DNA from: Callorhinchus milii
Lineage: Eukaryota
Direction of reading: 5' to 3'
DNA: 64,000 bases
NCBI RefSeq assembly: GCF_018977255.1
Contig: NW_024704742.1
Location: 13,146,001-13,210,000 of the forward strand
Part shown: in pieces, positions 1 to 64,000 of the stretch
Layout of the letters: every line of letters begins with the position of its first letter
Numbering within the stretch: position 1 is the first letter of the stretch
Made by a program: the position numbers and the translations under genes
Notes under the pieces: model-generated
What the model was told of the DNA's origin: nothing
The model's input: the letters and a program-made list of their open reading frames with translations, nothing else
Database searches by the model: none

Positions 1-1384
1 GTCCATATTGTACATTTTTATTCGAAACCTTTAGTTGGCAATTTGCTCCGCTCAGCATAACATATAACTACTGTATTTATTTTGACCCATATTTAAATAG
101 AAATAAAGAATACTTTATGTAACAGTTAAGGTCCTGATTCTTCAACCTGCTTTTAATCAATTCCCCATCACAGGGCACAGTATTCATCGTTACATTTGAT
201 ATTGCAACTTTTATCGATGGGAGAATGTTTCAAAGAGCTTCACAGGATTTTTACTGCAAAGTGGACTGACTGTATTTGTAGACGAACGTGGCAGCCCAAT
301 TGCACGCAGCAATATCACACAAACAGCCGTGAAATGAATGACAAATTTCACCTGGCAGGACACCGAGAGAAACTCTCTTCTATTCCGGACAGTGCCATGG
401 CATTCTTAACGTCCACCTGAACACCTGGACGGAACCTCGGTTTAAATGTCTCATCAGAAGGACAGCACCTCCGACAATGCAACACACCCCGAGGACTGCT
501 TTGAAGTGTCAGTTTAGATGAGACACAGCCATTCTGTTCTGCTTAAAACAGTCAGGTCATTTCCAATAATTGCCTATTAAGTAGGATCGATCACTATTAA
601 AAAAAGATTTTGTAATCTACAAAACAAATTGCAAGGCTGCTTGTGTTCGTCAGTTTGTTCTGCCTTCTGAAATGATAAACACGAGCCGGTAGTTGGCAGA
701 TCTGCAATGAAAAATGGGGAATGGAAAGACCCAGACACAATGATATGAAAACTGTCAAATATACGCAGAGCATGGTTGTATTTATACTCAAACCCTAAGA
801 CCCAGGTCTCTGATATATCTGCAATCCTGTCTGCACTTCCAAGCTTAAATGTACATTAGTCCCAGGAGGGGTTCCCTTCCTTGGCAGAGAATTAGCTCCA
901 GATCCCATAGCTTGCCATTACTATGTCTGCAGCACAGCACATTTATGATTAAAAATTACCTTGCAAAATAGAGTTTAAATCTCAGGACAACTCATCCCCT
1001 TATAGCGTGTTTCATCAAAAAGACTGAAAGGGAATCACAAAATCAGACAGGCAGTAGTTATGGCCCACAATCTCAGCTCAACATCCCGCAATGATAGAAG
1101 GAATGAGAGAATGGAAATAATCTCCGCTGCTTTTGGACTGTAACCTAACTGACAGAGCAATATTTTCTTATCGACTCTGGTCCTGTGTGGAACTGAGGGT
1201 GAAGAAAGACTGTGTTGATGTGCACAATGCAGAGGACAGAGTTTGTGATGTTGCTGATTGTATACCATAAATAAGTATTAGAGGAGAGAGCACAAGAGGT
1301 AGGATTCCTCTGTCTCCTAACACAAGTCCTGAGGAAACAGGTCCAACACACTTGCTAAATGTAAGAAATCCTCACAACAACTGT

Positions 1385-1810
1385 ATAATATAATAATAAC
1401 TTGCATTTATATAATAATAACCCTTGAATTTGCTATTGTGTCTTTTCACGTCGAGAAGACGTTTCAAAGAGCTTCACAAGATATACTGCAAAGTGTAGTG
1501 ACTGTGTATTTTTAGGCAATTGTATTAGCCAATTTTCACACAGAAATATCCGACAAACAGCCATGAAGTGAATGACCAATTTTTATTTGAGGGGTTGTTG
1601 GCCCTTCTCTTTTCAAATCATGTTCATCTGAACAGGCTTGGTTTAACGTCTCATCTGAAGAATGGCACCTGCAATAATGCAGCACACACCCAGAAGTGTA
1701 TTTGAGTAACAGCCTAGATTATGAGTTCAAAGTCCCAACATGGGGCTTGAACCCACAACCTTTTAACTCAGGGACAAGAGTGCTACCAACCGAGCCAGAG
1801 TGACACATCC
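1385..1810 (-). mobile_element. Older Deu-domain SINE (SacSINE1/AmnSINE1-like); related copies at about 190-520 (-), 15005-15255 (+), 26480-26770 (-), 35480-35785 (+), 54240-54770 (inverted pair), 56738-57000 (-)
   Basis: Diagnostic segment GGTTTAACGTCTCATCTGAAG..GCACC..CAATGCAGCAC and a different tRNA head (GGTTGTGGGTTCAAGCCCC). Confidence 0.75.
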
Positions 1811-2804
1811 ACATAAATTGTAACAGATGGAACTTGTAAATTAATATCATAAGCAAAGAAAGGGTTGGTTATTGGAAATAGGTAATAACATTCCAGATAA
1901 TATAATATATATATAAAACTTTTTTTAAAAATTACTCCCTTACAATTTTTCCCAGTTTATTTGCACATTTCGTTAAAGAAAAGCTCCTTACAAAGTTATG
2001 TTTGTGGTACATTGTGTTTGGAAGCTCCAATACATAGAAGCTTTATTGCTACAAAGTCAATTGTCAGATCTTAGGTAGCAGCCTAATATGATGGCTTCAA
2101 ATAACTTATTACTTTTTTGAGAGTCATCAAGATGACTTTCCATTTTGCTTATAGTTATGTGGCGTGCCCTTGCACTACCTAACCTCTGCTCTTTGCCTCC
2201 TGAGGCACATTTAGTTACAGGGAAGGTCCCAGAGGCAAACAGTGAAACTGAAACCTGGTGTTCACTTGTTTTTTTTGGGTGATTTACTAAGTGAAACTTC
2301 TGTATTTTATGTACCTATTAAAGATATAGTACATAATGTACTTATTGGCAGTACTTCCAAGAACACAATATCATTGAGGAATTCTGGGCTTTCAAGATGT
2401 GTTCTTTTAAGGTGGTTCTTTTAGTGATTCTCAGTGTCTGACACATGCAGTCACCAAAGACTATGCTGAAGACTATCCAAACAGACTGGGAGTTCCACAT
2501 ATGTACTGCACTGTGTTCGGAACACATCCAGCTTGCCTAATTCTAGAGAGCATTAAACACAAGTTGCCAAGAGCCAAGGCTTGGGAAGCCCACTGTGTGT
2601 GTTGGGGTACTCCTGGAGTCTAACCAGCTAAACCACATAGTTAATCATTGAGAATACCTTCCAGCTGTTTGTCAAGCTTGAACCACCCTACCCATCAGGG
2701 ATTTGGTTTAATTTCAGACTGAAAAACTTCCAGATATTAATTACCCTCTGTGTTACAAAATTGTTCCAGGGTCTGTTCTGAAATTGCCCTTTCGGAACCC
2801 TAAA

Positions 2805-3421
2805 TCTTGATCTCTGTGCTACCTTTGACACTGTTGACTACTCTATTCTTCTCTCAGCTCTACCTTTGTGGCTCTGTCCTTGCCTGGTTACGTTCTTATC
2901 TTTCCCATCATCTCCACTTTGTTTCCACCAATAGACTCTCCTCTAGTCCTCCCACCATCACGTGTAGTGTTCCACAAGACTCGGTACTTGGTGCTTTCCT
3001 TTTTAATATTTACCTGCTCCTGTTCAGGGATATCATCCGCAGACATACGGTTAACATCCACATGTATGCAGATGATACCCAAATATCTCTCTACCTCCAC
3101 CCTCGACTCCAGGACCACTGCTGTCCTAATGAATTGTCTGTCAGACTCAAATCCGACAGTTGAATGTCGTCAAGACTCTCTCCTGCTTGGCTCCCGTCAG
3201 CACCTCCACACTTCAAGCACTGACAGCATTGCCTCCTTCAAGGTCTGCTTCTTTCTTCCTTCTCGACCGTGACTTCGGTCATCTTCCCTCCACCAATCCC
3301 CTTGTCCTCCACTCCTCTCTGATCCCAACCTGCAGCTCGGGTGCAAACACCTCATTGTCTAGCTCCTTCGGTCATCCTCCCGACGTGAAAGGCATAAAAT
3401 AAATACAATTTGTTGTTGTTG
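2805..3421 (+). mobile_element. L2 LINE fragment, internally deleted (RT core joined to 3' tail)
   Basis: SVPQDSVLGAFLFNIY...HMYADDTQ followed shortly by the L2 3'UTR and (TTG)n. Confidence 0.85.
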
Positions 3422-4040
3422 CTAAATCTTTGGCCTCTTGTTCTGTTTCAGTACTTCTGAAAGTAGTGTTCTGGGTTTATTATTAATAATAATAATCCTT
3501 ATTACTATATTTGATATTTCATGCAGGGAGACAAACAAATGTGTTTCATAGTATATTTTGTAAAGTGTAGTGACTGTATTTTTTCTGTGGTAAATGTTTA
3601 CTTTCAGCCCAAAATACACAGTCAAAACCACTTTACAGTATATCTTGTGGAGCGTTTCGACAACAACAACAAAATTACATTTGTGTAGCGCCTTTTACGT
3701 TGGGAGGATGTTCCAAGGCACTGGACAATCAGTGTTTCAGTCCCGAGCTCCCCACACACCGCCCCGCACAACATACATACAGCCTCCCACCAGCCGCACC
3801 CCCCCCTCAGCCCCGTTGACATATCTCAACGATGTGATGAGGTGCGATATCAAATGAAAGGCTTATTATTATTTGCAAACCCAAAATAAAATCTTATATA
3901 GTTGCATAAAATTCCCTCTAAGGCATCTCCTTTCAAAGCTAAAGCTAAGAAGCTTGTCCGCTCTCTCCTTATTGCTTATTATTCGAACACTGGGGAATGA
4001 ACAATTCCAAACCGAGCAGTAAAACAGATTGTGGGTGGCA

Positions 4041-4095
4041 TTAGATAATAGGCAGAATGCTAACATTTCTTGAAGTAAGTACCTCCAGTAGGTAC
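4041..4095 (-). CDS. HTR4: Candidate terminal coding exon of HTR4: (R)YLLEVLTSRNVSILPII*
   Basis: Good acceptor cctttctctgctatctgtag, correct phase 2, and an R-Y junction as in mammalian 5-HT4(a). The rest of the tail is not recognisably homologous. Confidence 0.35.
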
Positions 4096-5521
4096 CTACA
4101 GATAGCAGAGAAAGGTAAGCACCACTTTCAGGTGCTAAAATACTTTTCTCTACAGATTGCCTGTGTCCTTCGATTCTCAAGAAGTAAGTTTACTTGTACT
4201 TTTTATTGCAATTAAACTATTATTGGTGTTATTGATGCGGGAGTTTAATTCTAAACTTGTTCCTCTCACCTTAAGCAAATATCCATCAAACAACATACAC
4301 ATGAAATGTTAAAAATTCCCTGTACCTTTGAGCTCCATCTGATCTCCAGCTACTGGAAACATTGGACAGATTTATTTGCTAAAACTACAATTGCTGTTCA
4401 TATAAAATCTTACAAATCACAGTGGGGCCAGCTGTACCAAGCAAGTGTTTCAAGTTCATATCCACCGACCCACCTCTGTGAAAAATGCAGCAGATTGTAA
4501 CTAAAAAGATGGGTTTATTGTGCAATGGCTGGATCTGTCATCACAGAACCACAATTTTACATTCAACCCATCCTGACAAGTGGATCTTTAGTCTTTAGAT
4601 CTTTAGTCTGACTCCAGTATTCTCTCCAACAGTGCTCTTGCCTCATCACTTGTGCTGAGATAGGGTTTCACAGTGACCAAGTGTAACCCATTGAGTATCA
4701 CAGCTACACCCTATCCTCACAGACATCATTCCAGCCGGGATTGTGATCAGAAGGAACTTAAACTGACAATTCACTTTTCCTTTGCCTTTGGGGGGATGGT
4801 TGTTGAGGAAGGAAATGGGACTGAAGCTACGATCACATCTCCAATGTCACCCTGGTTGAGATCAGCTAGTACAGCACAGATGTGGGACTTTCACTGTATG
4901 TGTGGCTCAGTTACACACGGGCAAACTCTTCACCAACTTAACCTGATTATTTGATGGAATGGTTTAAGTTTGAATATCTTTTCCGGGCAGAGAGATTTGG
5001 GCCAGTCTTGTCCAGTGCAATTGTACAACCACAATGTGCTGGAGCAATCATACCGGTTTCTTGTTTAGCAAATGTCAATGAAGGGAGCAGCGCGCTGTAA
5101 TTAAAATCATTAACACTTCAGCAATCAGGTGTCCAGAACTCCCCTTGAACAAGCCATGGTGAAAATATTTTTTTAGCTGAGAGTTTTGGTTTGCAGTATT
5201 GATTTTAATAACGCCCCATTTAGTGGGGTTAAGACCAGCATTTCAGAATTGGAACTCTTTGAGGTGAGACCGGGTTAGCCAGCAATGCATTTGGATCAGC
5301 AAGGATCCTGGATTTGTTATTAAGAACTAATAAACAATGACTGTGAGAAAGGAACGAATGCCATTCTTGGGAAAATGAGAAACAGTCCTATTGTACAGCA
5401 CCTTGCTTAAGCGACTGAAGCTCCCTAGATAAACAATTCACAGTACATCAAACAAGCTGAAATGGCCAATCCTTAGCGCCAAGGGAAGGCACGGGGCCGC
5501 TTATAAATTAATAGGCCTTAC

Positions 5522-6075
5522 CTCAGTATTACTGTTGTCCTGTTCACGGATGTTGTGTAAGTTGCTCCGTAGCCTGCTCCTCGTCCATACCTGTGGTCCC
5601 CACAGCACAGAATGATCAGAAAGGCACGTCTGAACGACTTGTTCAAGAAAGCATATAGAAAGGGGTTCAACCCTGAGTTAATGTATCCCAGCCAGAGGCA
5701 AGCGTTCCACAGCTGCATTGGTGTACTGTATTCGATGAAGGGGTCAACGATGTTGGTGATAAAAAAAGGTGCCCAGCAGAGACAAAAACATCCCATGATA
5801 ATGCCCAGTGTCTTTGCTGCTTTGGTTTCCCTTTTCATCACACTGGAGCCCTGGTGTTCAGTGCTGTCGGTATCTGTGGCAGCTCCTGCCCGCTGCAGAT
5901 TCCCTATACGTCGGGCGTGCTCCATCGCGGTGACGTATATCCTCTGGTAAGCCAGCACCATGAGGATTAGGGGAATGTAGAATGCCACGGCTGAGCATGT
6001 GATGGCGTATGTTTTGTTCACCATAAATACACAGTACGTTTCATTTATGGCTCGGTTGAATTTCCTTTCCTCTAT
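5522..6075 (-). CDS. HTR4: 5-HT4 receptor coding exon (ECL2, TM5-TM7, proximal C-tail), 554 nt, phase 0 to 2
   Basis: Translates [35 protein letters not shown]...[29 protein letters not shown]...[31 protein letters not shown]...VIL(R), closely matching vertebrate 5-HT4. Acceptor tttcctgtttcgcag, donor AG|GTAAGG. Confidence 0.96.
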
Positions 6076-9000
6076 CTGCGAAACAGGAAATACAACAGTA
6101 GAAAAGAAAAGCCGTTCAAAGTAACCAGAGTACGCAGCCTCTGCACTGAAAGAGAACCCTTGGATTGTGTCAAAAAGATTGTTTGTGAATAGAAGTGGGG
6201 AGCAGTCTTAATAATAATAATCTTTACATTTGATATAGTGCTTTTTACGTCTTCTAGACGTCTCAAAGTGCTTCACAGAATATACTGCAAGGTGAATTGA
6301 CTGTGTATTTGTTGTGGGAGAAATGCGGAGGCCAATTGCGCACAGCAGTATCCCACAAACACTCGTGGATTTAGTTAATTATTTAACACAGTAGATTACA
6401 TCCCGATACTGTTCTATTCCATCTACTGCTTTTCACTCTCTAAACACAATATGACGGATTCGTCAACAACAACAAAGTTTTCACATTTTACACTTTTCAC
6501 ATTGGAAGGACAGAATCGATATCAACCAAATCAGTCTGCAGGAAATTTTAGCCAATTAAACAAAAAAATTGTTTCAAAGCTGAATTGACTTCAGGTAATG
6601 CAGCCCTGCGTTGCATAAGTTTATCTGTAACTTATATAGTCTTCTAGAGTTATTCAGTCAAGAACTGTTGCCTTAAAACCAATTTGACTTTTGCTTAAAC
6701 GACTTCATGATTCAGGAGTGTTGGCAAGCCAGTTGAATAGGTGATTTGAAACATGTGCGAAGATGTCTGAACTGTGGAGGATAAATCTTTAATGTCAGCA
6801 AACAGCATTGGCAAAATTAGTTTTGTTCCCAATCTGTCAGTGGATGGAGTGGAATAAAATATGACTGCAGCTGCAGGGAGGAAGGAAGAGAGGAGAGTGG
6901 AGGATGAGAAATTCCACCTGGGCCTATATTCACTCTTTTTTCTTAGCATTTCAGAACATGCAGAATTGAGTAAATTGTTCAATACAGTCTGATCTTTAAA
7001 GCTGGTTTCTGTAGTTCTTTAAAACAAATTATAGAAACCCAGCACAAACATTTTGTCAGAATAATATTTTCTCTATAACATACAAATGAACAAGATTGAA
7101 CTAATGCTCACTGTCTTATGTTTCCCACCTTACTCTCATTTCAAATGCAAGGATTATTATTATTATTATTGAGCGGACATCTTTCTGGCTACATTTTGAC
7201 TCTCTGCTTGCAACCATCCTAATTCTTGGACTAGGTTTCAATATGCTGCCTGGCTTTGACTGCCTCCTATCGTTTATTAGCCTTGATGAGCAATACCTTT
7301 CTTTCCAATGCATACCTCTGCCATCTGGTTTCAAAATGGATGGGGACAGAATACCTGATCCAGTCAATCCCTACTCACATTTGCTATGAGACCAGACATT
7401 AAAGATAAGCTACTGAAAGTGACTCAGGAGAGTTGGGTAATTTCAAGCTGGTGATTTAAAACAGATGGTTTAGGAAGTGGGTTCCCCCCACCAGTAGGGA
7501 ATGGATAGGTGCCTGATCACATAGCGTCACTCTGAGGGGAACTGTTGATGCCAAACCCAAACCCAAGCTTTCCGTGATGGAATTACCTTCCATTCACTTT
7601 TCTCTGAATAAATGAAACAGAATGTCCAGATAGATGCTTAATATCACAAGCTACTGACTCCTAGCTGTTCTGTGTCTAGAGTATTCACAGTATAATTAAA
7701 GGGAAATTGGCTTCTTCCAAATGATTGAATTGTAAAATCTTGTAAAAGGAAATATTTGCATTTGCCATGTGGCTCAGTAGCTTCTATCACTATGGTTTAT
7801 ACTGTAAGTTTCTGCTCTGAGACAGTCTGGAAGTAGATCTGCTAGATCTCGCTCCTGTTCTTATATACCAGGAACATCAAAATTTAAAGTTACAAAGGGC
7901 AGTTTCAGGACAGTCACCAGGAGTTATTCTTTACCCAGTAAATAATTAACAATTGGAACAGTTTGCCCAGGATGGTGACTGAGACTAGGATACTGAATAT
8001 ATTGAAAAGATATTGAAAAATATGTTTGATACTATGAAAGGATGGTAGGATGAGTGTTTTGCAAGGATGAGATCAAATGGGTCAAAAGGACTAATCTTGT
8101 GATCCTGTGATCATGTTCTCTCAGTAATTCAAGGTTGTCTACTCTACAAATTCCTGGTCTTGATGTCACCAGATTCAAAATGTTCTAATGGGATGTGGAT
8201 TTCTTTAAGGAATAAGTAGATTGGTTGTGATTTGTGGTAACTTTATTGACTTGTAACTTTATTAGCTGATATTAGTCTTTGCTCTCATCAGTTATGTTCT
8301 TACTAAATGCATTAGTAAGGAATCGATTCACTGCCTTTCTCCGGCCCGTAAATGTGACTCATGATCAATTTAGCAATCGATTGAGATGGTCAGTTGCAAA
8401 CCATGAAGTTTCAGATGTGCAATTTCATTTCAGACCCTGCAGAAAATATAGGGTGCACAATAATAAAGCAATTACAGTAATTTCAATATGGAATTATTGC
8501 CAATACAGGCAACTCCGTTATAAGGCGTCCCAGTTTAGAGCCTGTGTCTGTAGTGGACACATACTATACCAGAAGGGCAGGATTGTTTGACTTCCTGCAT
8601 GAAAAACTGTTTGCCTTCCAGGTGTTCAAGTCATCAATTACATCATTTCCTGCACTTTATTCATGCTCACTATGCTTAAGAAAGGTTTCATCAGTAAAGT
8701 TTCCTGCTCAAAGGACACATGTAAAGCTGCAGGAAGTGACGTCAGCAATGCTGCCTGCACGTAGCATCCATGCCCACAACATGCAGGTGATCCAACAACC
8801 TTGAAGGCAGCATTTTTTATTTGCTTTGTTTTAACAAGGAGCTCTAAGTTTATGAACCCAAACCACTGTAATTTAATAGCCATCCCGAATTGCTGAAAAG
8901 TTGCTCCAACCGATTATCTTTTTGAAACCAGTGATCGAAACATATTGCAATAAATAAAATTTAACTTTCACTTTATCATCCTACAATGATAATGATCTGT

Positions 9001-9495
9001 GGATCCTCACAAGACCACAGAAAAATCAGAAATGAGCACAGGGCTTCTCAGCTCAATGAGGCTCATCCCCTCAATGCAGTTACAGTCCAGTTATCCCCAT
9101 CACATCTACCCCTTAGTCTTTGGTCAATCACAGTGTCACAGGCCTGGGAGCAACAAAATGTCTGCTCTCGGTTGCTGAAGTCTGGTAAAGCCTTTTGTGT
9201 TCCAGCACCTCCATATCTCCACACGCATTGTAGGTGATTCAACTGTGACAGGGTAAGGTCATTCCATACTTTGTAACTCCATCCACAGTCCCTTTGCCTC
9301 ACTCCCTCCCTTGCATCCTTCAAGGCACATCTCAAGACCCTCCTCTTTGACCATATGTTCGGCCACCTTCCTACCTCCCCACCCTTGCTTGGGACACATC
9401 CTTGACTGTCCAGCACCTTGGGACGTCCTCCCGACATGAAAGACACTATACAAATGTAATGTTGTGCTGTATTCCACAATTCCAGAAATACTCAC

Positions 9496-9649
9496 AGTCT
9501 CCGTAATTCCAATGGTGTTCCAGCCTTGCAGGATAGGAAGAAAAGATATAAAGCATGGAATTACCCAGCATCCACCCAGCATAAGAGCCACTCGCCAGGG
9601 AGTCATCTTGTTCCTGTAGACCAAGGGTTTGCAACAAATTGCATAATAT
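9496..9649 (-). CDS. HTR4: 5-HT4 receptor coding exon (ICL2-TM4), 154 nt, phase 2 to 0
   Basis: (R)[51 protein letters not shown]. Acceptor ttttcag, donor ACT|GTGAGT. Completes the DRY motif across the junction. Confidence 0.96.
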
Positions 9650-11720
9650 CTGAAAATAAATGAACAAAGAAGCTATCGCAGGTTGTTGAGGATCAAGTGC
9701 CGAAGACAACTTCCCAAGATATTACTGGGTGGTTTTGGTAAATGCTTCTCTGTGGGCTACAATAAGTGACAGGAAACAAACCAGGAAATTGGGGTTGAAG
9801 GACTGAGCATGTTACAGGAATTCTGTAGTGTTATTTGAGACCATAATTTACAACATCATTATAAAATTATTCACTTTTTAAAAAAATTATTTTGCAGCAA
9901 AACACTCAGACTGGACTCAAAGTTAGCAGAGAAGGAAACAGGTTTGTTAGCGACAAGTCCTTACCCATAGTTTATCTTGATACGCATTTCCCTCTCCTCA
10001 AATATCCCTCCTCCTTGCCCAAGACAGACATTCAGGATAGAGTACAGTGTCATACTTCTCAGCAGTGTCTTGCCCAAGTCATCATCCTTCATGTATGAGC
10101 CCAAGCAGTAAATGCCAGTGGGTGATTCAACTGTGACAGGGCAAGGTCATTCCAGCAGACCCCAATCCTATCCTCACCAGGAACTGACATTGCTCATGGG
10201 CTTCGCCTTGAGGCCATTGTCTTAAAATTGAAGGTGGTGCCAGACGAATTTTGAAATATTCCTTAATTCAGTCTTGGTTTGGAAGCCGCAGTCCACAAAA
10301 CACTTCCAAATTAAGCATGACTTTAAGAATTTTCCAAAATTCTGCATCACAATCAATTTAAAGACAATTGGCTAAAACCATGAGAAATATTGAGCCTCTG
10401 AGGTCCACACACACTGTCCACAAGATAATGATAAAGAGCAGTAAAGGTGTTGATTTATTTCTCTCTAGCCAAGGCACTGTGGTGTCAATTATAGTGCATC
10501 ACCTTCCTCCTCCCCCCTGAGAATGACCACTTCAGCAACAGACCAAAGATACAACTTGTGATCTGGTTTGTAAGGTTCAGTAATATACCAAACAATACAT
10601 TTATACACTGGGCCTTCGGAGAGACACGTGTGTTCCTTTCATTCTTTTCTTAATAACTTCCTATTTAGAGTTTTTTTCTGAGCCTTCCTGACCCTCATTT
10701 TATTTAATGATTACTACTAGTTACTAGTTAAGACTAACCTTAACCTTAGGGTCACTGATAGATTGAGGGGAGAAAGAGCATGAGAATGGAATAAAAATAG
10801 GTAGTTCCAGTTAACACTAGCGAGGATGATTTCCTGCTGTGCTGTCACCTTTCCATGATTCAATGTTAATAGCAGTCCTGGAAAAGGTGACTGTATAAGA
10901 TGTTCTTTGAAGGTATAATCTGAAAAAGGAAAGTAAATACTTAAGAGTAGCGGCTGAAATTATTTTTATCTAAAAAGAACTGGACAGAAATGCTTTGAGA
11001 TTTTCATTTTTTAATCATTATATAGAACCATTGACAGAGATTTGCTCAAGGAGGTGAAGCTGCGTGATGAGATAACTGGTTCACAGCCTTCCCTTTGGAT
11101 CCCCTTTCCTGTGACCTTTCTGATCATGTGAATGAAGCTGGAACTATAACTGAAATGAGAGTGACAAGACGTTGTGCAATATATGGTATTCTAGCTGAGA
11201 AGAAACTGAACAAGTCTTTAGTATCAGTAACTATCTAATACAACCTCTGTTTTTTCTACCATGTCTGCTTTTAAAATGAGAGTTCTTTAACTCTTTCATA
11301 TTTCATCCTTGCCCACATACGTCTACTCACCCACACACTATTTGCTCGCTCCCTCCCTTCCCTCCCCTCACCCTGACCATTTCCCCCTGCTCGGGTCATG
11401 ACCCAACTATGCAGCGCCTTGGGACGTCCTCCTGACGTGAAAGGCGCTTTATAAATGGAATCTTGTTGTTGTTGTTGTTGTTGCTGGATGAGAGAATAGG
11501 CAGAAAGTTTGCTTTGTATCAATGAGGAATAAATTAACATCACGGTTAATAGTTAGTAATGAGCAGACATGCCAACAAGTTCCAAGACTTATGTAAAATG
11601 CTGTTATTTTTGGTGGTAAGCTTTCACCCTGCAAAAGTCACTCAGTGAGAATTTGTTGAGTCTCCAAAGACAGATCTCATTGTATATTATGTGGAGTGTA
11701 ATGTAATGCACATTACTTAC

Positions 11721-11921
11721 CTGTCTAATGCAATGCAACACAAATGAAGAATGGATGCTGTTGTGAGTAGAACATCCAAGGATGTTCGAACAAGACAGAA
11801 GGTTTCTCCATAGGTCCAATGCTCTTGTACTGTCTCAATTGTACCAAAGGGCATCACCAAAATGGCTACAAGCAGATCGGTAAAAGCCAGAGAAACTATG
11901 AAGTAGTTGGTCTTTATTTTT
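11721..11921 (-). CDS. HTR4: 5-HT4 receptor coding exon (TM2-TM3), 201 nt, phase 2 to 2
   Basis: (R)[66 protein letters not shown](R), including the amine-binding Asp3.32. Acceptor tttcttgcag, donor AG|GTAAGT. Not in the ORF track. Confidence 0.96.
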
Positions 11922-12939
11922 CTGCAAGAAAAACATAAAATGTATAATTTATAGCACTAGAAATTTCCGATTTTGACACAGAAGACTGAGATATACCTTG
12001 AAGATCAATTGAGATTTGTAAATCAAACCAATGCCATGCAGGCATTGGGGGCTAGGCAGAAGTGGAACTCGTTGCCAGAAGCTGTGATTGAAGCAGAATC
12101 TATCAGTGGATTTAAGAGGAAACTTGATGCAAACAATTCAACAATAAAATACAAATTTATATTTATACAACGCCTTGCATGTCGGGAGGATGTCCCAAGG
12201 CACCTGATAGTCATGGTTTGGCACCTGAGGTAGGGATGGGAACCAATGGGGCTGGGGCTAGGGGAAAGATTGAAGGTGCGGTCAAAGAGGAAGGTCTTGA
12301 GACAGACTGAGGAAGGGGCGAGTTAGAGGGATGAAGCTCCAGAGGATGGGGACAGATAAGCTGAAAGCCCACTTAACAGTGGAGGAGTGGGCAGGGAAGG
12401 AGACATAAAACTGTCTGAGTACCGGCTGAGTGAAGGGAGGAGCTGGGTTGATAAGATAAATGAGGAATAAAGGCATAGAGGGGTATAGGAATGGCACAAG
12501 CTAATTGGTCTGAATGCCCCGTTTCTGGACTGTATCATTCTGTGCAATTCTAAGTCCTCGTAAAGTGGTTTGGAGATCAGAAGACTCTTTGACATACCTC
12601 TTAAGAACAGATTGCAGAATAACTCTGGGAGAGAGACTTGGGAGCAAGTCACCTGCCTCTCTTCTTGGCTGGGGATCAATGTCCAAAAGAAGAAAAAGGG
12701 AAAACAATATTTTGCAAACAAGGAAAGAGAATGAATCAGACCTTCAAGGATTATGTAGGGTAAATAGTAATGCATTATTTCCGTTGCTCAACACATCAAT
12801 AATGAGACTGCATATATTTAAGGTAATTGCAAAAAAACCAATTAAAGAGAGGACAGAAATTCTTTACAAAAAGAAGGTTTACAATGTGGAATTCACTGCT
12901 TGATACTGCAATGAATGCAGTTTTTTTTAAATGGAATGA

Positions 12940-13315
12940 CAATCCTGTAGCTTGGAGTCCTTGGAGCTTGGTTAGAACACTCGACTCACAAGCGAGAGAC
13001 TTGGGTTTGATTCCCGGCAGAGCGAAATGTTGGGCAAGATTCCTTACTACACGCACCTCTGTTTACCTAACAATAAGTAGGAACCCATTTGTTAGAACCC
13101 AGGTGGATCGCTTTTCCAGGGATAATAATCCGTCAAGAAAAAAAATTGTTACTCAATCCACAACTGTTTGTGGGACACTGCTGTGTGCAACTGGCTGCTG
13201 TGTTTCGCCCACAAATATACAGTCAATTAACTTTACAGTATATTTTGTGAAGAGCTTTGAAGCGTCTAGAAGACGTAAAAAGCACCATATCAAATGTAAA
13301 GATTATTATTATTAA
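12940..13315 (+). mobile_element. tRNA-derived SINE, long subfamily, inserted in a CR1 3' fragment (HTR4 intron)
   Basis: Same consensus, with CR1-like sequence on both sides. Confidence 0.85.
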
Positions 13316-14262
13316 TGAAGCAGATGTTTGACATAGAGGAATATTATACGGAGTAAAAGAAATTAAGCAGAGGAGTGGGTTAGATTAGACAGCTCGTGTG
13401 GGGTAAATCACCTGTATAGACTTAATGTTTATGCTCTGCAAAATGCAGTGTGAAAATGCAACATCTGGTGTGTTAACCATCAGCAGTACTAATTATCATA
13501 TCACTGAAGCTTTCTACTTTAGTAATTGGCTTCGCTCCCAGTGAAGAGATGGTGAGTGGGAAGCACTTTGAAATGTCCTCTGATCTCCACCCAATTTTAC
13601 AGGGACATAGAATTCAGCCCAACTCGTCTGTGACAGTGTGTTATACTTGAAATGAACCTAAAAACCCACACAAGGTTTTGCAGCTTTGTGCTCAGTGAGA
13701 ATACTGATACTCATTTGTTATTATAATCTCAATAGAGTTAAAAAAAAAGGTTTGAATGTAATACAATAGAGTTCAATTTGCACCAACCACATTTATATTG
13801 TGAGTTCCTCAAACCACTTCCCCAGATTCGGTAAGGCCTACAGAACTGCCTGTACCTCACAGTAATGTCTGGGTCCTTGCTTAAACTATATACGTGACGG
13901 CGAATCACTACTAAAATCAAATCACTGCCAAAAGTGCAGTGTGAACCTGGCATGAATGTCTGATACTGTATTACAGTATAAATCCTTTTTTTTTATCCTT
14001 TCCAGATAGTGGTTACAACAGTAGCAATCAAGAGTAGCAGAACAGAACTCAAACGTCACCTGTAATCATCAATGAAAAAAAAGCTTCTCAAATATATAGG
14101 TAATCCAGTCATACAAGCACATGAATCAACAATGACAAAAAAAGTAACACTATAGAATGAGGCTTAATCTGGAAAGTTGTCTCTCTGTAGAAAGATTACC
14201 AAGGCAAAACATCTTTGTGAGAAAGAGTGAGAGAGCAAGAGAAAGAACAAATGACTTCTCAC

Positions 14263-14409
14263 CTCAGTTGTTTATCCATGCAGAGGGCCACCATAACCAG
14301 GAGATTGCCCAGAATAGTCATCATTATTATAATGGTGAAAAATAGGGTGAGGATAGTTCCTTCCACTATCGTCAGCCTGTAGCCTGACTCTGGCTGGCCA
14401 GCACTGGAA
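14263..14409 (-). CDS. HTR4: 5-HT4 receptor coding exon (N-terminus/TM1), 147 nt, phase 2 to 2
   Basis: SSAGQPESGYRLTIVEGTILTLFFTIIIMMTILGNLLVMVALCMDKQL(R), with the GN motif of TM1. Acceptor gttctgtttccggcag, donor AG|GTGAGA. A second in-frame acceptor lies 6 nt downstream (exon start 14403). Confidence 0.92.
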
Positions 14410-16021
14410 CTGCCGGAAACAGAACATTTAATCAGTTGGGATCAGAATTTGCAACCAATTCGGTGTTTGGAGTTACAGAAAAGATTCTGTCATTTTCCTG
14501 CTATTGTCTATCCTTTGAAGAACAGAATCTAAGACAGTGATGATGTGTTGTAAATTTTAAATTAAAAATTTTAATTAAAAATTGGAAATTTGTAAAATAA
14601 ATCTGGTTATTCAATCCACCGTTTGTAAAAACTGCTGTGTGCAATTGACTGCTGTGTTTCGGCCACAAAATTCAGTCATCCACTTCACAATATATTCTTG
14701 AAGGGCTTTGAGACGTCTCAACTGTGTGATAAGTCGTGATATCAAAATGCAAGGATTATTATTATTGTTATTATTATTAATATCAAAACCAAAGTAAACA
14801 GACACGCTTTGGGGATCTTTTGACAATTTATAATTAGGATTCATGCAGCTTTCAGGTTTACAGGTTTATGGGTTCTGTCCCTCAAACAGCTGTTTGACGA
14901 ATCTTAACATTGATTTTAGAACAAGATATTCACTTGTTTGGCAACAGCTCTTTTCTGTGTAGCACTGCAATGGGTCAATATCTCACAAATCATGGAGCAA
15001 AGTATTAGCCTGGCTTGGTTGGAAGCACTCTCGTCTGTGAGTCAAAGGATTGTGGGTTCAAGCCCTGCTTTGGGACTCTGAACTCACAGCCTAGATTGAC
15101 CCTCCCATGCAGTGCTGGGTGTATGCTACATTGTTGAAGGTGTTGTCCCTTTGGATTAGACGAAAACCCAAGGTGCCGTCGGCCCGGTCAGGAGGGCGTT
15201 AAAGATCCCTTGGCACTGCTCGAAAAGGGAAGGGAACTTCTCCCAGTGTCCCCAACCAGCCAATCGATCAATGAGTGGGTCGTTGAGCAATCCCCAGCTT
15301 TGATTGGCAGTCAGATGTCAATCAGGGTCAGGCGGTGGGATGAGGGGTGTGATTGGCGGACTGGGCTGCCAGTCAGTCAGTGGGCAGGCGATAGACGGTT
15401 CATGAAATAGTGTGGGTAAGTGAATCAGTTGTGACTGACTTCTTGCCAACTTTGGCTGACCTCAAAGTGATTGAACCCCACTCACCACCCCACCACTGAA
15501 GCTCAAAGTGCCAATGTGGGACTTGAACCCTTCTAAATTACAGGTAGGAGTGCTCCCCACTGAAGCAGGCTGATGCATGTTGATGATAATGGAAAGTGAC
15601 AAGGAGCAGTAAAATACCATAAGTTCATTAAATTTGGCGCCCACATTTTTCATGGAACAGGCCTTCAAAAGGTTGACCATTTCATTAAAGCAAAGGTAAG
15701 GTTTAATTAATTTATTTATTACAACACATTTAAATTCCCTCAAAAACTTCCAAGCAGGAAATATAATAAATTTAAGCGCACCACAAAAAATACTGGTGTA
15801 GAGTACACATAACCCCAATAGCTTTGAAAAGAGGTAGGCACATGCGACAAAAGGGAAAAATAAGCATTTAATGGCCTGATTCTGATTTTCAGTTTCAAGG
15901 ACATGTCACCCATGCCCTTGTGATGTTGCACAGAAGCAATATGTGAGCGGTACAGCAATAACATTACCCAATATTGGAATTTTCATTGATAATATTACTG
16001 ATTTATTGTGTGTCTGCTTAC

Positions 16022-16138
16022 CACATAGCTCTCGTGAGATCCAATATACCTACTAGTTTTTCGTTGTGTCAGTTTCTCCGGTCATCTGCATGGGTGTTGC
16101 TGGGTTTAAGCCCCTTCTTGTGAGAAATCCATGACACT
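16022..16138 (-). CDS. HTR4: Candidate ATG-bearing exon of HTR4 (5'UTR plus short N-terminal coding part)
   Basis: Strong acceptor tgtctcgttctctttttcag. There are two phase-2 donors compatible with the next exon: TA|GTAGGT at 16054 (ATG 16091, MQMTGETDTTKNY|SS, creating an NYS sequon) and TG|GTAAGC at 16022 (ATG 16026, MC|SS). No homology support beyond phase and sequon. Confidence 0.5.
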
Positions 16139-17884
16139 CTGAAAAAGAGAACGAGACATAGGACACCAGCCCATAGAGGCACGATGGTCGATCTTCAGAT
16201 CAAAGCCTAAAAAATAAACTTTACAATAAATTGTGCGAAGGGCTTTGAGACATCCATCTGCTGTGAAAGGAGATACATCAAATGCAAGGATTATAAAGCA
16301 CCTTTTAATTAATTTAGCTAAAATGTGATGCGCTTTGAGACCTCCTCCAGACGTAAAAAGCCCCTTATAAATTCTCAGCAAAAACGGTCTTTTACGTTTT
16401 GGCTGTTGCAAAAGCTGGTCGTCAACCAAGCTCTGAATAAGTACAAAATCTTAAACTATTTGGGAACTGGGAGACATAAGAAAGGTGATAGTTTTGAAAA
16501 GGAAACAAAAGGTAGAATCGGTGACACCTAATCACTTCTTTGTAATTTATCTTTATCTTTGATGCAATTTTCAATTTTGGCAGTTTTGTTTTGGTCAGCC
16601 GGATGCCTAACACTTGCAAGTGTTAGCAAGTGAAACCCATCACCATGCTTAAGAGTATCCAAACCAGACTGAGAGTTCCAAACATATATATGTCATCTGG
16701 AAATTTCTCTATGTCTTGAATGGAATTCTTGAGTTCTCTTGCTCACTCACTCTCTGGAGGAAATATGCTCTTTCGCACACTCTCCAAAGGGAAGCACTCT
16801 GTTCACCTACTGCTGGAGTCTAACCAGCTAAAGCTGTGAAGCTTGTGGTAATGGTGGTGTGCCTTTCTATGGGCCTTAAAGATTCAGTTTTAAAAAAATG
16901 CTGGCCCTCCCAACAGTTAACCAATAATCGGGATGATAATATAGAACTTGAAACATCACTTACCAGAATCAGAGGACTGACTGAGTGAGTGCGGTCTCCC
17001 TCTTCATAATGTGAGCTTTTCTTTCTGTGATACAATAGAAAACAATGTTCTCAGTCATCCTTTTGCACTTTGCTTTTGCTTTGCAGCACTTTCTTACATC
17101 CATCTATACTCTTTAAATGTAGTGCTATACTTACAGTAACAATATGCCGAACAATTAAAATATGAGATGGTAAATGTTTGCTGTAGGAAGAGATCAAAGA
17201 CTTTACACAAGTGGTATATCAAGTTCCATGGCAAATTACCAAGTTAGTAAACAGAAGTACAAAGTGCAGTGAAACTGAAATGTGATGCCAGCACACCACT
17301 TACTCATCTGGGGAACAATTTCATTGATTATAATTTTATCGTTTTAATTCCTCATCCATTTCTAAAACAGTTTGTTGCTGTATTCTACATGTCTCTCCAC
17401 CTGGTACTTTGAAAAAGAGTAATGAAATTTCACAAATCTTTTCTTTTTCAAATACAGGGTGACTAAAAAGTGGTGATACCATTACAATATCTTAAAGAAA
17501 TTATGATTTTTTTTAGATAATAGGGCAGTTATCATGAGGTTTTGTTCACCCTGTAGTACCACAGGATCATCCACCTGAGAAGTGCACAACTGCAGTATAT
17601 AAAATAAAAACTGGCATCACTATTCTAAAACTCAGAGATCCAGCTATTCAATTTATTCTAAGCTATTTCCTTACTTTTCAAGAATGCCATTCTCAATTTC
17701 CTTCAGTGGGTTTGTGGGTAAAGGCAGCATAGGCATAGCAGAGGATAAGTTCCACCTGGGTCCAGCTTATTATAAAACACATTATTTAAAACCAGGAAAA
17801 TAAGTGAAAAGACAAAGCTATTCTAACTTGTTGTAGCTATTATAACTACTGTACTGTACATGATATTTGCATGGAGACTGAATA

Positions 17885-20800
17885 CAATAATAATCCTCGC
17901 ATTTGATATAGCACCTTATCATGTCTTCAAGACGTCCTAAAGCGCTTCACAGAAAATAATGTAAAGAATTGACTGTATATTTTGTGAGCAAAAAGCAGCA
18001 GCCAATTGCACACAACAATGTCCCATAAACAGTCGTGGATTGAGTGACTAAATTATTTTTATTTATTTTGAAGGAATTATTACTCCCGGAAAGCTAGGTA
18101 AACAGAGGCGTGTGGAGTAAGTTAAGTTGCCTCACATTTTGCCCTGCCATGAATTGAACCCAGGTCATCTCATTTGCGAGGCAAGTGGTCTAACCACTAA
18201 GCTATAGGACTCCTGTACTGTGTACTGTGTACAATGTACTGAATCCTTAATTGTAACTCTATTAAAGGTTTGCTCAACTACATGTTTCATTATTAGGACT
18301 TCTGGGTTTATTTTGTTTAGCAATTTTTAGCAATATGTAGATGTCCAAATATTGGGGGGTTTATACTGTAAGATTACAATCACATCTGCGCGTACGGAAG
18401 GGAGCGATTCTCTTCTCTGTGCGCTCAGGCAAGTCTGGTGAAGAATTTGTATGTGAAAGAAGGAGGTACTGCATGTGCGTGAGGGCACCTCTCTCCCCTC
18501 CATGTGCCCAGGCAGGTCTGGTGAAGGCTCTGTATGTGAGACAAGCATCTCATGCAGCGTCACACTCTTCTCACATACCCTTCACCAGACAAGCCCGCGC
18601 ACACAGAAGGAGAAGCTGAGAACAAATGTATTGCACAGAGCCAAGAGCGAGAGAGAGACAGAGAGAGAACCTCACCACAAAGTTAAGTCAGGGCAGGTCA
18701 CCATTTCTGGTGTATCATTTTTTTTTGTCAGTTGGGTGGCTGGCACATGGGGAAGCCCATCATACTGTGTCTTGGGGTTAACGCTAACCATCTAAAGCCG
18801 CATAGCTTGTGATTATGAGCACTGCTTAGCAACTCCCTGATGCTTGTCCAGCTAGGACCACCATACCTGTTAGAGCTTTGGTTTTCAGGGTTAACAGAGC
18901 AGAGTAGATGATCAGTCTGCCCCTCCACTGAATGGGTTGGCTGATCTGTCATCAGCAATGCCCTGGAACTGCTGTGCTCAGGAGCCAGACTAGCGAGGCA
19001 ACCAGAGAGGGTTTACTCCATTCCAATCTTCCATTGCCAGACACATCACATTGTAGCAAGCTCAACCTCAGGAAGACCCCACTAAACTTCCCCCAAGGAG
19101 GATGGTCATTAATCGGTTATTAGACATCTAGACATTGTGGAGTCTTGTAGCTCAATGGTTAGAGCACTCGCCTCGCAAGCGATTCTCGGGCAGGGAGAAA
19201 CGTTGGGCAAGTTTCCTTACTCCACACGCCTCTGTTTACCAGCAATAAATAGAAACCCAATTGTTAGTTGATTGGCGGATCGCTTTCTGGGTGTAATAAT
19301 CTCTCCAAAAAAAAATTGGGGCACCCAATTCACGATTGTATGTGGGACACTGCTGTATGCACCTGGCTGCCATGTTTCACCTATAAAATATTCAGTCAAT
19401 TCACTTTACAGTTATTCTGTAAAGCGCTTTGAGACGTCTCGAAATGTGCAAGGATTATTAATAATATTATTATCTGACAAGCGCAGGTTTAAGTGCTTGC
19501 TAGATCTGACTGTAGTATAATTAACTGATACCGTAACAAAACTAATAAAAGTGTAATCTCACACCCTCCGCTTTCAAATTGTATTTTCTGTATTATCATT
19601 CCCGTGTTTCATGATGTTATATAAAAGTTATAAAACAATGTTTTTCAAACTTTGAGCAAATGGGGGAAGGTGCAGATATGTCAGACTGGTGGAATATAAA
19701 CACAGAAACAGACTGGTTGGGCCAAGTGGCCTGTACATTCTTTATAACTACAATGTTTAACTGCACAGGGAGTACAGCCAACGGAAGCAATATATCACTG
19801 TTAACCAGCAATGGGAGCCTTTGATCCAACACTTTGATACTTTGATTATTTCACTGCCAGTTGGAAGGTTTGAAGAGCCCTGGTCAATGAGATGGAAAAG
19901 CGTGAGTGGCGCCTTTTACTTCTTAAAATAATAATAATAATTCTTGCATTTGTCACATCATCGAGACATCTCAAAGCACTTCTCAATAAAGTGCAGTGAC
20001 TATTTATTTTGTGGGCGAAATTCAGCAGCAAGTTGCACACAGCAATGTCCCACAAACAGCAATGGAGTGAATGACCAATTTTATTTGGGGGATTGTTGGC
20101 CACAAATTGTTAATGTAACACAACCATGTGCAGTGGTTGCCCAGATATGTGAAGTGGAACCAATTTCCAGTTAGCTCCTTAGGAATCAGACAAAGCAGCA
20201 AACCAACCCTTCCTTCGTTATGGTCAGTAATGCCCACAGAACATTATCCGTGTATACCCTGCACCCTCCCACTCTCCATCAATTGTTGCTTGCAAATTGC
20301 TTGCTTGACCACTGTCCAGCACCTCGGGACATCCTTCTGATGTAAAAGGCGCTATGCAAATGTAATTTTGTATTGTATTGTGTATCTGTTCAGAAAAAGA
20401 GCTGCAATGCTGCTGGAGTCTCTGAATACAGTCAGGCGATCCTAGTTTCACTTGAAACCCCAGCGATGACCATTTAGAGTTCCCTCTTGGATCCTGATAA
20501 ATTGCAGATCTGAGTCTCCCCAAGGGTTTTATAATAATAATCCTTGCATTTGATATAGTGCTTTTCACGTCTTCTCGATGTCTCAAAGAGCTTCACAAAA
20601 TATGCTGTAAAGTGAATTGATTGTATATTTGTGGGCGAAATGCGGCAGCCAATTACGCATAGCAGTGTCCCACAAACAGTCGTGGATTGAAAATGACCAA
20701 TTTATTATTGTTTTGTTTTGGAGGGATTATTATTACTTTTTATAGATGTGGAGCTATATTAGTGAACACATACAGCATGCAGCACCAGATACGGCCATGG

Positions 20801-21608
20801 CTGGGGATAAATAAGCTGGTGGGAGCGATCCATCACTTTGATTCACCTTGAGGCTGTGAGAACCTGACTATTTATTCAACCCGTTTTTTTTCCCCCCGTA
20901 AATCCATAAATGAAAATAATTCACAAATAATAAATAAAAATAATAAATAAAATAATTGGTTTACTCCCCATCTTCCACCCCGGCAGAGAAATGATCCCGC
21001 CAAAAATAAAAAATACATCACTTACCTCTGCCTCTTAAATGGGGGTATAAATGGTTCAACTAAATGAGTAGCAGATCTCTAACCCCAGGCAACAACAACA
21101 AATTACATTTGTATAGCACTTTTCATATCGGGAGGACGTCCCAAGGCGCTGGTGACAGAGAGGTAGCAAATCAGTACTCGCTCCCCATTACCTAGAGAGC
21201 AATCAAATGCTGTGATCCCTGGATAATAATAATAAAGTAATAATAATCCTTGCATTTCATATAAAGCCTTATCACATCTTTGAGACATCTCAAAACGCTT
21301 CACAGAATATACTGTAAAGTGAATTGACTGTATATTTTGTGAGCGAAACATGGCAGCCAATTGTGCACAGCAGCGTCCCACAAACAGTCGTGGATGGAGT
21401 GACCAAATTATTATTATTTTGGAAGAGATTATTACTCCTGGAAAAGCGATCCACCAATTGACTAACATCCAGGTTCCTAGTTACTGCTCGGTGAACAGAG
21501 GCGAGAGGAGTAAGGAAACTTGCCCAACGTTTACTGAGCTCCAGAATCACACCCAGGTCCTCTCCCTTGCGAGGTGAGTGCTCTAACCACTAAAGCACAG
21601 GACTCCAT
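17885..21608. mobile_element. Cluster of SINE copies: 17885-18215 (-), 19136-19470 (+), 19925-20100 (-), 20531-20735 (-), 21235-21608 (-)
   Basis: Recurrent body and tail consensus (TGTTTGTGGGACACTGCTGTG...ATCAAATGCAAGGATTATT). Confidence 0.85.
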
Positions 21609-21660
21609 GGTTGCCTGAATAACCTGCTAAAATGTGGTAAAGTGTGACATGTCGACTTAC

Positions 21661-21810
21661 TCCTTTAAGCTTGTGAAAAGGTGCAAGATTTGATGCCGCG
21701 TCGCCAGTGTGGCTGCGGACCTCTCCACTGGTGCTGTTGTTACTGTCACAAAGAGGTTTAAGGCAAAATTTGCGACATCTATTCTGCGCTTTCACTGAAC
21801 CCAGTCAGAG
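21661..21810 (-). other. Putative non-coding 5'UTR exon of HTR4 (150 nt)
   Basis: Long pyrimidine tract ending ctctgttcacacag, donor GGA|GTAAGT, CpG-retaining non-repeat sequence, stops in all three frames. Confidence 0.5.
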
Positions 21811-22149
21811 CTGTGTGAACAGAGAAACAATAACATGAAAGGAAAGTCTAACTGGGAGGTGGTAATCTCGTCTCTAGGATTAGATTCCTGGGTTACCCCC
21901 TAACCATACTGTTTTTTGGTGAGTTATTTACCTGTATATTGGGGTGGAACCCACCTTCACCAAAGAGCAATGGCAACATACATTATGAAATCTGTCTCTC
22001 CCAAAACGAAATTGACTTCATTGCACTCTCTCCACAACCATCATAAAAAACGAATGCCGGGCACTGTGCTCTTAAAGAGCAAAGTTATCCACTTGAAACA
22101 TTAAAACCAAGAAAGACTGCGGTGTAACAGCTGCTGCTGACCTGACTGA

Positions 22150-22640
22150 CACCTCTCACTCTGTGCCATTGCGCGGTGTACCTGACAGTCCGCGGGTTTG
22201 CTGTCACCTCCCACTCCGCTTTATGCCACATTCCCGGGATCGCTGAATCATCTCAAACTATTGAAAGCAACATTTCCTTACTCAGGTCCTACCTTACCGG
22301 GATCAGCAAAGCTTCTCCTGGGATCAGGGGAGATGAGAGGTGGCAAACTATCATCCCACGGCTTCTCATAGTCCGGCAAAGCACCAGCGCCCAACAGGTC
22401 TGCCCGAGGCTGCGGGACAGCGGCAGCGGGTCAGACCGCACACACACACACACACACACACAGTGGGTAACGTAGAGAATAAACTCTGCTGTAGAGACAT
22501 AGCCAACTCTTTAGCTCAATGAGCGCCCTCTTGTGCAAGTACTATACATCCTCCAGATACACACACACTTAAATCACTCACATAGACACACTCTACAAAG
22601 GCAGTGCTGGACCGTTAAGAGAGAGAACCGCCGACCACAC
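22150..22640 (-). promoter_or_regulatory. CpG-enriched region: probable HTR4 promoter/first exon (donor CCG|GTAAGG, exon end 22298), with a (CA)n tract at 22438-22462
   Basis: Local GC/CpG enrichment in non-repeat DNA upstream of the HTR4 exons, with a minus-strand donor at its downstream edge. Confidence 0.55.
22520..22538 (-). promoter_or_regulatory. CTCF-like motif
   Basis: Minus strand reads TTGCACAAGAGGGCGCTCA, close to the CTCF core CCASYAGRKGGCRS. Confidence 0.5.
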
Positions 22641-25076
22641 CGTCCTCTACAATTCTAAACTGGTATTCACAGGCACTGTGTAAGTTTCAAATAGTTGTTT
22701 TTAAATAAGGAGAAAAATACTCATCACATAATTTAACAGTGAAGTTGAGGTTTTGTTTTACCTTTTCTTTTACTATTCCTTTTCTTGTTTAGATTCTAAA
22801 GTTTAGAACCAGTGACAATCTGGAAATGTAAATGGCTAAGATACTGTATATATACATACAGTATATGAATTCAAGGTCAGCCCTGCTGCTGACATGCAGC
22901 CAACCTACTATCAAATATAGACCGCACAAATAGCTGGTGAGAGGGTGGGTAAGAGATATTTGTGAAAAAAAATTAATCCACAAAATATGTAGTCAATTAA
23001 TTCACTTTACAGTTTCTGTGAAACACTTTGGGATGTCTCAACGATTTGATAAGGCTTTACATCAAATGCAAGGATTATTATTAATAAGTGGTATTGGATG
23101 ACTGCTAGAATATTTCTAAACATTTATCAGGAGTTTCCAAAGTGTCTTTATACCCAAGAAACAACTTTGTACCCAAGAACCAAGAAGGAAAAAAAGCAGA
23201 ATAATGTGATACCTTTAAGGCTTGCAACCAATTGGTCCTACCAGAGATTTAATGGTGTTTATATATACAGTACATATACTGTATTTCATCGCTTTTATTA
23301 ACTTTTTATACTGCCATCAAGCATGTGAGTAGGCTTGGAAAGGCTAGAGCTTTATGAAGCCTCCACATTGGTTTTAGTGTTTAATCATGCGTGATCACAT
23401 CAAGTGTGTCTGTAAACAATGCCTGACCAGAACATTATTCAATAACAACAGCAATTTGCATTTATATAGCTCCCTTCCTGCAGAATATTTTCTCAGAGCA
23501 CTTTATAGTGGCGGGGATGGATGCCAAGTCACGGGTTGTGGGGGAGGTGACCACAGATGTGGTCAAAAAGGTAGATGAGACTTGATGATTGATGGAGAGG
23601 AAGCAAGATGGAAGGGTCGAGGAAGGGATTCCAGAGATTGAGGGGAACATAATCAGAGAGATTGGACACCAAAAATGGCGGGGAACTTTGAGTAAACCCC
23701 AGTTAATATTTGTACTCACTGGTAGAGAATACATATTCTCATTTTTTTTAAAAAACTGCACATTTCAGTTTACAGTTGACTTACTCTAGCATATTTATAA
23801 ATACAGATATTGAATAAATATAATTTTAACATTTGTCTGGGAATGAATTGCAAAGATGCATGGTGCATCTCCCTGACTTCAGGAACTGATTCATGGCCGG
23901 GAATATCATTTTCACTTGTGATAATATTTGAAACTGTTATTTACTGATATTTGAAACCCTGTAAATGCATTGCAGCTGTCCATGGATTGCACAGCTCCAC
24001 AAGCTACTCATTTCCCTCATATAAAGATCACCGCAGAATTTCACCTCCAAATTAAATATATACGCTACCTTTCAGGTCAGGAGATTATCTCAAGCCACTT
24101 CAAACAACAGACTGGGGGGGTGGGAGGAGATAAAGTAGCTGAGAAGGGTAGGAGAAAGGTAGCTAAAAGCACAGTTAAAAAAATATGTCTTCAAATTGGT
24201 TTATAAGGCAGGGAGGGAGGGAGGAGGGGTAAAATGGAGAGACACCACGATGGAGTAGCAGAAAGCCCGGCAGTGGAATTGAAGGTTTATCTTTCAATAT
24301 TGTGGCAGTTCAAGGGGTGACATGAAGTAGGCCAGTATTTGTTGAGCGGAGGGAGCATGACGGTAGGATTGAAGAGGTAGTGTGGTGGGAGGTCATGAGA
24401 CCTATTCAAAGTGAGAACAAAGACCTTGAATTTGATCCATTGGGGGATGGGGAGTCAATGGAACCAAGGAAGGATTGGATGGTGATGGACACAGGCTAGA
24501 GAGGTTAACCAAACATTGGGCAAGTTTCCTTACTCCACATGCTTTATCCTTGCCAGTTGCACATTGCCTGATATATCAGATTCCTCAGTGAGGCTACAGC
24601 TTTGTGAAATGATCTGTAAATGATTTGTAAACCAGATTTAATATTTACTTTGCATGAAGCTATTTAGTTGATGACATTATTTGAGATTGCACCTTTAAGT
24701 GAGTATGAAGCAAAGTTGAAGCTGTAGCATGTGTAACAGGTGGGATTGGGATATGACTGTGAAAATCAATTGGATTCTGTGGGCCATTGTCGGTATTTTC
24801 ACAGTTGCTGGTGAAATTTCACACCAGCAAAAGTAAAAACAATATTACAAATGTGTGAAATATCATTAAACGGCCCGATGGTTTGCTGATGCTTTTCCAA
24901 ATCTAAATGGGGCTGGTTTGCTCAAGGTCCTGGAAACAGCATGATTGTTACCCAGTAATGGGTGGGTGAAAGAGGGATCATTATATGTTCCTGTAGGAAG
25001 GGACAAACGCAACATTTGGAAATCCTTCCTTCAGATATTGCTTGGTTAAATGTAAAGTGTTAACTCCATCAGATGC

Positions 25077-25077
<1 letters not shown>

Positions 25078-25113
<36 letters not shown>
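25078..25113 (+). repeat. (AAT)n microsatellite, an expanded SINE tail
   Basis: About 12 units adjoining CCTTGCTTTTGGTATAGCGC. Confidence 0.9.
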
Positions 25114-25339
25114 CCTTGCTTTTGGTATAGCGCTTTTCACGTCTGGAGGACGTCCCAAAGCACTTCACAGATTTTTGTCTGTGAAGTAGAGTGACTATGT
25201 ATTTGTGGTGAAACGAATATGACAAGAATCAAATAAAAACTATAACTATAAAAACTATGAATCTTTGCATTTGATGTAGCACCTTTTACATCCTCCTTTG
25301 CTTATGTCAATGTCTTCTCACCTGTGGCTCAGACTTCCT

Positions 25340-26475
25340 GAACCTCCTCGGCCTATCCCACAGTGTGCGCAACCTCGGTGTCAGATTCAACCACCAGCTG
25401 TCCTACATCCAGTCCTTGACCAAGATTGCTTTCCTCCACTCCGCCAGTCTCCGTCCATACTTCACACCCAATGCAGCCCAAACAATAACAACAATAAATT
25501 ACATTTGTAGAGCGTCTTTCATGTCAGGAGGACATCCCACTGTGCTGGTCAGTCAGGAATCTGCACCAGGCTGGTGGTTGGGACAGGAGGGTGGGGAGGA
25601 TAGGTGTAAGAGGGTGATCGAAGACAAGGTCGAAGAGAAGGGTTTTAAGATGGGTCCTGAAGGAGGCAAGGGAGGAGACTAGGCAGAGGGCCTGTGGGAT
25701 GGAGTTCTAGAGGGTGAAGGCCTGCCCGCCAATGGTGGGTGAGGCAAAGCGGGGGACATGAAGCAGGCCGGAGCCCCTTGAGCGGAGAGAGCGGACAGGT
25801 TGGTAGGGGCTTAGGGGGTCACAGAGGTAGGGAGGAGGAAGGCTGTGGAGGGCTTTGAAGGTGAGGAACAGGATCTTGAACTGTATCTTCTGTGTGATGG
25901 GAAACCAGTGGAACTGGGTGAGGGTGGGGGCAATAGGGTCTCGGAGCCATTCACATATTTGTCACCTCACGCTTCCTTTTTTTCAATGCCCTCCTTGCTC
26001 TTGCAAAATCTATTGCTTGGATTTTCACCTATGCCAAACTCCGCACTCCCATCACCCAGTCCTTGCCAGGCTCCACTGACTCCCTATTGCAAGATCCTCA
26101 CACTTATTTACAAATCAATTCATGTCCCAGCTCCTCTCTACTGCTACAACCTGCTTACACTCCACTCCTCCACCTGCCCTCTTCCAGCTGGCTCTGACTT
26201 TCTACACATTGCTCGTCCCCTCCGCTCCATCATCGGTGGTCGTGTTTTCAGCCACTACTCTCACAAACTCTAGAACTCTCTGCCTCAATCCCTCCACCTT
26301 GCGCCATCCTTACCCATCTTCAGATCGCATCTGAAGATCTTCTTCTTCGACCATATCTATAGTCAACCTCCACCACCTCCCCCACCCCCACTTCCGTCAA
26401 ACTCCGCCATTGTTAAGCATTCTGTGACACTAACTGTATAAATGGTACTTTATAAATGCAAACTGTTGTTATTGT
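25340..26475. mobile_element. Nested L2 fragments: plus-strand copy interrupted by a minus-strand copy (about 25483-25940)
   Basis: RNLGVRF motif on plus, an inverted L2 tail and body, then resumption of plus-strand L2 ending in its own tail. Confidence 0.75.
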
Positions 26476-28606
26476 TACATCAAAATGTCTCAAACACTTT
26501 CTGTAAAGTATAGTGGCGGTGTATTTGAAGACGTACACAAAAGCCAATTTATGCACAGCAATGTCCCACTTATTGTTGACCAAACCCCCAGGAGAAACTT
26601 CCTTTTCTTTTCGAATGGTGTCATGTCATGTGATCTTTAACATCCATCTAAAAGGCAGTCTAATTTAATTTAATTAAATTAAATCAGTTTAATTCTCATC
26701 CGAAAGAAAGCACCTCTGCCAATACAGAACTGTCCACCAGTATAAGCCTTGACTAACAGCTCAAGTAGAAAGCTTATAAGAAGTAAAATATTTCAGATCC
26801 ATGTTTGAAATCAGACAGTGACAAAATCAAGAGGGAATCATCATCTTAAAGCCAGTAAGCGATTTTGGGGTCGCTGTGACTATCTGTGGCTACCTATGGG
26901 GAAAGGCAACAGTTTAATTAACATCCTATAGCTTGTGATGAAGTATTAATGGAATCTCTAATTCCATCTTAATAGTGGGTTGGAGATGACCAGATTACTT
27001 TTTGTGAGCTGGCTTTGGTCCTGAGGAGAAAGTCAGTTTGCACATGCAATGCGCTGATATTTTACACAAGATCGTTACAACATTAAAACCAAATATTTAA
27101 AAAATGTTTTAAAAACAAAGCCTTTAAAACATTAAAGGTGCAGCTCATTGGAATGGGATCAGCCCTGATTCTTCATATTTGTGTAAATAAATATGGTGAT
27201 ATTGGCATTCATACGAGAGTGTCAATTGATTGCGTCTGTTAAATGAAGCAATAGGGAAGTTTTTAAAACTGTAGTACCCTGTAATAGTTGTGAGGATGGA
27301 AACTCACATCTCTTTGGTTTTAGACTTTGCAGAGGTTTGTGCCCAAGTAAAGTAAAAGTAGTTTATTAAAAAACGTTTGGTTGCCGTCACCAAGTCACGC
27401 AGCTTTCTGAGATCATACTTGACAAAGCGCAAAGATAGACCTGCTTTAGGGAGCTAAATATGAGCAAGGCTTACATCAAATAAAGCAACTAAAACCTAAC
27501 CTTTTGCACACAGTAACATTAGGATCTTTTCTGTGTGTCAATGCATCTGGTAGCAATACACAGAAACAGGGTCACCTATGGAATAGGACTGGGAAAACTT
27601 GAAAAAATGGGAATGGGATACAGAGGTGGCATTCGGTGACTAATATAATGTGATAATTGTCACACTGAATCTGTGTGAAATGTTAGAGATCTCACCTCAC
27701 GCTGGGGATTAGGATAATGTTCAGGAGATAGGGTAGTTTGGGAAATAAGTGGGCTTTACTCTTAAGACACAAATATAAAAAGGCAACATTAAATGCATGC
27801 TGATAATAATATAATGCAATTTACACTTATATAGTGCCTTTCACGTCAGGAGAATGTCCCGAAGCACTTGACAATGCGGGCTGGGTACTGGAGCTGAGGG
27901 TGCACAAATAGTGTAACTTTAGACAGAGATATATCAATGCTCAATTGATATTATTGCCTCTGTCAGAAAGGCAATTACTGTAGCATCTTTGTACTGTGCA
28001 CTGTGCCAGGCAGAGAGAGTGAGACTGAAAGCAAGGAGAGAAACAGGTGGCATTTATTGCCAATTGTTTGCTGGTTTACAAATTTTTTATGCTGAGTTAT
28101 GTTATATCTGTTCCAGTTTAAGCAAGCATTATTCCCTCAGAGCTATGGTCAACATTTGAAAGTAAGTAGTTCCACTTTTTCGTAAAGCAAATGTTGGTCT
28201 GCTTTCTAACTAAGATTTGTGTGAAAATGTCCAGTCACCCAGAAGATACAGTGAGATGTATTGTAAGTCATGTGTAAACTATGTCCACACCATGTTGAAG
28301 TACAGAAGAGAATTAAGGTGCCCTTAATTATGTAACAACAATCAATGAAAAGATTGGTCACTAATTTCATAATGAATACATGTTTCCATTGGTTGATTAG
28401 GTGAAGGCACCTCTGTTTCACTCTGTGCACCTGTTTGCACATGGTTTACACAAGATGGATGCATGGTGCACAATGTATAGCTCACTACCAGGAGAATAAT
28501 TCTTCAAAGCTCTTTCATTAAAAATTATAGCCACAAATTATTTCATGTGGGAATGCTCAGAATTTATATGTAGGAGCTCTCTCATATGTCTACCAGACTG
28601 AGCTCC

Positions 28607-31280
28607 AATAATAATAATCCTTGCATTTGAAGTCTTCGAGACGTCTCAAAGCGCTTCACAGAATATACTGTAAAGTGACTATTATTATTTATTTATTAAA
28701 TATTACATTTTGTGGGCGAAACGTGGCAACCAATTGTGCATAGCAGTATCCCACAAACAGTCATGGTTTGAAGTGGCCAATTTATTTATTTTTTAAAAGA
28801 ATTATTACCCTCGGAAACGCAATCTGCCAATCGACTAACAACTGGGTTCCTATAGATAAACAGAAGCATGTGGAGTAAGGAAACTTGGCCAGCATTTTGC
28901 GCTGCCGGAAAATGAACCCAGGTCTCTTGCTTGCAAGGCGAGTGCTCTGACCAGGATAGGTTAGAATCGCAAGCTCAAGCAGTTTGTAGAAGTCACCTGA
29001 ACTGCAAGGTTTGTAAGTGTTTGTTAGTTACTCAGCAGTTATTGGAATAGTAACAAAGGAAAATGTGTGACTTCTACAAAATGTAGATGGGAGACCACCA
29101 AGAACCTGTGTCATGAGGCAAAGCTAAGTGTTGAAGTGTTCACAAGCCATGACAGTTGTACATATTTTTTTTCATTCTTAGATTATATGGATTTTGTCTT
29201 TTTTTAAATAAAATAATTTTGATTCCAGTTGTTGGGTTTGGCTCTCTGGGCCTCACGGCTCTGAGGAAAGTTGCTCAGACGTTTTCTGCTTCTCTCAGGG
29301 AGATACAAGGTTATTTATTGTGTTGCGTGCATTGTAGTAATGAGACTGTTATATCCTGTGCTGGGTAATGTCCTCAAATGATAACTGATTATAATAGTAG
29401 GGTTCTTTTGTCAACTGAACTATTCTGAACATAATTACTGCTAGTCTGCATTGAATTAAGATTAACCACATAGTATTAACGCATGCAGACCACATAGCAG
29501 TTACATTAATTATTGGGAAGTGGACTTGACTACAATAAGTCAAACCACATTTTCCTCACACTGTGATTTGTGCTTTAAACATTTATTGCTGGAGAGACTG
29601 TGCTTAAAAAGCATGGTAAAGACAGAATCTATAGTTTTGATATATTTTTCTGCCCAATATAAGCCTACTGCGATTTGTACATTAATTTGTTATCAAGCAT
29701 TATAATGCAACCACAAAAGAACATTAGCCACCACCACCAATAACAACAACAAATTACATTTGTGTAGCGCCTTTCACATCAGGAGGACGTCCCAAGGTGC
29801 TGGGAACAGAGAACTTTGTAACTTCGGAAGTTCACTTTATTAATATTGATTGCTGCTGGGTTAACGTGTGTTTGTGTGTGTGTGTGGAAAGGGAGACTGT
29901 ACATGAACCAATAGAAGACATATTTAAAAAAAAAGATATAGATACTTATAGTAAGGGTATCAAGTGATATGGAGAAAAGGCAGGGAATGGGATCAAAAGA
30001 TCTGTCGTGATCAAATAAAATAGTGCAATGGTCTCAACTGGTTGAATAGCCTCCTCCTCTTCCTATGTTCCATCTGCAAAGCTTTGATAGTGGGTTGGTG
30101 TTGGACGCTGCTATGAGTTTAATATTACTAAAGAGCCAGGAATGACACCAGCTTTTTCAATGATACTACAAATGGTCGATTAAATCTCCTTGAGTTGTCT
30201 GTTGAATTGTTGACAAAATGCCTGTGTCATACTGTAAATGTGGCCTCACCAGGGGATTCCAGTGAAAATTACTGTGCAATTAGTGGGGAAGAAATTTGAA
30301 CTGAATCCACAGAAATTTGACCTGAATCCACATTGATTACTTATTTAGCTTTTTTAGAGCATCCAAAATGTAGGCAATTCTTTAATACACCTTTAATTTT
30401 GAAGCCTGTTTCCCACAAGTTTCTTTTTAAGAACTATAGAATACTGACTTCAAAGTTAAGACTAAATTCAACAATTTGCTAAAATCTGGACACACTGAAA
30501 TGTGCATACTTCTCAAATGTTTGCAGTTTATTTTGGCAGTGAATGAGCTGAATTAGCTCAAAACAAATGCCAGTAGATTAGGAAATCTGTTGAATTTGCA
30601 TTGCTGTGGTCATTTTTCAATAGGAACCATGGAGCACAGACGTCTTGTGTAAACCAGAGGATATGAGAAAGTGGGCTGCTGGGGATTTCCAAGTATTACA
30701 AAGACTGATGTTAACCCCTTTCTTCTCTGCTGTGGTTAACTTAAAACTCCTGTTAGACTGATAGAGAGAAAAAATAACTGAAAAATTTCAGGCAATCTAA
30801 ACTTCAGTAATTGAAAAAGAAAACAGAAAAGTCAAAAACGTCTGTCAAATGCCTTTTTCTGTGCAGGATTGCATCATCCTAACACAAGTGTGGGAGCCAT
30901 ATCAGCCCACCAAGCCGTTTACTTAAAGTAATAATAATATTTTTTGCATTTGATATAACACCTTATCATGTTGTTGAGACGTCTCAAAGTGCTTCACAGA
31001 ATATACTGTAAAGTGGATTAACTATGTATTTTGTGGGTGAAACATGGCAGCCAATTGCACACAGGAGGGTCCCACAAACAGTCGTAGATTGAATGACCCA
31101 AAATTTTTTTGAGGGATTCTTACCCCCAGAAAGCCAATCGACTAACAACCAGGTTCCTACTCAGTGCTAGGTAAACGGAGGCGTGTGCAGTAAGGAAACT
31201 TACCTACGTTTTTTCCCCATCTCGGAATCAATTCCAGGTCCCCTCACTTGCAAGGTGAGCGTGCTGACCACTACGCTGCG
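28607..31280 (-). mobile_element. Two long-subfamily SINE copies (28607-28955 and 30929-31280)
   Basis: Same consensus, minus strand. Confidence 0.85.
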
Positions 31281-31582
31281 GTACTTAGTTCATGGCTGAT
31301 ATGTAACTCAGTATCATTTGCCTGCCTCTTCTCCTTACTCCCTGATACCCTTACCAGCCAAAGATTTATCTGCTTCCCTCTTAAACACTCCCACTGAAAC
31401 TACAGTCCTTTGAAGAAGTGAACTCCTTTACCCCTAAACTCCCTGAGAAAAGAAATATCTTTTTATTTTATGACTAACAGGTCTAGCTCTAATGTTTAGA
31501 TTACGTCCTCCTGTTCTGGATTCTGCAATCACAGGAAGCAGTCTTTCCTTATCTACTCTGTCAATTTACTATCTTAACTAGT

Positions 31583-31904
31583 AATAATAATAATAATAAT
31601 CCTTGCATTTGATATAGCGCTTTTCACGTCGGGAGGACATCCCAAAGCGCTTCACAGAACACACTGTAAAGTGAATTGACTGTATATTTATGGGCGAACG
31701 CGGCAGCCAATTGCGCACAGCAATGTCCCACAAACAGTCGTAGATTGAAAATGGCCAATTTATTATTGTTTTTTGTTTTTGGAGGGATTATTATTAGGCG
31801 CGTGGAGTAAGGAAACTTGCCCAAGGTTTCGCCCTGCCTGGAATTGAACTCAGGTCTCTCGCTTACAAAGCGAGTGCTCTAACCACTGAGCTACAGGACT
31901 CCAC
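31583..31904 (-). mobile_element. tRNA-derived SINE, short subfamily
   Basis: Reverse complement of the 38707 copy. Confidence 0.92.
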
Positions 31905-33423
31905 GCTCCATAGGTATACTACATAGGTATACTCCACGGTATACTACTCCATAGTATACCGTCTATGGGTGTGTGTGTACCGTGTGTTCGTGTATACTGT
32001 GTCTGTATAGTAAAACTTGCATAACTAAAATAATAATAATTTGATCGCTCAATCCACGACGGCTTGTGGGGTACTGCTGTGCACAATTAGCTGCTGCGTT
32101 TCGCCCACAAAACATACAATCAATTCACTTTACAATATATTCTGTGAAGTGCTTTGAGATATCTAGAAGATGTGATAAGGTGCTATATCAAATGCAAGAA
32201 TTATTATTATTGCTAAATACCTCGATCAGATCACACCTCAACCTCCTCTGTTCAAGCCCCAGTTTGTCTATTCTGTGTTTATAACTAAGCTCCCTCATTC
32301 CAAGTATCATTCTGGTGAATCTACGCTGCCCGTCTGACAAGACCAGTACACCATTTCTAAGGTGTGGTGTTTTAAAGTGTAACCGTTCCTCCAAATGAAG
32401 TGTGACCAATGCAACATCACTAAAAAGAAGAATCTCTGCTACAATCATATTTGGAACGCAAAGATGCTCATCTTTCAAACATTTTGGGTAAAAAATCCGC
32501 ACATGCCACAAACATTTGTACTTTGAAGAAATACTTCATAAACACAGCTCACGTGTTTTGTTTGATCAGGCAGGTGTTTGTCACATGCGGAAACCCATCA
32601 CCATGTTTAAGAGTATCCAAACCAGGCAGCTTTGCTCCTGATGAGGATAAACAACATCAGTCATTAAACATTGAACAGAACTCAGGAGCTGTGGTCTTCT
32701 GGTAAATATATTTTCACCCACAAAATACAGTCACTCCTTTACAGTAAAACATGTTTTGAGACAGCTCAACAATATGATGAAACGCTGTATCAAATGCTGT
32801 ATTATTATCATTTATATTTTATCAAATGAATAAATACATGTATTTATTTGTTTCATTTGTTTATTTATCACAAACAAGCAATTGTTTGTGGGACACTGCT
32901 GTGCGCAATTGGCTGCCGCGCCAATTATTATTATTATTATTATCAGTATGGCTTAGTGCTGCATCAGGTGCTGCCTTTACTCACTTGGCCCATCGGGGAG
33001 CTCTCTAGATTTACAAAGGTTTGGGAAATTACGCAGTGTAATGTGACTAGCACCTGAAATCTTTAGTGAATCTGGCCCAGACATGTTAAAGAAAAAGGAC
33101 AGATACTTACTGGCTTTGTCCAGTGCTTCCAGTCTCGTCAATTTTAGCACATTCTTAACAACTGGAACCCAGGAAAAACAAGGAAAAACAGACAGTAATT
33201 TTTCAGAACCTTATTTTGGCTGATGTGAAGTTACATTTGAGGTCCACTTTATATTTTGACTGACTGTGTGAAATGAGGATGTCTACCGAGCTGCTCTTTT
33301 AAAGATACATTTTTCTTTCATTCATTCAAAGAAGGCAATACTGCAAATTTGTACTAAACGGAAAGGAAAGACATTGTGGATTTATAGCTGTGCTGGATCT
33401 ATGGCTTTAGTAATGGTTGTATC

Positions 33424-34075
33424 CTATGTTTCCTCTAATTTTGGGAGGAATGAATTTGGGTTTGCGCATCAATATAAAGGCTGTTTGCGCCACCGTAAAA
33501 AAAATCTAAACTTTGAATAGAACACCTTTTTAGAAAGCATTATTATATAAGAAACAGAACACACGTACAAAATAATGGATAATTGTAACAAGGCTAGCTG
33601 TCAAGGATTTTTACTTAAACAAATCTGGTTATAGAAATTTAAAAAGTAAACACTGCCACCAGAGGAATGGGGACATCCTGATTGAGACCCAGAGTCTGTA
33701 AGATGACAGGCCAGATGATGCAGAAGAGGGTGACTGTTTCTGGTTTGGATGTTTTTCTCTTCTGTCTCTCCCTCCCAGTGTTTATATATTTTGTCCAGGT
33801 TTACTTCCCTACCACTTGACAGATGAGATTTGATCTGCATAAGCATATCAAGGTGATTGTGTTTTACCTGGAGTCTTATTTGATTTAATTTATCAGGCTG
33901 TATTATTTTTTATAACAACGAAACTCTGCATTTGAATATTAAACAACAGAACACACTACAGTTAACATAAGTATGTATTTATTCAACTGAACTTTTTACT
34001 ATGTGCGTGGACGAAATAATTAAGTTCACAGCAGACTGCTGGGCGGCCATGTACGCGTGCAGCTTAGAGAGAACA
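33424..34075. mobile_element. Putative non-autonomous hAT (Tip100-like) DNA transposon
   Basis: Imperfect inverted termini TGTTTCCTCTAA / TTAGAGAGAACA (10/12) and subterminal GCGTGCAGCTTAGAG typical of this group. The right end is abutted by an L2 tail. Confidence 0.45.
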
Positions 34076-34556
34076 ACAACAACAAAATTACATTTATAGA
34101 GCACCTTTCACGTCGGAAGGACGTCCCAAAGCGCTGAACAGTCAGGGGTCAGGACCTGAGCATGGGGTAGGGGTGGTGTAGGCGGGAAGGAAGCAGAGAG
34201 GTGGGAGAGCAACCAAAAGCACGATCGAAGAGAAGGGTCTTGAGACCGGCCTTGAAGAAGGCAAGGGAGGAAGCGAGGCGAAGGGATCGTGGGATGGAGT
34301 TCCAGAGTGTGGGGGCAGAGAGGCTGAAAGCCCGGCCACCGATGGTAGGGCGAGTCGGGCAGGAGACATGGAGCAGGCCGGAGGGAGCGGGCAGGTTGGT
34401 AGGGAGTCAGCAGGTCAGAGAGGTAGGAGGGGATAAGGCCATGGATGGCCTTAAAGGTGAGGACGAGGATCTTGAACTCGATCCTCTGGGGGATGGGGAG
34501 GCAGTGGAGTTGGGTGAGGGTGGGAGTGATGGGGTCACAGAGCCTGGTGCGTTGTA
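34076..34556 (-). mobile_element. L2 LINE 3' fragment
   Basis: PITPTLTQLHCLPIPQRIEFKILVLTFKAIHGL and (CAA)n tail on the plus strand. Confidence 0.9.
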
Positions 34557-36569
34557 CCATGGGTTATATCGTATCCAAAGATGAAACTTCATACAATGGG
34601 AACCCCCGGGTGTGTGAATTTGTTTACCATGTAAAAGGCACAGTGTGGACAGCGACCACACTCTTAGGTAACAAGCAGTGTAACCTGGTGTCAAGGAATA
34701 GCCAAGAGGACCAGACCATTTGCTCTCCATACTGGCAGAAACCATTACCCCCAGAAAACAATCCGCCACTAAATTAACAACCAGGTTCCTACTTACTGCT
34801 TGGTAAACGAGGGATTTGGAGTGAGGAAACTTGCCCAAGGTGTTGACCCATTCAGAAATTGAACCTGGGTCCTCTCACTTGCGAGATGAGTGTGCTAGCC
34901 AGTATGCGAAGGAACTCCTTCCAGACCCTACGTGGCCTTAAATCTAGAGATGTTAAACTTATATTCAGCAAAATACAACGGTTTACATCTGACCATTGGT
35001 GTAATGGGTAAAGCTTATATGTATTAGAATTATTATATGTGTCTGTCAATCTATATTGTAGTGTGTATTTGGCTCTGTGAGCCCATCAACCCCATCCTTG
35101 ACTGGTTCTGTTGGCTCTCTATCCCCCATCAGATCAATATTAAGATCCTCATCCTTACTTTTAAATGTCTTCATATTGCCTTGCATCACTCTATTTCTGC
35201 CATTTCAATGGTATTCTTTATTCCCCCATTGAGATCTCCCAACAAAGTGCTAAGGTGCTATATCAAATGCAAGGATTATTTTTGTTATTATTATCCCCTA
35301 CCCCTCATCTGTCCTGCGGATGAGCCTTCAGCCTTTTGCCACCCCCATCTGGAGCTCTCTCCCATAATCCCTTCACTTTATCCATTTGCTCTCTGTTTTG
35401 AAATTCTGCCCAAAGATCTACTGCTTTGACTGTGCTTTCAGCCAATTTCCAATTAACTCAATCTTGGCTGACACTCATTTGCTGTCCTTCAGATGAGACG
35501 TTAAACCAAGTACCAAGGTCTGCCTGTTCTGGTGGATGATAAAGAATCCATGGCATTATTTGAAAAAAGAAGGGAGTTTCTGCTCGTGTCCTGTGCAACA
35601 ATCAATAAAATTGGCCATTCACTTCATGGCCATTTGTGGGACTTTGCTTTGTGCAAATTGGCTGCTTTATTTGTCTACAAAATACACAGTCACTACGCTT
35701 TACATTAAATCTTGTGAAGCACTTCGATATGTGTTTCTAACATGAAGGCACTGTATCAAATGTAAGGATTATTATTGTTATTATTTATATTCCCTCTTCA
35801 TCCAAATTCAAATGAATTGGCCACACATCTCAATGTTCCTATGATGACATGGCTGGCCAAAAAAGCTGCTGCATTCATTAGCTTCATTTCTAAGTAAATT
35901 GATGTTGTAAAAAAGTGTTTTGTATTTGAAACACGCAGAATTTATTGAGGGTTTAAAATGGATGGAACAGGAAGAGCAGCAAATGAGCTACATAGGATTC
36001 TAAGTGGTTTGTATTCAGCAACAAGCAAGTCACTTAAAGCAACTTAAAGCAACAAGTTTCACTTCAAAACCAGTAACCTTGTGAAAAGTCTTGATGGATC
36101 TTCTTACGGTACATTATTTCATTTCTTACTCAAGGTTACATTTCAGAGCTGTGCCTTGAGTGGTAATAATACTTCATTATTAATAATACTTCCTTACTGC
36201 TTACAGGAGCAGTGAGTTGATGTACAATCTCATCCCCCACCTCAGTTCATGCCCCCACCGCAGATGCCTTTTACATTGGGAGGTCATCCCAAAGTGCTTT
36301 AATAATACTGCGCACAGCAGTAATGTCCCAAATTATTATTATTATTATTGCTTTTTTGTTGAAGGGATTATTACCCACAGAAACGCAATCTACCAATCGA
36401 CTAGCATCCGGGTTCCTAATTACTGCTGGGTAAACAAAGGCGTGTGGAGTAAGGAAACTTGATTAACCTTTTGCCACACTCGGGAATTGAACCTGGGTCC
36501 TCTCGCTTGCGAGCTGAGTGCTCTAGCCAATGCGGTTTGTAGGATATTCTGTAAAGTGTAATGACTGTG

Positions 36570-37365
36570 TATGCTGACAGCATCACCATCCATGGTTGCA
36601 CACTGCACCTTGCTAAGCCAGTCCGGAACATTAGGGTCTTGTTTGACCCTCAACTATGCTTTCTACCCCACAACTGCGCCATGACCCGCTCTGCCTTCCT
36701 ACACCTCCGCAACGTCACCCGCTCCGACACTGTCTCACACCGCAGGCCACCGAAACCCTCATACACACTTTCATTACACTGAGGCTCGACTATGCAAACT
36801 CACTGCTTGTCGGCCTCCCCAACTCCTCCCTCCACAGGCTGCAGATTATCCAGAACACTGAACCCCGTGTCCTCTCCCGCACTAGGCTCCACGACCCTAT
36901 CACCCCCATCCTTGCCCAACTCCACTGGCTTCCCATCACACAGGGGATACAGTTCAAGATCCTGGTCCTCACCTTCAAAGCCCTCCATGGTCTTGCTTCC
37001 CTCTACGTCTCCAACCTCCTCACCCCCTACCATCCTGTTTGCTCCCTCCGCTCAACGGGCTCCGGCCTGCTTCACATCCCCCACCTTGCTCGCTCCACTA
37101 TCGGCGGGCAGGGCTTCCGCCACTCTGCTCCCACCCGCTGGAACTCCATCCCGCAGTCCCTCCATCTCGCCCCCTCCCTCGCCACCTTCAAGACCCACCT
37201 CAAGACCCTTCTCTTTGACTGTGCTTTCGATTTCGCTGTTTCCCCCCGCTGCCCTCCCCCCTCCCTCACCCTGACCCTCAGCTCGGGTCTGAATGTCCAG
37301 CGCCTTGGGATGTCCTCCTTATGTGAAAGCTGCTTTACAAATGTAATTTTGTTGTTGTTGTTTTG
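36570..37365 (+). mobile_element. L2 LINE 3' fragment
   Basis: RLDYANSLLVGLP...LHWLPITQGIQFKILVLTFKALHGL and (TTG)n tail. Confidence 0.9.
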
Positions 37366-38706
37366 TTGTAGTTGAATGTAACAGCCTGATTCCGCACAAT
37401 AATGCCCTACAAGCAGCCATGAAACATTTTATCTGGGAGATTGATGGCCACGACACCAGAAGAAACTCCCTTCTCTTTTAGACTAGTGCTTGCTTACAAG
37501 ATACTCAACCATTACACTTTACTGTGATATTCTGTAAAGTGCTTGGAGAAGCCCTCCTGCGGTGAAAGGCACTGCATCAAATGGAAGGATTATTATTATC
37601 ATCATTATTATGAGGACTTTAAAATATGAACAGCAATAAGAGATCCTTGTTGTTCAATGAAATCCGATTAATGAAAATAATCTTTTGAAAAACGAGCATT
37701 ATTCTGAGGAGAACATGTAGTGTGCTCTGTACTAAACTGCAGGATATCACGTTTTTCTAAATGAATGAGCAGCAAGCTCCTCTGAAACATTCTTCAGCAA
37801 CTATATGCTTGGCCACCGACTTGCAGATTTGAGTTTTGGCAGAAGCTGAGATAATAATAACAAACCTTGCATTTGCTATAGCATCTCATTACGTCTTTTG
37901 AGATGTCTCAAAAGTATTTCATAGAATATACTGTTAAGGTGAATTGACTGTATATGTTATGGGCGAAACCTGCCACCATTCCAAAATGTGATGCCTTTAG
38001 TCAGTTCTGAAACAGTCCTGGGCATCACATTTCAGGAACAGAGATTTCTGCTCTAGTAGCTCCCATTTTATTAACATTTTACAGTCCATTAAACAAAGCC
38101 AGACTTGACAGTAAGTGCAATGTTATGCAGTGCACAACTTAGCCTTCAGTTGGCTGGACTGCCAGTAGTCACAGAACGTCACACTCGTAAGATCAGCCTT
38201 GACCAAAAATATATAACAGGTAAAGCTTCATGAACGTTGGAGTGATAGTTCATGTGGAGAAACTGTACAATCACAGGAAAACCCCTCATTAAATATCTCG
38301 GTCAGTTTTTTTTAGCATCCACAGATTTATGTTAAATTCAAACAAAGTGGTCATGAGATATGCAGAAAAATGTAGTGGGAACGAGATGTGTGAATCTATA
38401 GTGCTTAGCTGAAGATATGAGCAAGCAAAGGATGATAATGTAGCCCAAAACAATGATTTATCTGGAGCAAAACAGGTTCAAATTTAAAATGGCAGGGTTC
38501 TTTCAAGCAAGCTTAAAGTTGCTTAAACTGGCCTAGCTGCAAATACAATACAATACAACATTACATTTGTAAAGCACCTTTCACATCGGGAGGACGTGCC
38601 AAGGTGCTGAACAGTAAGGGATTAGGACAAGAGTGGGGGGTGGGTTGGGATCAGAGAGGGTGGAGGGCAGATAAGGTTGGAGGATAGCTGAAGGAATGCT
38701 TTTATT

Positions 38707-39027
38707 GTGGAGTCCTGTAGCTCAGTGGTTAGAGCACTCGCTTTGCAAGCGAGAGACCTGAGTTCAATTCCAGGCAGAGGGCGAAACCTTGGGCAAGTTT
38801 CCTTACTCCACACGCCTAATAATAATCCCTCCAAAACCAAAAACAATAATAAATTGGTCATTTCAATCCATGACTGTTTGTGGGACATTGCTGTGCGCAA
38901 TTGGCTGCCGCGTTCGACAACAAATATACAGTCAATTCACTTTACAGTATATTCTATGAAGCGCATTGGGACGTCTAGAAGACGTGAAAAGCGTTATATC
39001 AAATGCAAGGATTATTATTATTATTAT
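38707..39027 (+). mobile_element. tRNA(Ala-like)-derived SINE, short subfamily, full length
   Basis: A box TAGCTCAGTGG, stem-loop CTCGC-TTTGCAA-GCGAG, B box GAGTTCAATTCC, Deu-like body, L2-like tail and (ATT)n. Confidence 0.92.
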
Positions 39028-39576
39028 CTTGAGGCATGCCTAGAAGGAGGCAAGGGAGGGAGCGAGGCAAAGAGATTGTGGGTTGGAGTTCCAAAGGGTG
39101 GCGGCAGAGAGGGACCTGGGTTTGATTCCCGGGAGGGATGAAACTTTAGGCAAGTTTCCTTACTCCACACCTCTGTTCACCTAGCAGCAAGTAGGAATCC
39201 AGTTGTTAGTTGATTGGTGGATCATTTTCCGGGGTTAATAATCCCTCCAAAATAAATTTGGTCATTCAATCCACGACTGTTTGTGGGACGCTGCTTTGTA
39301 CAATTGGCTGCTGCGTTTTGCCGACAAAATACACAGTCAGTCCACTTTACAATATTGAGTATGTGGAACCCTGTGATAAATCAAGGCAGACACCGATATT
39401 CAGGTTGATGTTTCTTTATCAAGCTAAAACAGCATAGTATAACAGTCACAACATACCTACAACTGTGGTGTGTAGTTCGAAACTATCAGGCCTGTGTTTG
39501 GGAAGAGACAGAGTGTCAGTTTGCTTGCAGTAATCCTTTAATCGACATTATTAACCAACACTTGGCTCTTATAAAG

Positions 39577-40420
39577 TCATAGAATATTACAGTACAGAAG
39601 GAGGCCATTCAGCCCATCGAGCCTGTGCCAGCTCTTTAGCAGAGCTACCAAGTAGTCCCAATCCCCCACTCTTATCCCATATCCTTGAAAATTTTTCCTC
39701 TTCAAGTACCTGTACAATTCCCTTTTGAAAGTCGTTATTGAATCTGTTTCTAGCCAGTGCATTCCAGATCATAACAACTCTTTGTGTAAAAAAAATTCAC
39801 CTCATCTTGCCTTTGGTTCTTTTGCAAGTTATCTGTGACCTCTGATTACCGAACTACCTGCCAGTGGAAACAGTTTCTCCCTATCTACTCTATCAAACCC
39901 CCATAATTCTGAACACCTCTATTAAATCTCTACTCATCCTCCTCTGCTCTAAGGAGAGCAATTCCAGCTTCTTTAATCTCTCCAAATAACTAAAGTCCCT
40001 CATCCCTGGTACCATTCTAGTAAATCTCCTCTGGACACTCTCCAATGCCTTGAGTGCCCAGAATTGGATATAATACTCCAGGTGAGGCCTAACCAGTACC
40101 TTACAAAGGTTTAGCAGAACTTCCCTGCTTTTGTACTCTATGCCTCTATTTATAAAGCCATGGGTCTCATATGTCTTTTTTAACAGCTCCATCAACCTGG
40201 CTTGCCACCTTCAAGGACCTGTGTATGTGAAATCCTAGGTATCTCTGCTCCTGTGCACCCTTTAAAACTGTACCATTTATTGTACATTGCCTCTCCTCAT
40301 TCTTCCTCCCAAAATGTATCACCTCACACTTTTCTGTATTAAACTTTATCTGTCCATTTCATCACTCTGACTATGTCCTTCTGTAGTCTGCTACCATCCT
40401 CCTCACTGTTTACTATGTTC
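39577..40420 (-). mobile_element. CR1 LINE 3' fragment (end of ORF2 plus 3'UTR)
   Basis: GFINRGIEYKSREVLLNLCKVLVRPHLEYYIQFW...LESVQRRFTRMVPGMRDFSYLERL and 3' end GATGGGCTGAATGGCCTCCTTCTGT...ATTCTATG. Confidence 0.92.
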
Positions 40421-40588
40421 CAGTTTTCCAGTCAATTTTAGAGATAATAGCATGGAAAACAGTTTGCTCTTTGAAGTGGTTACACTGGGTTTCTGGTATT
40501 GGCAACCTTTTATGAGGGCCTTTACGTTGAATTCATTACATAACGTTAATTACAGCAATGATCATTCATTGATGGGGTCACATGAAAT

Positions 40589-40678
40589 AACCACTGGGTG
40601 AATTCCTGATCTTACAGATATCCATTGGTGAATTCCTAATCGTACAGATAACCACCCAGTGAATTCCCGATCCAGTAG
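40589..40678 (+). repeat. About 30-bp tandem repeat, three copies
   Basis: CCA...GTGAATTCC..ATC.TACAGATA units. Confidence 0.8.
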
Positions 40679-41595
40679 GATTGTCAAGCAGAAGTGCTGA
40701 ACAGAAGCTGGAGGCTTATCTGATTGAAAATGGATGATATGGAATTTTAAATAATCTTACTTAATAATAATAGTCCTTGTATTTGATATAGCTCCTTATC
40801 GCATCTTTGAGACGTCTCAAAACGCTTCCCAGAATTTACTGTGAAGTGAATTGACTGTATATTTTGTGGCCAAAACATGGCAGCCAATTGTGCACAGCAG
40901 TGCCCCACAAATAGTTGTGGATTGAGTGACCAATTTATTCTTTTTTGAAGGAATACAGAATGTTCTAAAACAACTCTGGTGTATCCTGACTATTTGAGCT
41001 CTCACTGACCACCCTCCATGCATTGCATTCTTCTCCTACAAGAACAACCGTGCCCTTTGTGTTATTTGATCATTTCAGACCAACCCAATGTCTTTCAATA
41101 ATCTTCCTGACTAGATAGTTATCTACCTGTAATTCTTTTTTGAAGTATTTCTAATGGACACGTCATCAGCTGGATATAAAGAAATACGCCAACTTGTTCA
41201 TTGGATTTAAGGACTAAATATAGATTGTGAATGAATCAAAACAGCACGGTTTTTTTATAATCAGTAAAGAAAAGCCAGTCAAAGGTGTAAATTTCTGATA
41301 GTCAAGTTTTAATCTGCCTCTGGTGATATTTAATGAATTTGGTAAACTGTTGACAATGAGAGTTTCAAGAGAGACACTGTGACTCTAAAAGGTAACAGGA
41401 TTATAAGATTAACGTTACCCCAATAAACTTTTATCCTGAAGCTTGAGAAAAATACATTTCTCTTTATCCTCTGTGTTCTCCTGACTTTGAGCAAACAGTG
41501 GTCATGAAAATTAATTCAGTGTGTTTCCTCTGCACTCAATGAGTGTCATTCTTTGGTAGAGCATTTTACTTGAAAGTCAAAGCTATATTTTTTTT

Positions 41596-41950
41596 AGAAT
41601 CATAGAATCTTACAGCACAGAGGGAGGCCATTCAGTCCACAGTACCTATGCTGGCTCTTTGAAAGTCCCACTGCCCCGCTCTTACCCCATAACAAATGTT
41701 TCCTTTTCAATTAGACAATTATTTGGGGAGGACAAGTTTGCAGGGCTAGCGGGGGAATGGGATTGATTTAGATAGCTCTTTTCAAAGAGCCAGCACAGAC
41801 ACGATGGGTTGAATGGCTTCCTTCTGTTCTGTATAACTCTATGATTCTATGAATGATATATCCGATTCCCTTTTGAAAATTATCAAATCCACTTCCACCA
41901 CCCTTTCAGGCAGTGCATTTCAGATCGTTATAACTCACTGAGTAAAAAAA
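41596..41950. mobile_element. CR1 3' end (minus) with a second CR1 tail (plus, about 41712-41850) inserted in it
   Basis: Both orientations of the CR1 terminal motif GAATGGC(C/T)TCC...CTATGATTCT are present. Confidence 0.75.
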
Positions 41951-43491
41951 ATCTTTGTACACTTTACCTCCCTCCTACCATCATCACACCACCACACCTC
42001 AATTCCATCACCTCATTAGATAACTACTGCCCCAAGTTTAGTGGGTGCATACTAAAATAAATCCTTGTTGTGACATGAATGGTATATTGTTCTTATTATT
42101 ATGTAACTAGTGAGAAAACGATCATTGAGTATTTAACTGTATTCTGATAAATTTCCTACTGAACAGTTCTGATAAACAGTGCTAAATATTTGTTAGTTTT
42201 ACCTTTATTCCGCTGAACAGCCTAATTGATTGGCAGGAGTGCATCGTTCCCCATACACAATGATATTTGTCAGTCAGATGAATAAAACATATGCAATATG
42301 CCTATTATGACTTTGGAGCAGCTGAGCATTTTTCTCCAAATATACAGACACTACACTTGCTAGCAATTCCCTGTGAAGTGCTTTGAGATGTTCAAAACAT
42401 CAATAATAATCCTTGCATTTGAAATAGCGCTTATGACGTTAAAATGTCTCAAAAGTGTTTCACAGGGAATTGCTGTATGGTGTAGTGACTGTGTATTTGT
42501 AGATGAATATGGCAATAAATTTGTACACCTCAATGTTTCGCATGAAATGAATCTTCAATTTTACCCAGGGGATTTCTTGATGTTTCAATGTTGCAGATAA
42601 TATGCTAATGGTTCCTATTACAATATGAGGTTACGCTGTCACAGTCTAAACCAAGTCGTGCTCATCTAGAATTATCATTTTAAAGACCAGAATCTATTTT
42701 ATTTTTCCAATGAGAAAACCTTTAGCTCTGTGAGCCTCTCCTTTTAACGTCCAGATTTTAACTCCTAAACCCCAGATTTATCCTTGTGGCTCTTCTTTGA
42801 ATCTTATTACATTAAATATGCTTTTGAACGTTCACTTCCCCAAATTGTAGCCAATCTATGAAATGGGCTCTCAATGGTGATCAATCCTCTGTCAAAATAT
42901 CTTCTTTCGACTTAAGTTCAAATGCCCTCTAAGTGCAACCTAGATTTAATCATAATAATAATAATTTGGTCACTTATTCCACGACTGTTTGTGGGACACT
43001 GCTGCGCGCAATTGGCTGCCACATTTTGCCCACAATACATAGTCAATTCACTTTACAGTATATTCTGTGAAGCCCTCTGAGATGTCTAAAAGACGTGATA
43101 AGACGCTATATCAAATGAAAGGATTATTATTATTATTAACCAGCTTCTCCATACATAGGAAGCCTTCAGTGACTGATCAATAGTGGCTCCCATTCCTTTT
43201 CCATCTCCACCTCTGCTGAAGGACAGTAGCAATCAGAGGCCCAAAATGTCATATGGAATTAAGTGTCTTAAAATTTCAAACCATGAAGGATTTTCATAAA
43301 TTCAGTATAATTTGGAACCTAGTTTTATGTTTTATAAAATTCTGCTCAGCATTACATTTTACAATAATAATTATCCCTAGCCATTTGATATAGCACTTTA
43401 TTCTATTTAATTGATGTAAGGTTCTCCACAGGATTTTACTGTACAGGGCAGTCCTTATTCCTCAGGATCTGAGGAGACCCAGAAGTGGACA

Positions 43492-43875
43492 GTTGAATCC
43501 TGTAGCTCAGTGGTTAGAGCACTCGCCTGCAAGTGGGAGGACCTGAGTTTGATTCCCGGCAGGGCGAAACGCTGAGCAAGTTTCCTTACTCCAACACACC
43601 TCTGTTCACCTAGCAGTAAATAGGAACTCGGTTGTTAGTCGATTGGCGGATCACTTTTCCGGGGTTAATAATTCCTTCAAAAAAAATAATAAATTGGTCA
43701 CTCAATCCATGACTGTTTTTGGGGCACTGCTGTGTGCAAATGGCTGCCGTGTTTTGCCCACAAAATATACAGTCAATTCACTTTACAGTATATTCTGTGA
43801 AGTGCTTTGAGACCCCTCGAAAACGTGCTAAGGCGCTATATCAAATGCAAGGATTATTATTATTATTGTTATTAT
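43492..43875 (+). mobile_element. tRNA-derived SINE, long subfamily
   Basis: Contains the extra segment CCTCTGTTCACCTAGCAGTAAATAGGAAC...TTTTCCGGGG. Confidence 0.92.
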
Positions 43876-45734
43876 TGAAGAGTTCTACTAACCCTGGTGG
43901 GCAACCACTGTTGCTCCAGTGAGTGAGTCAGAAATTCACGCATTTCAAACAGGGCTAATCAGCTGTCCATGAAACTTGACAAGTGGGAACAACTTTTGCC
44001 ATCACTTCAGATAAGAGATGGTGACCCATGAATTGCAAGGTGATAATTCAACTGAACAGCTGGTATCACATCATAAGCCATGGGAGCCAGGCTCAACTGA
44101 CTGATGAATATCAGCAGAACTGTAAAGTTGGATTATTGCTTGGTGGCTGACTACCAAATGCATCTAATGAAAAATAATACCATTCAGTCTTTAGGTTTCT
44201 TGTTTTAAAAAAAGAAATTCCTGTTTGGCAAATGCATTAAACACAGTGGAAGCATATGTGATACGGTACAGGTGTTGATGTAGAGATAGAAACGAGAGAT
44301 GTATAGACCACACAGGAAGGCGTTGGTGATTTATCGCAAATAAACCACTAACTGAAGCAGGTACATAATTCATGAATTTAGTGTTATATGTTTACACATT
44401 TCCATGTTTCAGACAGCTGATGGCGCTGTTACAATTTGTACAATTGTTTAATGCAGCTTGAATCATGCACAGGAAAAATGAAAATTGTGCAAGCAAAAAA
44501 TGAAAATTTCCACAATTATATTTTTTTACAATTTCAATACAGATAATACTATTGTTGACACTAGAAAGATATGGAGGCCAATTTTTATTAATTGTGTATT
44601 TATTTAGCACAATGATTTATATAGCACATTCATTTATATATAGCACATTTTTGTACTTATTTATAAGTCATACCTCCCCACTCCAGCTCTTTCCCATCGC
44701 CCTACGTGCTGCCTCATGCCTGGTATCATTGGCGGTTGGGCCTTCAGCCTCTCTACCCCCACCCTTTGGAACTCCATCTCACAGTCCCTTTCCCTCACCA
44801 CCTCCCTTGCCTCCTTCAAGGTCCGTCTCAAGTCCCTCCTATTCGACCGGTCTTCAGTCACTCTCCAACCCCTACCCTCCCTGCCCTCCAACCCTCCTGA
44901 TCCCAACCCCCAGCTCGGGTTGAAATCCTTGACTGTCCAGAGCTTTGGGACATCCTCATGATGTGAAAGGCACTATACAAATGTAATTTATTTTTGTTGT
45001 TTTACAGCCTCTTGAGAGGCAATGCAGAGAGTCATGACTTATTATTATTGAAGACTTATTGAAAAAAATAATAAATTGGTCACTCAATCCACGACTGTTT
45101 GTGGGACACTGCTGTGTGCAATTGGCTGCCACGTTTCACCCACAAAATATACAGTCAATTCACTTTACAGTATATTCTGTAAAGTGCTTTGAGACGTCTA
45201 GAAGATGTGATAAGACGCTATATCAAATGCAAGGATTATTATTATTATTATTGAAGACTTCTACCATCTCTGGTGGGCAACCACTGTTGCTCCAGTGAGT
45301 GAGTCAGAAATTCACGCATTTCAAACAGGGCTAATCAGCAGTTCGTGAAACTTGACAAGTGGGAACAACTTGTGTCATCACTTCAGATAAGAGATGGTGA
45401 AATGACCTGGGCGAGTAATTGCGCAATTCCCTGGAGTGTAATAAAATGTATACCTGTGGAGTAATCAAATTCTCCCTATGGAACCAAGGAATAAAACTCA
45501 AATGCGATCAAGGGATTAAAACATTAGTAAGGTTAAATCTGATCACTGTAACACTTCATAATATTTTATTATGGTGAATATTTAAATTCATGAAGCTGAG
45601 GACGCCAGGGAACAGGAATTCCCACCTGGGAACATGGAGCTCTCCCTTAAAGGGGGTCTTACACTGTGGATTATATCGACATTCGCTTACTAATACGTGT
45701 GTTTGTTGGACAACAACAGATAACTCAAAAGTGC

Positions 45735-46740
45735 TAGATGTGACACTGCTCAAATAAAACTAACAACATGTATCATTCCAACTTTATTCTAGGTTCAGTC
45801 TGTCTGTCTCTCTCTCATCCCCTACAATGTGTCTTGCATTATCTAAAACTTGCATGTCTACATCCTTCTCCCATTTATCTTCTTACTCTTTTTCATCCTT
45901 CAATGGTTAACATGTCTATGTGCAGCTCTTTTGGTGGAGCATATCTGAACCTGGTATATTTTTGGAGCCTCATCTTCATGAATATAAATATTACCTCTAA
46001 AAGGCTTGGGCTCATATTCTATCTGAATCTGCTTCCCAAATATGTAATGGTGGATCTTCTTGCAAACTACCCCTATCTTTCCTGTCCTAATGTGACCAAC
46101 CTTGTTATTCCTAACTCCTGCCCATTATAACTGTTGTGCTTCATACTATAACTTTTGCTTGCCTGGTTATTGGGAACCTCATTAATCCTGTTTATTAAAT
46201 CCACCTCCATCTCCTCAGTTTTTGGGTTGATCGTCACATTTGCATTTTTAAATTTATATTTTTACATTTATATTGTGGCTGCTTTTATTTACAAGGCATT
46301 ATTCAATGTTACATGTTGTTCCCTGAACAATTTTCCCCTGTGCTCAATATGTCTAATCCCCAAGACCAATTTGTCCCCAATAATTTCATCTCTCACATCA
46401 CCATATACACAAGTTCTTATTGATTGTCTTTATTTACAGGGAGCAGTTACACCTTTGCTTTAGTCTGTGGGATCCTCCTTTTCCTTCACTATTCTTCTCC
46501 CTGTTTCTATTAGCTTACTTCTGACACCATATTATGTGACACCTCTCAAATAAAATAAATAACACTTTCCACTCTGAACTTGAACAGGTTTCAATTCATT
46601 CTAGTTCCAACTCGTTATTCACAGCCTCCTCTCTCTCACTCTTTTCAATCCTTTCTGGGCTTTTAACTCTCCAGCTGTTTTCTATTGGATCTTCCAGATC
46701 ATATGATTCACCTCCAACAACAATCACCTTTTTTTACATC
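45735..46740 (-). mobile_element. Decayed, internally deleted Ty3/Gypsy (Mag-like) LTR retrotransposon
   Basis: PBS TGGTGTCAGAAGT (46529-46517). Gag motif RTCVYGDVRDEIIGDKLVLGIRHIEHRGKLFREQHVTLNNAL (about 46430-46290). RNase H-like CKKIHHYIFGKQIQIEYEPKP...MRLQKY..RYAPPKELHI (about 46070-45905). Diverged direct repeats starting ATGTGACAC..CTCAAATAAAA at about 45738 and 46534. Confidence 0.8.
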
Positions 46741-47235
46741 ATAATTCATAAAACAGGCAGATGGACTATTAATCCCTGTAAAATCCATAGAAAATTGCCT
46801 GTCTACAAGGCTCGCTTATTCCTCCCCCTCCCGCCCCAAGTATCAGACCATTTGACACAGCTAATTTAATCAAAGAGGCGTGTTGAGAATCTAGGCTGAA
46901 AGAACTACAATATGTTGTCATTGGACCTGTAGAAATCTAGGTGGCTGACTTGTCGCAAGCTGTTAGACTTCTCAATTCTCCCTCCACAAGCTGCAGATCA
47001 TTCAGAACTCTGCAGCTTGTGTCCTCTCCTGCACCAGGCACCCTGAACCTCTCACCCCCACCCTCGCCCCACTCCACTCATCCCCATTCCTTGCCTCCTT
47101 CAAGGCCTGTCCCGAGATCCTCCTCTTCGACCATGCCCAGTGGCTTGGGATGTCCTCCCATCATGAAAGGCACCATACAAATGTAATTTGTAGGTGTTGT
47201 TGTTGATGTCCTACAAAGGTCCTTGGTATGACCTT

Positions 47236-47623
47236 AATAATAATAATGATAATAATATTCTTTGCATTTGATATAGTGCCATATCACGTCTTCGAGACAT
47301 CTCAAAGCGCTTCACAGAATATACTGTAAAGAGTAGTGACTGTATATTTTGTGGGCAAAACGCGGCAGCTAATTGTGCACAAACACTCGTGGGTTGAAGT
47401 GACCAAATTATTATTATTGTTATTTATTTGTTTTTGCAGGGATTATTACACCCGGAAAAGCGATCCGCTAATCGACTAACAATCGGGTTCCTACTTACTG
47501 CTAGGTAAACAGAGGCGTGAGACACGAGGAAACTTGCCCGATGTTTCGCCCTGCCTGGGAATTGAACCCAGGTCCTCTCGTTTGTGAGGCTGGTGCTCTA
47601 ACCACTGAGCTACAGGACTCCAC
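47236..47623 (-). mobile_element. tRNA-derived SINE, long subfamily
   Basis: Full head-to-tail reverse copy. Confidence 0.92.
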
Positions 47624-47759
47624 ATAAAGTTGTTGTCCTATAAAAGCTGCTGTAAGGCTTTACCTGGAGTCTGGGTTTGTGGACATATGTTTTTATATCT
47701 GGGGCTTTGAATTCACCTTGATTTGTACGTAGAGAAATAAGCAGTTGTTGTTTAAGCTC

Positions 47760-50389
47760 CGAAACTTTCTCCTTACTCCTCCGGAACCTTCCCCTCCTTT
47801 GAACACTTACCCTCTACCAACTCTCCAGGCTTTCCCTCAAAATCCTCCTTTTTTACCGTCCCCCCAAGCTTTCCCCCACCTTCCTCTCGGACATCTCCAC
47901 CCTCCTGTCTTCCCTCTCCCTCTGCTCTGAACACCTCCTAATCTTAGGCGACTTCAATCTCCACTTCACCCCTTCTGCTCTACCTCTGCCGACTTCTCCA
48001 CCCTCCTCTCTTCCCTCAACCTTTCCCTCCTCATCTACTTCCCCACCCATGCCCATGGCCACCCCCTTGACTTGGTGATCACTCGGGGCCTCACTGTCTC
48101 GGACATCACCATTGTCGATAAAGCCATCTCGGATCACCACTTCATCGCCCTCAACACTTCAGTACCCCTTCCCTTTTCTCAACCCTCCACCATCACATAC
48201 CATCCATGGAAAAAAAATTCCTCCCTCTCCCTCTCCACTGCCCTGGAATCATCTGAACTCCTACACTTCTGGCCCTCACTGACCGATCTCCCCTCCTCAC
48301 TCTCCTTTCTCCACAACTCCCTCTCTTCCATTCTGGACTTCCTTGCCCCTCACCTCCCTAACTGCCTCATACTCCCGTAAATCCCTGTGGTACACCAGCC
48401 ATATCCGTTCCCTCAAGGCACAAGTGTGAGCTGCCGAACTCGCCTGGAACAAATTCAAACTAATGGTCCATCGGCAGATTTGGCTTCATCATACCAAGAC
48501 CTACCGCTGCGCTCTTGCCTCCCCCAAATCCTCCTTCTACTCCAAGGTTATCTTGGAGGCAAAGGACAACCCCAGGCTTCTCTTTTCCACCATAAACTAT
48601 CTCCTCCATCCACCTTCCCACACCTCGCCCATCTTCTCCTCCAACTCCAACTGTGAGGAGATGCTGGACTTCCTCAAATCTAAAATCGAGGGGAAACATT
48701 CAGCCACCTCAGCTCCGTCCACAGCCACCCCCACATCACCTCTCCCTCATGACCCACCCCCCACCCCTATACTCCTTCGACCTTATCCCTCCCTCCTCCC
48801 TCACCACGACTGTCAAACCCACCACCTGTTCCCTCGATCCCATCTCCACCTCTCTCCTCATCTCCCAGCTCCACCTTCTGCCCCCTCTCCTGTCCAATGT
48901 CATCAACCTCTCCTTGTTCACCGATTCAGTTCCCACCCCCCTAAAAACAGCCATCATCACCCCCATCTTGAGAAAACTTCCTTGGACCCATCCCTTCTCT
49001 CCAGTTACTGCCCCATCTCTAACCTCCCATTCCTCTCCAAGGTCCTGGAACAAGTCATCGTGTCCCAGCTCCGCTCCTTTCTTTCTCGCCATTCCCTCTT
49101 TGAACCCCTCCAATCCGGCTTCCGCTCTGCCCACAGCACGGAAACAGCCCTGGTCAAAGTCACTAATGACATTCTGAACATCTGTGATCAGGGCTCCCTC
49201 TGACTCCTTGTCCTCCTCGACCTCTCTGTCGCCTTCGACACTGTCGACCACTCCATCCTCATACACTGCCTCTCCTCCTTATTCAATCTTCACGGACCTG
49301 CCCTTGCCTGGTTCGATTCCTATCTCTCTCACCGTCTCCACTTTGTTGCCTCTTACGGTTTCTCCTCCAGCCCCCGCACTGTCACGTCTGGCGTCCCCCA
49401 GGGCTCTGTCCTTGGTCCTCTCCTCTTTAATATCTACATGCTCCCCCTTGGTGACATCATCCGCAGACATGGGGTCAACTTCCACATGTATACGGATGAC
49501 ACCCAACTCTATCTTTCTGTCTCTACCCTCAACTCCAGGACCACTGCTATCCTGACAGACTGTCTGTCGGACATCAAGTCCTGGATGAGGGTAAATTTCC
49601 TACAGTTGAATATGAACAAGACTGAGGCCCTCCTGATTGGCTCACGCCAGCGCCTCTGCACCTCAGGCTCTGGCAGCATCAACCTCCATGGTGGCACACT
49701 TCAACTCACCAAGCCAGTCAGGAACCTCGGTGTCAACCGTCTTTTCTTCCCCACATCCAAGCCATGACCCGCTCTGCCTTCCCTCACCTCCGTAACATCG
49801 CCCGACTCCGCCACTACCTCATCCCTCAGGCCACTGAAATTCTTGTTCATGCCTTCATCACCTCCAGGCTCGACTATGCAAATGCCCTGCTTGTCGGCCT
49901 TCCCAACTCCTCCCTCCACAGGTTGCAGATAATCCAGAACTCTGCAGCCCGTGTCCTCTCCCACACCAAACTTCGTGACCCCATCTCCCCCATTCTCGCC
50001 CGACTCCATTGGCTCCCTATCCTTCAGAGGATCCAGTTCAAGATCCTGGTCCTCACATACAAAGCCCTCCATGGCCTCGCCCCACCCTACCTCTGCGACT
50101 TCATAACCCCCTACCAACTCGCCGCTCAGCCGGCTCCGGCCTGCTCTACGTCGCCCGAACCACCCGCCCCACCATTGGTGGGAGAGCCTTCAAGCACTCT
50201 GCCCCAACCTCTGGAATTCCATCCCCCAGTCACTCCGCCTCACCCCCTCCTTAGCCTCCTTCAAGTCCCGCCTCAAGACCCTCCTTTCGACCATGCCTTT
50301 GGTCACCCCCCTTCCCCTCCCCTGACCCCAGCTCGGGTCTGAAATGCTGTACTCTGTCCAGCGCCTTGGGACGTCCTCCCGACATGAAA
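47760..50389 (+). mobile_element. L2-clade LINE, 5'-truncated, about 2.6 kb, decayed ORF2 (APE endonuclease plus RT)
   Basis: Motifs [90 protein letters not shown] across frameshifts and stops. Ends in an L2-type 3' stem CAGCGCCTTGGGACGTCCTCCCGAC. Confidence 0.93.
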
Positions 50390-50704
50390 GTGGAGTCCTG
50401 TAGCTCAGTGGTTAGAGCACTCGCGTTGCAAGTGGGAAACCTGGGTTCAATTCCAGGCAGGGCGAAACCTTGGGCAAGTTTCCTTACTCCACACGCTTAA
50501 TAATAATCCCTCCAAGACAAAACAATAATACATTGGTCATTTTCAATCCACGACTGTTTGTGTGACACTGCTGTGCGCAATTGGCTGCCGCGTTTCGCCC
50601 ACAAATATACAGTCAATTCACTTTTCACAGTCTATTCTGTGAAGTACTTTAAGACGTCTAGAAGACATGAAAAACCTATATCAAATGCAAGGATTATTAT
50701 TATT
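50390..50704 (+). mobile_element. tRNA-derived SINE, short subfamily, abutting the L2 3' end
   Basis: GTGGAGTCCTGTAGCTCAGTGGTTAGAGC head through to the (ATT)n tail. Confidence 0.92.
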
Positions 50705-50705
50705 G

Positions 50706-51725
50706 TGTGGTTTTATAATTGCTAATAAAACGTTTTAATAATATCCTTGGTATGGTTTCTGACAAATGCTTGATGGTCCACTCCGGCAAGGGCTGAACTT
50801 GTCCTCTTTGCAGTTCACTCCAGCGAGAGCTTGACTTAACCTCTTTCCCTCAAAGGCACTCTTCTTCCTCTCCGTAGAGGTTTGTCCCCTTCCTCTCCTC
50901 AGAGGCTCCCCGTAGAAGTTTGTCCCCTTTCTCTCCTTAGAGGCTCCAAAAAAACTAGTTTTGGCTATCAGTTTTTATACCCTTTTGCGCCAGCCATCTA
51001 TGTTCTAACTCTTTTTTTCATGACTTCTTTCTCACACTCTGCACTTTTCCCAGGCATTCTTTCCCTTTTCAATTCCAGGCAGGGCGAAACCTTGGGCAAG
51101 TTTCCTTACTTCACATGCCTAATAATAATCCCTCCAAATCCCAAAACAATAATAAATTGGTCATTTTCAATCTACGACTGTTTGTGGGACATTGCTGTGT
51201 GCAATTGGCTGCCGCGTTCGCCCACAAATATACAGTCAATTCACTTTACAGCATGTTCTGTGAAGCGCTTTGGGACATCCTCCTGACGTGAAAAGCGCTA
51301 TATCAAATGCAAGGATTATTATTATTATTATTTATTACCTTCAAGGTGTTTCTCCTTGTACCAGCTAGGGTAGCTTTTACAAAAGAACAATGCTCCTCCT
51401 ATTCCATCTTATCCAGCCTGACCAAACCACCTGACTCCATGTCCCTGAAGTTTCAGTCCTTCTTTCTAACTCTGTTCATGTGACCTGCTCACTTTAAGCT
51501 TTCTCTCAGTTTTAATTACTAGTTTGTATCCCATCCATTCTCCTGGTCCAATTATTCCAGGTTCCTATCTCTCCTGCCCATAGGTCACATGCCCTTGTAA
51601 GCGTAGACTGCCTACCATCCATCCTTTAGATCCAGCTATCCTTATGTTCCCTGACCATGGGTCACATTCCAGTGTACTCCTCCTAGCTCGGTGCCTCTTT
51701 ACTAGGACTGTGTGTGTGTGTCACA
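50706..51725 (-). mobile_element. Probable solo LTR interrupted by a SINE (51068-51337)
   Basis: TG...CA ends, minus-strand AAAGGGTATAAAAA TATA at about 50972-50986, ATTAAA near 50735, internal 38-bp tandem duplication at 50872-50947. No TSD identified. Confidence 0.4.
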
Positions 51726-54700
51726 TGGCAGTTTTTATTTCTTTAATTCATTCTATTTAATTCATCTCTTCACAACCTGATCAATACTAATGATTCTTAA
51801 ACTATAATCCCAACTATTTACAGTAACAGGACCTCCCAAGATGCTGGACAGCCAGGGATTTGGGCCTGAGCATGGGGTTGGGATCAGGAGGGGTGGAGGG
51901 CAGGGAGGATAGAGCCACTGAAGGCGCAGTCGAATCTTGAGACAGGCCTTGAAGGAGGCAAGAGAGGGCAAGGTGAGGGAGACTGTGGTAGGGTTGACAA
52001 TAACAAATAAATATATTGGAGCAATGAAGTAAGCATGAGAGAGGTGCATTAGACAAGGAAGAATAGAGTTCAAAAGCAGTAGCAACAGCTGGTAATTCTG
52101 CGAGCCTTCTTGCAGCTTAAAAATTACTTAACCTTGACATTTTCAGAGTCGAATATGGGGTGCAGCAATGCAAAACAGAAAGTGGCCCCAAATTAGGGAA
52201 GGGGATATACAAACTTAAATTCCCAAATCCTGTCTTTTCTCTTGTATTACTAACATCCCCTTTTACAATCATTAGCTCACTGTTCTGCCTGCAACGTATC
52301 CTGTCTTAACCTTTCAAGCTCCTGTCTATCCTTATTCCATCTCTCTCTCCCTACCTCCTCTCTAAATTTTCCACCATTGCTTTATCCTGTTTATTCTTAT
52401 CCCTCACCTTGCTGTAAACCACAAATCAGATATAATATTACCCCTCCCCTTTCCAATCAATCTCTTTGCCATTGTTGGCAAACATGTAAACTATTTTATC
52501 CCAAAATATTCCTCTCTGGTTGACCACATGAGGAAAAACAAGAAGTTGAGATAAGGGAGCTCAAGATAAAGCAAAGACAAATTTCATCTCAAAGTTCAAG
52601 TGAGAGACATGTGTTCGATTCCCGGTAGGGCGAAACCTTGGGCAAGTTTCCTTACTCCACACGCCTGATAATAATCCCTCAAGAAAAAAAACAATAATAA
52701 ATTGGTCACTCAATCCATGACTGTTTGTGGGACACTGCTGTGCACAATTGGCTGCCATGTTTCGCTCACAAAATATACAGTATATTCTGTGAAGCGCTTT
52801 GAGGTATCTCGAAGACGTAATAAGGCCCTATATCAAATGCAAGGATTAATATTAGTATTTACACAAAAATTTTATTGAAGAAAGCAGCTCTACAGGTTAG
52901 CGAGTACTAACAGTCCATGGCTTTCCTTTTAAAAATGTATAGCAGCTGTAGAAATATTGTATGACTTGACAATAATGAAAGCTGTCTATACACATGACAG
53001 AACAGTACAGAATTAGTACAAAAAATTCTTTCTTCTTTGAAACTTATGTTCAGTGTTCTGTGACTAGTATGTGAGCTAAAAGATGTCTTAATTCTCAAAC
53101 GCACGTTACACACTTTGGAGTGAGTCCAATGTATTTGATCGATTACATTTTCTCTTTTGTAACTCTCACTTATGGCTAGATCTACCTCACAAGCTTTCAA
53201 TAATGGCAAAGTCATAGGGGAAGGAAGGATTGCAGACAGGTAGCAGGGCAAGGCAGGAAGTTAAACATACCGCAGAAATTTAATCTCATTAACAGCTACT
53301 AAACGGTGAGAATTAAGAAAGCAATGTCAGCATTAACTAGGGCAATAAATCAATAATATAGGTTACGATATAATAAGGTTACGATAATATCAATGATAAA
53401 ATTGTAATTGTACATTGTATCGTTGATATATTTTTCCTATTCAATTTTCTCAGGCATTGAAATCCTGTAATGTTTCTGTCCATGCAGGTCTGACCAGGCC
53501 ATGCACCTCCTGTGACCAAGACCAAAATAGGGAACGTCTCCACCAGAGCTATTGCTGAACAAGCCACTGTGGCTCTCCCTCTCTTTTCTTTCTCTGCCCC
53601 TAACCCCAATGGGGTAACTCAATAAGGAATGTGAGTCTGGTGGAGAATGTGGAGACTCCTGCTTTAATGGGAAGTACGTCATCCCGACTTTCTTTTTTAT
53701 TACTAAACTTTCCCTTTTAGTTCTTACCAATTCAAGCACTTTGAGATGTCCTTCTGTGATGTCCTCCTGACATGAAAGATGCTACATAAATGTCAATTGT
53801 ATTATATTTGTAAAGAATTTAAATTATTTATTTGCATGGGAAGTGCAATTTTAGAATTAAAACTTAACGCCTCATCATCGTAATAAAATGTGCAATAACC
53901 TGGATTATCAATAGGGAGATTCATAGTTATTTTAGTATTATTTTGCAACAGTGAGTTTAATATATTTCACATTATCTAGCTTAGTTTGCATGTCCACTGC
54001 ATGGCATCGGAACTCCATTTTTATCCCATTTACTTCCAGTCCACAGTGATCAACAGAATTCCCAAATGGATTCCTGATCAGAAATATCTGAAAGATCTGG
54101 CAGAGATTCAATTCATATTCTATCATTATATTGATGTTATTCACTAAGTCCCCCTCTGATGAAAAAAAAGCTTCACTGAAGTTTTTTAATGGGTTACTTT
54201 CATAGATTCACTCAAGCACATTTGTTGAAATAATTTTTTTTGTACCACCTCATCACATCATCAAAGCGCCCCAAAGCACTTCACAGGGTTTGTGATAGTC
54301 AGTGACTGTATTGTATGAAAATGCAGAGGCCAATTTGTACACAGCAATATCCTATAAAGAATCATAAAATAAATTACCTTTTTGTTCTGAGGATTGCTGT
54401 CCAGGACGCCAAGTTAACTACCTTCCCATTTCCAATACTACTATGACTTCTTCAATGTACATCAGAGCAAGTGGACAAGACCTCAATTTAATGTTTTCCA
54501 AAAGATGGCATCTCCTACAGTGCAGTGTACCCCCATCACTGCATTGAAATGTGGAGCACTAGCAGTGGTCAGTGCTCTCAATGGCAAGCTGTGCCATTTC
54601 ATTTGGTTACACTCCAGCGATCTCAAACCTCCATCAGGACGTTGACCCCATATAGTCGAAGATGACACTCCATTATTGCTGCAGTTGGAGGTGCTGTCCT

Positions 54701-55319
54701 TCACATGAGGTTCCATCTGCCTGTTCAGGTGGATGTTAAAGATCCCATGTGCCATTCAAAAAGAGAAAGAATTCCTAGCCGAGAAATTTATGGTGCAGGC
54801 CATTCAGCCCATCATGTCTGTGCCGGCTCATTTGAAAGCAATCCTTTCAGTCCCATTCAGCATTAGGTTTGGCTTCAGTAACTGGGTCGGGTCAGTATTG
54901 GGTTTAGATCATGTGAATATTAGAGTTGGGTCAGTATTAGGAAAGAGATCATATTAGGATCAAGTTAGTGCTAAGCTCTGTTCAGTAACATGGACAGGCA
55001 TAGTCATATACATATGTTGCTATTCCTACAACTTGCTTTGGAATTCTCCTATTATTTCTGTGGGAATTCACAGCTGTCTTTAACAACAACTTACATTTAT
55101 ATCACAACACCAATAACATTTTGGGACAGTTAACAGTAGTGTGTTTGAACGCAGAGCTAAAAAAAAAAGAGGGGAACGACTGTAGGCATGGTCAAAATGG
55201 AACGTCTTCAGGTGTGAATGGAAGATGGGCAAAGAGGGATTGAAGCAGGGAGCTCCAGAGATTCAGGGCAGGGCACAGTAGCTGAAAGCACGGCTAGCAT
55301 TGGTGGAGTGGAGAGGACA

Positions 55320-55556
55320 AGACTTGTGCAAAATAAATGAGACATTTCCAGGTGGAAAAGGAGATTGTTTAATGATCAGCAGTAATTTAAATCTGAACCT
55401 ATTTTTCTATTTTAGTAAACGTGCCATGACTTGAAATTTTACATACCTGTTTGTAACCATTAACATCCGGAGAAATTCCTGTCTCAGATACCGCCTCAGG
55501 GCGAGTCAAGGATTGTTGCTTTATAAATGCAATGACTGAAGAGAGAGGAGTCAGAA
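55320..55556 (+). promoter_or_regulatory. CXCL8 proximal promoter: NF-kB-like site, TATA box, C/EBP-like and NFAT-like sites
   Basis: GGAGAAATTCC at 55469-55479 (reverse GGAATTTCTCC), TATAAAT at 55522-55528 about 90 nt upstream of the ATG, TTGTGCAA at 55324-55331, TTTCCA/TGGAAAA at about 55345-55359. Confidence 0.65.
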
Positions 55557-55617
55557 GCAAACTGCAGCAGCAGAGCATCAGGAAGACAATAAAGCAACGT
55601 CAAACAAGTGAAGCACA

Positions 55618-55681
55618 ATGAACAGCAAAGTCACTATCACCATCCTCGCTTTTCTTATACTTTATGTGACTTCTACACAAG
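55618..55681 (+). CDS. CXCL8: CXC chemokine (IL-8/CXCL8-type) exon 1, signal peptide, 64 nt
   Basis: MNSKVTITILAFLILYVTSTQ(G), a hydrophobic signal peptide resembling cartilaginous-fish IL-8. Phase-1 donor G|GTAAAA. Confidence 0.92.
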
Positions 55682-56593
55682 GTAAAAATTAACCCAAGTC
55701 TATTAAACTGTACAGGAAGTATACAGAATTAGACTAGAATTATAATTATATTGGCAATCCAAATATATATTATAGTTAATATAGAATTAAAAATGCAATA
55801 TACTGTTCAAATGTAGATGTCTTAAAACAAGCAATATTAATTGAGACACTATAGGAGAAATTGTCACATTTTATTCTGAGCAGAACTATGGTTTCCTGGT
55901 GAATGATGTAACAGATAACAGGAAATACAGAATAATGGATTGTATGTGAAAAAGATATATGAAAGCCAGAAGTGCACTGGGCTAGCCCATGCTGTGGGCT
56001 CATCCACACACATGTACACAAGTCCAACTAATATGGAACATAATGAACCCCATCATCTAATTATTGAAATCTATCAGCATTGTTTTAAACCAAAACACCT
56101 GCCATGTAAGGGGAATAATAGCAGATTGACCTTCAAGGTCTTGATGAATTAAGTAATACCAAGCAATGGTTCTCTGCTTATGCACCACAGAAACAGGAAG
56201 ATCCCAGCTGGAGCAAGATTTACTTTATTTCCGCAGCATTTTAGAGCACCCATTACTTGGCAAATTGTTGAATTCAGTTTTAACTTTCTGTAGTTCACAA
56301 AAGAACTTACAGAAAATGGGCTCAAAATCAAGGTTGTATTTACAACACATATTTGCTAAATCCTTGGTACTCTGAATAGCTACGTAAATAGAGTAAATCT
56401 CAACCTAAATGGGATTTCTCCCCACACATCTCTGCTGGCAATTTTCTCCACTTGACTTGTGAAGGCGACTGAAAGAACAAAGTAACAAATGGAATTTCAG
56501 TCCCAATAGATAAATGTACATGAGGAAAAGGGAGAGATTGGTTAAAACAAATTGAAGCAAAGATTAAGGTTTTGTAATTTGTTCACTTTGTAG

Positions 56594-56729
56594 GTGCATC
56601 TCTCAGAGGAAAAGGAGCAAATCTGCAATGCCAATGCATCAAACCATCCTCTGATTTCATCCGCCCAACTCGCATGAAGGAAATTGATATCATTCCAAGT
56701 GGTCCTCACTGCGGAAACGTAGAAATCAT
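56594..56729 (+). CDS. CXCL8: CXCL8-type exon 2, 136 nt (CXC motif, GPH-C); canonical donor GT missing
   Basis: (G)ASLRGKGANLQCQCIKPSSDFIRPTRMKEIDIIPSGPHCGNVEI(I). Acceptor ttcactttgtag. The 3' end reads ATCAT|AAGTA instead of ATCAT|GTAAGTA. Confidence 0.93.
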
Positions 56730-57240
56730 AAGTATTGAATAATAATCCTTGCATTTGTTATAGAGCATTATTACTTCAAAATGTCGCAAAGACCTTCTCA
56801 GGGTGACTGTACAATGTAAGAATTCTACATTTGCAGGAAATACGGCAGCCAATTGGCTTACAGCAATGCCCCATAGTTACCAAGTGAATGACCATTTTTT
56901 TTCTCTGGGGGATTGTTGATCAGGACCCTGGGAGAAACATGCTTCTCTTTTTGAATAGTATCATGGGATCTTTAAGCAGATGTTCCATCTCATCGAAAAA
57001 AAGTGACTATTTGCCTATTTGCAAGGATCGTGTTCTGTTGAATAAGAGTAGAAAGCTTTGTAAATATTTTCAGTAGAACTTCAATCCATTTTACAATGAG
57101 GTTTGATAATAATAATCTATGCATTTGATTATCACGTTGTTGAGACGTCTCAAAGTGCTTCACAGGATATACTGTAAAATGGATTAACTGTGTATTTTGT
57201 TGATTGACAATCTGACATAACTCTTGTTCTCTTCTTTTAG

Positions 57241-57324
57241 TGTCACCCTTACAAATACAAAACAAGTCTGTCTGCACCCTAAAGCACCCTGGGTACAAAG
57301 AATCATTAACAAGATAACGAATAG
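57241..57324 (+). CDS. CXCL8: CXCL8-type exon 3, 84 nt (fourth Cys, C-terminal helix)
   Basis: VTLTNTKQVCLHPKAPWVQRIINKITN(S), the chemokine VCLxPxAPWV motif. Strong acceptor and AG|GTAAGT donor, phase 2 to 2. Confidence 0.93.
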
Positions 57325-57820
57325 GTAAGTTGCCATTTCTGTGCAGGGGTGAAGAGGAACGGTATCAGCAGGCAGGAAACTGTTCCACTTTATACAGTAC
57401 CAAGTCACAACAAAACAATCCTCAATCTAGGAAATATTTTTGGCATAGATTCTGGTCTGAATGCCCATACAATGTTTGCCCACAAAATACACAATCACTT
57501 ATTGTAAATTAAGTGAAGTGCTTTGAGACATCCTCCCAACATGAAAGGCGCTATGTCAAATGTAAAGATTATTTTTTTATTGAAAGTTTGTTTCTTTAAA
57601 TTCCCAGGCAGGTAGCAGTAAATCCTGTAAAGATGAATTGATAAAGCACTAATATCAAATGCAAGAGTTCTCATGATTGTTATTAATACCGTATTGCGTT
57701 TTATGACATCCTCCCGATATGAAAGGCACCCAAATGTAAATGTAAATTGTGCTGTAAATTGTATTGTATTACTTTATGATGCAGAGAAATTCACTGTGTA
57801 ACTTTTTATTAATTCTACAG

Positions 57821-57860
57821 TTCCAAGACTCACAAAGCTGAGGAACAAGCTAATGTCTGA
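57821..57860 (+). CDS. CXCL8: CXCL8-type exon 4, coding part: (S)SKTHKAEEQANV*
   Basis: Acceptor actttttattaattctacag, phase 2, stop TGA at 57858-57860. Gives a 324-nt CDS (107 aa) with the 64/136/84/short exon layout typical of CXCL8. Confidence 0.75.
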
Positions 57861-58279
57861 GTGTCAAGACTGAAACTCAGCCATGCCAGGACCTCTGTGC
57901 CATTTCTGCAGTTCACGCTCCAAGACGCTGTCCGCATGAAAGGCACAATATCAATGCAAATTGTTGTTGTTGACAACTACCTGTCACCTTGTGTGGACTT
58001 TTATCCATCAAATGGTGAACTGGTTGAAATAATTTCTCAATGAGATTTCGATCTGTTGAATGTTTTGTCAAACAATGTGATGACAAAAGTGTTGGAATCC
58101 AGATGTTTCCTTGATAGATTACCATTGCCCAATTAATCAGACTGAGAGCAGCTAACAGATAGGATGTGAAGCAACAATTCAACAGCTGTGATTCTGACTA
58201 TTTGGGTTGCTTCTATTCTATGATCCAATTATACTTCCAAACACTTGCTGCAGTATTAGGGTGTTGGGAAGGGAAATCA

Positions 58280-58640
58280 CTTTTTATTTTTGCATGAATG
58301 ATGTATTATAAATATTAATATTTATTGTTGTGTCTCTGACTCTTATTGTAAGTTATTTGACTTTATTTCATTTTGAGTTTATTCCAAATTGTCTATAGGC
58401 TCATAAAATGTGCTATTCCATATATAAATGTTTATTGTAAAAAAAACTGAGCATGAAAACCTGTGTGGATTCCTACAATTCATAATATGTTTCTGAACCA
58501 GAGAGTATTTATTAATTTATTGAGGAATTATTATTATAGGCACTTGTTAATTCTATCTTTTCTATTTTGAGTGTTGAAGCTATCTATTATGGTGAATGAA
58601 ATATTAATATATTAATGAAGACATTTTGAAATGAGTTAGA
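58280..58640 (+). promoter_or_regulatory. AU-rich 3'UTR of the chemokine with ATTTA instability motifs
   Basis: Very AT-rich, with ATTTA at about 58320 and TATTTATTAATTTATT at about 58506-58521. No canonical AATAAA seen. Confidence 0.55.
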
Positions 58641-59024
58641 TGTTGTATGCATGATCAGTTTGGCTATTATCTCAGTGGCCACACTGCCCACCTCCCCGTA
58701 ACAATAATAATCCTTGCATTTGATATAGCAAAGTGATACACCAACCGACCAACAATCACATTCCTACTCACTACTGGATAAACAGAGGCGAGTGGAATAA
58801 GGAAACTTGCCTAAGGTTTTGCTGGGTGCACGAATCTAACCGAGGTCCTCTTGCTTGCCAGCCAAGTGAACTAACCACTGAGCTACAGGACAGGTAATGT
58901 GATGGCATACAGGTCACGTGACCACGGCCCAGTCCACCTGACCGCACCCCAAGTGACCTGAACGCAACCCAGGTCATGTGACTCCTCCCCATGCTACGTG
59001 GGTCAGTTAAGGTTACATGACCGA

Positions 59025-60184
59025 TAACCCTAAAACCTAACCTTCACCCTAACCTTTATCCCAAACCCTAATCCCTCATCCTCACCTAAACCCCTGACCC
59101 CGCACATTCACCTAAACCCAACCCCTCACCTAAACCCCTGACCCCGCACATTCACCTAAACCTCTGACCCCTCACCTGAACCCCTGACCCCTAACCCTCA
59201 CCTAAACCCCTGAACCCTAACCCTCACCTAAACCCCTGACACCGCACCCTCACCTAAACCCGACCCTTCACCCTCACTTAAACCCAACCCTTCACCCTCA
59301 CCTAAACCCCTGAGCCCTCACCTAAACCCCTGACCCCTCACCTGAACGCCTGACACCTCACCTAAACCCCTGACCCCACACCCTCACTTAAACCTTTGAA
59401 CCCTCACCCTCGTCTAAACCCCTGACCCCTCACCTAAACCCCTGACCCCTCACCCTCACCTAAACCCCTGACCCCTCACCCTCACCTAAACCCCTGACCC
59501 CTCACCTAAACCCCTGACCCCTCACTCTCACCTAAACCCCTGATCCCTCACCTGAACCCCTGACCCCTCACCTAAACCCCTGACCCCTCAACTAAACCAC
59601 TGACCTCTCACCCTCACCTAAACCCCTGACACCATCACCTCAACCCCTGACTCCTCACCCTCACCTAAACCCCTCACACTCACCTAAACCCCTGACCCCT
59701 CACCTCAACCCCTGACCCAACTAAACCCGTGATCCCTCACCCTCACCTAAATCCCTGACCCCTCACCCTCGCCTAAAGCACTGAGCCCTCACCCTCACCT
59801 AAGCCCCTGACTCCCTCACCTAACCCCTTGACCCATCACCTAAACCTCCGACCCCTCACCCTCACCTAAAGCCCTCACCCTCACCTAAACCCCTGACCCC
59901 TCACCTAAACCCCTGACCCCTCACCTAAACCCCCGACCCCTCACCCTCACCTAAAGCCCTCACCCTCACCTAAAGCCCTCACCCTCACCTAAACCCCTGA
60001 CCCCTCACCTAAACCCCTGACCCCTCACCTAAACCCCTGACCCCTCACCTAAACCCGACCCCTCACCTAAACCCTTGATCCCGCACCTAAATCCGACCCC
60101 TCACGTGAACCCAACCCCTCACCTGAACCTCTGACCCTCACCTAAACCCCTGACCCCTCAACTAAACCCGTGACCTCTCACCTC
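59025..60184 (+). repeat. Telomere-variant minisatellite, about 1.15 kb, core 20-mer CCCCTCACCTAAACCCCTGA with optional extra CCCTCA
   Basis: Directly visible. Begins with CCCTAA-type units and continues as CCCTCA/CCTAAA/CCCCTGA variants. Confidence 0.95.
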
Positions 60185-60809
60185 AATAATTTCACTCGAA
60201 AATTTTACAGGAAATTTGTAATTTAAGCCAATTTAAATGCAGTATGTTTGTGTCCAAATCATATCAAATCTGATTTTACTCCACATTTGTACCTTAAGGC
60301 AACTGATAATAATATAAATATTGTTATTTATTATATGAAGGCAGTTGATATTTTCTCTCGACATTTTTACTGACATTCTTATTTGGTGTAAAAATAGTTA
60401 TCAAATTTCATTTTATTTCACATTTGCACCTTGAAGTTTTATTTCGGGTCACACTTTTATGGAAATTCCATGAAACACTATTTTCATGCATATTTGTGGA
60501 AAAATCTTATTAAATATCATTTACTCCACATTTTTACCTTAAACCACTTGAAATTTTATTTCCCTCGACAATGCATCATTGTTTACATTTTTGTGTGTTA
60601 AAATTTGTGCGGGTTTTTTACGTAATTTCTCTTCAACATTTTTTCGTTTATTTTAACGTTTTTGACGCATTTTCTCGTCAACAGTTTTTGGCGTATATTG
60701 TATGAAGCACATCTCAGGTCATGTGATCCCGCTCCGGTCACATGATCACATTCCTGACGTCACCTGGCTGTACCCCGGTCACGTGACCAAGCCCCCAGGC
60801 CACCTGGGA

Positions 60810-61600
60810 TCAGAGAATTATACAGCACAGAAGGAGGCCATTCTGCCCATTATGGCCGCGGTGAGTGAGTAGGATTGATTTCGGTGGCTCTTTGAAAAGA
60901 CCTATACAAAACAATCCCACTTTCCCCACTCTCTCCCCATAGCCCTGCAGACTTGTCCTCCCAAATAAGTATCTCCTTATTGCATTGCTCTTAGTCTCTC
61001 CAAGTGGTCTATCTAACTTTTGTCTCTCTGATGCTGCATCCTGATTCCCTTCCCCCCTGGAAATTACTTTAAACGCTTCCCCACTGCACTAGTTAATCTC
61101 TCTGCAAGGACATCATTGCCAGCCCTGTTCAGGTGTAACCCACCCACCTTGTATAGGTCCCACCTGCCCCAGAACGGGTTCCAATAATCCAAGAACCTGA
61201 AGCCCTCCTTTCTGCACCATTTCCATAGCCATGCACGAATGTGTTTGATCTTGCTGTTTTGATACCTTGCATGAGGTATTGGGAGTAATCTAGAAATCAC
61301 AACCTTTGAGGTCCTGCTCTTTAGCTGTTTCCCTAGCTTCTGATACTCTTGCTGCAGGATTTCAGCCCTTTTTTTCCTATGTCATGGACCAACATGGACC
61401 ACGACTTCTGGATGTTCCCTTTCCCCCATAAAATGTTTTGCACTCATTCTGTGATGTTTTCAACCCTGGCACCAGGGAGGCAACATACCATGCGAGAGTC
61501 ATGTCTTTGGTTGCAGAAACATCTGTCTACTCCTTTCACCATTGTATCCACAATGACAATTGCACTGACACTCTTCCCTGTGTCTCCCTGTGCATCCATT
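60810..61600 (-). mobile_element. CR1 remnant: ORF1 SGNH-esterase domain joined to the CR1 3' tail, ORF2 absent
   Basis: RMVCCLPGARVENIT...EVVVHVG...SKVVISRLLP...WCRKEGFRFLDYWNPFWGRWDLYKVGGLHLN at 61064-61590. CR1 3'UTR at 60810-60978. Confidence 0.85.
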
Positions 61601-61793
61601 TGCTTTGACATCTCTCACCCGAGGCGTCATCACCCTCATCAGCATTCAGTACAGAGAACCGGTTTGTGCAGGGGATATCTTACCATGTTTGTGGAAAAAT
61701 CTTATCAAATATCGTTTTACTCCACATTTCAAACTATTTGAAATTTTATTTCCCTTAACATTTCTTCAGATATTCCATTTTTTTATAACAAAA

Positions 61794-62111
61794 AATAATA
61801 ATCCTTGCATTTGATATAATCCTTTTATGTCTTCCAGACGTCTCAAAGCGCTTCAAAGTATATCCTGTAAATTGAATTGACTGTTTATTTTGTGGGCGAA
61901 ACGTGGCAGCCAATTGCGCACAGCAGTGTCCCACAAACAGTCGTGGATTGAAAATGACCAAATTATTATTTCATTTATTTCTTTTCTTGAGGGATTATTA
62001 TTAGTCGTGTGGAGTAAAGAAACTTGCCCAAGGTTTCACCCCGCCAGGAATCGAACCCAGGTCTTTTGCCCACGAGGTGAGTGCCCTAACAACTGAGCTA
62101 CAGGACGCCAC
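61794..62111 (-). mobile_element. tRNA-derived SINE, short subfamily, inserted in the satellite
   Basis: Same consensus, minus strand. Confidence 0.9.
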
Positions 62112-62659
62112 ATATTTTTGTTGCATTTTTTGCCGTTTTTGTATGTTAACATTTGTTTAGATTTTTCACGTACTTTCTGTTCATTTTTTCACGTATATTC
62201 TGTGAAGGGCACCCAGGTCACATGACCCAGCCCAATTCACGTGACCCAACCCAGGTCACACGACTATGCCCCACGTCACTTGACTACACCTCGGTCACTT
62301 GAGCACACACTCGGGTCACCTGACTGCATTCCGAGATCACGCCACTACATCCAGGATCATGTGGCATTGCACCCAGATCACGTGACCCGTTCCAGGACGC
62401 ATGGTCCCACCCAGGTCATATCCCCACATCACCTGACTGCGCCCATGTCACATGAACCCGCCCCAGGCTAGATGTGCCATTCCAAGGTGCTAGCGCTAAA
62501 CTCTATCCTAACCTTAACCCCTGACGCCTAACCCTTACCTCAATAGTTTCACTCGACATCTTTACAGGAATTCCATGAAACCCTATTTTGGCGCATATTT
62601 ATGGAAAAATCGTATTAAATCTGATCACTCCACATTTGTACCTTAAACCACTTGAATCC

Positions 62660-63125
62660 CCCCCACTTGCCCAGCTCCACTGGCTGCCCATCCCTCAGAG
62701 AATAGAATTCAAACACCTCTTCCTCACTTTCAAGGCCCTCCACAACCTTGCATCCTCCCGTATCTCTGACCTGCTGACCTCCTATCAATCAGTCCACTCG
62801 CTTAGCAGGCTCCGGCCTGCTCCATGTATCCCGCCCGACCCTCCCTACCATCGGCGGCCAGGCTTTCAGTGGCTCTGCCTCCACACTTTGGAACTGCATC
62901 TCATAATCCCTTTGTCTTGCTCTCTCTTCATGCCAACTTCAAGGCATGACTCAAGACCCTCCTTTTCGACTGTGCTTCAGCCTCCTTCCTATACCCTCTG
63001 CGCTCCCTCATTCCAACCCTGCCCCCACCCACCCCCATGCTCAGGTCTGATCCCCGACTGTTCAGCGCCTTGGGATGAACTCCCGACGTGAAACCCACAT
63101 GATAAATGTAACTTTGTTGCTGTTG
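62660..63125 (+). mobile_element. L2 3' fragment inserted in the AT-rich satellite
   Basis: LAQLHWLPIPQRIEFK...FKALHNL and L2 tail. Confidence 0.88.
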
Positions 63126-64000
63126 TACAAACTCATATCAAATCTCCACATTTGGAGTAAATTAAACATTAAAACACTTGAAATTTTATTTCACTTGACA
63201 TTTTTATGGAAATTTCATGAAAAGCTATTTCCGTGCATGTTTGTAGAAAAATCTTATCAAATTTTTACAGAAATTCAATCATTTGTAACATATTTCTGTT
63301 GCATTTTTTGGCGTTTTTGTGTGTTAACATTTGTTTGAGTTTTTCGTGCATTTTCTCTTCAACATTCCTTTTTTTAAATGTTTTTGGTATTTTTTTCCTG
63401 ATCATTTTCTCATGTATATTCTGTGAAGTGCACCCCAGGTCACATGACCCAATCTGGGTTATGTAACCGCAAACCCAGGTCACGTGGCGCAGTCCAGGTC
63501 ACGTGACAGAACCCCCAGGTGCAGATCGCCTGACCCGCACCCCAAGCCACGTGGCCCAGTCCTGGTCACATGACTGCATCCGGGTTACATGATCCCGCGT
63601 CGGGTCATGTGGCCCAGTCCAGGACATGTGTGCACATCTAGGTAACATGATCCCGCCCAGGTCACGCAATTACACCCCAGGTCACGTGACTGTACCTGGG
63701 GTGTAATCATGATCACATCCCACGTTACCTCACCACATCCCCGGGTTACCTGAAAGAAACCGAGGTCACGTGATCCCTCCCAGGTCTTGTAACCAAATCC
63801 CCACATCATCTGACTGCACTCAGGTCACGGGACCCCATCACCTAAACCCTAACCCTCACCCTAACTTTAATCCCGAGCCCTAATCCCTAACCCCCTCACC
63901 CTAACTTGAATAATTTCACTTGACATTTTTACAGGAATTCCATGAAACTCCTATTTATGTCTCTTAGGTTTGCTGGGACGAACCTCTAGATAACCTTAGC

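Follow-up and report, generated by a model that had tools for sequence, protein, structure and literature searches.

A CXCL8-like chemokine gene of the elephant shark without a donor GT at exon 2: out-of-frame splicing in a probable young pseudogene

A CXCL8-like CXC chemokine gene of the elephant shark, Callorhinchus milii, has no GT at the ancestral donor of its second exon, and its main message in two RNA-type sequencing runs encodes a frameshifted product of 92 amino acids. We consider it likely that this copy is a recent, common or fixed loss of function, that is, a young pseudogene which is transcribed and escapes nonsense-mediated decay (NMD) in a redundant family.

Results

Gene layout and the lost donor

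The window analysed is a 64-kb stretch of contig NW_024704742.1, and all coordinates given are positions within it. The gene lies on its plus strand in four exons, with GT/AG splice ends at all sites except one. The motif upstream of its TATA box is NF-kB-like only in its resemblance to the consensus. A contig of run X5 (see below) starts at 55544, compatible with the TATA box, bearing in mind that contigs cannot show a transcription start. The features of the gene are as follows.

55470..55479, plus strand: putative NF-kB-like site, 5' of the TATA box (motif scan)
55522..55527, plus strand: TATA box (motif scan)
55618..55681, plus strand: coding part of exon 1, 64 nt; signal peptide by homology; GT donor intact
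56594..56729, plus strand: exon 2 to its ancestral end, 136 nt, the exon length of the family in Dataset S1 of PMC10801876
56594..56731, plus strand: exon 2 as now spliced, 138 nt; AG acceptor at 56594; carries the CXC motif and the third Cys
56730..56731, plus strand: AA in place of the ancestral donor GT, now exonic and giving a +2 shift; same letters in X1 record 2 and X2 record 10
56732..56733, plus strand: GT donor in use, the GT of consensus positions +5/+6; weak
56738..56975, minus strand: old SINE-like repeat in intron 2, its tail adjoining the donor
56740..56742, plus strand: TAA of a 70-aa, three-Cys product, reached by retention of intron 2 or by use of a donor at 56816
56764..56815, plus strand: 52-nt "exon" assigned by the NCBI model XP_007902512.1 and derived from a repeat, followed by the 56816 donor
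57103..57200, minus strand: second repeat fragment of intron 2
57241..57324, plus strand: exon 3, 84 nt, AG/GT; open and native-like in its old frame, translated at present in the shifted one
57265..57266, plus strand: internal AG, whose use with donor 56732 would bring back the frame in a 99-aa product, shorter by 8 residues
57273..57275, plus strand: TGC, read as the fourth Cys after the shift; the ancestral Cys4 codon is 57269-57271
57315..57317, plus strand: TAA of the 92-aa product, 7 nt upstream of the last junction
57821..57860, plus strand: former coding part of exon 4, 40 nt including the ancestral stop; AG acceptor; now 3' untranslated
58319..58519, plus strand: AU-rich motifs with three ATTTA in the 3' UTR, putatively regulatory

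We place the ancestral end of exon 2 at 56729 because only this position gives the 136-nt exon and the 1-2-2 phases that chondrichthyan CXCL8-like genes have in Dataset S1 of PMC10801876. Read in this way, the gene has exons of 64, 136 and 84 nt, phases 1-2-2 and an open frame of 107 amino acids; as spliced at present, intron 2 is of phase 1. The letters after 56729 are AA and the closest GTs are at 56719 and 56732, which agrees with an earlier note on this DNA that had described an exon 2 donor without its GT in a gene whose four exons are otherwise intact. Recomputation also gave the products named there: retention of intron 2 yields 70 amino acids with three Cys, whereas GT 56732 with the acceptor at 57241 yields 92 amino acids with four Cys, 17 residues instead of 15 between the third and the fourth, and a stop 7 nt before the last junction. 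A cut after 56727 would give an out-of-frame product of 79 amino acids.

The letters left at the donor fit consensus positions +3 to +6, which makes the GT now used the one at +5/+6; as a donor it matches 4 of the 9 consensus positions, compared with 6 and 8 at the other donors of the gene and 6 of 9 at 56816. Loss of the original GT through a 2-nt deletion is the simplest history, but insertion of 2 nt before a weaker donor would have yielded the identical sequence. Where the earlier note spoke of a 2-nt deletion, it is thus the missing GT that stands, and the deletion is one of two histories with the same letters.

The repeat in intron 2, presumably a SINE, begins at 56738, 8 nt after 56729, close to the distance of about 10 nt noted before. 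It has many copies within the window, and its long matches to them are 66-79% identical; the only candidate for a target-site duplication is 8 nt long (56735/57038) and within chance. With an old repeat and no convincing duplication, insertion of this element as the cause of the donor loss is not supported. Elsewhere in the window, broken LINE reverse-transcriptase-like frames, which we assume to be of CR1/L2 type, lie at 36647-37372, 47931-50339 and 62579-63088, and a degenerate tandem array with periods of 13-46 nt and telomere-like C-rich units occupies 59066-60183, directly 3' of the UTR of the chemokine gene.

Sequencing runs and the splice form

A run search found 24 runs, 10 of them with the stretch or part of it and none recorded as RNA, and four of the 24 (four samples from three studies) were compared as contigs. 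X1 and X2 are DNA-type; X5 and X8, from two further studies, are called RNA-type by guess, and their contigs skip every intron that they cross precisely at its GT-AG ends. The RNA-type runs X12 and X15-X19, which share next to no words with the stretch, are not among the four and carry no weight as to expression. Record 2 of X1 spans 56258-56970 and record 10 of X2 spans 56258-56767, each with no other letters and no gaps. In the RNA-type runs, record 17 of X5 and record 22 of X8 join 56731 to 57241, again with no other letters, and then exon 3 to exon 4; the junction of exons 1 and 2 is present in X5 record 17. The intron removed in both is the GT-AG intron 56732-57240, and the extra AA lies inside the spliced sequence, so that the reading frame shifts. 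The 92-aa frameshifted product is therefore what the main message encodes in these two runs.

The cryptic GT at 56732, to which the earlier note had drawn attention, is the donor in both RNA-type runs, and the junction check proposed there shows 56731/57241 in the contigs, with normal 56729/57241 splicing absent from them. Its judgement that the site is not of U12 type is borne out by the same GT-AG intron, and on the same ground a frame-restoring AT-AC, U12, GC-AG or AT-AG intron was rejected. In both RNA-type contigs the 52-nt NCBI exon is absent and the internal AG is unused. An assembly error at the donor had also been put forward, and a 2-nt loss adjoining a repeat in an otherwise intact gene would fit one, but it is very unlikely: both DNA-type runs match the window across the donor, and the AA stands within the spliced contigs of both RNA-type runs.

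The GT-less form is the contig path in all four runs and, among the differences listed, there is no insertion at 56729-56731. Taking the four runs as independent single-haplotype draws puts its frequency above about 0.47 at the 5% level, a figure to be read with the fact that contigs collapse alleles and drop rarer alleles and isoforms. Repeat-derived contigs swamp both the donor depth bin and the table of joints (462 further joints), which would mask minor junctions such as 56815-57241 and 56731-57267. The depth of the exon 2 bin lies above that of the spanning contig (4.9 in X1, 1.9 in X2). We considered a second allele as the source of this excess but, there being no difference listed in the bin, read it as probably made up of short matches from other loci.

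Database records and paralogues

Exon 2 matches two C. milii records at 100%, out of seven candidates. UniProt A0A4W3IU83 (92 aa, "interleukin-8-like") is identical, letter for letter, to the frameshifted product. NCBI XP_007902512.1 (125 aa, "interleukin-8-like") takes the GT at 56732, then a 32-nt intron (56732-56763) and the 52-nt repeat exon, by which the model regains the frame. An intron of 32 nt is implausible in vertebrates, and this part of the model (56732-56815) appears to be an annotation artefact. Both records are models of the elephant shark gene, and the name of neither flags a defect. Three protein searches returned no intact product of this copy.

The earlier note had advised a search for intact paralogues nearby. 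Two are encoded on the same 139-Mb contig, XP_007883457.1/XP_042193630.1 and XP_007910295.1. Within the 64-kb window a six-frame pattern search and tblastn with 12 proteins found no second chemokine gene. According to Dataset S1 of PMC10801876, the neighbourhood of jchain, at 80-139 kb of NW_024704742.1, has five cxcl genes; we checked two of their proteins, and in both the WV motif is present and the Cys are normally spaced. A previous count of CXCL8-group genes in the elephant shark was four (PMC3568907). The copy described here lies about 13 Mb after jchain and 2.3 Mb before the tnip3-side cxcl gene, in agreement with the Dataset S1 coordinates, which suggests a lone gene outside both cxcl clusters. 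The earlier note's "null allele of CXCL8" was accordingly right about a loss and overstated in its extent, one dispersed copy being affected while intact paralogues exist. The gene's accession is absent from the supplements of PMC10801876, a term search of the PMC3964593 supplement did not find the gene, and no paper on the donor lesion turned up in the literature searched, which misses most subscription journals.

On the minus strand of the window, about 46-50 kb from the chemokine gene, are exons of a 5-HT4 receptor-like GPCR (5521-6072 and 9502-9651), whose best PDB match is 5-hydroxytryptamine receptor 4 (E 6e-82). An HTR4-like and a CXCL8-like gene this close together may be what is left of an old paralogon.

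The shifted product

Eight shark and ray relatives have 43 invariant columns in common. The ancestral reading agrees with 39 of them; in exon 3 the old frame keeps all seven and the shifted frame none. All 54 chondrichthyan relatives have a Trp after the last Cys motif, and the shifted tail has none. Downstream of the last Cys, the helical hydrophobic moment peaks at 0.80 in the shifted tail; the old frame reaches 2.73, and none of the 51 relatives compared falls below 1.0 (three of the 54 were dropped for other Cys spacing). Both the WV motif and the amphipathic C-terminal helix, by which functional CXC chemokines are recognised, are thus lost from the 92-aa product. In human CXCL8 the helix binds glycosaminoglycans (GAGs), and its removal prevents GAG recruitment and receptor activation (PMC13367824). 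The gap of 17 between the third and fourth Cys compares with 15 in 51 of the 54 chondrichthyan relatives and 14 in the other three; among 145 wider relatives matched it is 14-16 in 140 and 17 in two, and all 145 lie within 14-19. The context of the shifted fourth Cys is unrelated to that of the third-strand Cys4 of relatives.

AlphaFold2, in the structure prediction that the earlier note had called for, modelled the 92-aa product as unfolded, with a pLDDT of 45.8, no third strand and no helix, whereas an intact relative with similar alignment depth reached 67.7 and was given the complete fold; as nothing aligns with the new tail, low confidence there is expected whether or not it folds, and for the tail itself the model weighs little. 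The same holds for Foldseek, in which the 92-aa model had no PDB match at E<=0.001 and the intact control 86. With the Pfam IL8 profile the product scores 25.4 bits (cut-off 21.3), while four intact relatives score 60-63. Its mature part is basic (10 K+R versus 5 D+E). The motif before CXC is NLQ and not ELR, and cartilaginous fish CXCL8 is generally without ELR (PMC6145007).

In the shifted frame the codon of the fourth Cys is made up of the final two bases of one codon, Leu, and the initial base of the next, His, downstream of the old Cys. At the position of this His, 50 of 54 chondrichthyan relatives have Asp or Asn and one, an intact shark chemokine, has His; His occurs there in one of the 145 wider relatives matched (157 examined). 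With the same Leu codon, Asp would yield Trp and Asn a stop in the shifted frame, and the need for a His codon would be the best argument for selection on the fourth Cys. Its presence in an intact shark chemokine suggests, however, that the His may predate the shift.

The shifted frame is open for 24 codons and its Cys lies two residues from the native position. In random back-translations a reachable Cys fell within three residues of the native place in 7-11% of cases for 138 CXC relatives and 11-18% for eight close ones; a nearby Cys together with at least 23 open codons arose in 0.8-1.3% and 1.5-3.6% of simulated shifts, respectively, and Cys plus open frame in 3.5-5.5% of shifts of the gene's own peptide, all of these being figures obtained with guessed codon choice and not real orthologous DNA, for features chosen after the fact. 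None of the 157 relatives examined has the shifted tail, and the ESM Atlas gave no usable match for it, a blank there being uninformative. Nothing in the comparison with relatives points to prolonged selection on the new frame, since the old one has no stop and keeps its seven invariant residues. The idea that a fourth Cys rescues a working variant finds no support in the predicted fold, the helix loss or the chance estimates; the frameshifted four-cysteine product of the earlier note exists as a message, and on the same grounds is probably not a functional variant.

Age and placement of the copy

Exon 3 has no stop in its old frame and retains there the invariant residues and a strong helix. 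With the old frame still open and native-like the shift looks recent, although no other vertebrate compared in PMC3964593 has a neutral rate as low as that of the elephant shark, so that "recent" may still be long. The scores of exon 2 and old-frame exon 3 are low, though still in the intact-gene range, with 5 and 3 of 51, respectively, lying below them; recent loss, mild relaxation or plain lineage distance would each fit. Exon 2 is about 64% identical to the relative panel. The end branch of the gene in our tree, 0.56, is similar to those of other holocephalan rows (0.32-0.48) and inflated by the NCBI insert; the tree leaves the gene unplaced.

At the last position of the xLR motif, occupied by Arg in 51 of 54 chondrichthyan relatives, the gene has Gln. 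As a sign of decay this was weakened by Chimaera phantasma IL-8 (P0201), which shares the Gln before CXC (window 56620-56628); the two may possibly form a holocephalan non-xLR subgroup, a grouping to which the tree gives no support. Old-frame exon 3 is nearer to two ray proteins (P0006 and P0010; 59% and 71%) than to shark ones, and these two share residues just after CXC; the tree does not join the gene with them.

Discussion

The likely course is as follows. The donor GT of intron 2 was lost, most simply by a 2-nt deletion, and the spliceosome takes the next GT, the old +5/+6, which makes exon 2 longer by 2 nt and puts exon 3 into another frame, as the main contigs of the two RNA-type runs show. 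A GT four bases downstream is part of the GTRAGT donor consensus, and its alternative use shifts the frame (PMC1779574). The GT now used in the elephant shark is the same consensus GT with the same kind of effect, but in the donor pairs treated in that paper it is an alternative site, whereas here no primary GT is left, and two missing bases make the shift +2. The donor at 56816, though a better match, would bring in the stop at 56740, which would then lie 73 nt upstream of the junction. Messages with a stop more than 50-55 nt upstream of a junction are, as a general rule, degraded. Such degradation may help the weak 56732 donor to dominate at steady state. The stop of the 92-aa product, only 7 nt before the last junction, should let the message escape NMD, as the earlier note had argued; the stop position and the presence of the message both fit this, and the escape is the probable link between them. 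The product would keep the signal peptide, N-loop, CXC motif, third Cys and about two strands, would be without the third strand, WV motif and C-terminal helix, and, judging from homology and prediction, most likely neither folds nor signals as a chemokine. Its loss would be tolerated as intact paralogues remain, and the fourth Cys would be a by-product of the codons around the old one.

Against a loss of function stand the promoter motifs, signal peptide, exon 2, other splice sites and AU-rich motifs, all intact in a gene that is still transcribed, and the joint rarity (0.8-5.5%) of a long open shifted frame with a nearby Cys in simulated shifts. Alternatively, the gene might encode a re-coded functional variant, its new Cys4 pairing with Cys2 in a secreted, basic, helix-less antagonist, decoy or antimicrobial. 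The use of this splice form as the main one in both RNA-type runs, the even number of Cys, the 1-5% chance of an open frame with a nearby Cys and the excess of basic residues in the mature part are what such a variant would show, and linearised chemokines can keep antimicrobial activity (PMC3531597). J chain came from a CXCL gene via disulfide rewiring (PMC10801876), and by analogy an exon 3 that was re-coded, regained its Cys4 through one base and was selected could represent a living early stage of the same kind of rewiring, an idea that we hold to be no less doubtful than the variant itself. The variant is doubtful, for the old frame is free of stops with all seven invariant residues kept, the His that the new Cys requires is found in an intact shark chemokine (1 of 54), a nearby Cys alone appears in 7-18% of simulated shifts, neither helix nor fold is predicted, and the tail has no relative among the 157 examined.

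The undecayed old frame and regulatory motifs could also be accounted for if the GT-less form were a common null allele and an intact allele persisted in the species, and contigs that collapse alleles, together with repeat depth that swamps the donor bin, could hide such an allele. We think this unlikely, as all four runs, from four samples and three studies, have the GT-less form as contig path, both public protein models were built on it, and the three protein searches brought up no intact product. Selection on the old frame and its helix could instead be maintained by leaky splicing, with donor 56732 joined to the internal AG at 57265-57266 in a minor, in-frame isoform of 99 amino acids with four Cys, WV and helix. 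This is quite unlikely: both RNA-type contigs use 57241, the gap between the third and fourth Cys would be 7, when it is 14-19 in all 145 matched relatives, and the eight old-frame codons that the isoform skips are conserved too.

We thus favour the young pseudogene. Two features of a transcribed duplicated pseudogene are present, a disabling lesion in the genome and in the message and an intact paralogue in the same genome. The CXCL8-like genes of cluster A (PMC10801876; XP_007910295.1, XP_007883457.1) share with the ancestral reading the 64/136/84-nt exons, the phases, the position of CXC and the WV motif; the elephant shark copy differs from them in its location about 13 Mb away, its Gln for the xLR Arg and its out-of-frame splicing. 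Damaged cxcl copies are also recorded for sawfish, thorny skate and little skate in Dataset S1 of PMC10801876, with frameshifts, pseudogenes, shifted stops and a new exon 3 donor, but among the remarks examined none combines loss of the exon 2 donor with a fourth Cys gained in its stead.

For a reference cartilaginous fish, the two public "interleukin-8-like" entries of this gene thus consist of one frameshifted product and one model that depends on an implausible 32-nt intron, and in gene counts, trees and functional work this elephant shark copy should not be treated as an intact CXCL8. It offers a clean natural case of a lost donor rescued by a GT of the same consensus, with probable escape from NMD. 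Were the product to fold and be active, it would be a cytokine whose C-terminal third derives from a frameshift with the disulfide count kept, and such a re-coded variant, if true, would be of interest to studies of chemokines and of the origin of J chain.
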